In this document: positions 1 to 64,000 of the stretch, in pieces
How the letters are laid out: the number at the start of each line of letters is the position of its first letter
How positions within the stretch are numbered: position 1 is the first letter of the stretch
Source: Chloroflexota bacterium
GTDB lineage: Bacteria; Chloroflexota; Limnocylindria; QHBO01
Direction of reading: 5' to 3'
DNA length: 64,000 bases
Assembly (NCBI GenBank): GCA_003243965.1
Contig: QHBO01000007.1
Coordinates: forward strand, 14,843 to 78,842
Translations under genes and position numbers: made by a program
The notes under the pieces: generated by a model
Database searches by the model: none
Told to the model about the DNA's origin: nothing
The model's input: only the letters and a program-made list of their open reading frames with translations

Positions 1-1758
1 AGCGCGCGCCGCATCCCCACCGACCCCGGGACCGCCCGACTGCGCGGCCAGCCGCCCAACCGTTGGCTCGCCGCCGGGGTGATCGCGGTCGCGATCCTGG
101 CGGCCGGAATCGGCCTGACCCTCGGTGCCTTCCTGCTGAACGGCCGTGCGTCGGCCGGAGGCATGGACGCTGCGCTCGGCTACGTGCCGGCGAACGCGGC
201 CACGTACTACGAGCTGCGGCTGGACCTGCCCGGCGATCAGCGCGCAAAGCTCCAGGCGCTGCTCGCGCACTTTCCAAAGGTCGCCGGCGACGCCGTGTCG
301 GGGGACACCCTCGACCGATGGCTTGACGCCGCTTTCAAGCAGGGGGGTGGAAAGCACTCCTACACCGCCGACGTGAAGAGCTGGTTCGACGGACGGCTGG
401 CGGCTGCCCAAACGGCATTCGACGCCGGGGCGCTGAGGGGCGCGGCGGCCATGCCGCGCGGCCTGCTGCTGGTCGGCGTCAAGGATCGCTCGATCGCCGA
501 GTCGCGGATTGTGGCCCTCGCGGCGGAGGCCACCGGCGCCTCGATGAGCTCCGAGAGCTACCAGGGAGTCACCATCCACGTGCTGAGCTGGCCATCGTCC
601 GGCTCAGGGCCGGCGGCCACGGCGCCGCACAGCGTGGCCTACGCGGTCACCGCCGACGAGCTGATCGTCAGCAACGATGCGGCCGGGATCCGCGGGGCGC
701 TCGACGTCCACGCAGGACGAGTCGCAGGCCTTGCCGCCAATGCGGAGCTGCAGGCCGCCATTGCACGCCTTCCGACCGATCGCGTGGCGACCACCGTGGT
801 CAACACCGCAGCCGTCTACACCCAGCTGCGCGCCAGTCTCGGGACGCAGCAGACGGCCTTGACGGCGCTGCTGGATGCCGTCGCGCAGCTGCAGTCGGCG
901 CGGGTCGCGGTTGCCGCCGCACGCTTCGAGAACGACCGGCTGGTCATGATCGGCGCCGCCGGCGCTCCGACCGGGGATCTGGCCGCCGAGAACCGGGACC
1001 GCGGCCTCGCGTCGCACACGCCGCCCGACGCACTGTTGTACGCCGAGACGGGAAACGTCGGTCGGGGATGGGCGGCGCTCATCTCTGGGGTCAAGGCCGC
1101 GCTGAAGGACCGGCCGGAGGGTGCGCAGCTCAAGCAGGCGGAAACGGCGCTCAAGTCCGATCTGGAGTCGTATGTGCGCTGGATCGGCGGCGCGGCCGTG
1201 GTGGCAGGCTGGGACGGAAGCCAGCCCTACCTGGGCGTGATCATCACGCCGACCGATGCCCGCGAAGCCAGCCTTCGCCTCCTGCAGCTGCAGGCGCTCG
1301 CCCAGCTGGCGGCCGCCGGCGGTGGTCCGAAGGTGACCGTCGACGAGCAGCAGCACGGGGCGGCGCGGATCACCACGGTGCACATCTCCGTGCCGGGCGC
1401 GACGGTTCCGGAGTGGGCACGCGCGGTGCAGTACTCGGTCACCGACGGGCGCGTGGTGATCGGCATCGGTGAGCGGTTCGTCGGACGCGTGCTCGATCAA
1501 CAGCCGGCAACCTCGCTCGCCAGCGCGAGCCGGTTCCGGCAGGCGGTGGAGCGCATGGGCGGTCCGTCGAGCGTGTCGCTGAGCTGGATCGACCTGGCAG
1601 GCATCCGCACCGCCATCGAGCAGCAGCTCCCGCCGGCGGTCCGCACTCCTTACGAGGCGCAGGTGCAGCCGTGGCTGCGTCCCTTGGACCTGGCCGTGGG
1701 CGTGACCCGCCTGGAGGACGGCGACATCGTGACGCGCGGCGCGATCACGGTGAAGTGA
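1..1758 (+). CDS. DUF3352-like membrane-anchored protein (5' end probably upstream of the window)
   Basis: Frame is open from base 1. N-terminal TM segment (VIAVAILAAGIGLTLGAFLL), then two repeated 'YVPANA/HTPPDA..Y' units typical of DUF3352. Confidence 0.65.
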   Translation, partial: SARRIPTDPGTARLRGQPPNRWLAAGVIAVAILAAGIGLTLGAFLLNGRASAGGMDAALGYVPANAATYYELRLDLPGDQRAKLQALLAHFPKVAGDAVSGDTLDRWLDAAFKQGGGKHSYTADVKSWFDGRLAAAQTAFDAGALRGAAAMPRGLLLVGVKDRSIAESRIVALAAEATGASMSSESYQGVTIHVLSWPSSGSGPAATAPHSVAYAVTADELIVSNDAAGIRGALDVHAGRVAGLAANAELQAAIARLPTDRVATTVVNTAAVYTQLRASLGTQQTALTALLDAVAQLQSARVAVAAARFENDRLVMIGAAGAPTGDLAAENRDRGLASHTPPDALLYAETGNVGRGWAALISGVKAALKDRPEGAQLKQAETALKSDLESYVRWIGGAAVVAGWDGSQPYLGVIITPTDAREASLRLLQLQALAQLAAAGGGPKVTVDEQQHGAARITTVHISVPGATVPEWARAVQYSVTDGRVVIGIGERFVGRVLDQQPATSLASASRFRQAVERMGGPSSVSLSWIDLAGIRTAIEQQLPPAVRTPYEAQVQPWLRPLDLAVGVTRLEDGDIVTRGAITVK

Positions 1759-1783
1759 CCTCCTCGAGGCGCAGGGGCGTCGG

Positions 1784-2782
1784 TCAGTGGCGGTGGGGAG
1801 CGTGCGGGGCAGCCGGCCGCAGGAGCAGGTCGCGCCGGTCGCCCCAGCGCTTCAGGAAGCGGTAGAAGTTTCTCTTTGACAGCCGATCCCGCTCTGCCGC
1901 CGGGAGCGCGTGATAGCCCCGGTGCACGTGGCGGACGAGCGGGAGGTCGGCAAGCCGCACCGCCCGCCACCCGGCAGCCCGGGCAGCGAAGTTGAAGTCG
2001 AGGTCCGCATTGCGGTGGAAGCGAAAGTGCGGGTCGAAGAGACCGACATCGCGCAGCACCTCGCGCCGCACGGCGAGGAAGTAGGCCTCGACCGCATCGA
2101 CCTCGCCGGGCTCTGCCTCCTCGAACTGCCGCCCATTGTCCGAGGTCAGGCCCCAGGCGCCGGCCACTCCAAGTCGCGGGTCGGCCTCGAAGGCGGCACG
2201 CACCGGTGTCAGGAAGTCGCCGGTCGGTTCGACCGAGGTATCGACCAGGATCGCCACCGCACCGCGCCCGCGCCGCATGCCGAGGTTGACGGCATCCGCC
2301 CATCCGAGCCGATGGCTGGTGGGTAGCAGCGTGACGCGCGGCCGAATCGGGTGGGGAATCTCGGCTGTCACGTCGAACGAGGCAGCGTTCGCGACCGCCA
2401 CCAGCTCCCAGCTGCCGGTCGGCGGGTGCGCGGCGAGTCCGCGCGCAAAGCGCCGCAGATCGGATGGATGATCCTCCGCCACTAGGTGCAGCGTCGCGTC
2501 GGCAGTTGGCTGCTGGTCGAGGAGCGACTCGAGCGTTTCGGCGCTTGCGTAGCCGGTGTCGGCCGCCGCCGCCGGTAGGAGCGGTCGAAGGGTCGAGATT
2601 CCCGTCGAGCCACCGGCCGGGCCATGCGCTGAGCGCGGGGGCCGGTCGTTCACCTCCCAGCCGCGTTCGCGGATCTGGTCACGCAAGGCATCGGCGGTCT
2701 CCCAATCGCGGGCGGCGCGGGCAACGCTCCGTTGCGAAAGGAGCTCAATCACTTCGCGCGGAGCGTCGGGCTCGTCAGCCAC
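1784..2782 (-). CDS. Family 2 glycosyltransferase with N-terminal CysRS C-terminal-like domain
   Basis: N-term ELLSQRSVARAARDWETADALRDQIRERGWEVND; GT2 core ELVAVAN, LGWADAVNLG, ILVDTS, VRREVLRDVGLFD, NADLDF. GTG start overlaps the stop of the upstream gene. Confidence 0.75.
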   Translation of the reverse strand: MADEPDAPREVIELLSQRSVARAARDWETADALRDQIRERGWEVNDRPPRSAHGPAGGSTGISTLRPLLPAAAADTGYASAETLESLLDQQPTADATLHLVAEDHPSDLRRFARGLAAHPPTGSWELVAVANAASFDVTAEIPHPIRPRVTLLPTSHRLGWADAVNLGMRRGRGAVAILVDTSVEPTGDFLTPVRAAFEADPRLGVAGAWGLTSDNGRQFEEAEPGEVDAVEAYFLAVRREVLRDVGLFDPHFRFHRNADLDFNFAARAAGWRAVRLADLPLVRHVHRGYHALPAAERDRLSKRNFYRFLKRWGDRRDLLLRPAAPHAPHRH

Positions 2783-3200
2783 CTGCCGTGCCTTGCCGCC
2801 CGTCACCTGTTCCAGCCGCCGGCCAGGGGGCGACGCGGCCGATCGGTCGGTTCTGCGCATCGCGCGCCAGCTTGTGCGCGCCACTGGTCGGCGGTTCATA
2901 CCGGAGTCGATCCACGGGATCGCCGCCGAGCAGGTGGCGCGTCACGATCTCCTCCGCATCGTCCGGCGTGACCGCTGCGTACCAGATTGAGTCCGGATAG
3001 ATGACCACCATCGGTCCGTTGCCGCACTGGGAGAAGCAGCCTGCGTGGTTGACGCGCACCCGGTCGCTGACCGCCGCCTGCTTGACCAGGGCCTTGAGGC
3101 GGGCGTGGACACCGAGCCCGTCACCATCGACGACGGGGCACCACTCTCCGGAGGTGCAGACGAAGACGTGGCGCTCGTAGACCGCGACGCTCAAAGTCAC
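2775..3200 (-). CDS. Thioredoxin-like [2Fe-2S] ferredoxin
   Basis: HVFVCTSGEWC ... AGCFSQCGNGPMVVIYPDSIWYAAVTPDDAEEIV..HLLGG signature. Confidence 0.85.
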   Translation of the reverse strand: MTLSVAVYERHVFVCTSGEWCPVVDGDGLGVHARLKALVKQAAVSDRVRVNHAGCFSQCGNGPMVVIYPDSIWYAAVTPDDAEEIVTRHLLGGDPVDRLRYEPPTSGAHKLARDAQNRPIGRVAPWPAAGTGDGRQGTAGG

Positions 3201-3336
3201 CCCCGTGAGGTCGGAAAGTACCGGGGAGGCAGAGCCCCCCGCAACCTTACTATCCGGCCAGAAGCCGCGCTCACCGCACCCTGATGTCGATCGGGGCCGC
3301 AAGGGCCACCGCGGCTGGAGGTACCCAGCAAGACCG

Positions 3337-3522
3337 ATGATCACCAACGAGGTCGGGAAGCTGCTGACGGCGTCCGAGGTCGCCGACATGCTGCACCTGC
3401 ACGTCAACACCGTGAAGCGGCTCGGCGACCGCGGCGAGCTGCCCTTCTTCCGCGTCTGCAAGCGCGGTGACCGGCGCTTCCGGCTCGATGACGTCCTCGA
3501 GTTCCTGCGCCGCGCGAAGTAG
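3337..3522 (+). CDS. Small excisionase/BldC-like helix-turn-helix DNA-binding protein (HTH_17)
   Basis: LLTASEVADMLHLHVNTVKRLGDRGELPFFRVCKRGDRRF; GGAGG upstream. Confidence 0.8.
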   Translation: MITNEVGKLLTASEVADMLHLHVNTVKRLGDRGELPFFRVCKRGDRRFRLDDVLEFLRRAK

Positions 3523-3632
3523 CCATCCCGCGGGGTTCCGCTGAGCCAGCAGTAATAGGTCGATGACCGATTGATGCTCGTCCCGGACCCACACCGGGGC
3601 GGCAGTCTCGTCCCGCCAGGGGCGCGCGACAG

Positions 3633-3673
3633 GCGACCGCCGGAGGTGCCCATTTCCGGCGGCCGCTTGCTGT
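3633..3673 (+). terminator. GC-rich hairpin, probable terminator behind the BldC-like gene
   Basis: ccgccgga-ggtgcccatt-tccggcgg followed by cttgctgt. Confidence 0.5.
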
Positions 3674-3692
3674 CCGGCATAATCGGTCGCAC

Positions 3693-4853
3693 ATGACCGA
3701 TGAAGCTGCTCTCCGGCTGGAGGAAGGCCGCCGCCTCCTCGACGGCGGGGATCTCACCGCGGCGGTCACCATCCTTGCCCCGCTCACCGGCCATCCCGAC
3801 CCCGATCGGTCGGGTGAGGCGTGGCTCCTGATCGGCAACGCGCGTTACCGCAGCGACGATGAAACCGGCGCGCTCGAGGCATGGCAGCAGGCGGCGGCCA
3901 GCGGTGGCAGCGCGGCGTGGCTCGGTTGGCGCTCGATGGCGGAGCAACATGTTCGGTCCGGCAACCTGGACGAGGCCGTCGCCGCCTACCGAGAGGCGGA
4001 TCGGCGCGCGCCCACCGCGGAGCGCGGGGCGATCGCGAACCGGATCGCCTGGCTCCTCAAGGAAACCGGCCATGACTTCGCGTCACGCCGGCAGTTCAAT
4101 CGGGCCAGAGGCGCCTACGCCGCCTATCTCCCCTGGGTGACGTACGCGCTGATCGCGATCAACGTGGTCGTGTTCCTCGTCGACTCCGCGCTCGGCGGTT
4201 TCCGGCTGTCGCTGTTCGGCAGCGGCGGGGGACCGCTGCTCGAGCAGGGCGCGGTGTACCAGCAGGCGGTCGCGGCCGGCGAGTGGTGGCGGATCTTCAC
4301 CAGCGCGTTCCTCCACCTCGGCATCCTGCACATCGCGTTCAACATGTACGCGCTCTATCTGTTCGGGCCGGTGATGGAGCAGCTGTACGGGCACCTCGAA
4401 TACGTCGTCCTGTACATGCTGTGCGCCGCCGGAGGCAGCATCCTGACCATCCTGGTGGCCCCGAATACCGCGGCGGCGGGCGCGTCGGGCGCGATCTTCG
4501 GGCTGCTGGGGTTGGGCTTCGTCGTCACGCGACGCCATCACCTGATGCTCGACCGCCATTCCCGCGCGCTGCTCAGCCAGGCCGGCTCGTTGCTGATCAT
4601 CAACCTGGTCATCACCTTCGCCGCGCCGACGCTGATCAGCTGGACCGGCCACGTCGGCGGCCTGCTGGTCGGCGCGCTGATCGGTCTGCTCCTGTCGCCC
4701 GCCCAGGGGTTCACGTTGGGTGGCCGCTGGCGTGGGCCGGGCGGCGAGCAGGTGGAGAGCGGCCTGCCGCTCGCACTGCGGGCCGGCGTCTACGCGGTTG
4801 TCGCTGTGCTGCTGCTGGTCGGCTGGTACGTGGCGATTGGACGCGCAGGCTGA
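3693..4853 (+). CDS. Rhomboid intramembrane serine protease with N-terminal TPR repeats
   Basis: WWRIFTSAFLH, HIAFNM, GASGAIFG, GHVGG motifs; TPR-like helices in the first 130 aa. Confidence 0.9.
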   Translation: MTDEAALRLEEGRRLLDGGDLTAAVTILAPLTGHPDPDRSGEAWLLIGNARYRSDDETGALEAWQQAAASGGSAAWLGWRSMAEQHVRSGNLDEAVAAYREADRRAPTAERGAIANRIAWLLKETGHDFASRRQFNRARGAYAAYLPWVTYALIAINVVVFLVDSALGGFRLSLFGSGGGPLLEQGAVYQQAVAAGEWWRIFTSAFLHLGILHIAFNMYALYLFGPVMEQLYGHLEYVVLYMLCAAGGSILTILVAPNTAAAGASGAIFGLLGLGFVVTRRHHLMLDRHSRALLSQAGSLLIINLVITFAAPTLISWTGHVGGLLVGALIGLLLSPAQGFTLGGRWRGPGGEQVESGLPLALRAGVYAVVAVLLLVGWYVAIGRAG

Positions 4854-4897
4854 AGCCCGGCAGCGGGCACATGGCCTGCTGGACGGAGGTGACCGAC

Positions 4898-5043
4898 TTG
4901 TGCTTTGAGCTCGCCGCCCGACCGCCGCTGCCGCCGATCCGTGGTGGACGCCTCGGATGCCGGCGGACTGCTGCTCACCGGATGCGTCCGCGGCGGCGTG
5001 GCGCGAGGTGCTGCGGTTCATCGGCGCCGGGCGCCCGGCCATC
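4898..5043 (+). pseudogene. Collapsed remnant of a dienelactone hydrolase-family gene
   Basis: RBS GGAGGTGA and TTG, then MCFELAARPPLPPIRGG; DASDAGGLLLT in a second frame; DASAAAWREVLRFIG in a third frame. These resemble the N- and C-termini of this family. Confidence 0.55.
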
Positions 5044-5931
5044 TCAGGGACAGGCTTTCCGCGCTGAGCGCCGGCCACGCGGGGGCGCAGGGCTGACCGG
5101 TCGCAGGTACAGCGTCAGGATCACCAGCACGTAGGTGAGCCAGGCCAACAGGGTGATCCACTCCGGGGCCGCGGCGTAACCGAACAGCGCCCGCAGGAAC
5201 TGGCCCACGATGGCGGCCGGACTGCTGCCTGCATCGGGAAGGACGCCGCTCAGGTCGAATGCGGTGGCGGTGCCGAACGTCACGGCGCGGACGTCCGCGA
5301 ACTCGTGCAGGGCATGGCTCAGCAGGCCCGCGGCGATGAAGACCAGCGCGATACCCGTCCATCGGAAGAAGGTGCCGAGGTTGATGATCCGTGCGCCTCG
5401 ATAGAAGGCGAATCCCAGGGCGCCGGCGATCACCATCCCAACCAGGGCGCCGACCAGCACCGACGCCGCGCCGGCGTCGGCACGTGAGGCCGCGGTGGCC
5501 TGTCCCAGAAGGAAGAGCGCGGTCTCGATCCCCTCGCGGATGAACGCGGTGAACGCCAGCACGGAGAGGCCCCAGACGCGTCCCTCGCTCAGTCGCCGGT
5601 CGATGCCCGCATGCAGCTCGCCGCGCGCGTTGGCGGCGGTGCGGCGCATCCAGAACAGCATCCAGGTCACGACGCCAGCGGCCAGCAGCATGGCCGTGCC
5701 CTCGAAGATCTGCGCGTAGGGACTGCGCAGCTCGCCGATCGTCAGGAACAGGAGCGCTCCCAACGCCACGCTCAGCGCCAGCGCAGCGCCGGCACCGAGC
5801 CAGATCCTCGGAAAGTGCCGGCGATTACCGGTCCGCGCGAGGTAGGCGAGGATGATGCTGACGATCAGCGCGCCCTCGACTCCCTCGCGGAGGCCGGTGA
5901 GCAATCCGGTGGTGAACGAACCGATATCCAA
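5044..5931 (-). CDS. efeU: FTR1/EfeU-family iron permease
   Basis: Two RExxE motifs (LREGVEG, IREGIET); about 7 TM segments. Confidence 0.9.
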   Translation of the reverse strand: MDIGSFTTGLLTGLREGVEGALIVSIILAYLARTGNRRHFPRIWLGAGAALALSVALGALLFLTIGELRSPYAQIFEGTAMLLAAGVVTWMLFWMRRTAANARGELHAGIDRRLSEGRVWGLSVLAFTAFIREGIETALFLLGQATAASRADAGAASVLVGALVGMVIAGALGFAFYRGARIINLGTFFRWTGIALVFIAAGLLSHALHEFADVRAVTFGTATAFDLSGVLPDAGSSPAAIVGQFLRALFGYAAAPEWITLLAWLTYVLVILTLYLRPVSPAPPRGRRSARKACP

Positions 5932-5938
5932 GGCCGAG

Positions 5939-5957
5939 TTAGGGTAGCCTCACCTCG
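5939..5957. promoter_or_regulatory. DtxR/IdeR iron box overlapping the putative -10 (TACCCT) of the FTR1 gene
   Basis: TTAGGGTAGCCTCACCTCG matches 15 of 19 positions of the consensus TTAGGTTAGCCTAACCTAA, just upstream of the start codon. Confidence 0.75.
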
Positions 5958-6078
5958 GACCTTCGTCAATACGAACCACCGCTCCGCGCTGGGATCGTAC
6001 CCGCGGGAATCGGCCGCCGTCCGGCGGCATCGGTACAATCCGGGTTCCACCCTTTGTCCCTCGGCCAGCGGAGCGTGC

Positions 6079-7275
6079 ATGATCGATTTCAGCCTGACCG
6101 ATGAGCAGCGCGAGGTGCAGCGCACCGCTCGCGCATTTGCCGAGCGCGAGATCCTGCCGCGCATCCACGAGCTCGATGCCAAGGCCGAGTACGACCGCAG
6201 CCTGTACGAGAAGATGGGCGCCGAGGGCTTCCTGGGTCTCCCGATCCCGGAGCGTTACGGCGGCGCGGGGATGGACTACATCGCATTCGCCCTGCTGTGC
6301 GAGGAGATGGAGCGGGCCGACACGGCGTTCCGGGTGATCCTCTCGGTCCACACCGGGCTCAACTCGCTGACCCTGCTGCAGTGGGGGACCGAGGAGCAGA
6401 AGCAGAAGTACCTCGTTCCGCAGGCGCGGGGGGAGAAGCTCGCCACTTTCGGGCTCACCGAGCCGGGCGTCGGTTCCGACGCCGCAAACCTGGCGACCAC
6501 CGCGCGCCGCGACGGAGATCGCTATCTCCTCAACGGATCGAAGATCTGGATCAGCCTGGCCGATACCGCAGACCACTTCCTGGTGTTCGCCACGGTTGAC
6601 CGCGGCCGCGGCCACCGGGGGATCACCGCCTTCGTCGTCGAGCGCGGCTTCCCGGGGTTCAGCAGCGACTCGCTGCACGGCAAGCTCGGCGTCCGCGCGG
6701 GCAACACCGGGATCCTGTACTTCGCCGACTGCGAGGTGCCGGTGGCGAATCGGGTCGGCGAGGAGGGCGAGGGCTTCGCCATCGCCATGAGCGCCATCGA
6801 CCAGGGCCGCTACACCGTCGCGGCGGGCAGCGTCGGTCTTGCGCAGGCGTGCCTCGACGCCTCGGTGAAGTATGCGCACGAGCGCCGGGCATTCGGCCAG
6901 GAGATCGGTGAGCACCAGCTCGTGAAGCAGATGCTGGCCAGGATGTACCAGGGCACCGAGGCGGGTCGCCTGCTCGTGTTCAAGGCCGGCTGGAAGAAGA
7001 ACCTGGGTGAGCGCAACACGCGCGAGACAAGCCTCGCCAAGTGGTTCTGCACCGACCATGCGGTGCAGAGCGCGATGGATGCCATCCAGGTGCATGGTGC
7101 CTACGGCTACTCGAACGAATACCCGGTGGAGCGTTATCTCCGCAACTCGAAGGGTTCGGTGATCTACGAGGGCACGAGCCAGATTCACACCCTGATCCAA
7201 GCCGACTACCTGCTCGGCTACCGCCGCGATCGCGACCTCCGCATGCCACAACTCCCGTACGAGGGCGGGAGCTAG
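6079..7275 (+). CDS. Acyl-CoA dehydrogenase
   Basis: FGLTEPGVGSD, LNGSKIWIS, KLGVRAG, QVHGAYGY, IYEGT. Confidence 0.95.
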   Translation: MIDFSLTDEQREVQRTARAFAEREILPRIHELDAKAEYDRSLYEKMGAEGFLGLPIPERYGGAGMDYIAFALLCEEMERADTAFRVILSVHTGLNSLTLLQWGTEEQKQKYLVPQARGEKLATFGLTEPGVGSDAANLATTARRDGDRYLLNGSKIWISLADTADHFLVFATVDRGRGHRGITAFVVERGFPGFSSDSLHGKLGVRAGNTGILYFADCEVPVANRVGEEGEGFAIAMSAIDQGRYTVAAGSVGLAQACLDASVKYAHERRAFGQEIGEHQLVKQMLARMYQGTEAGRLLVFKAGWKKNLGERNTRETSLAKWFCTDHAVQSAMDAIQVHGAYGYSNEYPVERYLRNSKGSVIYEGTSQIHTLIQADYLLGYRRDRDLRMPQLPYEGGS

Positions 7276-7312
7276 CGGCACGAACCGCCCTTGCTCGCTC
7301 GCTGGTCCCGGC

Positions 7313-9673
7313 TCAGCCGGCCGGGGTCAGCACCAGGCGTTCGCCGGTCGCGGTGCGAACTGCCGCCTCGGACCAGGCGATGGGCACGCCGTCTCCCCGC
7401 TGCCACCAGGCCAGCAGGTCCGCGTAGTGCGGCGAGAATGGGTTGCCGGACTGGCCACCGGCCAGCACGAAGCGCGATGCCTCCGGATCCGCGGGCACCA
7501 TCACCACCCGCGTGTTGGGAATCACTCCGGGATTCGAAAGCGGATCGAGCGGCGTGGTGCCGGCCTGCAGCACCGTGTTGCCGTCTCCGCCGACCGGCAT
7601 CGGGCCAAGGTTGAAGACCGATGCGAAGAAGCGCCGATCGCCGGCGGGATGGTGGAGCGTCAGGGGACGCAGCGCTCCCCACTGCCATGAGCGGGGATCC
7701 GGCCCGCGCTCCTTCTCGAGCCGCTCCACCGCGCTTCCGAGGCTGGTCGCCAGGAGGCCTGGCCAGTCGTCGTTTGGGGCCCAGCCGGCTGGTCGCTCGC
7801 GCACGAGCCGAACAACGCGTCCGAGCAGACGGGTATGGAACATCGTGTATGGCACCGCGGCACCGAATCCCGCCCCCAGCACCCAGGGCCACGCGCGCGG
7901 CGCCTTGAGCTCGGCCATGCGCCGCGACAGATCGGCGATGAACAGCTCGTAGACCGACGCCGCCGCCGACTCCGGATCGAGGCTTCCGTCCCATCCGCGC
8001 AGCAGATCGAGGCCGCGCGCCGCCGCATCGGTCGTTGGCGCAGCCTGCATGACTGCGTCATGCAGATCGGCCCAGACGGCCGACCGGCGGTTGATCTGCA
8101 GCGCCTGGGTGCGCGCCACGTCCCAATCGCTCTTGGCGGCCAGCTCAGCCTCGATGGCAGCCAGGCGGTACCCATCGATCCAGTCGGCGCCGAGGAACGG
8201 CCCCTCCCCGTCGCGGACCGGCTGGTTGTTGGCGGTCGCCACGAAGCCGATATCAGGGTCGTACACGCAGGGCATCTCGGTGAACGGCACCAGCTCGGCT
8301 TCCCAGCCGATCTCCGGATCGGAAGCCGGCAGCGGGACGGTCCCCGAGCCGCGGCGCCGGCGGGGCAGCTGCCCGACCAGCTGCCAGCCGATGTGTCCAT
8401 CGGCATCCCCATATACAACGTTCAGCGCTGGACCCGGCCAGGCGGCGAACGGGGCGCGGAGCTCCTCGAAGCTGCGCGCCCGCACGCTCTCCAGGAACCC
8501 GCGGATCGGCAACGTCTGCTGCCAGATGGCGCGCAGCGAGAGCGTGTACGGCATGCCGTCGAGGAGCGGGCTGATGATTGGCCCGCGCGGGGTGATCACC
8601 ACCTGCTCGACCGTCGGCTGTGCCCCTTTGACCTCGATCCGCTCCTCGATCACCTCGCACGCTTCCCACCCCTCGCCGCGGCGCACGGAACGGCCGTCCG
8701 CGCCGAGCTCCTCGATGAACAGGTCGCAGGTATCGGTCAGGCCGGCCGTGATGCCCCACGCGGCGAAACCGTTGTGACCGATGGGGAAGGCGGGTCCGCC
8801 CACGTACGAGGCGCCGGCAACGGCCCACTCCGGGGTCCGCAGGTGTGCGAGGTACCAGGGTGCGGGAAGGCGGCTGGCGAGGTGTGGGTCGTTTGCGACG
8901 ATCGTGGCCCCGTTCGCCGTCCGCGACGGCGCGAGCGCCCAGTTGTTGGAAGCCCCGCCGGGCCCGATCGCCAGCAGCGCGGCGAGGTCGCGCGCCAGGT
9001 GATCGGCCGTTGGCCCCGCGATCGCGGCGACCGGTGCGCTCACCGGGTGCCATTCGGGATACGCCCCGTCCAGCGCCTGCAGGGCATCGGGACCATCCTC
9101 GGCGAGGATCTTCAGCCGGGCGAGCTCCGTGTCCCAATTCGCGGACAGGGCAAAGCTCTGGAGGCCCACGAAGGCGAGCACGTCGGTCGCAGTCCAGCGG
9201 GTGGGGCGCGCTCGCAGCAGCGCGAGCTCGTGGGGCGACCGGCGGAGGCCGTGCTCCAGCCCGGCGTTGATACCCGCCACGTAGGCGTCGATCGTCCGCC
9301 GCACGGCGGCCTCGATGACCCCCTGCTGTCGGATGGCGGTGCGGGCGAAGCCGAGTCGCCGCGAGAGGCGGTCGAGCGGCAGGCCGCCCACGCCGACGAG
9401 CGCTGCGAGGGTGCCGCGCCCCACCCGGAGCATCGTTTCGAGCTGGAAGGGGCGGTCCTGGGCGTGGCACAGCCCCAGCGCGAACCACGCGTCCGAATCG
9501 GACCCGGCATTCACGTGCGGGATGCCCCACCGATCGCGCGCGATCTGCACCTCGCCCTCGAGGCCCTCGACCCGGAGCCGGCCGCGGGTCACCGGAAGCC
9601 TCCTGCCCAGGGCCAGCCGCAGCGCGGTCCGCTGCCAGCCGAGACGAGGTCGAGCCACGGCAGGTTGAGCCAC
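7313..9673 (-). CDS. Penicillin acylase family (Ntn) amidase
   Basis: RDRWGIPHV, ASNNWA, ANDPHL, TANN, GGQSGNPFSPHY. Confidence 0.93.
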   Translation of the reverse strand: MAQPAVARPRLGWQRTALRLALGRRLPVTRGRLRVEGLEGEVQIARDRWGIPHVNAGSDSDAWFALGLCHAQDRPFQLETMLRVGRGTLAALVGVGGLPLDRLSRRLGFARTAIRQQGVIEAAVRRTIDAYVAGINAGLEHGLRRSPHELALLRARPTRWTATDVLAFVGLQSFALSANWDTELARLKILAEDGPDALQALDGAYPEWHPVSAPVAAIAGPTADHLARDLAALLAIGPGGASNNWALAPSRTANGATIVANDPHLASRLPAPWYLAHLRTPEWAVAGASYVGGPAFPIGHNGFAAWGITAGLTDTCDLFIEELGADGRSVRRGEGWEACEVIEERIEVKGAQPTVEQVVITPRGPIISPLLDGMPYTLSLRAIWQQTLPIRGFLESVRARSFEELRAPFAAWPGPALNVVYGDADGHIGWQLVGQLPRRRRGSGTVPLPASDPEIGWEAELVPFTEMPCVYDPDIGFVATANNQPVRDGEGPFLGADWIDGYRLAAIEAELAAKSDWDVARTQALQINRRSAVWADLHDAVMQAAPTTDAAARGLDLLRGWDGSLDPESAAASVYELFIADLSRRMAELKAPRAWPWVLGAGFGAAVPYTMFHTRLLGRVVRLVRERPAGWAPNDDWPGLLATSLGSAVERLEKERGPDPRSWQWGALRPLTLHHPAGDRRFFASVFNLGPMPVGGDGNTVLQAGTTPLDPLSNPGVIPNTRVVMVPADPEASRFVLAGGQSGNPFSPHYADLLAWWQRGDGVPIAWSEAAVRTATGERLVLTPAG

Positions 9674-9732
9674 GGCAGCAAGCCTAGCCGAGTCGGGCCG
9701 GAAGCGAGACAGGGCGCCTCTATACTCCGTCC

Positions 9733-10278
9733 ATGAGCCGCCGTGTCGAGCTGTGGGTCGGGCTGATGCTGTTCGGGATCGGCATCCTGGTCCTCGCCTC
9801 CGAGCCGATCGCCCGCTGGGTCGGCGGCCTGGGCATCAGCAATCGGCTGCTCGCGTGGTGGCCGGCGCTGCTGATCGCCCTCTCGCTCTTCTTCCTGGTT
9901 CCCGCCCTGTTCGGGAGGCAGCACCGCCGTCTGCGAGCCGGGATGGTGATTCCCGGCACGATCCTCGCCGGGGGCGGCAGCGGCCTCCTGTACACCAGCC
10001 TGAACGACCGATGGACGGCGTGGAGCTACCTGTGGACGGCCCTTCCCTTCAGCATCGGATTGGGGATGTACATCGCCGGCTGGATCGCCGATGCCCCCGC
10101 GTTCAAGTGGATAGGCTCGGGCATCGCGGTCGGATCGGTCTTCGCCTACATCGCCTTCGCCACCGCCTTCGGTGGCGAGGCGTTCCGTCTGGTCGGGGCG
10201 CTGGGAATCATGACGCTCGGCCTGGCGCTGGCGATCGGCGGGCTCGCCGAGCGCCTCTCGCGCAAGTCACCGGCCTGA
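9733..10278 (+). CDS. Integral membrane protein of unknown function
   Basis: Multiple TM segments, repeated WWP/LWTA motifs, coding-like codon bias; TATACT 6 nt upstream. Confidence 0.75.
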   Translation: MSRRVELWVGLMLFGIGILVLASEPIARWVGGLGISNRLLAWWPALLIALSLFFLVPALFGRQHRRLRAGMVIPGTILAGGGSGLLYTSLNDRWTAWSYLWTALPFSIGLGMYIAGWIADAPAFKWIGSGIAVGSVFAYIAFATAFGGEAFRLVGALGIMTLGLALAIGGLAERLSRKSPA

Positions 10279-10321
10279 CCAGGCTCCGCCCGGTCCCGAA
10301 CGACCCGGCGCCAGCACCGGC

Positions 10322-10894
10322 TCAGGCCGGTCCGGCGTACAGCAGGCGCAGGACGAGGACGGCCACCGCCACTCCCAACGCCGCGGAGGCCAGCGCCAAC
10401 GGCGCACGCCGGGGATGGCGCGCGAACCGGTGGGCGATCGGCAGGCTTGCGAGCGTGCCGGCGAGCCCGGCGAGCGACGCCAGGGAGGCGTGGGCCAGGG
10501 ACGGGGCACGGATGCCCGTCGCGGAGCCCGACGTCAGCCCGCCGACGAGAACGCTTCCCAGCGCCGCGAACAGCGCGGCGCCGAGCGTTGCGGCAACGGC
10601 GCGAGCGGCACCCCGCTGCGTCAGGCCGGTGAGCGTGCCCCCCACCACGATGGCGGCTCCCAGGAGCCACGTGCCGGCCTCCGGGCCGCCGACGCTGCGC
10701 GGGGGCCAGCCGATGAACCAGGCCAGCGCGACGAGCGGGGCCAGGAGCATGCCGCCCGCGGCCGCCCAGGTCAGCGGCCGGGTCCAGTCTTCGGGCTCCT
10801 CCGGCGGGACCACGGCGCCCAGCCGGACGCTGACCGGGACGCCGTCGAGCTCCGGGCTCGCGTCGTCGCCCGCCGACCGGCGGTCAGGCGGCAA
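10322..10894 (-). CDS. Hypothetical membrane protein
   Basis: About 5 hydrophobic segments; TTG start overlaps the stop of the upstream gene (start uncertain). Confidence 0.6.
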   Translation of the reverse strand: MPPDRRSAGDDASPELDGVPVSVRLGAVVPPEEPEDWTRPLTWAAAGGMLLAPLVALAWFIGWPPRSVGGPEAGTWLLGAAIVVGGTLTGLTQRGAARAVAATLGAALFAALGSVLVGGLTSGSATGIRAPSLAHASLASLAGLAGTLASLPIAHRFARHPRRAPLALASAALGVAVAVLVLRLLYAGPA

Positions 10895-12161
10895 CGGGCG
10901 CCTCTGCCTCCCGAGCGCTCGGCACGGTAACCAGCCGCAGCCCCAGGATGCGAGCGCCCAGCTCGCGGACCATCCAGCCGGCCTGGGCGGCGAGGGGGCC
11001 ATCATCCGCCGAGTTGCAGATCGCGGCCAGCGCGTGCAGCTCGGGTAGCGCCGCAGGCGTGTCGAGATCGTTGTCCATGGCGGCCAGGAACCGGGCGCGA
11101 TGTTCGGCCACGGCCGGGGCGAGTGTCGCCGGATCGGTCAGTGTCGACCCCATCGGCTCGAGCTCCTCGGCACGGCGGCAGGCCTGGCGAAGCCGCGCAG
11201 ACTGGAGCGCCGAAGCCTCGAGATCCGCCTCCTCGTACTCGACCTCGTCGCCGTAGTGATGGGAGACGAGGTAGTGGCGCACCGCGTCGCCCGGGAAGGA
11301 GGCCAGCAGCTCGCGGACGAGGACCAGGTTGCCGAGCGACTTGCTCATCTTCTCGCCCCGGTAGCGCAGCATTCCGGCATGCATCCAGTGCCGGACGAAC
11401 GGTCGCTTGCCGGTCGCCCCCTCGCTCTGGGCGATCTCCGACTCGTGGTGCGGGAAGATGAGGTCGGCCCCGCCGCCGTGAATCTCGAACTGCTCGCCAA
11501 GGTACGCCATGCTCATCGCCGAACACTCGATGTGCCAGCCGGGCCGCCCGGGTCCCCACGGGGATGGCCACTGCGGCTCGTCCGGCGCCGACGGCTGCCA
11601 GAGGACGAAGTCGAGCGGGTTCCGCTTGCCGGGCATCTCCGGGATGTTCCCGCGCTCGTTGGCGATCGGCAGCATCGCATCGCGCGGAAGCTTCGAGAGC
11701 TCCCCGTAGCGGGGGTCCGAATCGACCTCAAAATAGACGTGCCCCGCTGCCGCGTACGCGTGGCCGCGCTCGAGCAGGCGCGCGATCAGCTCCTGCATCT
11801 GCCCGGTGTGCTGGGTGGCCCGCGGATAGTGGGTCGGCGGCAGCCAGTTGAGCGACGCCATCTCGGTCAGGAACGTGGTCAGGTGGCGATTCCCGAGCTC
11901 GAGGTAGTCCTCCCCGAGCTCCCGGGCGCGGCGCAGCATGTCGTCGTCGACATCGGTCAGGTTCTGCACATACGTGACCTCGTGCCCGAGATACCGCAGG
12001 TAGCGATGCAGGACGTCGAAGCTCACGAACGTGAAGGCGTGACCCAGGTGTCCGGTGTCGTACGGCGTCACGCCGCACACGTACAGACCGATCGGTCGGC
12101 CGCCGATCGGCTCGAAGGCGTGCACGGCGTCACGCCGCGTATCGAACAGGGAGAGGCTCAC
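10884..12161 (-). CDS. MshC-like / CysRS-paralog cysteine ligase lacking the anticodon-binding tail
   Basis: [58 protein letters not shown]; 425 aa, ending after the helical domain. Confidence 0.8.
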
Positions 12162-12276
12162 CCCCGGATTCTAGAGGCGCGTGGCGGATAGGTCTTGCCG
12201 CGGGCGTCACGCCGACACCGGCGGCAACCGGCTCTGGTTGGCGCCTGCCTCTCACCGCCCCGCCGGCGCGGGCTGC

Positions 12277-12654
12277 TCAGCCCGAAGCGCTCCTCGTTCC
12301 GCCGGCGCGCCCCGTACCGCCGGCGGCCGCCGACTGACCGCGCCTGCGGCGACGGACCTGCTGCATCACCCCGACCCGCTTCAGGAGGGCGGGGACGTTG
12401 ACCGCCCACCCAACGCCCAACGGCCGATCGGTCAGGACCCGGTCGCTCGACGGGTTCCAGTAGGCGGTCCGCAGGCGCTCCATGGTGGGCAGTCGGAAGT
12501 CGTACGGGACGACGCCGAACAGCCGGCCCTCCCAGGTGCGCTCCTGCGGCGGCTTGCGCAACTCCCTGTAAACGGCCCCCACGACGGCCAGGAGTGCGGC
12601 GGTGCGGATCAGGCCGACCAGGTCGGCGATCTCGTCGCGGATCGTTCGTAGCAT
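12277..12654 (-). CDS. DUF5808-like small membrane-associated protein
   Basis: ELRKPPQERTWEG..GVVPYDFR.PT....AYWNP....GVGWAVN. Confidence 0.65.
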   Translation of the reverse strand: MLRTIRDEIADLVGLIRTAALLAVVGAVYRELRKPPQERTWEGRLFGVVPYDFRLPTMERLRTAYWNPSSDRVLTDRPLGVGWAVNVPALLKRVGVMQQVRRRRRGQSAAAGGTGRAGGTRSASG

Positions 12655-12703
12655 GTCGCGTCTCATCGCAATTGACGTGCCGCAGCGGCGCGACTTCGGA
12701 CGC

Positions 12704-13924
12704 TCAGGGGATGTGGACGATCACTCCCGATGCCCCGAGGTGTGCGGCGATGGCTGCCAGGAGCCGCTCGATCGCGGGCCCGATGAGCTGGCGGAAGGCC
12801 AGCAGGCGGGCGTCGAGCCGCGCCCCCGGATCGCCGAGGATCTGCCCGAAGACCGACGAGGAGCGATCGATACGGTCAAGTCCCGCCAGGACATGAAGGG
12901 CGCTCATGCCACGTGGCCAGCTCCCCTCCGTCGTCCGAGCCGGCGGTGCATCGACCCCGGCCACCGGCTCCGCGGAAACGACGCTAGCCTGGGGAATCGG
13001 CGCCGGTGCGGCGGGTGGTGTGGCGGCCGACGCGAGCGGCAGCTGACCCCCTCCGGGGAGCTGCTGGTCCGGCAGCGGTGCCACCGCCGGCGCCGGGAGC
13101 GGAGTTGGCATCGCCGTGCGGCTCGGCATGGGGAGAAGCGTGGCACGCGGTGTCCCCACCGGCGCGGCCGTCGGGCTCGATCGGGGCGGTCCGGAACCGC
13201 GGGGCGTGGCGGTCGGTGTCGGACGGGAGGTGGCCACCGGGATCGGCGTCGGCGCTGGTGTCGGGCGCTGGGTCGCGATCGGCGTGGCTGGGGGTGACCC
13301 GATCGGCCCGCCACCGGCAACGGTCACACCGGGATAGTAGTACGCAGCCAGGATGGCGCTCGCTGCGCGGCCAGCCAGACCGCAGGCCTGCGTTCCCCAC
13401 TGGTACATGCGCCAGCCGTTCGCATTCGCCGCACAGCGCTCTCCGGGCCATCCGGCGTTGTAGTAGGTCGGGAAGAGGCGTCCATCTTTCAGGACGCGGG
13501 TCGCCCAGGTGGAGTCAACCGCGGCCGCCGCGGTTGACCACGTCGGCGCCGATGGGTCATACACCTGGTCGTAGCCGTCGTCGCGCACGTCGAGGCACTC
13601 GCTGGCGGAATTCGTGAATCCCCGCCAGTGCAGGACCTGGTACCACGCGTAGCTCTTGACCGCCACCGCGCCCGCCTGCAGGGATGCCGCGCTCCAGGAA
13701 CCGATCCACTCCCGCGACAGCACGTTCTTCACGTACCTCCGAAAGTCGACCGTCTCGACGGCCCCGGTCGCAACCCGATAGACCCGGATGCTCGGCGGCG
13801 GCACGACCTCCGAGACCCAGCCGCTGCAACTGGCGGCGGCGATCGGCGGCGCGACGTTCGGAGCGGCCGCGGCGAGCAGCATGACGGCGGCGAGTGTCGC
13901 CGCCACCGATGGTCTGGAAGTCAT
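12704..13924 (-). CDS. Secreted SpoIID/LytB-domain protein with Pro/Thr-rich linker
   Basis: Signal peptide; YVKNVLSREW, LQAGAVAVKSYA, DQVY, MYQWG, ILAAYY. Confidence 0.75.
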   Translation of the reverse strand: MTSRPSVAATLAAVMLLAAAAPNVAPPIAAASCSGWVSEVVPPPSIRVYRVATGAVETVDFRRYVKNVLSREWIGSWSAASLQAGAVAVKSYAWYQVLHWRGFTNSASECLDVRDDGYDQVYDPSAPTWSTAAAAVDSTWATRVLKDGRLFPTYYNAGWPGERCAANANGWRMYQWGTQACGLAGRAASAILAAYYYPGVTVAGGGPIGSPPATPIATQRPTPAPTPIPVATSRPTPTATPRGSGPPRSSPTAAPVGTPRATLLPMPSRTAMPTPLPAPAVAPLPDQQLPGGGQLPLASAATPPAAPAPIPQASVVSAEPVAGVDAPPARTTEGSWPRGMSALHVLAGLDRIDRSSSVFGQILGDPGARLDARLLAFRQLIGPAIERLLAAIAAHLGASGVIVHIP

Positions 13925-13990
13925 CGTCGCCGACGCTAGCGGCTGGCGTCCGCGCGATCACCCGACCGAACGTACTAGCCGTCCCGGCGG

Positions 13991-14863
13991 TCAGCGCCAG
14001 CGGAAGATGCGCTCACGCACGGTGGTGAATCCGAGCTGAAGGCAGAGCGCCTCGAAGTCCTGCTGCGGGACGCCGCGCCACTCCAGGGCAGCCAGATCCG
14101 AGTCGATCGCGGCATCGGCATTCAGGGTTGCCAGGCGTCGGAAGAGCAGAGCCCGCGGGCGCTCGTCGTTGAGGACCGATGAGAGACGGCCCGCGTTGCG
14201 CACGTCGAGGTGCCAGTCCCGCGGATCGTCCGGCACGGCCTCGATATGCCCAAAGCGCCTGAGCACGGCCGCCGCCGATTTGGCGCCCCAGCCCGGCAGC
14301 CCCGGAAAGCCGTCCGCGGCGTCGCCGACCAGCGCGAGGTAGTCGGGGATCGAGGCGGGCGAGACGCCGAACTTGGCGAGCACTCCCTCCTCGTCATAGG
14401 TCTTGCGTCGTATCCGATCGCGCAGCACAACCTGCTGGCCGCGGACGCACTGGGCCAGGTCCTTGTCGACGCTGCAGATCACCACCTGCTCGACATCGGG
14501 CAGATCCGCACAGCGACGGACGGCGGTGGCGATCGCGTCGTCCGCCTCGTCCTCGACCATCGGCCAGGTGGTGATGCCCAGCGCGCGTAGCGCCCGTTCC
14601 GCATCGCGGAACTGGACGAGCAGGTCTGCCGGAACGCCGGCGCTGGTCTTGTAGCCGGGATACAGATCGTTCCGCCAGCTCTCGATCACGTAGTCGGTGG
14701 CCGCGGCGATGTGCGTCACGTCCGGCTCGCGGAGCAGGGCGAGCATCGAGTCGATGAGGCCGCGGACCGCGTTCACCGGGCGTCCGTCGGGGCCCCGCTC
14801 GGCCGGGCGAGAGTAATACGCTCGGAACAGTTCGAATGTCGCGTCGACGAGATGCAGCTTCAC
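13991..14863 (-). CDS. Stand-alone 5'-3' exonuclease / flap endonuclease
   Basis: LVD..ELFRAY, YK, EADDAIAT, DKDL, LVGDAADGFPGLPGWGAKSA. Confidence 0.9.
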   Translation of the reverse strand: MKLHLVDATFELFRAYYSRPAERGPDGRPVNAVRGLIDSMLALLREPDVTHIAAATDYVIESWRNDLYPGYKTSAGVPADLLVQFRDAERALRALGITTWPMVEDEADDAIATAVRRCADLPDVEQVVICSVDKDLAQCVRGQQVVLRDRIRRKTYDEEGVLAKFGVSPASIPDYLALVGDAADGFPGLPGWGAKSAAAVLRRFGHIEAVPDDPRDWHLDVRNAGRLSSVLNDERPRALLFRRLATLNADAAIDSDLAALEWRGVPQQDFEALCLQLGFTTVRERIFRWR

Positions 14864-14901
14864 GTCAGGCATCCTACCGGTGCAGGCTTCGCGAGCCCGG
14901 T

Positions 14902-14946
14902 GGTAAGCAGGCGGTAAGCGGGTGATAAGCGGCGGGGTGCCATGAT
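14902..14946 (+). promoter_or_regulatory. Three direct repeats with 11-bp period followed by a -10-like CATGAT
   Basis: GGTAAGC (14902), GGTAAGC (14913), GATAAGC (14924); CATGAT at 14941. Confidence 0.5.
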
Positions 14947-15085
14947 CCCGCCCGCGCGGGCGGCGACGTGCGTGCCCTGCGCTGTCGGTCCGGGGGTCTG
15001 AATCGGGCCGACGGCTCGCGCCGCCGCCCCGCGAATCGCCTCGGTTCTGCGTGCCAGACGCTGGGCGACGGCAGGCCGCTCAGCC

Positions 15086-15262
15086 TTGACAGCCTGCGGC
15101 TTCCTGGCCTACCTGGCCGGATGGATCATGGCGCTCGGAGCGATCACCCTCTACGCGCTCCGCACCCGCAGCGATCCCGTGGTCGTCACGCGCGCGGAGC
15201 CGGTCGTCGCGGTCGCCCCGCCACCCGAGCAGCCTCCCGCGCCGCAACCGCCGGCGCCGTAG
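15086..15262 (+). CDS. Putative small single-pass membrane protein (about 58 aa)
   Basis: LTACGFLAYLAGWIMALGAITLYALRTRSDPVVV...PPPEQPPAPQPPAP*; not in the ORF track; start uncertain. Confidence 0.45.
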   Translation: MTACGFLAYLAGWIMALGAITLYALRTRSDPVVVTRAEPVVAVAPPPEQPPAPQPPAP

Positions 15263-15284
15263 GGAAGCGGCAGCCCGCCGCGCC

Positions 15285-17030
15285 TTAGACCGCCAGAGGC
15301 TCCCGGAACTCGCCGTACACGCGGCGCAGCAGCCCGCACATCTCGCCGACGGTCGCGTACGCGCGCACCGCCTCGACGATGGCCGGCATGAGGTTCACAT
15401 CCCCGTGGCGCGCCTCCTCGTGCAGCCGGCGCAGCGCGGCGGCGTGGACGTCCGCATCCCGCTCGGCACGGATCCGTGCCAGGCGGTCGAGATGCCGTCG
15501 CTCCTGCTCCGCGGAGATCGTGAGCAGCGGGATGCGCGCCTCCTCGTTCGGGTCGGCGTGTCGCGTGACACCCACGATCTCCCGCTCGTGGGCCTCCAGC
15601 TCGCGCGTCTGCTCGTAGGCGGCATCGGCGATCTCGGCCTGCGGGAAACCGGCTTCCAGGGCGGCGACCATGCCGCCCATCTGGTCGATGCGGGCGATGT
15701 ACTCCCACGCACGCTGCTCGGTCTGGTTGGTGAGCGTCTCGACGAAGTACGAGCCGGCGAGCGGGTCGACGGTGTTGGCGACGCCCGACTCCTCGGCCAG
15801 GATCTGCTGCTGCCGCAGGGCGAGGAGGGCCGCATCCTCAGAGGGAACCGCCCAGGCTTCGTCGTACGCATCGGTATGCAGGCTCTGGGTGCCGCCGAGG
15901 ACTCCGGCGAGCGCCTGGATGGCGACCCGAGTCAGATTGTTGAGTGGCTGCTGCGCGGTCAGCGACACGCCCGCGGTCTGTGTGTGGAAGCGCATCCAGG
16001 TGGAGCGCTCGTTCTCCGCCCCGAAGCGCTCCCGCGAGAGCTTGTACCAGATCCGTCGCGCGGCGCGGAACTTGGCGATCTCCTCGAAGAAGTCGTTGTG
16101 ACTGTTGAAGAAGAACGACAGTCGGGGAGCGAAGTCGTCGAAGCGCAGGCCGCGCGCCAGGGCGTCTTCGACGTAGGCGATGCCGTCGGCGATGGTGAAG
16201 GCCAGCTCCTGCACCGCGGTCGAGCCGGCCTCCCGAATGTGGTAGCCGCTGATGCTGATCGTGTTCCAGCGCGGCATCTCCCGCGTGCCGAACTCGACGG
16301 TATCGGTCACCAGCTTCAGGGAGGGGCCGGGCGGGAAGATGTACTCCTTCTGGGCAATGAACTCCTTGAGGATGTCGTTCTGCAGCGTGCCGGACAGCTG
16401 GGCGCGCGGAACGCCCATCTTCTCGGCGGCGACGATGTACATCGCCCAGATCATGGCTGCCGGGGAGTTGATGGTCATCGAGGTCGAGATCTCGCCGACC
16501 GGCAGGTCGGCGAGCAGCAGCTCCATGTCGGCCAGGCTGCTGACCGCCACGCCGCATGTCCCGAACTCGCCCTCGGCGAGCGGCTCGTCATGGTCGTAGC
16601 CGTACAGGGTCGGCATGTCATAGGCGATCGACAGCCCCGTTCCGCCGGCGGCGATCAGCTTCTTGAATCGGTCGTTGGTGTCCTCCGCGGTCCCGAAGCC
16701 GGCGAACATGCGCATCGTCCACAGGCGGCCCCGGTGTCCGGTGGGATGGATACCGCGCGTGTACGGCGGTTCGCCGGGGAGACCGAGGTCGTCGATCTCG
16801 TCCCACGTCGGTGAGCCATCGGCGGGACTGAACCGATACCGCGGCCGGTCGCGGTCAGGATCGTTGGCCGGATCGGCGAGGTGCGCCGGGGTATACACGC
16901 GCTCGATCTCGACGCCGCTCTGGGTGATGAATCGCGACTTGCGCTCCGGCGACTTCTCGAGCACCGGCTCCAGGCGCTGCTCGCGCCAGATCCGCTCGTG
17001 CTCAGACCATCGGTCCGTCCGCCTGCTCAT
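15285..17030 (-). CDS. icmA: B12-dependent acyl-CoA mutase large subunit, isobutyryl-CoA mutase type
   Basis: [50 protein letters not shown]; no B12-binding domain. Confidence 0.8.
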
Positions 17031-17390
17031 CACGCGCAGTCTGCGGGGTGGACCGATGTGTCCGCAAGCGGACGGGCGTCGCGGGCCGCGACTCGCCGAT
17101 GCCGAATCCCGCCCAGTGAGCAACCAACAGTCGAACGCCTGCGGCACCTCACGTTGCGGGGCGAGTTGCCTGTGCGTTGAGCAGGCGGATCGCCGAGACC
17201 ACCTGCAGGTGGTACCCCTTGGCCACCTTGCGCAACCGACGGGAATTCGAGGGTCGACCCTCCGATCCAGAGCCTCCTGCCGGTCAGCTGCGCAGCCCGC
17301 GGGAGGAGGGGGACGATCGATGGCCGGCGCCACCCGGTGCGCCATCTCGACCGCAGCGTTCCCCCCCCCTCGCCGGTGCTGACCACGGCC

Positions 17391-18659
17391 TTAGGGGTAG
17401 AGGCCGCGCAGCTGCGTCGCCTCCGCCACGCGAGACACGGCGACCATCATCGCGGCGCTGCGCAGGTCGACCTTCTCCTTGTGGGCCATGCGGTGGACGT
17501 CCGCGAAGGCCGCATCCATGATCCGATCCAGATCGGCGGCGATCTCCGCATCGGTCCAGAAGAAGGACTGAATGTCCTGGACCCACTCGAAGTAGCCGAC
17601 CACCAGCCCGCCGGCGTTGCACAAGATGTCCGGGATCAGCATCAGGCCGCGCTCGGCGAGGATCACGTCCGCCTCCGGAGTCGATGCGCCGTTCGCCGCC
17701 TCGGCGATGATCCGGGCCCTGACCTTCCCGGCATTTGCGGCGGTGAGCTGCTGCTGAAGGCCCGCGGGGACGAGGATGTCGCAGTCGAGCTCGAACACCT
17801 CGTCCTTGGAGATCGCGTCGCCCCCCCCGAAGCCGCGGAGCGCGTCATGCTCGTGCATCCACGCCACGGCACGCGCGACATCGATGCCGCCGGCATTGCG
17901 GATCCCGTCCCGGTCGTCGGCGATGCCCACGATGCGGGCTCCCGCGGCGGAGAGCAGCTCGGCCACGGTGGTGCCGACCCGGCCGAAGCCCTGGACCACG
18001 GCCCGAGCGCCCTCGACGCTGATCCCCTCCGCCTGCGCCGCCGAGAGGATGGTGCGTACTACTCCCCGGCTGGTCGCGATCCGCCGCCCGCGCGTGCCGC
18101 CGACCGCCAGCGGCTTGCCGGCGACGACGCCGGGAGCCGTGTAGCCGTGGTGCATCGAGTACGTGTCCATCATCCAGGCCATCGTCTGCGAGCCGGTGTT
18201 CACATCGGGGGCGGCGATGTCGCGCTCCGGGCCGATCAGCGGGCTGATCTCGGTGGTATAGCGGCGGGTCAGCGCCTCGCGCTCGTGATCCGACAGCTTG
18301 CGGGGGTTGACGCGCACCCCGCCGGCCGCCCCGCCGAACGGGATCTGCACCAGCGCCGCGCGCCACGAGCTGAGCATCGCCAGCGCGCGCACCGTGTCGA
18401 TCGTCAGCTGCGGGTGGTAGCGGATCCCGCCGGTCGCCGGTCCGCGGTTTATGTTGTGGTGCACCCGATAGCCGATGTAGACCTCGACGTGCCCATCGTC
18501 GTGCGTGACCGGAAAGGTGACGGTCAGCTCGCGCTTCGGCACGCGGAGGACGCGGCGCATGCCGTCGTCGAGCTTCAGGCGGTCCGCGGCGCGGTCGAGC
18601 TCGAGCTGGGCGCCGGTCCACAGGTCCGCTCGACGGTCGGTGACCTGTGCGTCGGACAT
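17391..18659 (-). CDS. Glutamate dehydrogenase paralog lacking catalytic lysines (probable regulatory subunit)
   Basis: Closely similar to the GDH at 38512 but has RGPATGG, SWRAA and GGAAGG in place of RGPAKGG, TWKCA and GGGKGG. Confidence 0.85.
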   Translation of the reverse strand: MSDAQVTDRRADLWTGAQLELDRAADRLKLDDGMRRVLRVPKRELTVTFPVTHDDGHVEVYIGYRVHHNINRGPATGGIRYHPQLTIDTVRALAMLSSWRAALVQIPFGGAAGGVRVNPRKLSDHEREALTRRYTTEISPLIGPERDIAAPDVNTGSQTMAWMMDTYSMHHGYTAPGVVAGKPLAVGGTRGRRIATSRGVVRTILSAAQAEGISVEGARAVVQGFGRVGTTVAELLSAAGARIVGIADDRDGIRNAGGIDVARAVAWMHEHDALRGFGGGDAISKDEVFELDCDILVPAGLQQQLTAANAGKVRARIIAEAANGASTPEADVILAERGLMLIPDILCNAGGLVVGYFEWVQDIQSFFWTDAEIAADLDRIMDAAFADVHRMAHKEKVDLRSAAMMVAVSRVAEATQLRGLYP

Positions 18660-18917
18660 CGATCGCTCCTTCCTGCGTGGCTGTCGCGCGCTTGTCGCCG
18701 CTGCGGGCCACTGGGTCTGCGGTTGCACGCCGCTGCGGCACACCTCGGCCGCGTGATGCTTGCGCCCGAAGGCTAGCGCGTTGCGTCAACCGCTGCCGTT
18801 CCGGACCGGCACCACGGCCCGGACCGGGGTGGCAAGATGGCGGCTCCACGTCAAGCCCCGGGCGCCGGTCGCGCCAACACCACGCGGCCCGGCGTCGCCC
18901 GCACGAGGAGAGCGCCA

Positions 18918-19847
18918 GTGGCTGCGCGAGTCATGACCGTCACCGGTCCCGTTCCCCCAGATCGTATCGGCTTCACGCTCCCCCACGAGCACACCGGCGT
19001 GCGCCTATGGGGCGCGCCCGCTCGCGAGGACTACTGGGAGCTGCGCAAGGACGAGGACCTGCTCGCCGAGGAGCTCGCCGACTTTCGCCGGCGCGGAGGA
19101 AGCTGCCTGGTCGACCTGACCACCGATGAGATCGGGCGCGACCCCCGCTGGCTGCGGCGCCTCGCCAGCCGCACCGGGGTCTTCATCGTGATGGGCAGCG
19201 GCTGGTATCGCCAGCTGCACTACCCGCCCGACAGCGTGGATCGTCGGACCGTGGACGAGCTGGCGGGGATCATCGTCCGGGAGTTCGAGGAGGGAGTCGC
19301 ACCGACCGGCGTGCGGCCGGGGATCATCGGGGAGATCGGGACCGACAAGTGGTGGGTCAGCGCCCAGGAGGAGCGGGTATTCCGCGCCGCCGCGCGTGCC
19401 GGGCGCCGCACGGGGCTGGCGGTCAGCACCCACGCCCTGGCAAGTGATGTCGGGCTGGCCCAGCTGGAGGTGCTGACCGACGAGGGGCTCGACCCCGCCC
19501 GGGTGGTGGTCGGTCATGCCGATACCTACCCTGACCTCGACTACCATCTTGCGGTTCTCGCGCGGGGCGCATCGGTGCAGTTCGACACGCTCGGGACGCC
19601 GGAGGCGGCGCGGCGCGAGCCACGCGCCGTGGCGCTCATTGTCGAGCTGCTGGAGCGCGGCTACGCGAGCCAGATCCTGCTCAGCCATGACGTCTGCCAC
19701 GACGACCATCTGCGGGCGAACGGTGGAAACGGCTACGGCTATCTCGCCCAGCATTTCCTGCCTGCGCTGCGCACCGCGGCGGTTGCGGAAGGCGAGATTC
19801 GGCAGATGACGGTCGAGAATCCGCGCCGAATCCTCACCATCGGCTGA
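18918..19847 (+). CDS. Phosphotriesterase-like (Php) amidohydrolase
   Basis: MTVTGPV, TLPHEH, GIIGEIG, STH, GHAD, LLSHD. Confidence 0.9.
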   Translation: MAARVMTVTGPVPPDRIGFTLPHEHTGVRLWGAPAREDYWELRKDEDLLAEELADFRRRGGSCLVDLTTDEIGRDPRWLRRLASRTGVFIVMGSGWYRQLHYPPDSVDRRTVDELAGIIVREFEEGVAPTGVRPGIIGEIGTDKWWVSAQEERVFRAAARAGRRTGLAVSTHALASDVGLAQLEVLTDEGLDPARVVVGHADTYPDLDYHLAVLARGASVQFDTLGTPEAARREPRAVALIVELLERGYASQILLSHDVCHDDHLRANGGNGYGYLAQHFLPALRTAAVAEGEIRQMTVENPRRILTIG

Positions 19848-19850
19848 CCG

Positions 19851-20882
19851 ATGTCGGCGCCGCGTGACCCTGCGGCCGACCTGCGTCGGATCGCCTTCCT
19901 GCTTGAGGTGGCCCGCGAGCCGAGCTACCGCGTGCGGGCCTTCCGCGGCGTGGCCGCCATGCTCGGCGGCCTCCCACCCGGCGAGCTCTCGTCGCGAGCG
20001 GCTGTCGGCGCGCTGCGCGAGCTGGCGGGCATCGGGGAGGTGCTCGAGCGCACGATCCTCGAGTCGCTGGCCGGCGAGGAGCCGGTCTACCTGCGACGCC
20101 TGGAGGCGACCGGCGGCCGGCCGGTGGCGGAGGCGGGCGCGGAGATCCTCGCCGCGCTGCGCGGTGATTGCCACGTCCACTCCGACTGGTCCGACGGCGG
20201 CAGCCCGATCCGGGAGATGGCCGAGGTGGCGCGCGACTTTGGCCTCGAGTACATCGTCCTGACCGATCACTCGCCGCGCCTGACGGTCGCCAACGGGCTC
20301 AGCGCCGATCGGCTGCGCGAGCAGCTGGAGGTGGTGGCGGGCCTGAACGCCGAGCTCGCGCCGTTCCGGATCCTGACCGGGATCGAGGTCGACATCGAGG
20401 AGGACGGCGGGCTGGACCAGGAGGGGGAGCTGCTCTCGCGGCTCGACGTGGTCGTCGGCAGCGTCCACTCGCAGCTTCGGATGTCGGAGCGACCGATGAC
20501 CGAGCGGATCGTCACCGCGCTCGCCAACCCGCACCTCGATATCCTCGGGCACATGACCGGGCGGATCGTGACCGGCAAGCGCGGACGGCCCCCCTCGACC
20601 TTCGACGCGGAGATCGTCTTCGCCGCCGCGCTGCGCTTCGACAAGGCAATCGAGATCAACAGCAGGCCGGAGCGTCTCGATCCACCCAAGCGGCTGCTGC
20701 GCCTCGCCGTGGAGGCCGGCTGCCGCGTCGCCATCGACTCGGATGCCCACGCGCCGGGGCAGCTCGCGTGGCAGCCCTACGGCTGCGACCGCGCCGCGGC
20801 ATGCGGCGTGCCGATCAGCTCGATCGTGAACGCCGCGTCTACCGATCGGCTGCTGGGCTGGACCGCCGGCCACGCGCGGTAG
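19851..20882 (+). CDS. PHP-domain protein with PolX-like N-terminal helical domain
   Basis: YRVRAFR; GDCHVHSDWSDG, TDHS, GIEVD, SVH, GH, EINS, DSDAH. Confidence 0.88.
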   Translation: MSAPRDPAADLRRIAFLLEVAREPSYRVRAFRGVAAMLGGLPPGELSSRAAVGALRELAGIGEVLERTILESLAGEEPVYLRRLEATGGRPVAEAGAEILAALRGDCHVHSDWSDGGSPIREMAEVARDFGLEYIVLTDHSPRLTVANGLSADRLREQLEVVAGLNAELAPFRILTGIEVDIEEDGGLDQEGELLSRLDVVVGSVHSQLRMSERPMTERIVTALANPHLDILGHMTGRIVTGKRGRPPSTFDAEIVFAAALRFDKAIEINSRPERLDPPKRLLRLAVEAGCRVAIDSDAHAPGQLAWQPYGCDRAAACGVPISSIVNAASTDRLLGWTAGHAR

Positions 20883-20924
20883 ACTGGCGCGCCCGTGAGG
20901 CCAATCAGCGCAGGAGGATGACCG

Positions 20925-21134
20925 ATGTCCGTTGCAAGGGTGACCGAGCTCAGCTGCAGCTCGTCGGAGAGCTTCGAGGCCGCAATCCGAGAGGGGATCG
21001 ACCGCGCGAACCAGACGCTGCGCCAGGTGCGGAGCGCGTGGATCAAGGAGCAGAGAGTGAACATCGGTCGCGATGGCGCGCTCGAGTTTCAGGTGAATGT
21101 CCTGCTCACCTTCGTCCTGGAGGACCAGGGCTAG
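20925..21134 (+). CDS. Dodecin family protein
   Basis: SVARVTELSCSSSESFEAAIREGIDRANQTLR..AWIKEQ; AGGAGG RBS. Confidence 0.88.
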   Translation: MSVARVTELSCSSSESFEAAIREGIDRANQTLRQVRSAWIKEQRVNIGRDGALEFQVNVLLTFVLEDQG

Positions 21135-21156
21135 CGCCCTATCACGCGGCGGCGCA

Positions 21157-21186
21157 GGGCGCGGCGGGATTGGTCAGCCGCGCCCG
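21157..21186. terminator. Hairpin between convergent genes
   Basis: gggcgcggc-N11-gccgcgccc. Confidence 0.45.
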
Positions 21187-21196
21187 GTCGCGACGC

Positions 21197-22096
21197 CTAC
21201 CAGGGCGGCGCGAGGCGTTCGATGGTCGGCACGTCGGCCATCGCACCCTCCGCGGTGAGGGGGATCATGGCCACGTGGTCCGCGCCGGCGTCCGCATACG
21301 CGCGGAGCCGTGCGCGCAGCGCGACGTCGTCGCCCCAGGCGACCAGCGCGTCGACGACCCGGTCCGATCCGGGACGCGCCAGGTCTGCATCGGTGTAGCC
21401 GAGCTCTCGCAGGTTGGCGAGGTAGTTCGGCAGTCCCAGGTAGCGATCCAGGTAGCCGCGGGCCGCCCGACGAGCCGCCTGCGGATCCGCCTCCAGGCGC
21501 ACCGCGGCGCTCACCACCAGCGTCGGGCGCGGGCGCCCGCTGCGCGTCGCCGCCTCGTCGAGGTGCCTTCGTGCGGAGGCGACGTAGCCGACCGGCACGC
21601 AGTAGGCGAACGCCCCGTCGGCGAGCTCCGCCGCGAGCCTGAGCATGCCCTGGCGCAACGCGGCAAGCACGACCGGCGGCTCACCGTAGGGCAGTGGCCC
21701 GCGATAGGTGGCGACGCGGAACGCATCCAGATATTCACGCATCGCCTGCAGCGGCGGCCGCCATGCGTGGCCGCGAACCGTCTCGATCTCCTGGTGCCCG
21801 ACGCCAAGTCCGAGCACGAACCGGCCTCCACACAGCTCCTGGAGCGTGGCCGCGGCGGCGTGCGCGGCCAGCGGATCGCGAGCCGATGTCTGGGCGATGC
21901 CCACCGCCAGCGTGATTCGCTCGGTCTCGGCCGCCACCCGGCCGAGGAGCGCAAACGGCTCGCGTCCGACTCCCTCTTGAGACCAGAAGGCGTCGTAGCC
22001 GAGGCGTTCCGCGGAGCGGGCGACATCCAGCAGCTCTGAGGCGCCGAGCCGGTCCCACGTCGACCAGAGCCCCGTCCGGCCGAGCCGGGGGCTCAC
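21197..22096 (-). CDS. LLM-class (probably F420-dependent) oxidoreductase
   Basis: AERLGYDAFW.E..GREPF, GRFVLGLGVGH, LAALRQGMLRLA, AGADHV. Confidence 0.85.
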   Translation of the reverse strand: MSPRLGRTGLWSTWDRLGASELLDVARSAERLGYDAFWSQEGVGREPFALLGRVAAETERITLAVGIAQTSARDPLAAHAAAATLQELCGGRFVLGLGVGHQEIETVRGHAWRPPLQAMREYLDAFRVATYRGPLPYGEPPVVLAALRQGMLRLAAELADGAFAYCVPVGYVASARRHLDEAATRSGRPRPTLVVSAAVRLEADPQAARRAARGYLDRYLGLPNYLANLRELGYTDADLARPGSDRVVDALVAWGDDVALRARLRAYADAGADHVAMIPLTAEGAMADVPTIERLAPPW

Positions 22097-22103
22097 CGGG
22101 GGT

Positions 22104-23192
22104 TCAGTCGCTGGTGGTGGACAGACCGATGCGGCCGTCGCTCCGCGTGAAGCGGGAACGGTAGACCGGGTTCGAGACCCGGCTGTTGACGGCCGCGGCG
22201 TCCAGCTTCTTGCCGCTCCGAGGGGCGACATACCGACCCCGCTCGGTGACCGCGGTGGCGATCTCCGCGGCGCGAAGCGGTCCACGTTCCGCGATGACGG
22301 CGATGATCTCGTCGTGCAGCGGCACCCGCGACCCGCGGCCCCTGGAGGCGGCCGACCGGCGGCGGCGGGGTGTGCTGGCCGCGGCGGACGAGGTCTTGCG
22401 GCGAGGAGTGGCGGTCGCCGCGGTGCCTGCGCCTCGACGGCGTGGGGTGGCCGGGGCGTCTGCGACGGTCTCCTTGCGTGGGCGACCTCGACGGCGTGGG
22501 GTGGCCGGGGCGTCTGCGACGGTCTCCTTGCGTGGGCGACCGCGGCGACGTGGAGTGGCCGGCGCGTCTGCGACGGTCTCCTTGCGTGGGCGACCGCGAC
22601 GGCGCGGAGTGGGGACCGCGGCGACCTCGGGGGACGCCTCGGATGCAATCTGGGCCTGTGCCCTCAGTGGCGGCGCCTGATCCGCCGCCCCATTGTCCGT
22701 GGCCGTGGCCGGCGCCGGGGCCGGGCGGTCAGCTGCTCTGGTCTGGGCGGCGGCAAGCGCATCGAGGCGCCTTGCAAGCTCGTCGACTCGGCGGTTCAGC
22801 GCGGCGAATGGCCCGTTCGTCGTCAGCTGCGAGGCGGGGGCGGGAGTGATGCCTCCGTCGAGGCGCTCCTCGACCCATTGCAGCACGATCTCCCCGGGGC
22901 GCAGGCCCGCCTCCGCGGCAAGCTGCTTGAGTTTCCCCAGGCGCCTCGGATCGAGGCGGATCGACATCCCCGGGTCATCCATGCGCGGTGCGAAACCGCG
23001 GGCACCGCCGCGGCTGTCGCGCTCTCCCGGAGCGCGCCGAGGCCCCTCGCCGTACTCGCGCGGCGGGCGGTCGGGGCGTGGACCGTAGTCGCGCCCACCG
23101 CCCTCGCGAGGGGGACGATCGCTGCGCGGCCGGTCACCAAAGGATCGCTGCTCGCCGGTGCGTGGCCGGCGGTCGTTTCGTCGGAAGGTCAT
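22104..23192 (-). CDS. Multi-domain DNA-binding protein (RHH-like, coiled coil, 3 AT-hooks, C-terminal winged helix)
   Basis: MSIRLDPRRLGKLKQLAAEAGLRPGEIVLQWVEERL; three PRRRGRPRK; LHDEIIAVIAERGPLRAAEIATAV...RFTRSDGRIGL. Confidence 0.7.
   Translation of the reverse strand: MTFRRNDRRPRTGEQRSFGDRPRSDRPPREGGGRDYGPRPDRPPREYGEGPRRAPGERDSRGGARGFAPRMDDPGMSIRLDPRRLGKLKQLAAEAGLRPGEIVLQWVEERLDGGITPAPASQLTTNGPFAALNRRVDELARRLDALAAAQTRAADRPAPAPATATDNGAADQAPPLRAQAQIASEASPEVAAVPTPRRRGRPRKETVADAPATPRRRGRPRKETVADAPATPRRRGRPRKETVADAPATPRRRGAGTAATATPRRKTSSAAASTPRRRRSAASRGRGSRVPLHDEIIAVIAERGPLRAAEIATAVTERGRYVAPRSGKKLDAAAVNSRVSNPVYRSRFTRSDGRIGLSTTSD
22432..22610. repeat. 54-bp coding tandem repeat (about 3.3 copies) encoding PRRRGRPRKETVADAPAT
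   Basis: Units start at 22432, 22486 and 22540, with a partial unit at 22594. Confidence 0.9.
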
Positions 23193-23253
23193 GAGTGCAA
23201 ACGATAACCGTCAATTTCAATTCGCGCCAGTCCCGCGTTGGGCTTTGCATCGG

Positions 23254-23703
23254 TCACGAGCAGGTGACCGCCACCCGCGCCGCTGGCTGCCCCACCCCCG
23301 GAATCTGGGCATGGTCGGTGACCCGCTCCCCACCCGGGATGGCGGTGGAGACAATGTTGCTGCTTTGCAATTCTCGCCCGGAAGCGTCGAACGCGGTGAT
23401 CTGGCATTTCGCGTGTCCGACTTTGCTGCCCTCGTTGGTGATCGCGACGGTCACATCCACGACGTCGCCGGGCCCCGGGGCAAAGGCCACCGCCTCGGCT
23501 CGATACGGTCCCACGCCGCGCAGCGACAGGCTCGCGGCGATGGCGAGCGCCACGACGCCAGCGATGATGGCCACCACCACCGTGCCGTGGTACTGCGTCG
23601 CGGATGGCGTCGCCATTCCGGCCCGATTGCAGACGCCACAGATCGTCTCGTCAGGCCCGATCTCACGGCCGCACTTGATGCACTGCCCGACCTCATCGGT
23701 CAT
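23254..23703 (-). CDS. Zinc-ribbon, TM and small extracytoplasmic beta-domain protein
   Basis: CIKCG...CGVC, then a hydrophobic helix, then VTVAITNEG..C; translationally coupled to the DUF1684 gene. Confidence 0.7.
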   Translation of the reverse strand: MTDEVGQCIKCGREIGPDETICGVCNRAGMATPSATQYHGTVVVAIIAGVVALAIAASLSLRGVGPYRAEAVAFAPGPGDVVDVTVAITNEGSKVGHAKCQITAFDASGRELQSSNIVSTAIPGGERVTDHAQIPGVGQPAARVAVTCS

Positions 23704-24344
23704 GTCGTCTCCCGGTCGTGGTCGGCGAGGTACTCCGGGGAGAGGCGTTCGCCGGCTTCGATCGGGATCGTCAGCCAGTTCTCCTGCAGCGCCAGCGGGC
23801 AGCTCCAGTGCGGGTCGTAGACGCACGAGGGGTGGTACGCGTAGTTGAAATCGATCACCAGCCGGTCGTCCTCCGACCCAAGGTCCGCGCCCTTCACCGA
23901 GTCCCACACGTAGCGGCCGCCGCCGTAGCTGGTTGAGCCGCCGGTCGCATCGCGGAAGGGGATGAAGATTCCCCCGCCATAACCCTCGAGCCAGTAGACC
24001 GCCAGGCGGCATTCCGTTCCCCCGACGCTGAACGTCACCCAGCCGATGCGCGAGAACGCGTAGCTGCCGCCCGACGACCGCGGCAGGTCATGCGGGCTGG
24101 TGGTCGGGTCCGGCTCGAGCGGGACGCTGAACCGCAGGCTGGGAACGTGCCGCCAGTAGCTCAGCCCGCGAAACGCCGCGCGCTCGCCGGCAGGGATCGG
24201 TGACTGGGGATGCGTGGCGAACAGGCGATCCTTCGTCGCGCGGAATGCGACCAGCGCCATTGTCGGGCGTGGATCGGCGCGCAGTGTGGCGTACATCGAG
24301 GCGACGCGGCGTCGATAGTCGGCGAGGTCGAGGTGCTCACTCAT
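23700..24344 (-). CDS. DUF1684 family protein
   Basis: QSPIP, FRGL.Y, FIPFRDAT, SYGGGRY, IDFNYAYHPSC.YD..WSCPL..N.L..PIEAGE. Confidence 0.9.
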   Translation of the reverse strand: MSEHLDLADYRRRVASMYATLRADPRPTMALVAFRATKDRLFATHPQSPIPAGERAAFRGLSYWRHVPSLRFSVPLEPDPTTSPHDLPRSSGGSYAFSRIGWVTFSVGGTECRLAVYWLEGYGGGIFIPFRDATGGSTSYGGGRYVWDSVKGADLGSEDDRLVIDFNYAYHPSCVYDPHWSCPLALQENWLTIPIEAGERLSPEYLADHDRETT

Positions 24345-24347
24345 CGG

Positions 24348-24391
24348 GAAAATGATAGGGCGGGGGGCGGTCGCCGGCCGTCCGCCCTATC
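24348..24391 (-). terminator. Intrinsic terminator of the ABC operon
   Basis: gatagggcgg/ccgccctatc inverted repeat followed on the minus strand by atttt. Confidence 0.55.
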
Positions 24392-24411
24392 AGATCGCGG
24401 CCCGTGTGGCG

Positions 24412-25350
24412 CTAGCTCAGGCCGTTGTCGGCGAGGAACTGCCTGGCGACGTCGGCGACCTTCTCCTTGTTCACGTTCACCTTCAGACCCATGGTGGTCA
24501 GCGCGTCGGTGGTCAGCTTGGAGGAGACCAAGTTGAGCGCCGCAGAGAAATCAGGCCCGGCGGCGTTCAGGAGATCCTTGCGCACCACCGGCACCATGTT
24601 GTCGGCGGCCTGCGACTTCTTGTCGTCCTCGAGCAGGACGAAGTTGAAGCGCTTGATGTCCGGCTGCGTGGTGCACAGCTCGGCGACGTCGACGCTCTTG
24701 CCATTGAGCGCCTGGGCCATCGGTGCGCTGCAGGGCGCCAGCTTGACGACCTGCACCTTGGCGATGTCAATGCCGTACGCGGACTTCAGCGCATCACCGC
24801 ACGACGGGTTTGTCTTGCACTCCGGGGGAAGCCCCCACTTCAGCTTGTCGGCGACCTTGGCCGCGTCGGTCAGCGACTTGAGGCTGAACTGGTCAGCCGT
24901 CTCCTTGCGGACCGCGAAGCCGTTCTGGTCCTGCCCGGGGGCGATGTCCAGGATGGTCAGGCCGAGCGGGTCGAGCGCGGCCTTCAGGGCCTGGGCCGTC
25001 TGCTGCGGGTCGCCGGTGGCCTGCGCCTTCAGCTCGCGCGCCTCGGAGCCGATGTACTCCGGCATCAGGTTGAGCTGGTTGTTCTTCAGCGAATCGTTCG
25101 TCAGCTTGCGCGCCCCGAGGTTGAGCTTGCGCTGCACGGTGTAGCCCTTGCCCTCCAGCGCCTGGGCGTAGATCTCGGCAACCAGCGCCGATTCGTAGAA
25201 GTCGGCAGAGCCGACGATGACCGTGGGCTTGGTGGCCGCCGCGGGCGGCGTGCCGTTCGTCGATGGGCTGCTCCCCCCTCCCGTCGAGCACGCGCTGACG
25301 AGCAGCGCGAGTGCCGACGCCCCGAGGGTGAGCGTGCGGTACCTCCGCAT
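24412..25350 (-). CDS. Osmoprotectant (glycine betaine/choline-type) ABC substrate-binding lipoprotein
   Basis: Lipobox VSAC; VGSADFYES, PEYIGS, LEDDK. Confidence 0.88.
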   Translation of the reverse strand: MRRYRTLTLGASALALLVSACSTGGGSSPSTNGTPPAAATKPTVIVGSADFYESALVAEIYAQALEGKGYTVQRKLNLGARKLTNDSLKNNQLNLMPEYIGSEARELKAQATGDPQQTAQALKAALDPLGLTILDIAPGQDQNGFAVRKETADQFSLKSLTDAAKVADKLKWGLPPECKTNPSCGDALKSAYGIDIAKVQVVKLAPCSAPMAQALNGKSVDVAELCTTQPDIKRFNFVLLEDDKKSQAADNMVPVVRKDLLNAAGPDFSAALNLVSSKLTTDALTTMGLKVNVNKEKVADVARQFLADNGLS

Positions 25351-25452
25351 GGGTCCTCCTCCATAGAAGTCGGATTCCTGTCGTTGGGTACGACAGGGAG
25401 CGGCGAGTGTAGCAGCGACCCTGCGCCGAGCCGCGCTGCTCGCCAGGAGTAC

Positions 25453-26205
25453 CTAGGCGCTCGGTCTCAGCTCCGCTTGGCTGGCCCCGCGTGGGGTGCG
25501 TGCGCTGCGCAGACCCGGTGACATCGAGGCGCGTTGGAGGGCTGCGAACGCCAGCTCGGTCCCGATCGAGAGCAGGGCCACGATCACCGCCCCGACGAAG
25601 AGCTGCGCATCGTCCTGCTGCTTGATGCCGTCCACGATCAGCCGGCCAAGGCCGCCGGTCCCGAACACCGCACCCAGGGTGGCCGTTGCCACGACCTGGA
25701 CCGCGGAGGTGCGCAACCCGGCCAGGATGATGGGCAGCGCCAGCGGGACCTCGACGCGGGTCAGCAGCTGCGGCTCGCGCATCCCCATCCCGCGCCCCGC
25801 CTCCAGCAGGTCGCGCTCCACCTCCCGCAGGCCGGTGTAGGTGTTGAGCACGATCGGTGGTAGCGCCAGGGCAAAGAGGGCGAACATGGTGGCCAGCACT
25901 CCGAACGGAAGCGGCCCCGAGGGGACGAGGATGAGCGCGATCCCCAGGATCCCCAGCGAGGGCAGCGCGCGGCCGATGTTCGAGATGTTGACCGCAATCG
26001 CGGCGCCCCGACCGGTATGACCGATGTACAGGCCGACCGGCAGCGCAACCAGCACCGCGGCCACCAGCGGCACCGCCGAGAGGACCAGGTGCTCGCCGAG
26101 CCGCGCGGCGATCCCGTCGCTCCCTACCCAGTGCGCCGGGTCGGCCGCCCAGGCAAGCGCCCTGGCGATGAAGTCCACGGCTATCGGCCCCTCGCGCGCG
26201 CCCAT
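25453..26205 (-). CDS. Osmoprotectant ABC permease
   Basis: RALPSL, EAGRGMGM, VEVPLALP, GGLG. Confidence 0.9.
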   Translation of the reverse strand: MGAREGPIAVDFIARALAWAADPAHWVGSDGIAARLGEHLVLSAVPLVAAVLVALPVGLYIGHTGRGAAIAVNISNIGRALPSLGILGIALILVPSGPLPFGVLATMFALFALALPPIVLNTYTGLREVERDLLEAGRGMGMREPQLLTRVEVPLALPIILAGLRTSAVQVVATATLGAVFGTGGLGRLIVDGIKQQDDAQLFVGAVIVALLSIGTELAFAALQRASMSPGLRSARTPRGASQAELRPSA

Positions 26206-26843
26206 GGCGTCATTGAGCGCTGCAGGAGCACCAGCCCAGCGTCAGCGGCGACCGCCAGCAGCACCGAGAGCAGCGCGCCGACCAGGATCGCCGTCGGGAA
26301 CAGCCCGTCGTAGCCGATGGTCACGATCAGGTAGCCGAGGCCGCCCTGTCCGATCAGCGAGGTGACGGTCACCAGCCCGATGGTGGTCACCGTCGCGATC
26401 CGCAGGCCGGCAACGATGATCGGCAGCGCGATCGGAAGCTCGACGCGCCACAGCCGCTGCCCCGGGGTGAGCCCCATCCCGCTCGCCGCCTCCAGCACCT
26501 CCGCCGGGACGGTGTCGAGCCCGGTGACGATGTTCCGCACCAGGATCAGGATCGTGTAGCTGACCAGCGCGATCTCGGCGGACAGCAGCGAGAGGCCCGC
26601 GAACGGGACGACCAGGGCAAACAGCGCGAGGCTCGGAATGGCGTACAGCACGCCGGTGACGCCCAGGATCGGGCCGTACAGGCGCCGCCAACGGCGCGTC
26701 GCGAGTGCGAGCGCAAACGAGACGACGAATCCGACAACGATGGCGATGGCGGCGATGCCGACGTGCTCCAATAGCCGCCGCCCGATCTCGTCCAGGTTGC
26801 CGACGATCCAGCTCCAGCGTACGAGCGGCTCACCGGGCGGCAT
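26181..26843 (-). CDS. Osmoprotectant ABC permease
   Basis: YAIPSLAL, EAASGMG, VELPIALP, GQGGLG. Confidence 0.9.
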   Translation of the reverse strand: MPPGEPLVRWSWIVGNLDEIGRRLLEHVGIAAIAIVVGFVVSFALALATRRWRRLYGPILGVTGVLYAIPSLALFALVVPFAGLSLLSAEIALVSYTILILVRNIVTGLDTVPAEVLEAASGMGLTPGQRLWRVELPIALPIIVAGLRIATVTTIGLVTVTSLIGQGGLGYLIVTIGYDGLFPTAILVGALLSVLLAVAADAGLVLLQRSMTPWARARGR

Positions 26844-26846
26844 CGG

Positions 26847-28010
26847 TCAGGCGCCGGCGGGCTGCTGGAGGAGCTGCGAGATCGCATCCACGCTGACCAG
26901 CCCCACCACCGCATCGCTGGCGTCCACCACCACGCCGAGCTGGACCGATGAGGCGAGCATCGCCGACAGCGCGTCCCTGAGCGTCGACTCCGGCTGCACC
27001 GGGGTGGCGCCCGGGATGGCGCGGCTGGGGTCGATCGTCCCGTCGCCGCCCACGTCGTGGGTCGTCAGCCAACCGACCGGCCGGCTGCGATCGTCGACGA
27101 GCAGCAGGTAGTCGACGCCCGTCCCCGACAGCCGGCCACGGGCTGCCTGGTACGACTCGCCGATGCGGACGGTCACCGGCTCGATCATCGGCAGGTCGCG
27201 CACGCGCGACAGCGAGAGGCGCTTCAGGCCGCGGTCCGCACCGACGAAGCGTTCCACGAACTCGTTCGCCGGGCTGGCCAGGATCCGGTCCGGCGTGTCG
27301 TATTGTGCCAGGATGCCACCGCGCTCCATGATCGCGATCCGATCGGCCATCTTGATCGCCTCGTCGACATCGTGGGTGACGAAGACGATCGTCTTTCGCA
27401 CCCGGGCCTGAAGGCGCAGAAACTCGTTCTGGAGCCGGTCACGGCGAATCGGATCGACGGCACCGAACGGCTCATCCATGAGCATCACCGGCGGGTCGGC
27501 GGCGAGCGCGCGGGCCACGCCGACCCGCTGGCGCTCCCCGCCGGACAGCGCGGAGGGGTAGCGCGCTCCGTAGTCGCCCGCCTCCAGCCCGACCAGGTCG
27601 AGCAGCTCCTCGACGCGCGCTCGAACGCGCGGCGCGGGCCAACGGAGCAGGCGCGGCACGACCGCCACGTTCTCCGCCACGGTCAGGTGCGGAAAGAGCC
27701 CGACCTGCTGGATCACATACCCGATCCGGCGGCGCAGCTCCGTCGCCCGCAGCTGCATCACATCCTCGCCGCCGATCGTGATCCGGCCGCTGGTCGGCTC
27801 GACCAGCCGGTTGATCATCTTCATCGTGGTGGTCTTGCCGCACCCCGATGGACCGACCAGCACGCAGATCTCCCCCGCGGCGACGGTGAGGCTCAGGTCG
27901 GCGACCGCCGGCACGCTCCCGTACCGCTTCGTCACGTGCTCCAGCGTGACCACGGCGCCGCCGACACTGGCCTGGGGGCCACGCGCCGGGGAGTCGGCCG
28001 TCGCGGTCAT
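26847..28010 (-). CDS. Osmoprotectant ABC ATP-binding protein with CBS domains
   Basis: GPSGCGKTT, LSGGERQR, LMDEPFGAVD, VTHD. Confidence 0.93.
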   Translation of the reverse strand: MTATADSPARGPQASVGGAVVTLEHVTKRYGSVPAVADLSLTVAAGEICVLVGPSGCGKTTTMKMINRLVEPTSGRITIGGEDVMQLRATELRRRIGYVIQQVGLFPHLTVAENVAVVPRLLRWPAPRVRARVEELLDLVGLEAGDYGARYPSALSGGERQRVGVARALAADPPVMLMDEPFGAVDPIRRDRLQNEFLRLQARVRKTIVFVTHDVDEAIKMADRIAIMERGGILAQYDTPDRILASPANEFVERFVGADRGLKRLSLSRVRDLPMIEPVTVRIGESYQAARGRLSGTGVDYLLLVDDRSRPVGWLTTHDVGGDGTIDPSRAIPGATPVQPESTLRDALSAMLASSVQLGVVVDASDAVVGLVSVDAISQLLQQPAGA

Positions 28011-28054
28011 TACCGCATCATACGCAGCGCGGTGCACGCTCCGGCCGGCATCGG

Positions 28055-30058
28055 TCAGCCTGAGCCCTGCCCGAGCGCGAGCTGGTAGATCTGCACCGTC
28101 CCGTGCTCGTAGACGAGCCGGAAGCCGGCTGCGCCGCGAAACTTGGTCGGCGTGGGGCAGTCGGAGGGGAGTTCGCCGGCGATCAGGTACTGCGCGCGCA
28201 ATGAGCCGAGCAGCCGTGCGGCGAGCCCCGGATCGGCCCCGCAGTAGATGCGGTGCACCGTCCGCTCCCGCTCGTCCGGGGCGTACCCCAGGTTGGCGAC
28301 GTACGGCCCGTAGGTCGTGAGCCGGAGGCGGCCGGCGGCATCGGTCGGAGAGTTGAGCCACCCCGACGTGGCAAACACGCTCCTCGGGGGCGTGTTGCCA
28401 GCGATCCAGGTCGCGGCCCGGAGTTGATCGGGACTCAGGACGTTCATTCCGCCGCCCGCCGTCCAGGCCGCGACCAGCAGCGGCGAGGTAACGCTCAGCG
28501 CCAGCACCGCCGCAATGGCGGGTGCCGGCCAACGCGCGATCAGCCACGCGGCAATCAATGCGACCGCGATCCACATCGCCTGGAAGAGCTTGTTCATGTC
28601 GAAATCGATGACGCTGACCCGCACCACGTTCGGGAGCAGGAAGAGCACCAGCACCCAGGCGCCGAGGAAGGCGCGCCACGGATGGCGCGTGGCGACGAGC
28701 GCCAGCAGCGCGAGCACAAATGGCAGGCCAAGGTTGGTGAGGTAGAAGAACGCGACCGCGGCGGGGCCGTCACCGAACGGAGCCGACTCCCAGCCGGCGA
28801 CGAGCGTCAGCGCACCCGAGTGGCCGGACTGGAGTGCCGCCGGCAGGGCGAACGGCAGGGCGAGCAGGTACGGGATCGAGAACAGTCCCGCGTTGCGAAG
28901 CGCGTGACGGTCCGTCAGGCGGCCGCCGATGGCCACGTACAGGAGCGCAACCAGCAGGAATGTGGGGAAGAAGAAGAACTGGAACGGCGCCAGCAGCGCG
29001 CCGAGCAGGCCGGCCAGCCCGATGAGCCACGGCCGATCGTGCCAGCCGCGCCGGCGGCGGGCTGCGGTCGGCAGGCCGGCGATCAGCAGCAGGGTGGCGC
29101 CGACCAGGATCGGCAGGCCGGCCGTCGTGGCGCGATGGACCAGCAGCCCGGTGCCCATCACCGACGGGATCCGGAAGTAGGGCCATCCGGTCAGCCACTG
29201 GTTGTCATAGCTGTTGCGCATCACCAGGCCGATCGGGTCGCCGGCACCGCTCGCCACGTCGCCGATGAGCCGCACGTAACCCAGGCCACCGCCGATCACG
29301 ACCAGCACCACCGCCAGCCAGGCGACCTTCCGGCTGCGCAGCAGCTGCATCGCGAGCCCATGGACCAGGAGCGCAAGCGCGCCGGCGAACAGCGCGGAGT
29401 CGGCCACCATCGCCGGCACGGCGAATCCGTCGGCGGCGCTCGCCGCAATCGCCGCGTGGAAGTCGGCGAACCAGTGGTAGATCAGCGGGACGCCGGCGAA
29501 ATAGGGCACCTGCGGCGGGAAGTTGCCCGCGTTGAGCGACTGGGCGATCGACAGGTGCACCCCAAAATCGCTCCAGTTCGAGCCGCCCGACGAGACCCCC
29601 GCGGGCGTCACCCGCCAGACGCTTGCGCCGAGCACCAGTCCAACGAAGCCGGCCGTGGCCATCGCCAGCAACAGGGGGATGGCGTTGCGCGCAACGACGG
29701 CACGCAGCCGGAGAAGGAACGCGCGTCGAATGCCCGGCACGCGGCGCGTCCATGGGCGTGTCGCCAGGATCGGGATCGGCAGGACGAGCAGGCCGACGGC
29801 AAGGAACACGATCTCGCGCCGATAGCCGCCGGCGAGCAGCGCCAGCCAGTAGACGAGATGCGTGGAGATCGTCGCCGAGATGACCACCGCCAGGCCGATG
29901 CGTGCCGGCAGGCCGAGTCGTGGCCGGCAGATCGCCAGCAGGCACCAGCCCGGAACGAAGGCCAGGATCGGCCACACCACGGGCACGGCGAGCGGCGGGA
30001 CGAGCCACGCGGTGGTCAGCGCCGCGCCGAGGAGAACGGCGGCAAGCGCCCCTGCCAT
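28055..30058 (-). CDS. Multi-pass membrane protein, GT-C glycosyltransferase-like
   Basis: More than 12 TM segments; loop NWSDFGVH...NFPP..PYFAG..L.YHW; C-terminal soluble domain. Confidence 0.6.
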   Translation of the reverse strand: MAGALAAVLLGAALTTAWLVPPLAVPVVWPILAFVPGWCLLAICRPRLGLPARIGLAVVISATISTHLVYWLALLAGGYRREIVFLAVGLLVLPIPILATRPWTRRVPGIRRAFLLRLRAVVARNAIPLLLAMATAGFVGLVLGASVWRVTPAGVSSGGSNWSDFGVHLSIAQSLNAGNFPPQVPYFAGVPLIYHWFADFHAAIAASAADGFAVPAMVADSALFAGALALLVHGLAMQLLRSRKVAWLAVVLVVIGGGLGYVRLIGDVASGAGDPIGLVMRNSYDNQWLTGWPYFRIPSVMGTGLLVHRATTAGLPILVGATLLLIAGLPTAARRRRGWHDRPWLIGLAGLLGALLAPFQFFFFPTFLLVALLYVAIGGRLTDRHALRNAGLFSIPYLLALPFALPAALQSGHSGALTLVAGWESAPFGDGPAAVAFFYLTNLGLPFVLALLALVATRHPWRAFLGAWVLVLFLLPNVVRVSVIDFDMNKLFQAMWIAVALIAAWLIARWPAPAIAAVLALSVTSPLLVAAWTAGGGMNVLSPDQLRAATWIAGNTPPRSVFATSGWLNSPTDAAGRLRLTTYGPYVANLGYAPDERERTVHRIYCGADPGLAARLLGSLRAQYLIAGELPSDCPTPTKFRGAAGFRLVYEHGTVQIYQLALGQGSG

Positions 30059-30084
30059 GGCCTCCGGCGCGCGGCTCGCCGGCG

Positions 30085-30660
30085 TCAGCGCCCGGGTGAG
30101 GTGGCGAGCCGTACGACCGGCTGACGGGGGTCGAGGAGCGCCACGATGCGATCCACCTGGGCCTGGGCGAGCACCTCGTCACCGTCGATCGTGGCGGCGA
30201 ATCGCTCGAGCGCGTCGCTGGAGGGCGCGTCGATGCCCGGGCGCTGGTCCGGCTCCCACGAGACGTCGGCGCCACGAGCCGGGCAGAGGCAGGCGCGGAC
30301 CGCGGCGGGCAGCGCCGCACGATCCAGCAACAGCTCGAGACGATGCCCGGCCAGCCGCGCCGCCGTCACCTCCCGCGCCTCCCACGGAATCCACGAGTCG
30401 GTGGTCGGGTTCCATCGATACCAATGGCCGTTCCGTCGCCGGAAGCGTCCCGTCTCGCGCCCGTGGATGAAGGTCCACGTCCCCGACGGGCCAACGAGCA
30501 CGGCATCGATCGGCGCCGCTCCCGGGGTGAGCACGTGGCGAACGTAGTGGTAGCGGTCATCGAGGGCATGCGCGAGCGCCGTGGCGAGGCGGTCCGGGCC
30601 GAACGGGGAGAGGCCTCGGAGGCCGAAGTGTCGTGGACTGCTCGGGTGGTGGGTGATCAT
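30085..30660 (-). CDS. NERD-like domain protein, catalytic ExK absent
   Basis: LDDRY, IDAVLVGPSG followed by TWTFIHGR. Confidence 0.55.
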   Translation of the reverse strand: MITHHPSSPRHFGLRGLSPFGPDRLATALAHALDDRYHYVRHVLTPGAAPIDAVLVGPSGTWTFIHGRETGRFRRRNGHWYRWNPTTDSWIPWEAREVTAARLAGHRLELLLDRAALPAAVRACLCPARGADVSWEPDQRPGIDAPSSDALERFAATIDGDEVLAQAQVDRIVALLDPRQPVVRLATSPGR

Positions 30661-30766
30661 CGCCTACGCGTTCGAGAGAGCCTAGCCAGATTTGGATCGC
30701 AGTCTACTTGACCCGGCTCGAGCGGCACTAGGGTGATATGCCGAACGCGGCTGGTAGGATCGGCTG

Positions 30767-31333
30767 ATGACCGCCACCGGGCAGACACCCTTCGACGAGG
30801 CGATTCGCACCCTGCTGGGTGAGATCGGCGAGGATCCCGATCGCGACGGGCTGCGGCGCACCCCGCAGCGCGTGCAGCGCATGTACGCGGAGCTGACCGA
30901 GGGCTATCGGACGGATCCTGATGCCCTGATCAACGGTGCCTGCTTCGATGTCGAGTACGACGAGATGGTCGTGGTTCGCGACATCGAGTTCTTCTCCCTG
31001 TGCGAGCATCACCTGCTGCCCTTCCACGGCAGGGCGCACGTCGGCTACCTGCCGCGCGGCAGGGTCATCGGCCTGTCGAAAATCCCGCGGGTGGTCGACA
31101 TGTATGCCCATCGGCTGCAGGTGCAGGAGCGAATGACCCAGCAGGTGGCCGCCTTCCTGATGGAGCGCCTCGAGCCCAAGGGTGTCGGCTGCGTGGTGGA
31201 GGCTTCGCACCTGTGCACCATGATGCGCGGCGTGAGAAAGCAGCAGGCCGCCATGGTCACCAGCTCGATGCTGGGCACCTTCCGCCGGGACGGCCGGACG
31301 CGCAACGAGTTCCTGAAGCTGATCGGGCACTGA
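30767..31333 (+). CDS. folE: GTP cyclohydrolase I
   Basis: [32 protein letters not shown]. Confidence 0.97.
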
Positions 31334-31365
31334 CCGATGGCGTCGGGCGGGTAGAATCGCCGCCG

Positions 31366-31818
31366 ATGCCTGCCGATGAGCGCCAGGACCCCGAGCAGCC
31401 CGGGCAGCCCGATGAGCGGCCCACGCCCATCCGGGTCCTGATCGCCAAGCCCGGCCTCGACGGCCACGACCGCGGCGCCAAGGTGCTGGCGCGTGGCCTG
31501 CGGGACGAGGGGTTCGAGGTGATCTACACCGGCCTGCGCCAGACGCCGGAGATGATCGCGGACGCGGCGGAGCAGGAAGACGTCGACGTGGTCGGGCTCT
31601 CCATCCTGTCGGGCGCGCACATGGCGCTGCTGCCGCGCGTCGTGGAGCTGCTGCGCGCCAAGGGGATGGACGACGTGCTGGTCGCGGCCGGCGGGATCAT
31701 CCCCGATGCCGACCTGGCGGCGCTCAGGGAGGCGGGGATCGCGGAGATCTTCGGACCGGGGACCAGTATCGGTCAGATCGCCCGCTATTTCCGCGAGCGC
31801 GCCCGCCGTCCGGGGTGA
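31366..31818 (+). CDS. B12-binding small subunit of acyl-CoA mutase
   Basis: [27 protein letters not shown]. Confidence 0.93.
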
Positions 31819-32735
31819 GCGATCCCGGCAGCCTGCTCGAGGCCGCGCGCACCGGCGACCGCCGTGCGCTGGGGCGCCTGCTGACCATCATCGAGAACCA
31901 GGACCCGACCCTGCGCCCCATCCTGCCGCGGTTGTTTGCCGCCGGGCGAGGCGCCCACCTGATCGGCATCACCGGACCGCCGGGGAGCGGGAAGTCAACG
32001 CTCGTCTCGGCGTTGACCCGCGCCCTGCGTGACCGGGGGCGGCGAGTCGGGATCATCGCCGTCGACCCGTCGTCGCCCTACACGCGCGGGGCGATCATGG
32101 GTGACCGGATCCGGATGATGGAGCACTCCGCCGACCGCGACGTGTTCATGCGCTCGATGGCCAGTCGCGGCGAGCTCGGCGGACTGGCCGCCACGACCTG
32201 GCAGGCGGTTGCCGCGCTGGATGCCGCGGCCTATGACCCGATCCTGATCGAGACCGTCGGCGCCGGCCAGTCCGAGGTGGAGATCGCCGGCCTGGCCGAG
32301 ACGACGGTGGTGGTCGAGGCGCCGGAGATGGGCGACGAGGTGCAGGCGATCAAGGCCGGCCTGCTGGAGGTCGCCGACATCGTGGCCGTCAACAAGGGCG
32401 ATCGCCCCGCGGCGCAGCAATCGGCGCGATACCTGCGCGCGATGCTGTCGACCGCCGGTGGGCGCGTGGGCCGGACCCCGGCGCCGGTGATCCTCACCAC
32501 CGCCACCACCGGCGAGGGGATCGACCGGCTGATCGAGGCCATCGAGCGCCACACGCGCGAGGCCCGCTCTCCGGAACAGTCGCGCGCCCGGGCCGTGAAT
32601 CAGCTGCGCCGAGCGCTCGCAGAGCTCGCGCAGCGGCGCGCGGTCGCTCATGGGGCGTGGCTCACCAGCGTGGAGGCGGTGGCGGAGCGCCGTCTGGACC
32701 CCATCACCGCCGCCGAGCGCCTGCTCGGGTCATGA
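31815..32735 (+). CDS. meaB: Mutase-associated GTPase chaperone
   Basis: [41 protein letters not shown]. Confidence 0.93.
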
Positions 32736-33109
32736 TTCACCACGTACAGCTCGGCGCCCCGGCAGGGAGCGAGCCGCTCTCCCGAGCCTTCTGGAGCGAG
32801 CTGCTCGGTTTCGACGAGGTCGCCAAGCCCACCGATCTCGCGGAACGGGGAGGCTGCTGGTTCCGCCGCGGCCAGATCGAGATCCACGTCGGCGCCGAGG
32901 AAGGATTCCGCCCCGCCCGTCGGGCCCATCCCGGGCTGCTGGTGGAGGACCTCGACCGCGAGGCGGAGCGCCTGGCTCGCGCCGGCATCGCCGTCGAGTG
33001 GGACGACCACCTTCCGGGAATGCGCCGCTTCTACGCATCCGATCCGCACGCCAATCGCCTCGAGTTCCTGCAGCCGGCGCAGCACATCACCCCAAACGTC
33101 GGCTGCTAG
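32732..33109 (+). CDS. VOC/glyoxalase family protein
   Basis: IHHVQL, KP..LA.RGGCWF, AHPGL, RFYASDP..NRLEF. Confidence 0.85.
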   Translation: MIHHVQLGAPAGSEPLSRAFWSELLGFDEVAKPTDLAERGGCWFRRGQIEIHVGAEEGFRPARRAHPGLLVEDLDREAERLARAGIAVEWDDHLPGMRRFYASDPHANRLEFLQPAQHITPNVGC

Positions 33110-33120
33110 TCTTCGCGCCG

Positions 33121-33993
33121 ATGACTATCGAGCGCGTCTTCGTCCTGGGCGCGGGCCTGATGGGCCACGGGATCGCCCAGGTCAGCGCGGCGGCGGGCAA
33201 GCGGGTAACCCTCGCCGATCGCACTGTCGAGCTTGCCGAGCGAGGCATGCAGCGGATCGCCGCGAACCTCGCGCGCAGCGTCGGCAAGCGACGCATGGAC
33301 CAGCCGGCGGCCGACGCGATCCTCGGCCGGATCACCGCCGCACAGGGCACCGACGGGGTCGTGGGCCATGACCTGGTGGTCGAGGCGATCTTCGAGGACG
33401 AGGCCCTCAAGCGGGAGACCTGGCAGGCCATCGCTCATGCGGCGGATGACGACGCCATCTTTGCGAGCAACACGAGCAGCATCAGCATCACCGCGCTCGC
33501 GACCGCCACCGATCGGCCGGCGAAGTTCATCGGCCTGCACTTCTTCTCGCCGGTGCCGGTGATGCGGCTGATCGAGATCATCCGAGGCCTGGAGACCGAC
33601 GACGCGACACACGCGGCCTGCCGAGGCTTCGCCGAGGAGCTGGGCAAGACCGTGATCGAGTCGCGCGACATGCCCGGCTTCCTCGTCAACCGCATGCTCG
33701 GGCCGTTCATCAACGAGGCGGTCTTCGCCCTGATGGAGTCGACCGGCAGCGCGGAGGACATCGACACCGGAGCGAAGCTCGGCCTCAACCACCCGATGGG
33801 GCCGCTCGAGCTGTCCGACTTCATCGGCAACGACGTGATGCTCGGTGTGATGGACGTCCTGCACCGCGGCTTCGGCGACCCGAAGTTCCGGGCCGCCCCG
33901 CTCCTGCGCCAGATGGTGGCGGCCGGCCACCTGGGCAGAAAGACCGGGCGCGGGTTCTATCGATATGACGAGGCAGGGAACAGGATCGGCTGA
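33121..33993 (+). CDS. hbd: 3-hydroxybutyryl-CoA dehydrogenase
   Basis: GAGLMG, SNTSS, GLHFFSP, PGF.VNR, HPMGP, GRKTGRGFY. Confidence 0.92.
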   Translation: MTIERVFVLGAGLMGHGIAQVSAAAGKRVTLADRTVELAERGMQRIAANLARSVGKRRMDQPAADAILGRITAAQGTDGVVGHDLVVEAIFEDEALKRETWQAIAHAADDDAIFASNTSSISITALATATDRPAKFIGLHFFSPVPVMRLIEIIRGLETDDATHAACRGFAEELGKTVIESRDMPGFLVNRMLGPFINEAVFALMESTGSAEDIDTGAKLGLNHPMGPLELSDFIGNDVMLGVMDVLHRGFGDPKFRAAPLLRQMVAAGHLGRKTGRGFYRYDEAGNRIG

Positions 33994-35174
33994 TGGTCGC
34001 CACCGCCGCGCAGCGCCGCGACCCGTTCGCGCTCACCGAGGAGCAGCGGCAGATCCGGGACACGGTGCGTGCCTTCGCGGAGGCGGAGATCGCACCCACC
34101 GCCGCGGAGCGGGACGAGGAGGAGCGCTACGACCGCGCGCTGTTCGAGCGGGCAGCGGAGCTGGGCCTGACCGGCCTTCCGTATCCGGAGGAGTATGGGG
34201 GCGCCGGCCTGGGCTCCTTCGAATGGGCACTGGCCTGTGAGGAGATCGCGGCGGCCGACATGGGGATGGCGGTCTCGCTGAGCGTGCACGTCCTCGCTCA
34301 GCTTCCGATCCTGGCCTTCGGCAGCCCGGCCCAGAAGGACCGATGGCTGCCGCGCATGGCCGCCGGCAAGTTGCTCGGAGCCTTCGCGCTGACCGAGCCG
34401 CAGGCGGGGTCCGACGCCTCGGCGATTGCGCTGCGTGCGGAGCGCTCCGCCGACGGCTACCTGCTGACCGGGACCAAGGTGTGGACCACCAACGCGGGAG
34501 AGGCTGAGGTGTACGTGGTGTTCGCCACCGTCGACCGCAGTGCCGGCCGGCAGGGGATCACCGCCTTCGTGCTCGAGCGCGATGCTCCGGGCTTCCGGTT
34601 CGGAGCCAAGGAGCGGAAGATGGGCATCCGCGGCACCACCGCGCGCGAGCTGGTGTTCGAAGGGGCACAGGTGCCGGAGGATCGGCGGCTCGGAGCGGAG
34701 GGGGAGGGCCTGAAGGTGGCGCTCAGCGCCCTGGGCGCCGGCCGCATCTCGATCGCGGCGGCGTGTGTCGGGCTTGCCCGCTCGGCGCTTGAGCATGCCG
34801 CGCGGTATGCGGTCGTCAGGACCCAGTTCGGCGCCGCAATCGCGGATCAGCAGGCGATCCAGATCCTGCTCGCGGATGCCGCGACGGCGGTCCACGCCGC
34901 GCGACTGCTCACCTGGCACGCGGCGCACCTGCGTGACGCCGGCCAGCCGGTCAATTCCGCCTCGAGCATGGCGAAGCTGTTCGCCAGCGACACCGCGATG
35001 CAGGTCACGACCGATGCCGTCCAGATCTACGGTGGCGCGGGGTACAGCCGCGACAACCCGGTGGAGCGGCTGATGCGCGACGCAAAGGGAGCGCAGATCT
35101 ACGAGGGAACGAACCAGATCCACCGCCTGATCATCGCGCAGCAGCTGGTGGAAGACCTGCGGCGCAGCGGGTGA
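33993..35174 (+). CDS. Acyl-CoA dehydrogenase (short/branched-chain type)
   Basis: FALTEPQAGSD, KMGIRG, QIYGGAGY, IYEGT. Confidence 0.95.
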   Translation: MVATAAQRRDPFALTEEQRQIRDTVRAFAEAEIAPTAAERDEEERYDRALFERAAELGLTGLPYPEEYGGAGLGSFEWALACEEIAAADMGMAVSLSVHVLAQLPILAFGSPAQKDRWLPRMAAGKLLGAFALTEPQAGSDASAIALRAERSADGYLLTGTKVWTTNAGEAEVYVVFATVDRSAGRQGITAFVLERDAPGFRFGAKERKMGIRGTTARELVFEGAQVPEDRRLGAEGEGLKVALSALGAGRISIAAACVGLARSALEHAARYAVVRTQFGAAIADQQAIQILLADAATAVHAARLLTWHAAHLRDAGQPVNSASSMAKLFASDTAMQVTTDAVQIYGGAGYSRDNPVERLMRDAKGAQIYEGTNQIHRLIIAQQLVEDLRRSG

Positions 35175-37111
35175 TCGCGCAGCCCCGGGAAGCGCCATTC
35201 GAGCCGCTTCGGCTGCCCGATGCGGAGCGTGTGGCGAATGTGCTCGAGCTCGTTCACCGCACGGTGCAGCGGCTCCCGGATCGCGAGGCGCTGCGCTGGA
35301 AGCTTCCACCGCCGCGCCGCACCCCCGGTGGCCGCGTGGACCCACGCGCGGACGAGGGCGAGCGGACATGGGCGAGCTCCACGTACGGCGAGACGTGGGC
35401 CTGGATCCGGGATGCCTCGATGGGCCTCGCGTCGCTCGGCATCGGATCCGGAGACCGGGTCTGCATCCTGAGCCGCACCCGGCCGGAGTGGCTCGTGGCC
35501 GACCTGGCGACGATGGCGCTCGGCGCTGTCGCGTGCCCGATCTACCCGTCCTCCGAGCCGGAGCAGACGGCATTCATCATCAACAACGTGCAGGCCCGGC
35601 TGATCGTGGTCGAGAACGCGCAGCAGGCCGCCAAGGTCGCATCCGTACGCGACCAGTGTCCGAGCCTCGAGACGGTGATCCTCATCGAGGAGCGTGGCGG
35701 CAGGACAGCGCCGGGCACGATCAGTCTCGAGGAGCTGGTGGACCGCGCATCGTCGGATGGCGACCATCGGCGCATCTGGCAGGACGGTTGGCGGCGCATC
35801 GGGCGCGAGGACGTCGCCACCATCATCCATACCTCGGGGACCACCGGTGTTCCGAAGGGAGCGGTGCTCACCCACGGCAACCTCGTCTTCAACTACGAGG
35901 CCGTCCTCCAGTGCGTCGACTTCCGCGAGACCGATGTCTTCCTGTCGTGGCTTCCGCTCAGCCACATCTACGAGCGCGTGGCGGGGATGGTGGTGCCGAT
36001 GGGCCGGGGCTGCACGATCGCCTATGCCGAGCCGCTGATCGAGCGGCTGCCGGCCAACATGGTCGAGATCCGCCCGACGGTGATGGTCGCCGTGCCGCGG
36101 CTCTACGAGCGCGTCTACGCACGCGTCCTGTCGACCGTCGAGGCCGCCTCCCCGATGCGGCGCCGGATCTTCGGCTGGGCGGTGGCGCTCGGGCGGCAGA
36201 AGTACGCGAATCATGTCGCGAGGCGGGGCGACTCGCCGTGGCTCAGCGCCCAGCTGTGGCTGGCGGACCGTCTGGTCTTCAATCGGATCCGGTCGCGCAC
36301 CGGCGGTCGGGTCCGGTACTTCGTCTCGGGCTCGGCACCGCTCAGCCGCGAGATCGGCGAGCTCTTCTACGCAATGGGCATGCTCGTGCTGGAAGGCTAC
36401 GGGCTGACCGAGACGAGCCCGTTCGTATCGATCAACCGTCCCGACGACATCGTGTTCGGGACAGTCGGGCGGCCGGCCCCCGACACCGAGGTGCGGATCG
36501 AGGAGGGCAGCGGCGAGATCTGCGTCCGCGGTCCCCAGGTGATGCGCGGCTACCTCGACGATCGGGAGGCAACGGCGGCCGCCATCGATGCGGCGGGCTG
36601 GTTCCACACCGGGGACATCGGTGAGCTCGACGCGGACGGCCGGATCCTGATCACCGATCGCCTGAAGAACATCATCGTGCTGGCGAATGGCAAGAATGTG
36701 TCGCCCGCGCCGATGGAGTCCGCGCTGGCCAGCTCGCGGTACATCGCCCAGGCGGTGATCCTGGGCGATCGACAGCCGTACACCGGCGCGCTGGTCGTCC
36801 CCGACTTCGATGAGCTGGAACGATGGGCGGCACAGAATGCGCTATCGGGGCACACGCCGGAGCAGCTGATCGAGGACCGAGGCGTGCAGACGCTCATCGA
36901 CGCCGAGGTGCGCCGCACGCTGGATCGCTTTGCCGCCTTCGAGCGGCCCCGACGCGTCGCGCTGCTGCCGCGCCCCCTCACCGAGGAGGCCGGTGAGTTG
37001 ACGCCGTCGATGAAGACCAAGAATCGGGTGGTGGTCGCCAACTGGCCGCAGAAGATCGCCGAGCTTTTCGGGGAGAACCGCGTCGACGGAGGGTCGCAGT
37101 CGCCGCCCTGA
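35171..37111 (+). CDS. fadD: Long-chain fatty acid-CoA ligase
   Basis: TSGTTGVPKG, EGYGLTET, GWFHTGD, ELTPSMK. Confidence 0.9.
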   Translation: MIAQPREAPFEPLRLPDAERVANVLELVHRTVQRLPDREALRWKLPPPRRTPGGRVDPRADEGERTWASSTYGETWAWIRDASMGLASLGIGSGDRVCILSRTRPEWLVADLATMALGAVACPIYPSSEPEQTAFIINNVQARLIVVENAQQAAKVASVRDQCPSLETVILIEERGGRTAPGTISLEELVDRASSDGDHRRIWQDGWRRIGREDVATIIHTSGTTGVPKGAVLTHGNLVFNYEAVLQCVDFRETDVFLSWLPLSHIYERVAGMVVPMGRGCTIAYAEPLIERLPANMVEIRPTVMVAVPRLYERVYARVLSTVEAASPMRRRIFGWAVALGRQKYANHVARRGDSPWLSAQLWLADRLVFNRIRSRTGGRVRYFVSGSAPLSREIGELFYAMGMLVLEGYGLTETSPFVSINRPDDIVFGTVGRPAPDTEVRIEEGSGEICVRGPQVMRGYLDDREATAAAIDAAGWFHTGDIGELDADGRILITDRLKNIIVLANGKNVSPAPMESALASSRYIAQAVILGDRQPYTGALVVPDFDELERWAAQNALSGHTPEQLIEDRGVQTLIDAEVRRTLDRFAAFERPRRVALLPRPLTEEAGELTPSMKTKNRVVVANWPQKIAELFGENRVDGGSQSPP

Positions 37112-37169
37112 GCCGGGCTGCCTCGGCGCCGATCAGCGGCGAGGAACCGACGTGGGTACCATTCCGCGC

Positions 37170-38354
<1,185 letters not shown>

Positions 38355-38511
38355 GGGCGGCGCTCGACCGGCGTGACTCGCCCGAGAACGGAGCCCCGAA
38401 CCGCCCGCCTATAATCGCAGCCGGCTCCGCGGCCCGCCTCCACCTGTCTCGGTGTGCAGAGGCGCCGATGCGCGCGCCGACAGATTCGACAAAGGAGTTC
38501 GACCCACACCG

Positions 38512-39780
<1,269 letters not shown>

Positions 39781-39802
39781 GGGTCTATGAACGCGCAATC
39801 GA

Positions 39803-39847
39803 CCGATGCGGGCGCCGGCGCACAACGCCGGCGCCCATTCACATCGG
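39803..39847 (+). terminator. Strong hairpin after gdh
   Basis: gggcgccggcg-cacaa-cgccggcgccc, extendable with ccgatg/catcgg. Confidence 0.55.
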
Positions 39848-39863
39848 CACGGAGGACCTGACG

Positions 39864-40469
39864 ATGCTCGACCACGAAGAGCGCTTCCTCTTTCGCGAGG
39901 AGATCCTGAACATGGCCAACGCGCTCGCCGAGCCGGGGCAGCTCGACAACGTGGAGGACCTCCTGGCCGAGGTGACCACCAGCCCGCGCTTCGACTCCGA
40001 TGTCTTCACCCTGGAACGCTCGCTGCAGGTGATGATCGGAGCCCGCGCCGGCTCGACGCTGGTCGGCCTGCTGACGGTCACCCGCGAGGTGTTCGACGAG
40101 CTGGGGGAGATCGGCATTCCGGGCGAGATTCACGAGCGGCTCGTGAGCTGGCGCGCCCGATTCGGGCTGGCGATCGACAACGCGCTCAACTTCCTGAACA
40201 ACCCCGATGGCATCCAGGGCCACAACTTCGGAACGCAGCTGCTCCACGCGGAGGGCGGCACGACCCTCCAGGGACGGTTGACCCTGGTCCGCTACAACAA
40301 CGAGCCGCAGTTCTTCATCGCCGACGCGGACGTCCTGCTCAACGTGGCCGCCGACATGATGGAGCGTCTCGGGGAGCATCTTGCGCCGGAGATGATCGAA
40401 CCCGAGCTGATCCAGCGTCTGCGCGAGGGCGTGGAGCTGCTCGACCGGCGGACCAAGGCGCCGCGTTGA
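39864..40469 (+). CDS. Hypothetical soluble protein
   Basis: GGAGG RBS, strong coding bias, stop overlaps the next start. Confidence 0.75.
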   Translation: MLDHEERFLFREEILNMANALAEPGQLDNVEDLLAEVTTSPRFDSDVFTLERSLQVMIGARAGSTLVGLLTVTREVFDELGEIGIPGEIHERLVSWRARFGLAIDNALNFLNNPDGIQGHNFGTQLLHAEGGTTLQGRLTLVRYNNEPQFFIADADVLLNVAADMMERLGEHLAPEMIEPELIQRLREGVELLDRRTKAPR

Positions 40470-41563
40470 GTGGCGCGCGGCCGGTCTTCCTGGCCGCCAC
40501 GGGACAAAACCGCGGAAAGACGACCGTCTCCCTCGGGCTGATTGCGGCAATTCTGGCAGGCAATCATCGGCTCGGCTTCGTGAAGCCGGTCGGGCAGCGG
40601 TACCTGGTCATCGACGGCATGCGCGCCGACGAGGACGCGGTGCTGGTCAAGGAGGTCTTCGGGCTGGCCGACCCGCTGGACGACATGAGCCCGGTCACCC
40701 TTCCGCGCCACTTCACCACCGATTGGATCATGGGACGGATCAGCAGCGACCTGGACCGGAACCTGAGCGATGCCTACCATCGCGTGGCGGCCGACAAAGA
40801 GATCGTGGTCATCGAGGGGACGGGACACGCAGGCGTCGGGGCGGTGGTCGGCCTCTCGAATGCGCGCGTGGCGGGCCTGCTCGGTGCGCGGACGATCATC
40901 GTCTCCGAGGGCGGAGTGGGGCGTCCGATCGATGAGATCGTCCTCAACCTGGCGCTCTTCGCGCAGCACGGCGTCGATGTCATCGGGGCCATCGTCAACA
41001 AGGTCGACGTCGTCGGTCGGCCGGATCTGGAGGAGGTGCTGCGACGCGGTCTGGCGCGGCACGGCGTTGCGCTGCTGGGCTGCATCCCGTTCAGCGAGCT
41101 GCTCGCCAATCCGTCGCTCGAGCTGATCGTCACCCACCTCGACGGCGAGCTGCTCGCCGGCACCGCGACCCCGGGGCACGTGATCGGCCAGGTGGCGATC
41201 GGTGCCATGCAGGCCGGCCATGCGATGGGGCTGCTGCGGGACCGCACGCTGCTGATCACCCCCGGCGACCGCGAGGACCTGCTGCTTGCCGCCGTCGCCG
41301 CCAACCGTGCGGCTGAGCACGGACGGCCCAAGGTGAGCGGCCTGGTTCTGACCGGTGGCTTCCGACCGGCCGCGCCCGTTCTCGCCGAGCTGCGCTCGAG
41401 CGGCCTGTTCACCTACCTGGTCGGCGGCGAGACGTACGGCACCGCCCAGGCGGTGGATGCGATCCTGGTCAAGACGCACCCCACCGATACCGAGAAGATC
41501 GAGACCATCATCTCGCTGGTCGGCAGTGCGCTGGACGTCGACGGCCTGCTGGCCCGGCTCTAG
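40466..41563 (+). CDS. BioD-like/AAA_26 plus DRTGG protein (Pta N-terminal region without catalytic domain)
   Basis: NRGKTT, GFVKPVG, IEGTG, ITPGDRED, LVLTGG. Confidence 0.85.
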   Translation: MSGARPVFLAATGQNRGKTTVSLGLIAAILAGNHRLGFVKPVGQRYLVIDGMRADEDAVLVKEVFGLADPLDDMSPVTLPRHFTTDWIMGRISSDLDRNLSDAYHRVAADKEIVVIEGTGHAGVGAVVGLSNARVAGLLGARTIIVSEGGVGRPIDEIVLNLALFAQHGVDVIGAIVNKVDVVGRPDLEEVLRRGLARHGVALLGCIPFSELLANPSLELIVTHLDGELLAGTATPGHVIGQVAIGAMQAGHAMGLLRDRTLLITPGDREDLLLAAVAANRAAEHGRPKVSGLVLTGGFRPAAPVLAELRSSGLFTYLVGGETYGTAQAVDAILVKTHPTDTEKIETIISLVGSALDVDGLLARL

Positions 41564-41573
41564 GCGCAGCCCG

Positions 41574-41605
41574 GGCGGAGACGCGAGGCGGAGACGCGAG
41601 GCGGA
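41574..41605. repeat. 13-bp tandem repeat (about 2.5 copies)
   Basis: ggcggagacgcga twice, then ggcgga. Confidence 0.7.
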
Positions 41606-41696
41606 CACAAAGGGAGGAGGCCGGACGTGGGCACCCGCCGGCCTCCTCGGTACACCGCAACGTCATCCCGGAGCGACCGGGGATCGCGGCGACCCT
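41605..41696 (-). ncRNA. Candidate small RNA of about 90 nt
   Basis: Promoter-like CTGACG-16-TATCAT (41728-41701); long stem with G:U pairs on the minus strand; terminal hairpin gaggaggccgg/ccggcctcctc followed by ccttt. Confidence 0.55.
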
Positions 41697-41766
41697 GAGA
41701 ATGATACGAATCCCCACCCGGACGTCAGTAGTACCTTCGTCGCCGGGTGACTCGGCGGGCAGGCGA

Positions 41767-42621
41767 TTAGCCGCCGGCGGCGTCCAGCGGGAGGTTGTCG
41801 GTGAGGCGGGTACGCCCGATCCAGACCGCCACCATCGCCAGGGCCGGGCCGGTGACGCGCTGAAGCTCGACCAGCGTGAAGGCGTCCGCGACGCTCACGT
41901 AGTCGAGCCGGGCCATCGGCTCCGCGGTGATGATGTCGCTCATCCTGGCGCGGAGCACCTCTGCCGACCGCTCACCTCGCTCGAAGGCATGCTCGGCGGC
42001 AGCGAGCGCGGCGTAGATGCAGGTCGCGGCATGGCGCTGCTCGATGCTGAGGCTGGCGTTCGCCGAGGAGACCGCGAGGCCGTCCGACTCGCGTACGGTG
42101 GCGCAGACCACCAGCTCCACGTTCATGAACAGGTCGCGAAGCATGCGGCGCAGGATGACGTTCTGCTGCGCGTGGCGTTGCCCGAGGTACATGCGCGCCG
42201 GGCCGACCAGGTGAAGCAGCTTGACCATGACCGTGGTCAACCCGTCGAGGTGGCCCGGGCGGGAGGCGCCCTCGAGCTGGCGGGTGAGCCCCTCGACCGT
42301 GACACGCGTCAGGTCGTCGGGCGGGTAGAGGGTGATGACCTGCGGGAGGAATGCAATGTCCGCTCCCGCGCTGTCGAGCAGTGCCAGATCACGTCCCTCG
42401 TCGCGGGGCCCCGCCTGCGCCTCGTCGAGCGTTCGGAAGTCGCCAGGGCTCACGAAGCTGCTGACCACGACGGCGCCGTTCTCCGCCTTCGCGCGGCGGA
42501 CAAGCGAGAGCTGCCCATCGTGGAGCGCGCCCATGGTCGGCACGTATCCCACCGAGGCGCCTCCCACGCGGTGGGCAAGAACCGCCGCACGGAGGTCGGG
42601 CACGCTCCGGACGACCTGCAC
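41767..42621 (-). CDS. PanC (pantoate-beta-alanine ligase)-like protein with degenerate active site
   Basis: VPTMGALHDGQ, SSFVSPGDF, LEGASRPGHL, YLGQRHAQQ, DGLAVSSAN, TRLTDN. Confidence 0.85.
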   Translation of the reverse strand: MQVVRSVPDLRAAVLAHRVGGASVGYVPTMGALHDGQLSLVRRAKAENGAVVVSSFVSPGDFRTLDEAQAGPRDEGRDLALLDSAGADIAFLPQVITLYPPDDLTRVTVEGLTRQLEGASRPGHLDGLTTVMVKLLHLVGPARMYLGQRHAQQNVILRRMLRDLFMNVELVVCATVRESDGLAVSSANASLSIEQRHAATCIYAALAAAEHAFERGERSAEVLRARMSDIITAEPMARLDYVSVADAFTLVELQRVTGPALAMVAVWIGRTRLTDNLPLDAAGG

Positions 42622-42623
42622 CG

Positions 42624-43895
42624 TCAGGAGCGCCTCGATGCGCCACGCGGCGCACTCGGGTCGGTCGAGGATTCCTGCCCGCGATAGCGGTCGGCGATCA
42701 GGTCCCACAGGCGCTCGGCGACCTGCCGCTTGGGGAGCATCGGCCAGTCCGTCAGGTTTCCCTCCCGCCCGAACACGGCCACCTTGTTCTCGTCCGAACC
42801 GATGGCGTCGAACGGGCCCCCGATCTCGTTGGCGACGATCAGGTCGAGCCCCTTGTCGCGCAGTTTGCCGGTGGCGTTCGCCTCCATGTCGTTCGTTTCA
42901 GCCGCGAAACCGATGAGGAACGGGCGAACCTCGGCTGGCATCTCGGCCACCTCGGCGATGATGTCCGGATTGGGCACCAGATCGATGCGGAGCGGGGCAC
43001 CGTCACGCTTGATCTTGCGCTGGCTGGCCCGCGACGGAGCGAAGTCCGACACCGCGGCGGCCATGACCACGATATCGGCGCCCGGCGCGCTGCGCAGCAC
43101 TGCCTCACGCATCGAGGCGGCTGTCGGTGCCTCGACGACGGTCACGCCACCTGGTGAGGCGACTGACAGTGCGCCGGCGATCAGCGTCACGCTGGCGCCG
43201 CGATCCCGGGCCGCCTCCGCGATCGCGACGCCCATCTTCCCGCTGCTGCGGTTGCCGATGAAGCGCACCGGGTCGAGCGGCTCGCGTGTGCCGCCTGCCG
43301 AGACGACGATGCGCAGCCCCTCCAGATCACCGGAGCGCGCGAAGAGGCGCTCCATCGCCTCGACGATGGTGGCGGGCTCCGCCAGCCGTCCCGCTCCGGT
43401 CAGGCCGCTCGCCAGCGCGCCGAATCCCGGCTCGATCACCAGATAGCCGAAGCCGCGCAGCGTCTCGACGTTGCGCTCCGTGGCTGGATGGGTCCACATG
43501 CCCGCATCCATGGCAGGAGCGACCACCACGCGCCCGCGGCCGGCGCAGGCGATGGCGGTCACCGGGTTCCGCACCAGCCCGACGGCCATCTCCGCGATGG
43601 CGTTGGCGGTTGCCGGCGCCACGACCACCGCGTCGGCTGCCTCTGCGAGCTCCACGTGAGCGATTCGGCGATCCGCGTCGAGCGCCATCAGGTCGGTGAC
43701 CGCCGGTCTCTGTGTCAGCGACTCGAACGTCAGCGCCGTCACGAAGCGGGTCGCTGCACGGGTCATCGCCACATCGACCGTCGCCCCCGACTGCTGCAGC
43801 AGCCGAACCAGGGTGACCGCCTTGTAGGTTGCGATGCTGCCGGTGACGCCGACCACGATCCGCCGCCCGGCGAGCCGCGGCCTGTCGTCGTTCAT
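42624..43895 (-). CDS. coaBC: Bifunctional phosphopantothenoylcysteine decarboxylase/ligase
   Basis: GVTGSIATYK, APATAN, APAMD, DPVRFIGNRSSGKMG, AAVSDF, GFAAET. Confidence 0.95.
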   Translation of the reverse strand: MNDDRPRLAGRRIVVGVTGSIATYKAVTLVRLLQQSGATVDVAMTRAATRFVTALTFESLTQRPAVTDLMALDADRRIAHVELAEAADAVVVAPATANAIAEMAVGLVRNPVTAIACAGRGRVVVAPAMDAGMWTHPATERNVETLRGFGYLVIEPGFGALASGLTGAGRLAEPATIVEAMERLFARSGDLEGLRIVVSAGGTREPLDPVRFIGNRSSGKMGVAIAEAARDRGASVTLIAGALSVASPGGVTVVEAPTAASMREAVLRSAPGADIVVMAAAVSDFAPSRASQRKIKRDGAPLRIDLVPNPDIIAEVAEMPAEVRPFLIGFAAETNDMEANATGKLRDKGLDLIVANEIGGPFDAIGSDENKVAVFGREGNLTDWPMLPKRQVAERLWDLIADRYRGQESSTDPSAPRGASRRS

Positions 43896-44725
43896 CGGGC
43901 CACACGCTCCGCAGCGGGCGTTCTCGCCACGGCGGCGTGCGCCGCCTGCCAGGCGTAGCGGATCCCGCGCAGGGTGAGATCAGGCTCGATGGCGTCGATA
44001 CCGGGAACGTCGCGCAGCCATGGTTCGTGGGTGTAGCCGCCGGTGGCAATCACGGTCACCCGGCTGGCCGGCGGAGATGCCTCGAGCAGCTCCGTGCGGA
44101 GCGCCGCCAACAGCCCCGACACCAGACCGATGTAGCCGTTGACGGTCCCGCTCTGCATGGCCTGCACGGTGGTTGTCCCGATGGCTCGCGGCGGTCGGCG
44201 GAGCTCGATGCGCGGCAGCTTGGCCGCGCGGCCGGCGAGTGCCTCGAGCGAGAGCCCCAGCCCGGGCGCGATCGCCCCACCGAGGTACGCCCCATCCGCG
44301 CTCACCACGTCGAAGTTCGTGCTGGTGCCGAGGTCGACCACGATCGCGGGCAGCGGAAACTCGCGGCAGACCGCCAGCGCGTTCGCGAGCCGATCGGCTC
44401 CGGCCTCCGCGGGGCGGTCGATGCGGATCTCGAGCGCGCCGCGCACTGTGCTCGCGTCGAGGAGGAACGGGTCCAGCGCCAGGCGGTCGTGGACCATCCG
44501 CTCGAAGGTGGCGGCGAGCGGCGGCACCACGCTGGCGATCGCCACTGCCTCGATGCGTTCAAGTCGTTCGCCGTCGAGCGCCAACAGGCCGGCAACCTGG
44601 GCGGCCAGCTCGTCAGTGGTCGCCACCGGGCGGGCGGTGGCACGCCAAGAGGCGACCAGCGATTCTCCGTCGAAGAGACCGAGCGTCAGGTTCGTGTTGC
44701 CGATGTCGGCCGCCAGCAGCTTCAT
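43892..44725 (-). CDS. coaX: Type III pantothenate kinase
   Basis: DIGNTN, GADR, VDLGT, GGAIAPG, TGG. Confidence 0.95.
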   Translation of the reverse strand: MKLLAADIGNTNLTLGLFDGESLVASWRATARPVATTDELAAQVAGLLALDGERLERIEAVAIASVVPPLAATFERMVHDRLALDPFLLDASTVRGALEIRIDRPAEAGADRLANALAVCREFPLPAIVVDLGTSTNFDVVSADGAYLGGAIAPGLGLSLEALAGRAAKLPRIELRRPPRAIGTTTVQAMQSGTVNGYIGLVSGLLAALRTELLEASPPASRVTVIATGGYTHEPWLRDVPGIDAIEPDLTLRGIRYAWQAAHAAVARTPAAERVAR

Positions 44726-44787
44726 CGGCGGCAATCCTACCAGCCGGTCCCCGACCGGCCGGTGGTCCGGTGCTAGACTCGCCGGCG

Positions 44788-45255
44788 ATGCCCGAGGCGC
44801 ATGCCAAGCTCTACATCAACACCGGCGTTGTCACCAACAAGAGCGACATCTACAACGTCCTGCGTCCGCTCCTGAAGCAGACGGTCACCTACACCTATTA
44901 CCGCGACAACCAAGTGGCCAGCAGTGGGACGGGTTGGGTCGAGCGGCTGGTCATCGACCACCCCGAGGTGGCGTCCTACTTCACGCCGCTCGCCATCTGC
45001 CTGAACCTCGATTCGTTCGACTACCTGCAGTTCGACACCACCTCCGAGCAGCTGCTCAGCTACACGTTGGTGATCGGCTCGGAGCGGGTCGTGATCGACT
45101 TCGCCGGAACGAGCGTGGCCCCGAACCCGGGCGACGAGGCGGGACGTGCGCGGCCGCTGCCACGCAACGCCGATGAGCTCGCACGCGACCTGCGGTTCAT
45201 CCAGATGGAGCTCATGATGTCGTCGGACACCGCCGATGAGGACGAGGACGCCTAG
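44788..45255 (+). CDS. Hypothetical protein
   Basis: Strong coding bias; TAGACT 8 nt upstream; abuts the M16 peptidase gene. Confidence 0.75.
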   Translation: MPEAHAKLYINTGVVTNKSDIYNVLRPLLKQTVTYTYYRDNQVASSGTGWVERLVIDHPEVASYFTPLAICLNLDSFDYLQFDTTSEQLLSYTLVIGSERVVIDFAGTSVAPNPGDEAGRARPLPRNADELARDLRFIQMELMMSSDTADEDEDA

Positions 45256-46614
45256 GTGAGCCGGGCGCTGGCAGCGGGCCAGACGCGCGGTACGGCGAGG
45301 ACCAACCAGGCGCGGACGCCGACCACGGTCGAGCCGATCTTCACGCGCAGCGTGCTGCCGAACGGGCTACGCATCGTCACCCAGCCGATCCCGCTCGGCC
45401 GATCCGTTTCAGTCGGCCTGTTCGTGGGGGTCGGCTCGCGGCACGAGGACGACGCGCACGCCGGCCTCTCCCACCTGCTCGAGCATCTCGTGTTCAAGGG
45501 CACGCGCGGTTTCCCGGACGCCGGCGCCCTGTCGGAGACCATCGAGGGCGTTGGCGGCAGCGTCAACGCATCCACGGACCGGGAGCTGACGGTCTACAGC
45601 GCCAAGGTGCCGCGCCAGGCGTGGCGCCGAGCCCTGGAGGTGGTCGCCGAGCTCTGCCTCCGGCCGCTCCTGCGCCGGCGCGACCTGGCAGCCGAGAAGC
45701 CGGTGATCGTCGACGAGATCCGGATGTACATCGACTCGCCCGCGGATCACATCTTCACCCTCTTCGACGAGCTGCTGTTTGGCGCACATCCACTCGGCCG
45801 GGAGATTGCCGGCAGCCCCGGCAGCGTGCGCCGCGCGACCGCGGATCTGGTGCGATCCCACTGGGAGGCGTGGTATCGACCTCCGCACCTGGTCCTGGCC
45901 GTGGCCGGGCCGGTAGAGCACGAGGCGGTGGTCGAGATTGCCCGCGGCTGGTTCAGCGACGAGACGCCCGAACCGCCGACGCCGATCGGGCGCCCCCGCA
46001 CCCAGCCGCCGACCCCAACCGCGCCGGGAACCGTGAAGGTTGCGCACCGTCGGCTGGGCCAGGCGAACCTGTTGCTCGGGATGCCCGGCGTCGCCCGCGA
46101 CGATCCCGACCGCTGGGCTTTGGACCTGCTCGGCGCCGTGCTGGGCGATGGGATGAGCTCACGGCTCTTCCTCGAGCTCCGCGAGCGCCGGTCGCTGGCC
46201 TACGACATCTCGACGTTCGGCTCGATGTACGCAGACTGCGGGACGTTCGGGATCAACGCCGGCTTTGACCCGGAGCAGGCGAACGCCATCGTGCGGGCGA
46301 TCCTCGAGCAGCTCGAGCGGGTCGCCCAGGAGCCGGTGCTCGAGACGGAGTTGGAGCGCGCGCGCGCGTACACGCGGGGCAGATTGGAGCTTCGGATGGA
46401 GGAGAGTGGAGCGGTGGTTGCCTGGCTCGGCACCGGGGAGAGCCTGCTGCCCCGCATCCTGAGCGTCGAGGAGGTGGTCGAGCAGCTCGCGGCGGTGTCG
46501 ACCGAGGACCTCCTGCGCGTGGCACAACGCTACGCGCGCCCCGAGCTGGCGCGGCTGGCCGTGCTGGGCCCATTTCGTGGGTCACGCCGCTTCGAGCGGC
46601 TGCTCCCCGGATGA
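45256..46614 (+). CDS. M16 family zinc peptidase
   Basis: LPNGL, VGSR.E, HLLEHLVFKG, NAST, SSRLF.ELRE. Confidence 0.93.
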   Translation: MSRALAAGQTRGTARTNQARTPTTVEPIFTRSVLPNGLRIVTQPIPLGRSVSVGLFVGVGSRHEDDAHAGLSHLLEHLVFKGTRGFPDAGALSETIEGVGGSVNASTDRELTVYSAKVPRQAWRRALEVVAELCLRPLLRRRDLAAEKPVIVDEIRMYIDSPADHIFTLFDELLFGAHPLGREIAGSPGSVRRATADLVRSHWEAWYRPPHLVLAVAGPVEHEAVVEIARGWFSDETPEPPTPIGRPRTQPPTPTAPGTVKVAHRRLGQANLLLGMPGVARDDPDRWALDLLGAVLGDGMSSRLFLELRERRSLAYDISTFGSMYADCGTFGINAGFDPEQANAIVRAILEQLERVAQEPVLETELERARAYTRGRLELRMEESGAVVAWLGTGESLLPRILSVEEVVEQLAAVSTEDLLRVAQRYARPELARLAVLGPFRGSRRFERLLPG

Positions 46615-47339
46615 GCTTCGACCTCGTCCCCGATGAGGTTTCCCTCGCCCGCGCGCAGCTCGCCTCGGGACTCGCGACTGTCGCAGAGGCGACGCTGCGG
46701 CGCCGGATCGCGCGGCTGGAGGTGGAGGGCCCCGGCGGCTACGAGGAGATCGACGCGGCACGTGCCCTCCTCGCGCAGGCCATCTGGCGCCAGGGACGCC
46801 CGGTGGCGGCCGGCGCAGTGATCGACCGGATTCGCGCCAGCTCTCCGGAGCGCCGCACGCCCGTGGTCCTGCTGATGGAGGCGGAGGCGAGCGCCGCCGC
46901 GGGACAGGCGGAGCGGGCCAACGCACAGATGGAGCGGGTCCTGTCGGAGATCGGCGTCGACGAAGCATGGCGGCTGCGCGCCGGAACCCCGAGCCGCCTC
47001 TCGTGGCCGGTGCCCGTGTCGCTGCGCGCTCGGAGGCCACCGCCGCCGGCGGTTGCGCCGCCGCCCGAGCAGCTCCCCCAGCGCACCGCCGCCGGCCACG
47101 CCCGCCTCGAGGGAGCTCGAATGGCGTATGGGGCCGGCGAGCACGAGCGCGGCGACCGCGAGCTGGCGCTCGCGGTGCGCCTCGATCCGGAGCTCGCGAG
47201 CGAGGGCATCGCGCTGCTCGAGCCGACGCTCGGGCGGCAGCCGCCAGCGGACCGTCTGGTACTCTACGGCGACCTCCTGCGCGCCGTCGGCCGGCAGGCC
47301 GACGCATCGGTCGCCTACGACCGCGCCGCGGGGGCCTGA
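46611..47339 (+). CDS. Hypothetical TPR-like helical protein
   Basis: Translationally coupled (ATGA); LYGDLLRAVGR..DA..AY TPR-like C-terminus. Confidence 0.65.
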   Translation: MSFDLVPDEVSLARAQLASGLATVAEATLRRRIARLEVEGPGGYEEIDAARALLAQAIWRQGRPVAAGAVIDRIRASSPERRTPVVLLMEAEASAAAGQAERANAQMERVLSEIGVDEAWRLRAGTPSRLSWPVPVSLRARRPPPPAVAPPPEQLPQRTAAGHARLEGARMAYGAGEHERGDRELALAVRLDPELASEGIALLEPTLGRQPPADRLVLYGDLLRAVGRQADASVAYDRAAGA

Positions 47340-47422
47340 CCCGCCACTCCAAAAAGGCCGGCGCCCTGCACGGCGGCGTCGGCGCCGGTGACAGCCAACC
47401 CGAGACAAGGAGCAGACCCTGG

Positions 47423-47926
47423 ATGGAGCGCACGCTCGTCCTCGTCAAGCCCGATGGCGTCCAGCGCGGCCTCATCGGCGAGATCCTGGCCCGGTTCGAG
47501 CGAAAGGGCCTGAAGGTGGTGGGGCTGCGCATGCTGGACGTCTCGCGCGAGATGGCCGAGCGGCACTACGCGGTGCATCGGGGGAAGTTCTTCTACGAGG
47601 GGCTGGTGGAGTTCATCACCTCAGGCCCGGTGGCGGCCATCGCGCTCCAGGGTCCCGACGCGATTGCGGTCGTGCGCCGCATGATCGGTCGGACGATGCC
47701 CAACGAAGCGGAGCCCGGCACCATCCGCGGCGACCTCGGGATCAGCGGGCTGCGGAACCTGGTGCACGCCTCCGACGCGACGGAGACGGCGGCCGCCGAG
47801 CTTCAGGTGTGGTTCGGGAAGGGCGGGACCGTCGACTACCGCAGGGAGATCGAGACCTGGATCGTGGCCGAAGAGCCGGGGCGCAGCGAGCCGGTGGTGC
47901 GCGACCCGGAGTCCAGCCCGACGTAG
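47423..47926 (+). CDS. ndk: Nucleoside diphosphate kinase
   Basis: MERTLVLVKPDGVQRGL, PGTIRGD, NLVHASD. Confidence 0.96.
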   Translation: MERTLVLVKPDGVQRGLIGEILARFERKGLKVVGLRMLDVSREMAERHYAVHRGKFFYEGLVEFITSGPVAAIALQGPDAIAVVRRMIGRTMPNEAEPGTIRGDLGISGLRNLVHASDATETAAAELQVWFGKGGTVDYRREIETWIVAEEPGRSEPVVRDPESSPT

Positions 47927-48570
47927 GCAGGTCGATTCAGGAAGCCGATGCGATCGATCGGGAAGTAGCGCAGCCAGGCGCGACCGATGATCAGCTGCCG
48001 GCTGATCGGTCCGAAATAGCGGGAGTCCTGGCTCACCGGGCGGTTGTCGCCCATCACGAAGTAGCTGCCGGGTGGCACGCTCCATTGCACGGTGCCGGCC
48101 GGGTCGCGCGGTAGGCTGGGCGCCACCCGACCATCGGCGCCGCGGATCACGTAGTTCTCACTGAGCTGTACCGGGCTGCCGCCCGGGGGCGTGACGAACA
48201 CCCTGCCGTTCTCCAGGCGCACCGTGTCGCCCGCCACGCCGATCACGCGCTTGATGAACGGCACGCCGCCCTGCTCGTAGCCGGCGGGCGGGTTGAAGAC
48301 CACGATATCGCCGCGCTGGAAGTCGCCGAAGCGCGGAGTGATCTTGTCGATCAGCACGTACTCCCGCGAGTTGATGGTCGGGATCATCGAGTTCTGCTCG
48401 ACCTCGAACGGCTGGGCGATGAAGTTGTGGATCAGCAGGTAGATGACGAGCGTCAGGACCAGCGTCTCGACGATTTCGAACGCGCAGCCCAGGCTCTTGC
48501 GCCGCGGTTTGGGCTCTGCCGATTCGACGGGCACCCCGGCTCGGGTGACGTCGTCAGGGGCGTAGGTCAT
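47836..48570 (-). CDS. lepB: Signal peptidase I
   Basis: SMIPT, RGDIVVF, IKRVIG, GDNR..S.DSR. Confidence 0.95.
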   Translation of the reverse strand: MTYAPDDVTRAGVPVESAEPKPRRKSLGCAFEIVETLVLTLVIYLLIHNFIAQPFEVEQNSMIPTINSREYVLIDKITPRFGDFQRGDIVVFNPPAGYEQGGVPFIKRVIGVAGDTVRLENGRVFVTPPGGSPVQLSENYVIRGADGRVAPSLPRDPAGTVQWSVPPGSYFVMGDNRPVSQDSRYFGPISRQLIIGRAWLRYFPIDRIGFLNRPAYVGLDSGSRTTGSLRPGSSATIQVSISLR

Positions 48571-48655
48571 CGGCGCTCCGTCAGCAAAGGGTGGGCGGCG
48601 GCCGGTAGCATAGCGCACGTCCCGCGCCAGGCCGCGGGGGCCATATCGGTGCCGC

Positions 48656-49330
48656 ATGGGTTCCCTCCTCCTCGCCCGTCACTCCATCACCGCCGCCAGC
48701 GCCGGCGGTCGCAACCTGGGCCAGTCAGCGGACCCGCCGCTCACCGAGGCTGGCCTCGCCCTCGCCCACCGCCTGGCCGCTGCGGTCGGTCTGGAGCTGG
48801 CCGCGCTGGCGATCAGCGAGCTGCGGCTGGTCACCAGCCCCGCGCTGCGCTGTCGCCAGACGATCGCGGCGATCGCGGAGGCGCTCGGCCATCCACACGA
48901 CCGGGTCACCGCGGAGCCGGGCCTGCTCGAGATCGACTACGGCCGCTGGGAGGGCCTCACCCCCGAGGAGTGTGCGGCCCAGGACCCCGCGTTGCGTGCC
49001 GCTTGGGACGAGGACCCGTACGCCACCGCCGCACCGGGCGGCGAGAGTGGCGCGGACGTTGCGGCGCGGGCCTTCCCGGTCTTCGATCGCCTGGAGGCGT
49101 GGCTCGCCGGCGAGCGAGGGCGCTGTGCGGTGGTGGTGGCGCACAACCACGTCAATCGCCTGCGCCTCTGCGCCCTCCTGGCCTGGCCGATGCGCGAGTA
49201 TCGCCGGCGCGTGACGCAGGACCCGGCCGGGTACAGCCTGCTGACCTTCACCGGCGATCTGCCGGTCGTTCGGCGGGTGAACGCTCCCGGCGGCCTGCCC
49301 GAAGAGGATCCGGAGCTCGCGCCCGTATAA
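48656..49330 (+). CDS. Histidine phosphatase (phosphoglycerate mutase family)
   Basis: LARH, SPALRC.QT, LLEIDYG.WEG, PGGES, VAH. Confidence 0.88.
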   Translation: MGSLLLARHSITAASAGGRNLGQSADPPLTEAGLALAHRLAAAVGLELAALAISELRLVTSPALRCRQTIAAIAEALGHPHDRVTAEPGLLEIDYGRWEGLTPEECAAQDPALRAAWDEDPYATAAPGGESGADVAARAFPVFDRLEAWLAGERGRCAVVVAHNHVNRLRLCALLAWPMREYRRRVTQDPAGYSLLTFTGDLPVVRRVNAPGGLPEEDPELAPV

Positions 49331-49408
49331 TCCCGGCGTTCCGGATCACCATCGGCGTCCGCCGTTCATATCGGTTGGCGCATCCGCCGTCTGCGACCAC
49401 GAGGTTCC

Positions 49409-50818
49409 ATGTCGATCGAGCTCAACCAGCAGCTCCAGCCGACTCTGCAGACGAAGGTCACGCCCAAGCAGATCGCGGCCAACTACATCCTGCAGATGAG
49501 CTCGGTTGAGCTGCAGGAGGCGGTCTCACAGGAACTTGACGAGAATCCGGCGCTGGAGATGCTCGAGCTTCCGACGTGCCCCATCTGTGGATCGCCGGTG
49601 ACGGGCAACTACTGCACCGAGTGCATGCCGCGCAAGGCGGCGGGCGACGGGCTGAGCGGGATGGTCGACGACCTCCCCGCCGACGTGCAGCAGCCGCTCC
49701 GCGACGAGGCCGACGACCTGGATCCGATCGCCCGCGCGGAGGCGGAATTCACCCTCGACGAACACCTGTTCTGGAACCTCCACGCCCTCCTCCCGACGGA
49801 CCTGCACCCGATTGCCGAGTACGCGATCGGGGCGCTCGATGAGAGCGGCTTCCTGACGGCCGGTGACGACGAGATCCGGGCCGCCACGGGGACGAGCCAG
49901 GAGCAGGTCGAGCAGGTGCTGAGCACCATGCGCGGACTGGAGCCGATCGGCATCGGGTCGCGGTCGATCGTGGAGAGCCTGCTGGCGCAGATCGAGTGGC
50001 TGCGCGAGACCGGCGAGATGGAGGTTCCCGCCGGCGCGGAGTCGGTGGTCCGCGACCACCTGACCCGCCTCGGCGAGCGCAAGTTCCGGGAGGTGGCCTC
50101 GGCGGTCGGCACCTCGGTCGATCAGGTGCTGGCGATCTGGGAGTTCGTGAAGACGAACCTCAACCCGTATCCCGCGTCGGCGTTCACCGCCGCCGTCACC
50201 GGCAACGGATCGCGAACGATCCTCCGTCCGGACGTCATCATTCGCGAGCTTGACGGCGAGCTGGTGGTCGAGGTCGTCGAGTCCCGGCGCTTCAACCTGC
50301 GCATCGCGCCGATCTACTCGTCACTCTCGTCGCAGCTGCGCAGCGGGGAGACGTCCGAGAACGACAAGCAGCATGTCCGCGAGTACGTGGGACGCGCCAA
50401 GTTCTTCATCGACAACATCAATCGCCGTCGCGCGACGATGCAGAAGATCGCCGAATGCCTGTGCGACCGGCAGCACGACTACCTGCTGCATGGCGTCCAG
50501 CACCTCGTGCCGCTGACCCGCGCAGAGGTCGGCGAGCTGATCGGGATGCACGAGTCGACGGTGAGCCGCGCGACCGCAGACAAGTTCGTGATGATCCCTT
50601 CCGGCGAGGTGGTCCCGTTCAGCCACTTCTTCACCGCCTCGCTCGGCGTCAAGGACCAGATCCGCAAGATGGTCGAGGCGGAGGATCCGGGGCGTCCGTA
50701 CTCAGATCAGGAGATCGCCGAGCTGCTCCTCGGCGACGGTGTCGCCATCGCGCGCCGCACGGTCGCCAAGTACCGCGACGAACTGCAGATCCTGCCCGCC
50801 CGGCTGCGACATCGGTAA
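49409..50818 (+). CDS. rpoN: RNA polymerase sigma-54 factor with zinc-ribbon insertion
   Basis: ELDENPALE, HESTVSRAT, SDQEIA, RpoN box ARRTVAKYR; CPICG..CTEC after region I. Confidence 0.92.
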   Translation: MSIELNQQLQPTLQTKVTPKQIAANYILQMSSVELQEAVSQELDENPALEMLELPTCPICGSPVTGNYCTECMPRKAAGDGLSGMVDDLPADVQQPLRDEADDLDPIARAEAEFTLDEHLFWNLHALLPTDLHPIAEYAIGALDESGFLTAGDDEIRAATGTSQEQVEQVLSTMRGLEPIGIGSRSIVESLLAQIEWLRETGEMEVPAGAESVVRDHLTRLGERKFREVASAVGTSVDQVLAIWEFVKTNLNPYPASAFTAAVTGNGSRTILRPDVIIRELDGELVVEVVESRRFNLRIAPIYSSLSSQLRSGETSENDKQHVREYVGRAKFFIDNINRRRATMQKIAECLCDRQHDYLLHGVQHLVPLTRAEVGELIGMHESTVSRATADKFVMIPSGEVVPFSHFFTASLGVKDQIRKMVEAEDPGRPYSDQEIAELLLGDGVAIARRTVAKYRDELQILPARLRHR

Positions 50819-50821
50819 GGC

Positions 50822-53029
50822 GTGAGGTCCGTCCTCCTTCGGACCATCGCGGTCTTCGGCATCGGCCTCGCTGGGCTCGCCGTGGTGCTCTATTACGCGA
50901 GCACTGTCGACAGCAAGCCCCCGGAGGTGAGGGGTGTCGCGCTGACCCAGCACCTGGGCAGCGATGACAACGTCGCACTGACCACCACCAGCATCCGGGT
51001 CGACTTCTCCGAGCTGGTCGAGCACGGCACCGCCGAGGCCGCCTTCCGTGTGCAGCCAGCCGTGCGCGGCACCTTCAGCTGGAGTGGCAGCGCCATGCTC
51101 TTCACCCCGGTGGCCCGCCTGCCGCTCGACACCTCGTTCACGGCGCGGGTGGCGCCCGGCGTCCAGGACCGCGCCGGTAACCGGATGGGCGCCGCATCGG
51201 CCGCCTACTCCTTTCGAACCGTGGGTCAGCCCAGCGTGGTGGCCAGCACTCCCGCCGCGGCGTCCCGGGGCGTTGCCCTCGACGCGAATCTCGAGATCCG
51301 GTTCTCGACGCTGATGGATACCGCAGCCGTGGAACGCGCCCTCGAGATCGTGCCGGCCACCGCGCACCGGCTGCGATGGAACGCCGAGCGGTTGACGATC
51401 ATCCCGATCGGCCCGCTGAGCCCGAGCACGGATTACCAGCTCAGCATCGGTCGGGGCGCGCGCGACGTCGGCGGACTGCCGCTCGGCGATCGCTTCTCGC
51501 TCACCTTTACGACCGCACCCTCCGGCGTGGCCGCCACCACGCTGGTCCCGGCGGACGGGACGCAGGGGATCGCCACCACGACCCCGATCGCCATCGTCTT
51601 CGACCGGGCGATCGATCCCGCGAGCATCTCGAACGAGACGGTTCGGATCACCCCCTCGGTCGCGGGCTCGGTTGAGGTGACTGCACCCGATGGCGCCGCC
51701 GGCATGGCGAACCGTGAACGACGTGTCCTGCGTTTCCAGCCTTCCGCACCGCTGGCTCCGACGACCACCTACGAGGTGAGCGTCGGCGTCGGCATTCGTG
51801 CCGCGGATGGCTCGCACCCCGACCGCCCGCTCAGCTGGTCCTTCACGACCGGCGCTCCGTCCGCGACCCTGAGCAACCAGATCATGTTCCTGACCGACCG
51901 CGGCGGCGTGGCGAACCTGTGGGCCATGAACCCCGATGGCACCAACCAGCGGCAGCTTTCGGCGGAGCTGTCACCGGTGGTGACCTACGCGATCGCGGCC
52001 GATGGCCGCTCGTTCGTCGTTGGCGACGGCGCCAGGCTCGTCGAACAACGGACCGATGGCAGCCAGCGTCGGGTGCTCACCGACGCCGGCAGCGTCGAAT
52101 TCGATCCGAGCTACGCTCCGGACGGCACGAAGATCGCTTTCGGGCGGGCCGATGCCACGACCGGGGCGGCGCTCGGAATCTGGGAGCGGGGCGTCGGCGG
52201 GGGTGATCCCCGCCAGCTGGTCGCTCCCGAGCAGCTTATCCCGAGCCCGGGTGGGTCCCCGGCGGTGCCGATCACTGATTCGCCTTCGCCTTCGCCGACG
52301 CCTTCGCCGACGCCTTCGCCGACGCCTTCGCCGACGCCTTCGCCGACATCGACATCCACTGCGACATCGACCGCTACACCGACCGCGACGGTGCCACTGC
52401 TGCGCGCCCCCGTGTACTCGCCGGAGGGTGGCCTCCTGGCCTTCGTCGACAATGCGGGTCGGGTCGACGTGTTGGACCTCGCCAGTGGCCGCATCACGAC
52501 CACGGCCTTCACCCCCACCTCGCCCCCGGTCTGGGTTGCCGACGGATCGGCGCTGCTGATGAGCGGCTTTCCTGAGGCGCGGCCGTGGCCGGCGCTGGCA
52601 CCCGGGCAGGTGCCCGCGCTCCTCGACCCCGACGGCCTCGGCCTGCTTCCGAATGACCTGTCGCGGATCCGGCTCGAGCGGCTCGACCTCGGGACCGGCC
52701 TGCGGTCCGGATTGGCGGCCGCTGGCGCAGCGCGGCCGGCCGCAGACCGCACGCGGGTGCTGTACACGGCGCTCAGCGCGGGCCGCGGCACCTCCGCCGG
52801 GGTGCTGTGGCTCACCGAGCCGGGAGGCGCGCCGACCCTCCAGCTCCTGCGGTCCAGCGTCCCGAACGTGATCAGCGCGGCATTCACCCCCGAGCCTGAC
52901 CGGGTGGTGGTCGCGCGGCAGGCGAGACAGGGCGCCAGCGCGGCGGGTGGCATCTGGCTGGCGAGCGCGTCGACCGGCGACGGGCAGCAGCTCAGCAGCG
53001 ATGGATGGCTGCCGCGCTGGCTGCCATGA
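50822..53029 (+). CDS. Surface protein with three Ig-like (Big_5) domains and a TolB-like propeller
   Basis: N-terminal TM/signal segment; repeated I.I.F...D and FTT motifs; WAMNPDGT, P.YAPDG. Confidence 0.75.
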   Translation: MRSVLLRTIAVFGIGLAGLAVVLYYASTVDSKPPEVRGVALTQHLGSDDNVALTTTSIRVDFSELVEHGTAEAAFRVQPAVRGTFSWSGSAMLFTPVARLPLDTSFTARVAPGVQDRAGNRMGAASAAYSFRTVGQPSVVASTPAAASRGVALDANLEIRFSTLMDTAAVERALEIVPATAHRLRWNAERLTIIPIGPLSPSTDYQLSIGRGARDVGGLPLGDRFSLTFTTAPSGVAATTLVPADGTQGIATTTPIAIVFDRAIDPASISNETVRITPSVAGSVEVTAPDGAAGMANRERRVLRFQPSAPLAPTTTYEVSVGVGIRAADGSHPDRPLSWSFTTGAPSATLSNQIMFLTDRGGVANLWAMNPDGTNQRQLSAELSPVVTYAIAADGRSFVVGDGARLVEQRTDGSQRRVLTDAGSVEFDPSYAPDGTKIAFGRADATTGAALGIWERGVGGGDPRQLVAPEQLIPSPGGSPAVPITDSPSPSPTPSPTPSPTPSPTPSPTSTSTATSTATPTATVPLLRAPVYSPEGGLLAFVDNAGRVDVLDLASGRITTTAFTPTSPPVWVADGSALLMSGFPEARPWPALAPGQVPALLDPDGLGLLPNDLSRIRLERLDLGTGLRSGLAAAGAARPAADRTRVLYTALSAGRGTSAGVLWLTEPGGAPTLQLLRSSVPNVISAAFTPEPDRVVVARQARQGASAAGGIWLASASTGDGQQLSSDGWLPRWLP
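52289..52348. repeat. 12-bp coding tandem repeat, 5 copies (PSPT linker)
   Basis: ccttcgccgacg units. Confidence 0.9.
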
Positions 53030-53157
53030 ACCCACTCCGGGGCCATGCTGCCGCTTCCGTTTGACCCGCCGAGCGGCCGCGGACTACCATGGCCGCCACC
53101 TTCGCTGGCGAGCGCATCCTGTGCGTGACCGCCGGCGTTTCCGTGTGTGGAGGATCC

Positions 53158-55356
53158 ATGGAGCTCCCGATTACGTGGGTGATCCCGGTGGCCGGACTGG
53201 CGGCCATCGCGTTCGCGCTGTACCTCGCCTGGGACGTGCTGCATCGGGACACCGGCACCGAGGCGATGCAGGAGATCGCGGAAATGATCTTCGAGGGTGC
53301 CGTGGCGTTCATTCGGCGCCAGTACCGGACCATCGGCCTGTTGGCCATCGGCGGCGCGATCGTGATCGGCGCGGTGATCGCCATCGTCGAGGGGCCATCG
53401 GTGGCCGACACCAGCATCAGCGGCCTGCCGCTCGGGATTCGGACTGGCATCGCCTTCCTGGTCGGAGCAGCCTGCTCGATGGCGTCGGGCATTATCGGGA
53501 TGTACATCAGCGTGCGCTCGAACCTGCGCACCGCAGCGGCAGCCAGGAGCAGCCTGGTGAGAGCGGTGCAGACCGCCATGCGCGGTGGGGCCGTCTCCGG
53601 CTTCCTGGTGGTGGCCCTTTCCCTTCTCGGGGTGTACGGCATCTTCGCGGCCTATGGAGGCTTCAGCACGCCGCGCGAGGCGCCATTCCTGATCGTCGGC
53701 TTCGGATTTGGCGCCAGCTTCGTGGCCCTCTTCGCGCAGCTCGGCGGCGGCATCTACACCAAGGCCGCCGATGTGGGCAGCGACCTGGTCGGCAAGGTCG
53801 AGGCCGGGATCCCCGAGGACGACCCGCGCAACGCGGGGGTGGTGGCCGACCTGGTCGGTGACAACGTCGGTGACTGCGCCGGTCGTGGTGCCGACCTGTT
53901 CGAGTCCACCGCCGCAGAGAACATCGGCGCCATGATCCTGGGGGTCGCGGTGTACAACATCGCGGCGTCCGCCGGCTGGCCACACCCGGAGGCGTGGATC
54001 TTCTTTCCCCTGGTCGTCCGGGCGTTCGGGCTGCTCGCCACCATCGTCGCCATATTCTTCGTCCGCGGCCGAGAGGACGAGGATCCGATGAACATGCTGA
54101 ACCGCGGCTACTGGGTCACCACACTGCTCTCGGTCGCGGGCCTGGCGCTCACCACCTCGGTGATGATGAACACCGGCGGCCAGTCCGGGCACAGCGGCAT
54201 CCCGGTGTGGCTCTGGTTCTTCGGCGCCGGCCTGGTCGGGCTGGCGACCAGCGTGGCCTTCGTGTACATCACCCAGTACTACACCTCCGGGTCGTGGCGG
54301 CCGGTGAAGGAGATCGCCGAGGCCTCGCGCACGGGGGCGGCAACGAACATCATCAGCGGCACGGCGGTCGGGTACGAGACGACGTTCGTGACGGCCATCA
54401 CCATCGGCATCGCCCTCATCGCCAGCCACTGGCTCGGAGAGCAGGCCGGGCTGCTGAACGCCGCCGGGCAGAACGTCGGCGGCATCTTCGGCACCGCGGT
54501 GGCCACCATGGGCATGCTGATGACCACCGCCTTCATCCTGGCGATGGACACCTTTGGCCCGATCACCGACAACGCGGGCGGCATCGCCGAGTTCAGCCGC
54601 GCGGAGGCGAGCGCCCGCGAGATCACAGATCGCCTCGACGCGGTCGGCAACACCACCAAGGCCCTGACCAAGGGTTATGCCATCGCGTCGGCGAGCCTCG
54701 CCGCCTTCCTGCTGTTCAGCGCCTACATCGACAAGGTCAACCTGATTCAGAGCCGCAGGGGCGGCGCGCTGCTCACCTCGGTCAACCTGGCCGACGTGAG
54801 CGTCTTCGTGGCGGCATTGATCGGCGCGATGCTGGTCTACTTCTTCAGCTCGCTCGCCATCCGCGCGGTCGGCACCGCGGCCCAGGCGATCATCGTCGAG
54901 GTCCGCCGCCAGTTCCGCGAGATGCCGGGGATCATGGATTACACGCAGCGCCCCGACTACGCGCGCGTGGTCGACATCACCACGCGGGCGGCGCTGCGCG
55001 AGATGGTGCTCCCCGGCGTGGTGGCGGTGGCGACCCCGATCGTGGTCGGCGTCGTGCTCGGCTATCAGGCGGTGGCCGGGCTGCTGATGGTCGGGACCAT
55101 CTCTGGCGTTCTGCTGGCGACCGTCCTCAACAACGGCGGCGGCGCGTGGGACAACGCCAAGAAGTACATCGAGTCCGGGCACCTGCTCGACCAGAATGGA
55201 GCGGTGATCGGCAAGAAGAGCGATGCGCACGCCGCGGCAGTCGTCGGCGACACGGTCGGCGACCCGTTCAAGGACACCGCCGGACCGTCGCTCCATGTGC
55301 TGGTCAAGCTGCTGGCGACGATCACCCTCGTCCTCGCCCCGCTGTTCATCCGCTGA
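53158..55356 (+). CDS. hppA: Membrane H+-translocating pyrophosphatase, K+-independent type
   Basis: GGGIYTKAADVGSDLVGKVE, DNVGD, GNTTKA (Lys at the K+-dependence position), GDTVGDPFKD. Confidence 0.95.
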   Translation: MELPITWVIPVAGLAAIAFALYLAWDVLHRDTGTEAMQEIAEMIFEGAVAFIRRQYRTIGLLAIGGAIVIGAVIAIVEGPSVADTSISGLPLGIRTGIAFLVGAACSMASGIIGMYISVRSNLRTAAAARSSLVRAVQTAMRGGAVSGFLVVALSLLGVYGIFAAYGGFSTPREAPFLIVGFGFGASFVALFAQLGGGIYTKAADVGSDLVGKVEAGIPEDDPRNAGVVADLVGDNVGDCAGRGADLFESTAAENIGAMILGVAVYNIAASAGWPHPEAWIFFPLVVRAFGLLATIVAIFFVRGREDEDPMNMLNRGYWVTTLLSVAGLALTTSVMMNTGGQSGHSGIPVWLWFFGAGLVGLATSVAFVYITQYYTSGSWRPVKEIAEASRTGAATNIISGTAVGYETTFVTAITIGIALIASHWLGEQAGLLNAAGQNVGGIFGTAVATMGMLMTTAFILAMDTFGPITDNAGGIAEFSRAEASAREITDRLDAVGNTTKALTKGYAIASASLAAFLLFSAYIDKVNLIQSRRGGALLTSVNLADVSVFVAALIGAMLVYFFSSLAIRAVGTAAQAIIVEVRRQFREMPGIMDYTQRPDYARVVDITTRAALREMVLPGVVAVATPIVVGVVLGYQAVAGLLMVGTISGVLLATVLNNGGGAWDNAKKYIESGHLLDQNGAVIGKKSDAHAAAVVGDTVGDPFKDTAGPSLHVLVKLLATITLVLAPLFIR

Positions 55357-55381
55357 GCGGGGCGTCGAGGGTGGCGAACCG

Positions 55382-56218
55382 ATGAGCCTGATCCTTCAGG
55401 CGGCGATCCTGGGCCTGGTCCAGGGGCTCACCGAGTTCCTGCCGGTCTCCTCATCGGCGCATCTGATCCTGGTCCCACGTCTCGCCGGCTGGAACGACCC
55501 GTTCCTCAACTCCGCGTCGTTCGACGTGATGCTGCACATGGGGACGCTGCTTGCGCTGCTGATCTACTTCTGGCGCGACCTGATCTCGCTGCTTGGGGCG
55601 TGGCTGGCGTCCATCCGTGAGCGATCCATCGCGAACGACCCGCGGCGCAGGCTCGCCTGGCTGCTGGTCATCTCGACCATCCCGGGCGCGGTGCTGGGGG
55701 CGCTCGGCGAGAGCTTCTTCGACACCTTCTTCCGACAGCACAGCCTAATTTGGATCGCGGCGCTGCTCGCGGTCGGTGCGCTCCTGCTCGCCGTGGCCGA
55801 ACGCGTTGGTCGCCACAATCGGCGCCTCGCCGACCTGCGTGTCCCCGATGCGGTGGGCATCGGTGCGGCGCAGGCCTTCGCGCTTTTCCCCGGGATCAGC
55901 CGCTCGGGGATCACCATCGCCGCCGCCCTCTTCGTCGGCCTCGAGCGCGAGGCGGCGGCGCGGTTCTCGTTCCTGATGGCGACACCGATCATCGCCGGTG
56001 CGGGCATCCTCAAGAGCCGCGAGCTGTTCTCCGGTGGGCTGCAGGCGGCCAACGTGGCGCCGCTGCTGGCCGGGCTCGTCTCGGCGGCCGTCGCCGGACT
56101 GGTGGCGGTCGCGTTCCTGCTCGCGTACCTCCGTCGGCGAAGCACGGCCCTGTTCATCGGCTACAGGCTCGTCCTGGCGGCCGTGCTGGTGGTCTTCGTG
56201 ATCGTCGCGCCGCGCTGA
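55382..56218 (+). CDS. uppP: Undecaprenyl-diphosphate phosphatase
   Basis: QGLTEFLPVSSSAH, PGISRSG.T, AARFSF. Confidence 0.96.
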   Translation: MSLILQAAILGLVQGLTEFLPVSSSAHLILVPRLAGWNDPFLNSASFDVMLHMGTLLALLIYFWRDLISLLGAWLASIRERSIANDPRRRLAWLLVISTIPGAVLGALGESFFDTFFRQHSLIWIAALLAVGALLLAVAERVGRHNRRLADLRVPDAVGIGAAQAFALFPGISRSGITIAAALFVGLEREAAARFSFLMATPIIAGAGILKSRELFSGGLQAANVAPLLAGLVSAAVAGLVAVAFLLAYLRRRSTALFIGYRLVLAAVLVVFVIVAPR

Positions 56219-56299
56219 GCCGGCGGCAGCCGCGCTGCGGAGCCGGCGGCAGCTCGGCAGTGCATCGGTTTGAGGCCGCTGGGTAGTCCGCTGCGTGCT

Positions 56300-56328
56300 T
56301 TGACACCGGTCGGGGTGAGGCCTACAAT
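56300..56328 (+). promoter_or_regulatory. Near-consensus sigma70 promoter of greA
   Basis: TTGACA-17 nt-TACAAT. Confidence 0.85.
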
Positions 56329-56384
56329 GCCGCGGCATTCGGCGCCGGGGCGCGTCGACCGCCCACTGGCCAAGGGCTCGGCCA

Positions 56385-56435
56385 GCTTCAGGACGTCGCC
56401 GCAGGGTGACAGGACCTGGAGCGTTTTTTGTTATT
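56385..56435 (+). terminator. Leader intrinsic terminator (attenuator) upstream of greA
   Basis: gcttcagg..gtcgcc-gcag-ggtgac..cctggagc followed by gttttttgttatt. Confidence 0.75.
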
Positions 56436-56519
56436 CACATCGGTGACGCCGCCAGCCCCCGCTTGGCGGCGCTCGTCCGGTCCTCACCCGGCACCGCGCA
56501 TGGACCTGAAAGGGGAGGA

Positions 56520-56981
56520 ATGAACAACAAGCCGGTCTACCTCACCGCCGAAGGGCTGGAGAAGCTCAAGGCGGAGCTCGAGCAGCTGATCACCGTGGAG
56601 CGGCCGCGGGTCGCGCAGCGCATCCACGAGGCAAAGCTCGACGGCGACATCAGTGAGAACGCCGAATACGAGGATGCCAAGCAGGAGCAATCCTTCCTGG
56701 AGGGGCGAATCGCCACGCTCGAGGGGCAGATCAAGAATGCCGCGGTCATCTCCGCCTCGAGCAGCGACCGGGTCGGGATCGGCTCGCGGGTGGTGATCAA
56801 GGATGCCGATGGCGAGGAGACGTTCACCATCGTGGGCTCCGCGGAGGCCGCACCGCGCGAGGGGCGGATCAGCAACGAGTCCCCGGTCGGCACCGCCCTG
56901 ATGGGTCACAAGAAGGGCGACAAGGTGACCGTCAACGCCCCTGCCGGACCGGTCGTCTATACCCTCGTCTCCATCGACTAG
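56520..56981 (+). CDS. greA: Transcription elongation factor GreA
   Basis: GDISENAEYEDAK, IS.ESPVG.AL. Confidence 0.97.
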   Translation: MNNKPVYLTAEGLEKLKAELEQLITVERPRVAQRIHEAKLDGDISENAEYEDAKQEQSFLEGRIATLEGQIKNAAVISASSSDRVGIGSRVVIKDADGEETFTIVGSAEAAPREGRISNESPVGTALMGHKKGDKVTVNAPAGPVVYTLVSID

Positions 56982-56991
56982 GCGCACAACC

Positions 56992-58608
56992 GTGTTCTGG
57001 GCCGACGAGATCGCGGCCGCAGCCACCGGCCAGCAGGTCGTCAACGACTCCAAGACGCCATCCGGGACGGCGACCGCCGGAAGCCTTCGGGGGCCGGTGA
57101 TCCACGACGTGGTGTGGCGTGCCCTGCGAGCCGCCGGAAGGCCGGTTCGATTCCTGTACGGCGTCGACGACCTCGATCCGATGGATTCGCAGTCGCTCCT
57201 CACGGCTGATGCGATCGCGCGCCAGATGGGAGTGCCGCTGGCCAACGTCCCGGCACCGGCCGGCAGCCAGGAGAAGAGCTTCGCCCGGCATTTCGTCGGT
57301 CGCCTCTTCCTACCGGTCTTCCAGCGGCTCGGCATCGACCCGGAGTTCTACTGGATGAGCGAGGTGTATCGGTCCGGCGCGATGGACCCCTATCTGCGCC
57401 TGGCGCTCGACCGTGCGGACGTGATCCGCGACCTGTATCGGCGCATCAGCAACGTCGAGCGCCCCGCCGGCTGGTTGCCGGTGTCGGTGATCTGCGAGCG
57501 CTGCGGCCGGATCGGTACCACGTCGGCCGCCGACTGGGACGGAAAGATGGTTTCGTATGCCTGTCTGCCCGATCACGTGCGCTGGGCGCAGGGATGCGGC
57601 AACCGCGGACGCGTCTCCCCGTTCGGGGGCGGTGCCAAGCTGCTGTTCAACGTCGACTGGGCGGCCCGCTGGAGCCTGTTCGGGGTCACCATCGAGGGCT
57701 GCGGTAAGGACCTGGCGACGGCCGGCGGCTCGCGCGACCGATCCGATGCGGTGGCGCGCGAGGTGTTCGAGCGCCCGCCTCCGCTCAACGTCACCTACGA
57801 GTTCCTGAACATCGGCGGCCGGAAAATGTCGACCTCGCGGGGAATCGGTTCGGCGGCGCACGAGATCGCAGAGGTGGTGCCCGGGGAGCAGCTTCGGCTG
57901 CTGTTCGTGCGCCCCCGGCCCAACCAGGTGATCGAGTTCGACCCGGTGGAGACCGACGCCATCCCGCGCCTCTTCGACGAGAGCGATCGCCTCGCCGCAG
58001 CCACTGCCGGCCGCGAGGTGCGCGGCGAGCTTCCGCAGAACCCGCAACGGCTGTTTGCCAGCTCGCAGGTCGACCCGGAGGCTGACATCGAGCTGGAGGC
58101 GAGCGCCTACCGGCCGCCGTTTGCGCACCTCGCCCTGCTGGTGCAGGTGCCCGGGGTCGTGGTCAGCGAGCGGGTCGCCGCCGAGAAGGGATCACCGCTC
58201 ACGAACCGCGAGCGGGAGATCCTCACCGAGCGGATGGCGGCCGCCGTGGCCTGGCTGGAGGGCTACGCCCCCGACCGCGCCCGGATCTCGGTGCACTACG
58301 ACCGCCTTCCTCCCGCGACTGACTCGCTGACCGATGCCCAGCGCGCCTATCTCGGCGCGCTGGCAGAGCAGGTCGCGACCAGCCCTACATGGAGCGGCGA
58401 GGCGCTCCAGGGGCTGATCTTCACGGTCGCCCGCGAGCGCACGCTCACTCCCGGTGACGCATTCGCGGCGATCTACGTCGCCTTTCTGGGCGTGGCCAGC
58501 GGGCCGCGCGCCGGCTGGTTGCTCGCCTCCCTGGAGCGGGCGTTCGTCGAGATCCGACTGCGGGACGCCGCGGCTCCGGGTCAGGCCGCGACGAGACCGC
58601 CCGGGTGA
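56992..58608 (+). CDS. lysS: Class I lysyl-tRNA synthetase
   Basis: FWADE, TPSG..GSLRG, DD.DPMD, CxxC, EGCGKD, YEF, KMSTS, SGPR.G. Confidence 0.9.
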   Translation: MFWADEIAAAATGQQVVNDSKTPSGTATAGSLRGPVIHDVVWRALRAAGRPVRFLYGVDDLDPMDSQSLLTADAIARQMGVPLANVPAPAGSQEKSFARHFVGRLFLPVFQRLGIDPEFYWMSEVYRSGAMDPYLRLALDRADVIRDLYRRISNVERPAGWLPVSVICERCGRIGTTSAADWDGKMVSYACLPDHVRWAQGCGNRGRVSPFGGGAKLLFNVDWAARWSLFGVTIEGCGKDLATAGGSRDRSDAVAREVFERPPPLNVTYEFLNIGGRKMSTSRGIGSAAHEIAEVVPGEQLRLLFVRPRPNQVIEFDPVETDAIPRLFDESDRLAAATAGREVRGELPQNPQRLFASSQVDPEADIELEASAYRPPFAHLALLVQVPGVVVSERVAAEKGSPLTNREREILTERMAAAVAWLEGYAPDRARISVHYDRLPPATDSLTDAQRAYLGALAEQVATSPTWSGEALQGLIFTVARERTLTPGDAFAAIYVAFLGVASGPRAGWLLASLERAFVEIRLRDAAAPGQAATRPPG

Positions 58609-59882
58609 TCGCCCTGCAGCGGCTGCGCGACGACCCCGACGGCGTGAAGCGGGACATCGCGCGGAAGGGCGAGCCGCCGGACGTGGTCGATCGGCTGCTC
58701 GCAGCCGATGCCCGCCGCCGCGAGCTGGAGGCGACTGCAAACGAGCTGCGCGCTCGGCGCAATGCCGGCAACCGGCAGCTCGGAGAGCTGATCCGCACCC
58801 AGCGCCGTGCGGAAGCGGAGGCGCTGAAGGCGGAGCTCGCCAACGTGTCGATCGAGGTCGACGCCATGACCGGCGGGCTGCGCGACATCGAGGAGTCGAT
58901 CGAGCACGACCTTCTGCTCGTCCCCAACCCGCCGCACGCATCGGTCCCCGACGGTCGTGGCGCTGAGGAAAACCCCGTCGTGCGGGAGTGGGGCGAGCGA
59001 CGCGCCGAGGGGTCGAGCGCCCCGCATTGGGAGATCGGGGAGCGTCTCGGCCTGTTCGACCTCGAGCGGGGTGCCAAGCTGGCGGGCTCCGGCTTCGTGC
59101 TGTACACCGGGGTCGGCGCGCGCCTGCAGCGGGCGCTGATCGGCTTCTTCATCGACCTCCACCTGGAGCGCCACGGCTACCGCGAGGTGTGGCCGCCGTT
59201 CGTGGTCAATGCGGCCTCCGCGCGGGGCACCGGGCAGCTGCCTGACAAAGAGGGGCAGATGTACGTCGTCGAGCGCGACGGCCTGTACCTGGTCCCGACC
59301 GCCGAGGTGCCGGTCACCAACATCTACCGCGACGAGATCCTGCCGGCCGGCGAGCTGCCCCTGAACGTGGTCGCCTACACGCCATGCTGGCGCCGGGAGG
59401 CCGGAGCCGCCGGCAGGGACACTCGCGGTCTGCTGCGCGTCCACCAGTTCGAGAAGGTGGAGATGGTCAAGCTCGTCCGCCCCGAGACGAGCTACGACGA
59501 GTTGGAGCGGCTGACCCGCGACGCGGAGGAGGCGGTCGAGGCGCTCGAGCTTCCATACCGCACCGTCGAGCGCTGCGGCGGCGACGTGGGCTTTGCCCAG
59601 GCCAAGGGCTATGACCTCGAGGCATGGGCGCCGGGGGTCGGAAAGTGGCTCGAGATCAGCTCCTGCTCGAATTACACCGACTTCCAGTCCCGCCGAATGA
59701 ACATCCGCTACCGCGACACGGCCGACGCCCGCCCCGAGCTGGTGCACACCCTGAACGGGAGCGGGCTCGCGCTGGCCCGCACGGTGGCGGCGCTCCTGGA
59801 GACGCACCTCCAGCCGGATGGATCGGTGCGCGTTCCGGCGGCGCTGCGACCACATCTCGGCGGCCTCGAGGCGATCCGCTAG
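58605..59882 (+). CDS. serS: Seryl-tRNA synthetase
   Basis: PTAEVP, RREAG, RVHQFEKVE, EISSCSN, TLNGSG. Confidence 0.97.
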   Translation: MIALQRLRDDPDGVKRDIARKGEPPDVVDRLLAADARRRELEATANELRARRNAGNRQLGELIRTQRRAEAEALKAELANVSIEVDAMTGGLRDIEESIEHDLLLVPNPPHASVPDGRGAEENPVVREWGERRAEGSSAPHWEIGERLGLFDLERGAKLAGSGFVLYTGVGARLQRALIGFFIDLHLERHGYREVWPPFVVNAASARGTGQLPDKEGQMYVVERDGLYLVPTAEVPVTNIYRDEILPAGELPLNVVAYTPCWRREAGAAGRDTRGLLRVHQFEKVEMVKLVRPETSYDELERLTRDAEEAVEALELPYRTVERCGGDVGFAQAKGYDLEAWAPGVGKWLEISSCSNYTDFQSRRMNIRYRDTADARPELVHTLNGSGLALARTVAALLETHLQPDGSVRVPAALRPHLGGLEAIR

Positions 59883-59933
59883 GCGCGGGTCGGGGTCTGC
59901 GGCGACCACGTTGCTCGCCCTATGCTCTCGGGT

Positions 59934-60797
59934 ATGGCCCTGATCCGGATCCTCAAGCGCGACGCGCCGGCTCTTAAGTCGCCGGTCGTGGTGGCCGCGT
60001 TCGACGGCTGGGTCGACGCCGGGCGGGCGGCGACCACCGCCGGTGAGCAGCTGGCCGAGGGGGGAGCGCTGGCGGCCACCTTCGATGCCGACGCCATCTT
60101 CGACTACCGATCGCGCCGGCCGATGCTCGACATCGTGGACGGCAGCCTGATCGGGCTCGAATGGCCGGAGCTGACGGTGCGTGCGGTCCGGCTTGGCGAG
60201 CGTGACCTGCTGATCCTCAGCGGGCCTGAGCCGGACTACCGATGGCGCGAGCTGGCGACCGAGGTGGTGGCCATGGTCCAGCAGTTCGAGGCGACCACCT
60301 GGATCAGCCTGGGGGCGATACCGGTTGCGACACCGCACACCCGCCCGGTGCGCGTGCTCGGCACGGCGTCGGCCAGCGGTCTGCTGCCGCCAGAGGTCAC
60401 GCAGGGACCCGAAGGCACCCTTCGGGTTCCGTCGGCCCTGGTGTCGGTCCTGGAGCTCGCGGTGGCGCGTGCCAGGATCCCGGCCCTCGGCTTCTTCGCC
60501 CAGGTGCCGCACTACATCAGCGCCGCGTATCCGAACGCGTCGATCGCGCTGCTCGAGCACGTTGGGCGCTTTCTCGGGATCGAGCCGCCGCTCGGCACGC
60601 TGCCGCAGAAAGCGCTCGAAACGCGCTCTCTGCTGGATGCCGCGACGACTGCCGACGACTCGACCAAGGCTTACGTCGCCCGCCTCGAGGAGATGGCCGA
60701 TGAGGCGCGCCTCCCGGAGGGCGACGACCTGATCGCCGACATCGAGCGATTCCTGCGTGAGCGGGGCGGCGGACCGGGAAGCGGTCGCCCCAACTGA
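59934..60797 (+). CDS. PAC2 (proteasome assembly chaperone-like) family protein
   Basis: AFDGWVDAG.AAT, FDYRSRRP, GPEPDYRW, PHTRP, VPHY. Confidence 0.88.
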   Translation: MALIRILKRDAPALKSPVVVAAFDGWVDAGRAATTAGEQLAEGGALAATFDADAIFDYRSRRPMLDIVDGSLIGLEWPELTVRAVRLGERDLLILSGPEPDYRWRELATEVVAMVQQFEATTWISLGAIPVATPHTRPVRVLGTASASGLLPPEVTQGPEGTLRVPSALVSVLELAVARARIPALGFFAQVPHYISAAYPNASIALLEHVGRFLGIEPPLGTLPQKALETRSLLDAATTADDSTKAYVARLEEMADEARLPEGDDLIADIERFLRERGGGPGSGRPN

Positions 60798-60826
60798 GGC
60801 GCGGAGCGCCACGCTACGATGTTCGC

Positions 60827-60914
60827 GGAGGGGTGGCCGAGCGGACGATGGCGGCGGTCTTGAAAACCGCTGAGGTGCAAGCCTCCGTGGGTTCGAATCC
60901 CACCCCCTCCGCCA
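60827..60914 (+). tRNA. tRNA-Ser(UGA)
   Basis: GGAGGGG/CCCCTCC acceptor stem, anticodon loop ct-TGA-aa, long variable arm, GGTTCGAATCC, CCA end. Confidence 0.95.
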
Positions 60915-60966
60915 CGCCGGCCGGAGTGTGTGGGGACGCCGGGTGGGATTGGGAGCAGAGGGAAAA

Positions 60967-61251
60967 ATGATGAACGCAAAGAGCCGCGCGGCGACGCTGA
61001 TGGGCTGGACCATCGTCGGCGCGCTCCTGGCCGCCACCGCCGCGCTGATCGCAGGGATCGGGCTTCTGAGGGTCCCACCTGGCGGCCCGCTGCCGCATTC
61101 CGACGCTGACGAGGGCGCGCCAGAGGACCCGGACATCGGCGAGCGTCCACAGGAGCGACGGCTCAGCGATGAGCCCGAGCTCGAGGAGCCGAGCCCGCTG
61201 CGCGAAAGTGGCTCTGCCGGCGACGAGCCGACCGACCCCTCGGCGCGCTGA
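60967..61251 (+). CDS. Small membrane-anchored protein with acidic tail
   Basis: One TM segment (WTIVGALLAATAALIAGIGLL) followed by a D/E/P-rich tail. Confidence 0.55.
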   Translation: MMNAKSRAATLMGWTIVGALLAATAALIAGIGLLRVPPGGPLPHSDADEGAPEDPDIGERPQERRLSDEPELEEPSPLRESGSAGDEPTDPSAR

Positions 61252-61272
61252 GTCCGGCAGCGGAGCCGACCC

Positions 61273-61701
61273 ACGGTCGCCGCCGTATCGGTCTTCGCGA
61301 TCGCGCTGATCGAGATCTGGGCCGCCGTTCCCGCCGGATTGGCGCTGGGTCTCAGCCCGATCCTGGTTTGGATCCTGACCGTCGGCGGCTCCCTGTTCGG
61401 TGTGACCGTCGCCGCCATTGCCGGCGAGCGGCTCCGGGCCTGGCTGCTGCGACGACGGGGCGCCGATACGCTGGCGGGGCAGGGCAGGCTCTATCGGCTG
61501 TGGCTCCGCTACGGGGTGATCGGCTGGGGCCTCGTTTCGCCGCTCGTCTTTGCACCACCGATGGGGACGGCGATCGGGCTTGCCCTCGGGGCGCCGCGGC
61601 AGCGGCTTCTGCCCTGGATGGGCGCCGGTGTGCTGATCTGGACGAGCATCCTGGTCGTGGCTGGCGCCGCCGGGGTGAGCTTCCTGGGCGGTCGCCACTG
61701 A
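61273..61701 (+). CDS. Small multidrug export (Sm_multidrug_ex)-like protein, start unresolved
   Basis: IEIWAAVPAGLALGL, W.RYGVIG.GL..P; the homologous region extends upstream of the first TTG (61339). Confidence 0.65.
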   Translation, partial: TVAAVSVFAIALIEIWAAVPAGLALGLSPILVWILTVGGSLFGVTVAAIAGERLRAWLLRRRGADTLAGQGRLYRLWLRYGVIGWGLVSPLVFAPPMGTAIGLALGAPRQRLLPWMGAGVLIWTSILVVAGAAGVSFLGGRH

Positions 61702-61740
61702 CCGGCTGAGCGGCCACCCTCGCCGAGTGGACGTCGGAGG

Positions 61741-62343
61741 CTAGCGGGCGGAGGCGGCGCCGTCGCCTGGGGCCGGCACCTCGTGGTGAAGCCGACAGCG
61801 CGCCTCGTAGGTCTCGTCGCCAAGGCCGCCGATCACGATCAGTGGCGAATCCGCGGGCGCGGGACGACCCCCGATCAGCCGCTGCGTGCGGGTCGCCGGC
61901 TCACCGCACACCACGCAGATTGCGGTCAGCTTGGTGACCTGGTCGGCGAGGGCGAGCAGGCGCGGCATCGGACCGAACGGTACGCCACGGAAGTCCTGGT
62001 CGAGACCTGTCACCAGGATCAGCTTCCCGGCCGCCGCGAGGCGCTCCACCACCTCGGGAAGCAGCGGATCGAAGAATTGCCCCTCCTCGATGCCCACGAT
62101 GTCTGCCTCGCCGACGAGCGACTCGATCTCCCTGGAGCTCTCGACGCTCACCGCGCGATGCTGCGCGCCTGACCGCGAGACGACCGTCACGTCATTGGTG
62201 CGCGTGTCGAGGCGAGGCTTGACCAGGATGACCTGCCGGCCGGCGATCGAGAAGCGCCGCAGCAGGCGCAGCATCTCGTCGGTCTTGCCGCAGAACATGC
62301 AGCCGCAGATGACGTGCACCCAGCCTGATGTGTAGAACATCAC
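61741..62343 (-). CDS. tdk: Thymidine kinase
   Basis: GCMFCGKT, KP.LDTR, EEGQFF, GLDQDFRG.PF, AICVVCG, YEARCR. Confidence 0.95.
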   Translation of the reverse strand: MMFYTSGWVHVICGCMFCGKTDEMLRLLRRFSIAGRQVILVKPRLDTRTNDVTVVSRSGAQHRAVSVESSREIESLVGEADIVGIEEGQFFDPLLPEVVERLAAAGKLILVTGLDQDFRGVPFGPMPRLLALADQVTKLTAICVVCGEPATRTQRLIGGRPAPADSPLIVIGGLGDETYEARCRLHHEVPAPGDGAASAR

Positions 62344-62400
62344 GCGTCCGGGCAGTCGGCGATGCCAGGAGCCGCATGTCCGCCGCGCGGAGCGCCGCGG

Positions 62401-63273
62401 TCAGTCACCGACGACGGGCGCGACCTCGGCCGCCGCAGCGTCACGCGGCAGCGCATCGCGCATCGCGTCAAGGGGGGCCTGCTGTCCGGACAGCAGGCTG
62501 AACGCCTCCGCCTGTCCGGTGAGGAAGCTCAGCTCCCCGTTGGCGACCGTTGCGCCCTGGCGGCGGGCCGCCTCGACGAGCGGGGTCGAGCCCCCGGACA
62601 TGACCAGGTCGAGGAGGTAGAGGTCGGCGGGAAGCGCCTCCGCCGGCACCGGGCTGCGACTGGCGTCTGACCCCTCTCCGCTGGCGTTCACCACCAGCCG
62701 CGCCTTGCCCAGCTCGGCCTCGATGATCGTGTCGTGCCACGGCAGCGCGCGCAGGTCCATGTGCTTCGCGCTACGCGCGAAGTGCGCCACCAGCGCCTCG
62801 GCCCGATGCAGGTGCCGGTTGAAGACCGCCACCCGCAGGAAGCCGGCACCGATGAGCACCGTGACCACGGCCCGTGCGCCGCCTCCGGATCCGAGTACCA
62901 CCGCCTGGCGTGGCCATTTTCCAGCCACGCGAGGCAGCAGCGCGGTCAGGCCGGCGCGGACTCCGGAGACATCGGTGTTGTGCCCGCGCAGCCGTGCTCC
63001 GGCGACCGCCACCACGTTGACCGCCCCGCTCGCCCGCGCATTGTCGGAGAGTGGGCCGGCCAGTGCCGCGGCCTTCTCCTTGTGCGGCGAGGCCACGATC
63101 GCGCCCGCGAACTCGCCGCCCTTGAGGGCCGCGAACGCCTCGGCCAGCTGATGCGGCTTGCGCTCCCAGCGCTCGATCCGGAGCTCGCTGCCGGTCGCCT
63201 CGATGGCGGCGCGCTGGACGGTTTCGATGGCGGTCGGGCCGAGTGGCTGACCGATGATGGCTAGGCGCTTCAC
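62401..63273 (-). CDS. Shikimate dehydrogenase (AroE)-like protein with altered substrate site
   Basis: PHK, GAVN, GHNTD, GSGGGARA and FNR retained; HSxSP and NVT absent. Confidence 0.75.
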   Translation of the reverse strand: MKRLAIIGQPLGPTAIETVQRAAIEATGSELRIERWERKPHQLAEAFAALKGGEFAGAIVASPHKEKAAALAGPLSDNARASGAVNVVAVAGARLRGHNTDVSGVRAGLTALLPRVAGKWPRQAVVLGSGGGARAVVTVLIGAGFLRVAVFNRHLHRAEALVAHFARSAKHMDLRALPWHDTIIEAELGKARLVVNASGEGSDASRSPVPAEALPADLYLLDLVMSGGSTPLVEAARRQGATVANGELSFLTGQAEAFSLLSGQQAPLDAMRDALPRDAAAAEVAPVVGD

Positions 63274-63353
63274 GGCTTTCTCGCATCCGGTCGGAGGGCA
63301 CTGCTCGGAGGTCGTGGTCCGGGGACCCCATGCTATCATCGGCGCCGGTCGCC

Positions 63354-63445
63354 GGAGAGGTCGCATAGTGGCCTAGTGCGGCGGTTTGCTAAACCGTTGA
63401 AGGGGGTTTCCTCTTCCGAGGGTTCGAATCCCTCCCTCTCCGCCA
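63354..63445 (+). tRNA. tRNA-Ser(GCU)
   Basis: GGAGAGG/CCTCTCC acceptor stem, anticodon loop tt-GCT-aa, long variable arm, CCA end. Confidence 0.95.
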
Positions 63446-63459
63446 GTGGCCCGCGTCGG

Positions 63460-63535
63460 GTGCCCGTAGCTCAGTGGATAGAGCGTCAGGTTGCGGACCT
63501 GAAGGTCGGAGGTTCGAGTCCTCTCGGGCACGCCA
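63460..63535 (+). tRNA. tRNA-Arg(GCG)
   Basis: GTGCCCG/CGGGCAC acceptor stem, tcagg-tt-GCG-ga-cctga anticodon arm, GGTTCGAGTCC, CCA end. Confidence 0.93.
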
Positions 63536-63734
63536 ATCCAGCCCTGCAGCTACGCGATGTCCTTATCGGCGGCGCACTCCCACGCGTCTCGTGCATGAAC
63601 CGGTACAAGGAACCGACTTCGCCTGTTCAGTCCCTCCGGGCGCGCCAGTCTCCTCCGCGGCGTGGGCCCAGGAAGAGCCTGGTACGCAACTCGGCGGGAG
63701 CGGTGCCCCTTCGACGCTGTGTGCTCGCCGTCGA

Positions 63735-64000
63735 TCAAGGGACGCGCAAGATGCGGACGGGATCGCGGAATGCGGCAAGGAGCGCGGGCGGCACCCCGGC
63801 GGCGAGTGCCATCAGTAGCGCGAGAACGCTTACGCCGAGGATAAAGGCCGGATCTGGTAGCGAACCGGCGAGCCGCAGCACAGCCAAGAGCCCGACTACG
63901 GTGCCGGCCACCGACCCTATCAGCGCAGCTACGCCGGTCTGTATGAGCACAAGGAGGACGACTGCTGATCGCGTCGCGCCCAGAGCGCGCCGCCGTCCAA
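63735..64000 (-). CDS. 3' end of an FtsX/MacB-like ABC permease (truncated by the window edge)
   Basis: GRRRALGATRS...PALLAAFRDPVRILRVP*. Confidence 0.75.
   Translation of the reverse strand, partial: GRRRALGATRSAVVLLVLIQTGVAALIGSVAGTVVGLLAVLRLAGSLPDPAFILGVSVLALLMALAAGVPPALLAAFRDPVRILRVP

Follow-up and report, generated by a model that had tools for sequence, protein, structure and literature searches.

What becomes of a pantothenate synthetase (PanC) gene that stays full-length in a coenzyme A (CoA) operon after nearly every signature motif of the enzyme has been replaced? The question is raised by a stretch of 64,000 nucleotides from a Limnocylindria genome (hereafter the window), in which three consecutive minus-strand genes form the locus of interest. 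The gene coaX (43892-44734, minus strand) encodes a type III pantothenate kinase of 280 aa (PF03309, 215 bits; NF009855, 247.5 bits, cut-off 233) from a TTG start at 44734, with an alternative ATG at 44725. It is followed by coaBC (42624-43895, minus strand), whose ATG shares bases with the coaX stop (ATGA) and which encodes a bifunctional phosphopantothenoylcysteine synthetase/decarboxylase of 423 aa (TIGR00521, 405 bits, cut-off 219.7) matching both PF04127 and PF02441. The third gene, a PanC-derived paralogue of 284 aa with an altered active site (41767-42621, minus strand), begins with a GTG that lies 2 nt past the coaBC stop. A sequence-only reading of the window had placed the three minus-strand genes as we find them, apart from ending the locus at 44725, which is the alternative ATG of coaX and not its TTG start. 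A long open reading frame reaching 42708 and overlapping coaBC was replaced by the start at 42621, whose position and resulting length are shared by 16 relatives and by the majority of the 120 nearest database proteins. A fusion of the paralogue with coaBC was ruled out because the long open frames run in a different frame from coaBC. No riboswitch was found near the operon in an Rfam search of the window at gathering thresholds, in which three tRNAs were the sole matches. A search of sequencing runs found the DNA in four rows from two studies, with no RNA run among them; it has no bearing on expression.

By profile, the altered copy belongs to PanC (PF02569, 271 bits, cut-off 20.7; TIGR00018, 250.6 bits, cut-off 212.75). 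Its AlphaFold2 model (pLDDT 91.4, pTM 0.89) has the two-domain nucleotidyltransferase-type fold of PanC, and the best Foldseek match of the model was 2EJC (TM 0.93, E 1e-34). Compared with canonical PanC (EC 6.3.2.1; 2EJC of Thermotoga maritima and 1MOP of M. tuberculosis), the fold is the same (TM 0.93-0.94), and the protein is 43% identical to 2EJC at equal length. In M. tuberculosis numbering, which is used throughout for the active site, 8 of 15 active-site positions are changed (H47Q, N69S, Q72D, F136L, F157L, K160R, D161H, and R198A). Read from the DNA, all on the minus strand, HDGQ replaces HxGH (42511-42522; H47 to Q), FVSPGDF replaces FVNPxQF (42436-42456; N69 to S, Q72 to D), GHL replaces GHF (42247-42255; F136 to L), LGQRHAQQ replaces FGxKDxQQ (42163-42186; F157 to L, K160 to R, D161 to H, with Q164 kept), and SSAN replaces SSRN (42058-42069; R198 to A). 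In solved PanC chains these motifs align opposite HEGH, FVNPTQF, GHF, FGQKDAQQ, and SSRN. The five altered motifs in a full-length PanC fold, which the sequence-only reading had described, are thus all present in the DNA, and the fold is confidently modelled. HxGH with both histidines (H44 and H47) is therefore absent, the substrate-binding N69 and Q72 of NPxQ have become S and D while Q164 is kept, and of the ATP-binding K160, D161, and S196-S197-R198 only S196 and S197 remain, the others being R160, H161, and A198. PMC5772511 describes the ATP phosphates as held by salt bridges from K160 and R198. Two further differences from canonical PanC are V139L and V143M, and the gate-loop motif YPRD has lost its YP, whereas P38, M40, H44, G46, G158, Q164, S196, S197, and N199 are kept.

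The altered copy also differs from canonical PanC in that it is not beside panB and coexists with a canonical PanC. The absence of panB and panD next to the gene, noted in the earlier reading, holds at the locus; panB lies on another contig (C10), in a DUF2520-panC-panB cluster. The panC in this cluster is the canonical copy for which that reading had proposed a search, and it carries HPGH, FINPAQF, DHF, FGQKDAQQ, and SSRN. In family loci, canonical panC neighbours included panB in 21/23 cases and DUF2520 in 23/23. A search with the canonical copy returned only Limnocylindria-type proteins among its best 120 matches. As to whether it originated by transfer or as an ancient paralogue, the root of the tree depends on one long branch. 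PanD (PF02261) was not found by a profile search of the source genome (93% complete). The idea that the paralogue replaces a missing CoaD (PPAT) was rejected, as coaD is present (TIGR01510, 186.7 bits), and so is coaE.

The altered gene was confined, in the data searched, to one Limnocylindria family of soil Chloroflexota. Among the 79 genomes of this family that are at least 85% complete, 78 hold a full-length copy, at least 61% identical and spread across 18 genera, and two or more PanC homologues are present in 77. Only one PanC, encoded in coaBC-panB-panC and with fully canonical residues, is found in a genus of that family (G004) and in the sister families f3 and f4; the window's downstream neighbours are common to G004. 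Within the family, the correlation of residues with copy number is anchored by this one single-copy canonical genome (92% complete). The tree grouped all 23 family copies linked to coa genes in a single clade (SH-aLRT 100), at the base of which lay G004. Clades were also formed by the 22 altered copies (99) and, separately, by the panB-linked copies (99); the nodes joining the coa-linked clade to family f3 reached an SH-aLRT of only 84. The altered gene is evidently the in-place descendant of the PanC of an ancestral coaX-coaBC-panB-panC operon of Candidatus Limnocylindria.

Residues were counted in 22 altered copies, 23 canonical copies, and 14 single-copy PanCs, with 4 of the 22 and 4 of the 23 rows coming from unpublished genomes (G001, G005, G016, and G024). 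The substitutions, which the sequence-only reading had suggested following in orthologues, proved to be family-wide and not strain-specific. R198 was absent from all 22 altered copies (A in 19, Q in 2, H in 1), F136 was replaced by L or M in all 22, F157 was missing from all 22, and H47 was lost in 21 (Q or S); all four residues were kept in 23/23 canonical and 14/14 single-copy PanCs. Position 161 was H in 16 altered copies and still D in 6. The NPxQ motif was hypervariable in the altered clade, with N69 kept in 12/22 and Q72 in 2/22, position 72 being occupied by 9 different residues. Q164 was kept in 18 and was R in the other 4. Unchanged in all 22 were P38, G41, H44, G46, L50, G158, and N199, and T186 and S196 were unchanged in 21. 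Copies from early-branching genera varied widely at pocket positions, and in genus g13 the copy was missing FVNPxQF in its entirety, M40, and some 14 residues. The 120 nearest metagenomic protein clusters were more uniform, with Q47, L136, H161, and A198 in 120/120 and a mostly acidic position 72 (E in 81, D in 25). Among the best 150 cluster representatives at 50% identity, 5 deviated at H47, D161, or R198, all from the family of the altered copy; the other 145 had H47, D161, and R198, and also N69 and Q72, wherever the position was aligned. H47 was found in 144 of the 146 representatives aligned at that site, and the exceptions (P0121 and P0132) belong to the same family as the altered copy. 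On these counts, the altered motif set far exceeds what chance would produce.

Purifying selection on the altered copy was stronger than on the active enzyme. Nei-Gojobori dN/dS between G000 and the unpublished genome G001 was 0.068 for the altered and 0.15 for the canonical copy; the medians were 0.129 against 0.165 in genus g23 (10 pairs each) and 0.127 against 0.201 in genus g13 (21 pairs each), values that are approximate given the high dS (0.3-0.9). The dN of the altered copy was lower than that of the active enzyme. Neither the 22 altered genome copies nor the 120 nearest clusters, mostly 284 aa long, contained a frameshift or an internal stop. Strain-specific changes with dN/dS near 1, named in the earlier reading as grounds for abandoning it, are not what the family exhibits. 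Constraint has been redistributed. Across 29 pocket positions, mean conservation was 0.853 in altered versus 0.982 in canonical copies, and outside the pocket 0.795 versus 0.723, which reduces the pocket's lead over other positions from +0.26 to +0.06. Losses were centred on residues 51-70, which hold the NPxQ motif and the gate loop, and gains on residues 11-20, 41-50, 111-120, 191-200, and 211-240. Among the conserved positions of the C-terminal helices are the charged residues E194, E217, E221, E234, and R238 (numbered along the 284-aa protein).

Because the residues have been lost family-wide, a canonical panC is present, and dN/dS is low, the altered copy is not a pseudogene in decay and is very probably no longer a pantothenate synthetase. 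It retains the PanC fold while the ancestral catalytic residues are gone, and with an active enzyme in the same genome it remains under purifying selection (dN/dS of 0.068-0.129, lower than for the canonical copy). We therefore consider it probable that selection maintains the altered PanC as a pseudoenzyme in which the nucleotide half-site is preserved. The following course may be envisaged. A separate pantothenate module, DUF2520-panC-panB, would supply the enzyme in this one family; panB would have been deleted at the coa locus, where panC stayed in place and no longer has the residues for forming pantoyl-adenylate (R198, F136, and F157 are gone from every copy examined, H47 from almost all, and Q72, N69, and D161 from most). 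The gene is nevertheless intact, translationally coupled to coaBC and under stronger purifying selection than the real enzyme. As we read it, its product keeps the PanC fold and most of the adenine-nucleotide half-pocket, has given up the pantoate/beta-alanine and pyrophosphate subsites, and is newly constrained in helices away from the pocket. What we infer from the genes is that activity is lost, that the protein binds a nucleotide, and that it has a regulatory or scaffolding role. The adenine-nucleotide subsite residues appear to be retained in altered copies, although several of the invariant ones are Gly or Pro and may serve folding alone. Conversely, some adenylating activity, weak or altered, may persist, as altered copies still have H44, K/R160, Q164 (18/22), S196, and N199.

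The role of such a pseudoenzyme is likely to be ligand binding or protein interaction in pantothenate/CoA metabolism, in the manner of HisZ, and not ligation. That it is specifically a nucleotide- or CoA-sensing regulatory subunit, reading CoA, dephospho-CoA, or adenylate charge through the adenosine pocket and modulating CoaX, CoaBC, or canonical PanC, is a tentative and rather doubtful proposal. In such a sensor, D161H would remove the ribose-binding acid, and R198A and H47Q the triphosphate clamp. We know of no CoA inhibition of type III pantothenate kinases, and the sensor, if real, would supply the feedback control that these kinases are said to lack. For the regulator of CoaX or CoaBC that the sequence-only reading had proposed, the operon setting counts for less than was assumed there, because the position of the gene was inherited from the ancestral operon. 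A complex prediction for CoaX, CoaBC, and the paralogue with custom alignments (score 0.00, mark 0.32) gave no answer and counts neither way.

The strongest competitor, possible though on balance unlikely, is a neofunctionalised enzyme whose remodelled pocket (Q47, L136, L139, M143, L157, H161, and A198) would bind another substrate or nucleotide and catalyse a new reaction in pantothenate/CoA metabolism or salvage, one that may not release pyrophosphate. Ten positions are conserved within both groups with differing residues, and seven of them line the pocket. The core clade, with Q47, H161, and A198 invariant and position 72 mostly acidic, has the pattern expected of a newly specified site as well; strong purifying selection and the retention of H44, K/R160, S196, and N199 also fit. 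Nevertheless, early-branching orthologues vary widely at pocket positions (72, 161, and 164), genus g13 tolerates its deletions at a dN/dS of 0.127, both pyrophosphate-stabilizing residues (H47 and R198) are gone, and the excess conservation of the pocket has nearly vanished. The re-specified ligase, which the sequence-only reading had offered as an alternative, is disfavoured because the acyl-substrate positions N69 and Q72 are hypervariable and not fixed on a new residue, and because H47 and R198 are lost. An archaeal-type 4-phosphopantoate ligase, considered on account of the name that sources give to the Thermogemmatispora paralogues described below, is likewise unlikely for the window protein, by inference from an acidic position 72, an intact coaX, and the fixation of no new phosphate-binding residue across orthologues.

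A second pantothenate synthetase isozyme with unusual residues is improbable. The protein clears the cut-off of the panC equivalog model in NCBIfam, pantoate--beta-alanine ligase is the name used by every source that gives it one, and its intact fold and CoA operon location would suit such an isozyme. Against this, it has lost H47, N69, Q72, and R198, which are invariant in the other 145 representatives wherever aligned, and PMC5772511, citing Zheng et al., reports a 1000-fold fall in activity for alanine at H44, H47, N69, Q72, or K160. In addition, a canonical panC is present in 77/79 family genomes, and the sole family genome with a single PanC has all canonical residues at the coa locus. 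Finally, a redundant duplicate decaying toward a pseudogene would account for the lost catalytic residues and for the heterogeneity of the earliest-branching copies, as expected of relaxed selection just after redundancy, yet it is extremely improbable given the uninterrupted reading frames, dN/dS of 0.07-0.13 with dN below that of the active enzyme, retention in 78/79 genomes and 18 genera, and the clean deletion of the neighbouring panB while the altered gene was kept.

The selected pseudoenzyme that we favour has partial parallels in two known systems. HisZ has its ancestry in a synthetase. As described in PMC9734150, it is a catalytically inactive histidyl-tRNA synthetase paralogue that regulates the ATP phosphoribosyltransferase HisGS. 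Like HisZ, the altered PanC has a synthetase-like fold, has apparently lost the ancestral catalysis (here judged from sequence), is kept by selection, and is encoded with genes of the ancestral ligand's pathway. Unlike the altered PanC, which in the data searched is confined to one Limnocylindria family, HisZ is widespread in bacteria and has a demonstrated partner, ligand, and allosteric mechanism. The second is MtCoaX of M. tuberculosis, a homologue of type III pantothenate kinase that is encoded with panD and panC, expressed, and reported in PMC7770189 to be non-functional. It too is an apparently inactive CoA-pathway homologue retained in a pan/coa operon with the active enzyme encoded elsewhere, although it belongs to the PanK-III family.

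PanC has been studied intensively, both as an enzyme and as a drug target. Our literature searches, some of them largely filled with papers on the pancreas, returned no account of a PanC that is disabled in catalysis yet kept by natural selection, in Limnocylindria or in the Ktedonobacteria lineage described below, and none linking Limnocylindria with pantothenate. The locus constitutes a natural experiment, with canonical residues where the gene is the only PanC and replaced ones wherever a second pantothenate module exists; this contrast dates the loss of function and shows which features were kept afterwards. It would add a bacterial case to the small set of biosynthetic pseudoenzymes, and may point to a new control point of CoA synthesis in organisms whose pantothenate kinase is of type III. 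The altered proteins, hundreds of metagenomic ones and the Thermogemmatispora lineage among them, bear the name pantoate--beta-alanine ligase in curated equivalog models and in all source annotations, and metabolic reconstructions can therefore be misled where only the dead copy is binned.

Divergent PanC paralogues also occur in Thermogemmatispora, a genus available in culture, and other Ktedonobacteria (L111:1468-2364; P0391-P0400), with 10-12 of 16 active-site positions replaced in P0391-P0400. Like the altered copy of the window, they accompany a canonical PanC as a second homologue in members of the Chloroflexota. They differ in keeping HxGH, in their changes (M40Q, H135R, G158L, K160N/S, D161E, Q164T, and SSRN to SESY or SENY), and in lying next to a PlsY-like protein (judged by eye) and not in a coa operon. 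This lineage arose independently of the altered copy of Limnocylindria. In sources its members are named 4-phosphopantoate--beta-alanine ligase or pantothenate synthetase.

The PanC homologue (41767-42621; PF02569, 271 bits; TIGR00018, 250.6 bits, cut-off 212.75) lies on the minus strand of the window in a close-packed trio with coaBC (42624-43895; TIGR00521, 405 bits) and coaX (43892-44734; PF03309). The start codon of coaBC overlaps the stop codon of coaX, and the PanC homologue begins with a GTG codon 2 nt past the coaBC stop. This start position is the same in 16 relatives, and the length of 284 aa is common to most of its 120 nearest database proteins. Its AlphaFold2 model (pLDDT 91.4), less confident only in the gate-loop region (residues 60-73), superposes on PanC structures with a TM of 0.93-0.94, and by profile and fold the protein is a PanC homologue. 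Convergent with the operon, the plus-strand gene at 40487-41563 encodes a 358-aa protein with AAA_26 and DRTGG domains only, which we take to resemble the N-terminal part of long phosphotransacetylases (Pta) without the catalytic domain.

All the altered motifs listed by the sequence-only reading were confirmed in the DNA, and in alignments to solved PanC structures each pairs with the corresponding canonical motif. In M. tuberculosis PanC numbering, which was based on motif spacing, the 1MOP alignment offset and the residue list of PMC5772511, 8 of 15 pocket positions are changed (H47Q, N69S, Q72D, F136L, F157L, K160R, D161H, and R198A). As related in PMC5772511, citing Zheng et al., alanine at H44, H47, N69, Q72 or K160 lowers activity 1000-fold, and K160 and R198 form salt bridges with the ATP phosphates. 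Judged by its catalytic signature, the window's protein is predicted to fall outside the functional PanC family.

A canonical panC, which had been proposed as something to look for elsewhere, does exist in the same genome. The assembly (G000; 2.2 Mb, 48 contigs, 93% complete) has a second PF02569 match (294 bits) on contig C10, a protein of 267 aa with the full set of canonical motifs, flanked by a DUF2520 gene and panB (PF02548, 356 bits) in a minus-strand DUF2520-panC-panB module (L001:572-2948). Across the 23 canonical loci of the family, panB adjoins panC in 21, and a DUF2520 gene is present in all 23; DUF2520 proteins have been linked to ketopantoate reduction (PanG). Both coaD and coaE are present in the genome, and no aspartate 1-decarboxylase PanD (PF02261) was found in the 93%-complete assembly.

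Altered copies occur throughout the family, and alteration goes together with the presence of a second PanC copy. All 24 relatives from the same family, which source names assign to Candidatus Limnocylindria (Chloroflexota), have a PanC match, and 22 have at least two. When the sample was widened to 79 family genomes (≥85% complete, 18 genera), 77 carried at least two PanC homologues and 78 encoded a full-length protein sharing 61% or more identity with that of the window; G020, the exception, has only a PanC fragment at a contig end. Wherever the flank was long enough (21 loci), the copy at this locus comes directly after coaBC (one more coa-linked locus begins inside the coaBC end), and 22 of the 23 coa-linked copies extracted are altered. 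Residues were counted over 29 pocket positions in these 22 copies; four of them, and four of the 23 canonical sequences, come from unpublished genomes (G001, G005, G016, and G024). R198 is missing from every altered copy (A in 19, Q in 2, H in 1), as are both F136 and F157, and H47 is replaced in 21. D161 has become H in 16 and Q164 R in 4, while N69 is retained in 12 and Q72 in only 2, with nine different residues at position 72. The 23 panB-linked PanCs and 14 single-copy PanCs (from G004 of the same family and from families f2-f4) without exception have the canonical residue at H44, H47, N69, Q72, H135, F136, F157, K160, D161, Q164, S196, S197, and R198. A database search, with 2695 proteins at E ≤ 1e-20 among 8000 candidates scored, yielded 120 nearest clusters (74-100% identity), and all 120 have Q47, L136, H161, and A198. 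Among the best 150 representatives of 50%-identity clusters, deviation at H47/D161/R198 occurs in only 5, all from the window's own family.

The sole unaltered coa-linked copy is in G004, a 92% complete family member whose single PanC match is fully canonical. The gene order there is coaX-coaBC-panB-panC, and the genes downstream are the ones that lie downstream in the window too. Families f3 and f4, with one PanC in each genome, also have coaBC-panB-panC, and its PanC is canonical. A quickly built maximum-likelihood tree of 59 PanCs unites the 23 coa-linked family copies (SH-aLRT 100), with G004 at the base; inside that clade the 22 altered copies group together (SH-aLRT 99), and the panB-linked copies form a clade apart (SH-aLRT 99). 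Support is only 84 for joining the coa-linked clade to f3 sequences (six of the seven). Tree and synteny together indicate that the altered gene descends from the PanC first encoded in the operon and did not arrive later. On this reading, the panB gene beside it was lost by deletion, and the DUF2520-panC-panB module, either acquired by transfer or an old paralogue, assumed the PanC role.

The substitutions had been suggested for a check of conservation under purifying selection, and they proved to be family-wide, with dN/dS of 0.068-0.129 in the altered copies. The altered copies are all free of frameshifts and internal stops; two stops flagged as internal in such copies lie where the gene normally ends. 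By Nei-Gojobori estimates, in which the ratios are approximate because dS is large, dN/dS was 0.068 for the altered and 0.15 for the canonical copy between G000 and the unpublished G001, with medians of 0.129 and 0.165 in genus g23 (10 pairs) and 0.127 and 0.201 in genus g13 (21 pairs); three single-copy f3 PanCs gave 0.126-0.163. In both genera dN was lower in the altered copy. The g13 copy (270 aa) is still constrained, although it lacks M40 and the entire FVNPxQF motif and carries KDAQR and SAAN. Between G000 and G001, two species of one genus, nucleotide identity falls to 81-89% (flanks 95-99%) over L003 ~1640-2540 (window ~41900-42800) against the G001 locus L004, spanning the coaBC 3' end and the 5' two-thirds of the PanC paralogue. 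Its dS is 0.48, whereas coaBC as a whole has 0.16 and the canonical panC 0.15. The tract looks like one gained by recombination with a less closely related lineage, with purifying selection still acting on it.

Constraint has also moved within the protein. In comparisons of mostly the same genomes, mean conservation over the 29 pocket positions is 0.853 in altered and 0.982 in canonical copies, and over all other positions 0.795 and 0.723, respectively. It is lost near residues 51-70, which hold the NPxQ motif and gate loop, and the YP of YPRD is variable in altered copies; it is gained at residues 11-20, 41-50, 111-120, 191-200, and 211-240, including several charged residues in the C-terminal helices. 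P38, G41, H44, G46, L50, G158, and N199 are kept in all 22 altered copies and T186 and S196 in 21, and by the contact list of PMC5772511 these residues lie on the adenine-nucleotide side of the pocket. The pantoate/beta-alanine subsite and pyrophosphate clamp appear to be needless now, while the nucleotide subsite and new surfaces appear to be needed; a re-specified ligase is therefore less likely than a pseudoenzyme with a binding or regulatory role. A new catalytic function is possible, and the invariance of Q47, H161, and A198 across the core clade would fit it. The pseudoenzyme reading is well supported on comparative evidence. The nearest analogue in kind, as far as the account in PMC9734150 goes, is HisZ, and a passage of the review PMC7770189 describes an M. 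tuberculosis type III PanK homologue, encoded with panD and panC, as expressed yet non-functional. Searches of largely non-subscription literature turned up nothing published on a PanC pseudoenzyme or on the pantothenate genes of Limnocylindria. The proposed link to CoaX or CoaBC is still hypothetical, since the operon position is an inherited one.

PF02569 matches occur in 258 of 301 sampled Chloroflexota genomes; each of the 16 genomes from this family has at least two, as do 18 other genomes. In Thermogemmatispora (G196 and G331), the second PanC scores 192-198 bits and the first 343-348 (L111:1468-2364, minus strand, in G196; L112 in G331; proteins P0391-P0400). It is changed at 10-12 of 16 pocket positions and degenerates in a different pattern from the window's altered PanC, in an independent lineage: HxGH is kept, with M40Q, H135R, G158L, K160N/S, D161E, Q164T, and SSRN replaced by SESY/SENY. 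It adjoins a PlsY-like gene (a label judged by eye), and its source names are 4-phosphopantoate--beta-alanine ligase or pantothenate synthetase. It has relatives in Ktedonobacteraceae, and among the 120 best relatives, 65 depart from the canonical residues at no fewer than two of the 16 positions. Divergent PanC paralogues are therefore recurrent in Chloroflexota, and some belong to cultured organisms. The second PanC of G347 (L110, family f25) has partial changes only (D161N, Q164H, and RPEHVQG, with SSRN kept) and could represent either an intermediate or an enzyme of changed specificity. Elsewhere in the window, AT skew is strong at 28-30 kb (0.28), where an ORF for a 667-aa polytopic membrane protein lies (28055-30058, minus strand); the skew looks like no more than an effect of coding-strand composition.
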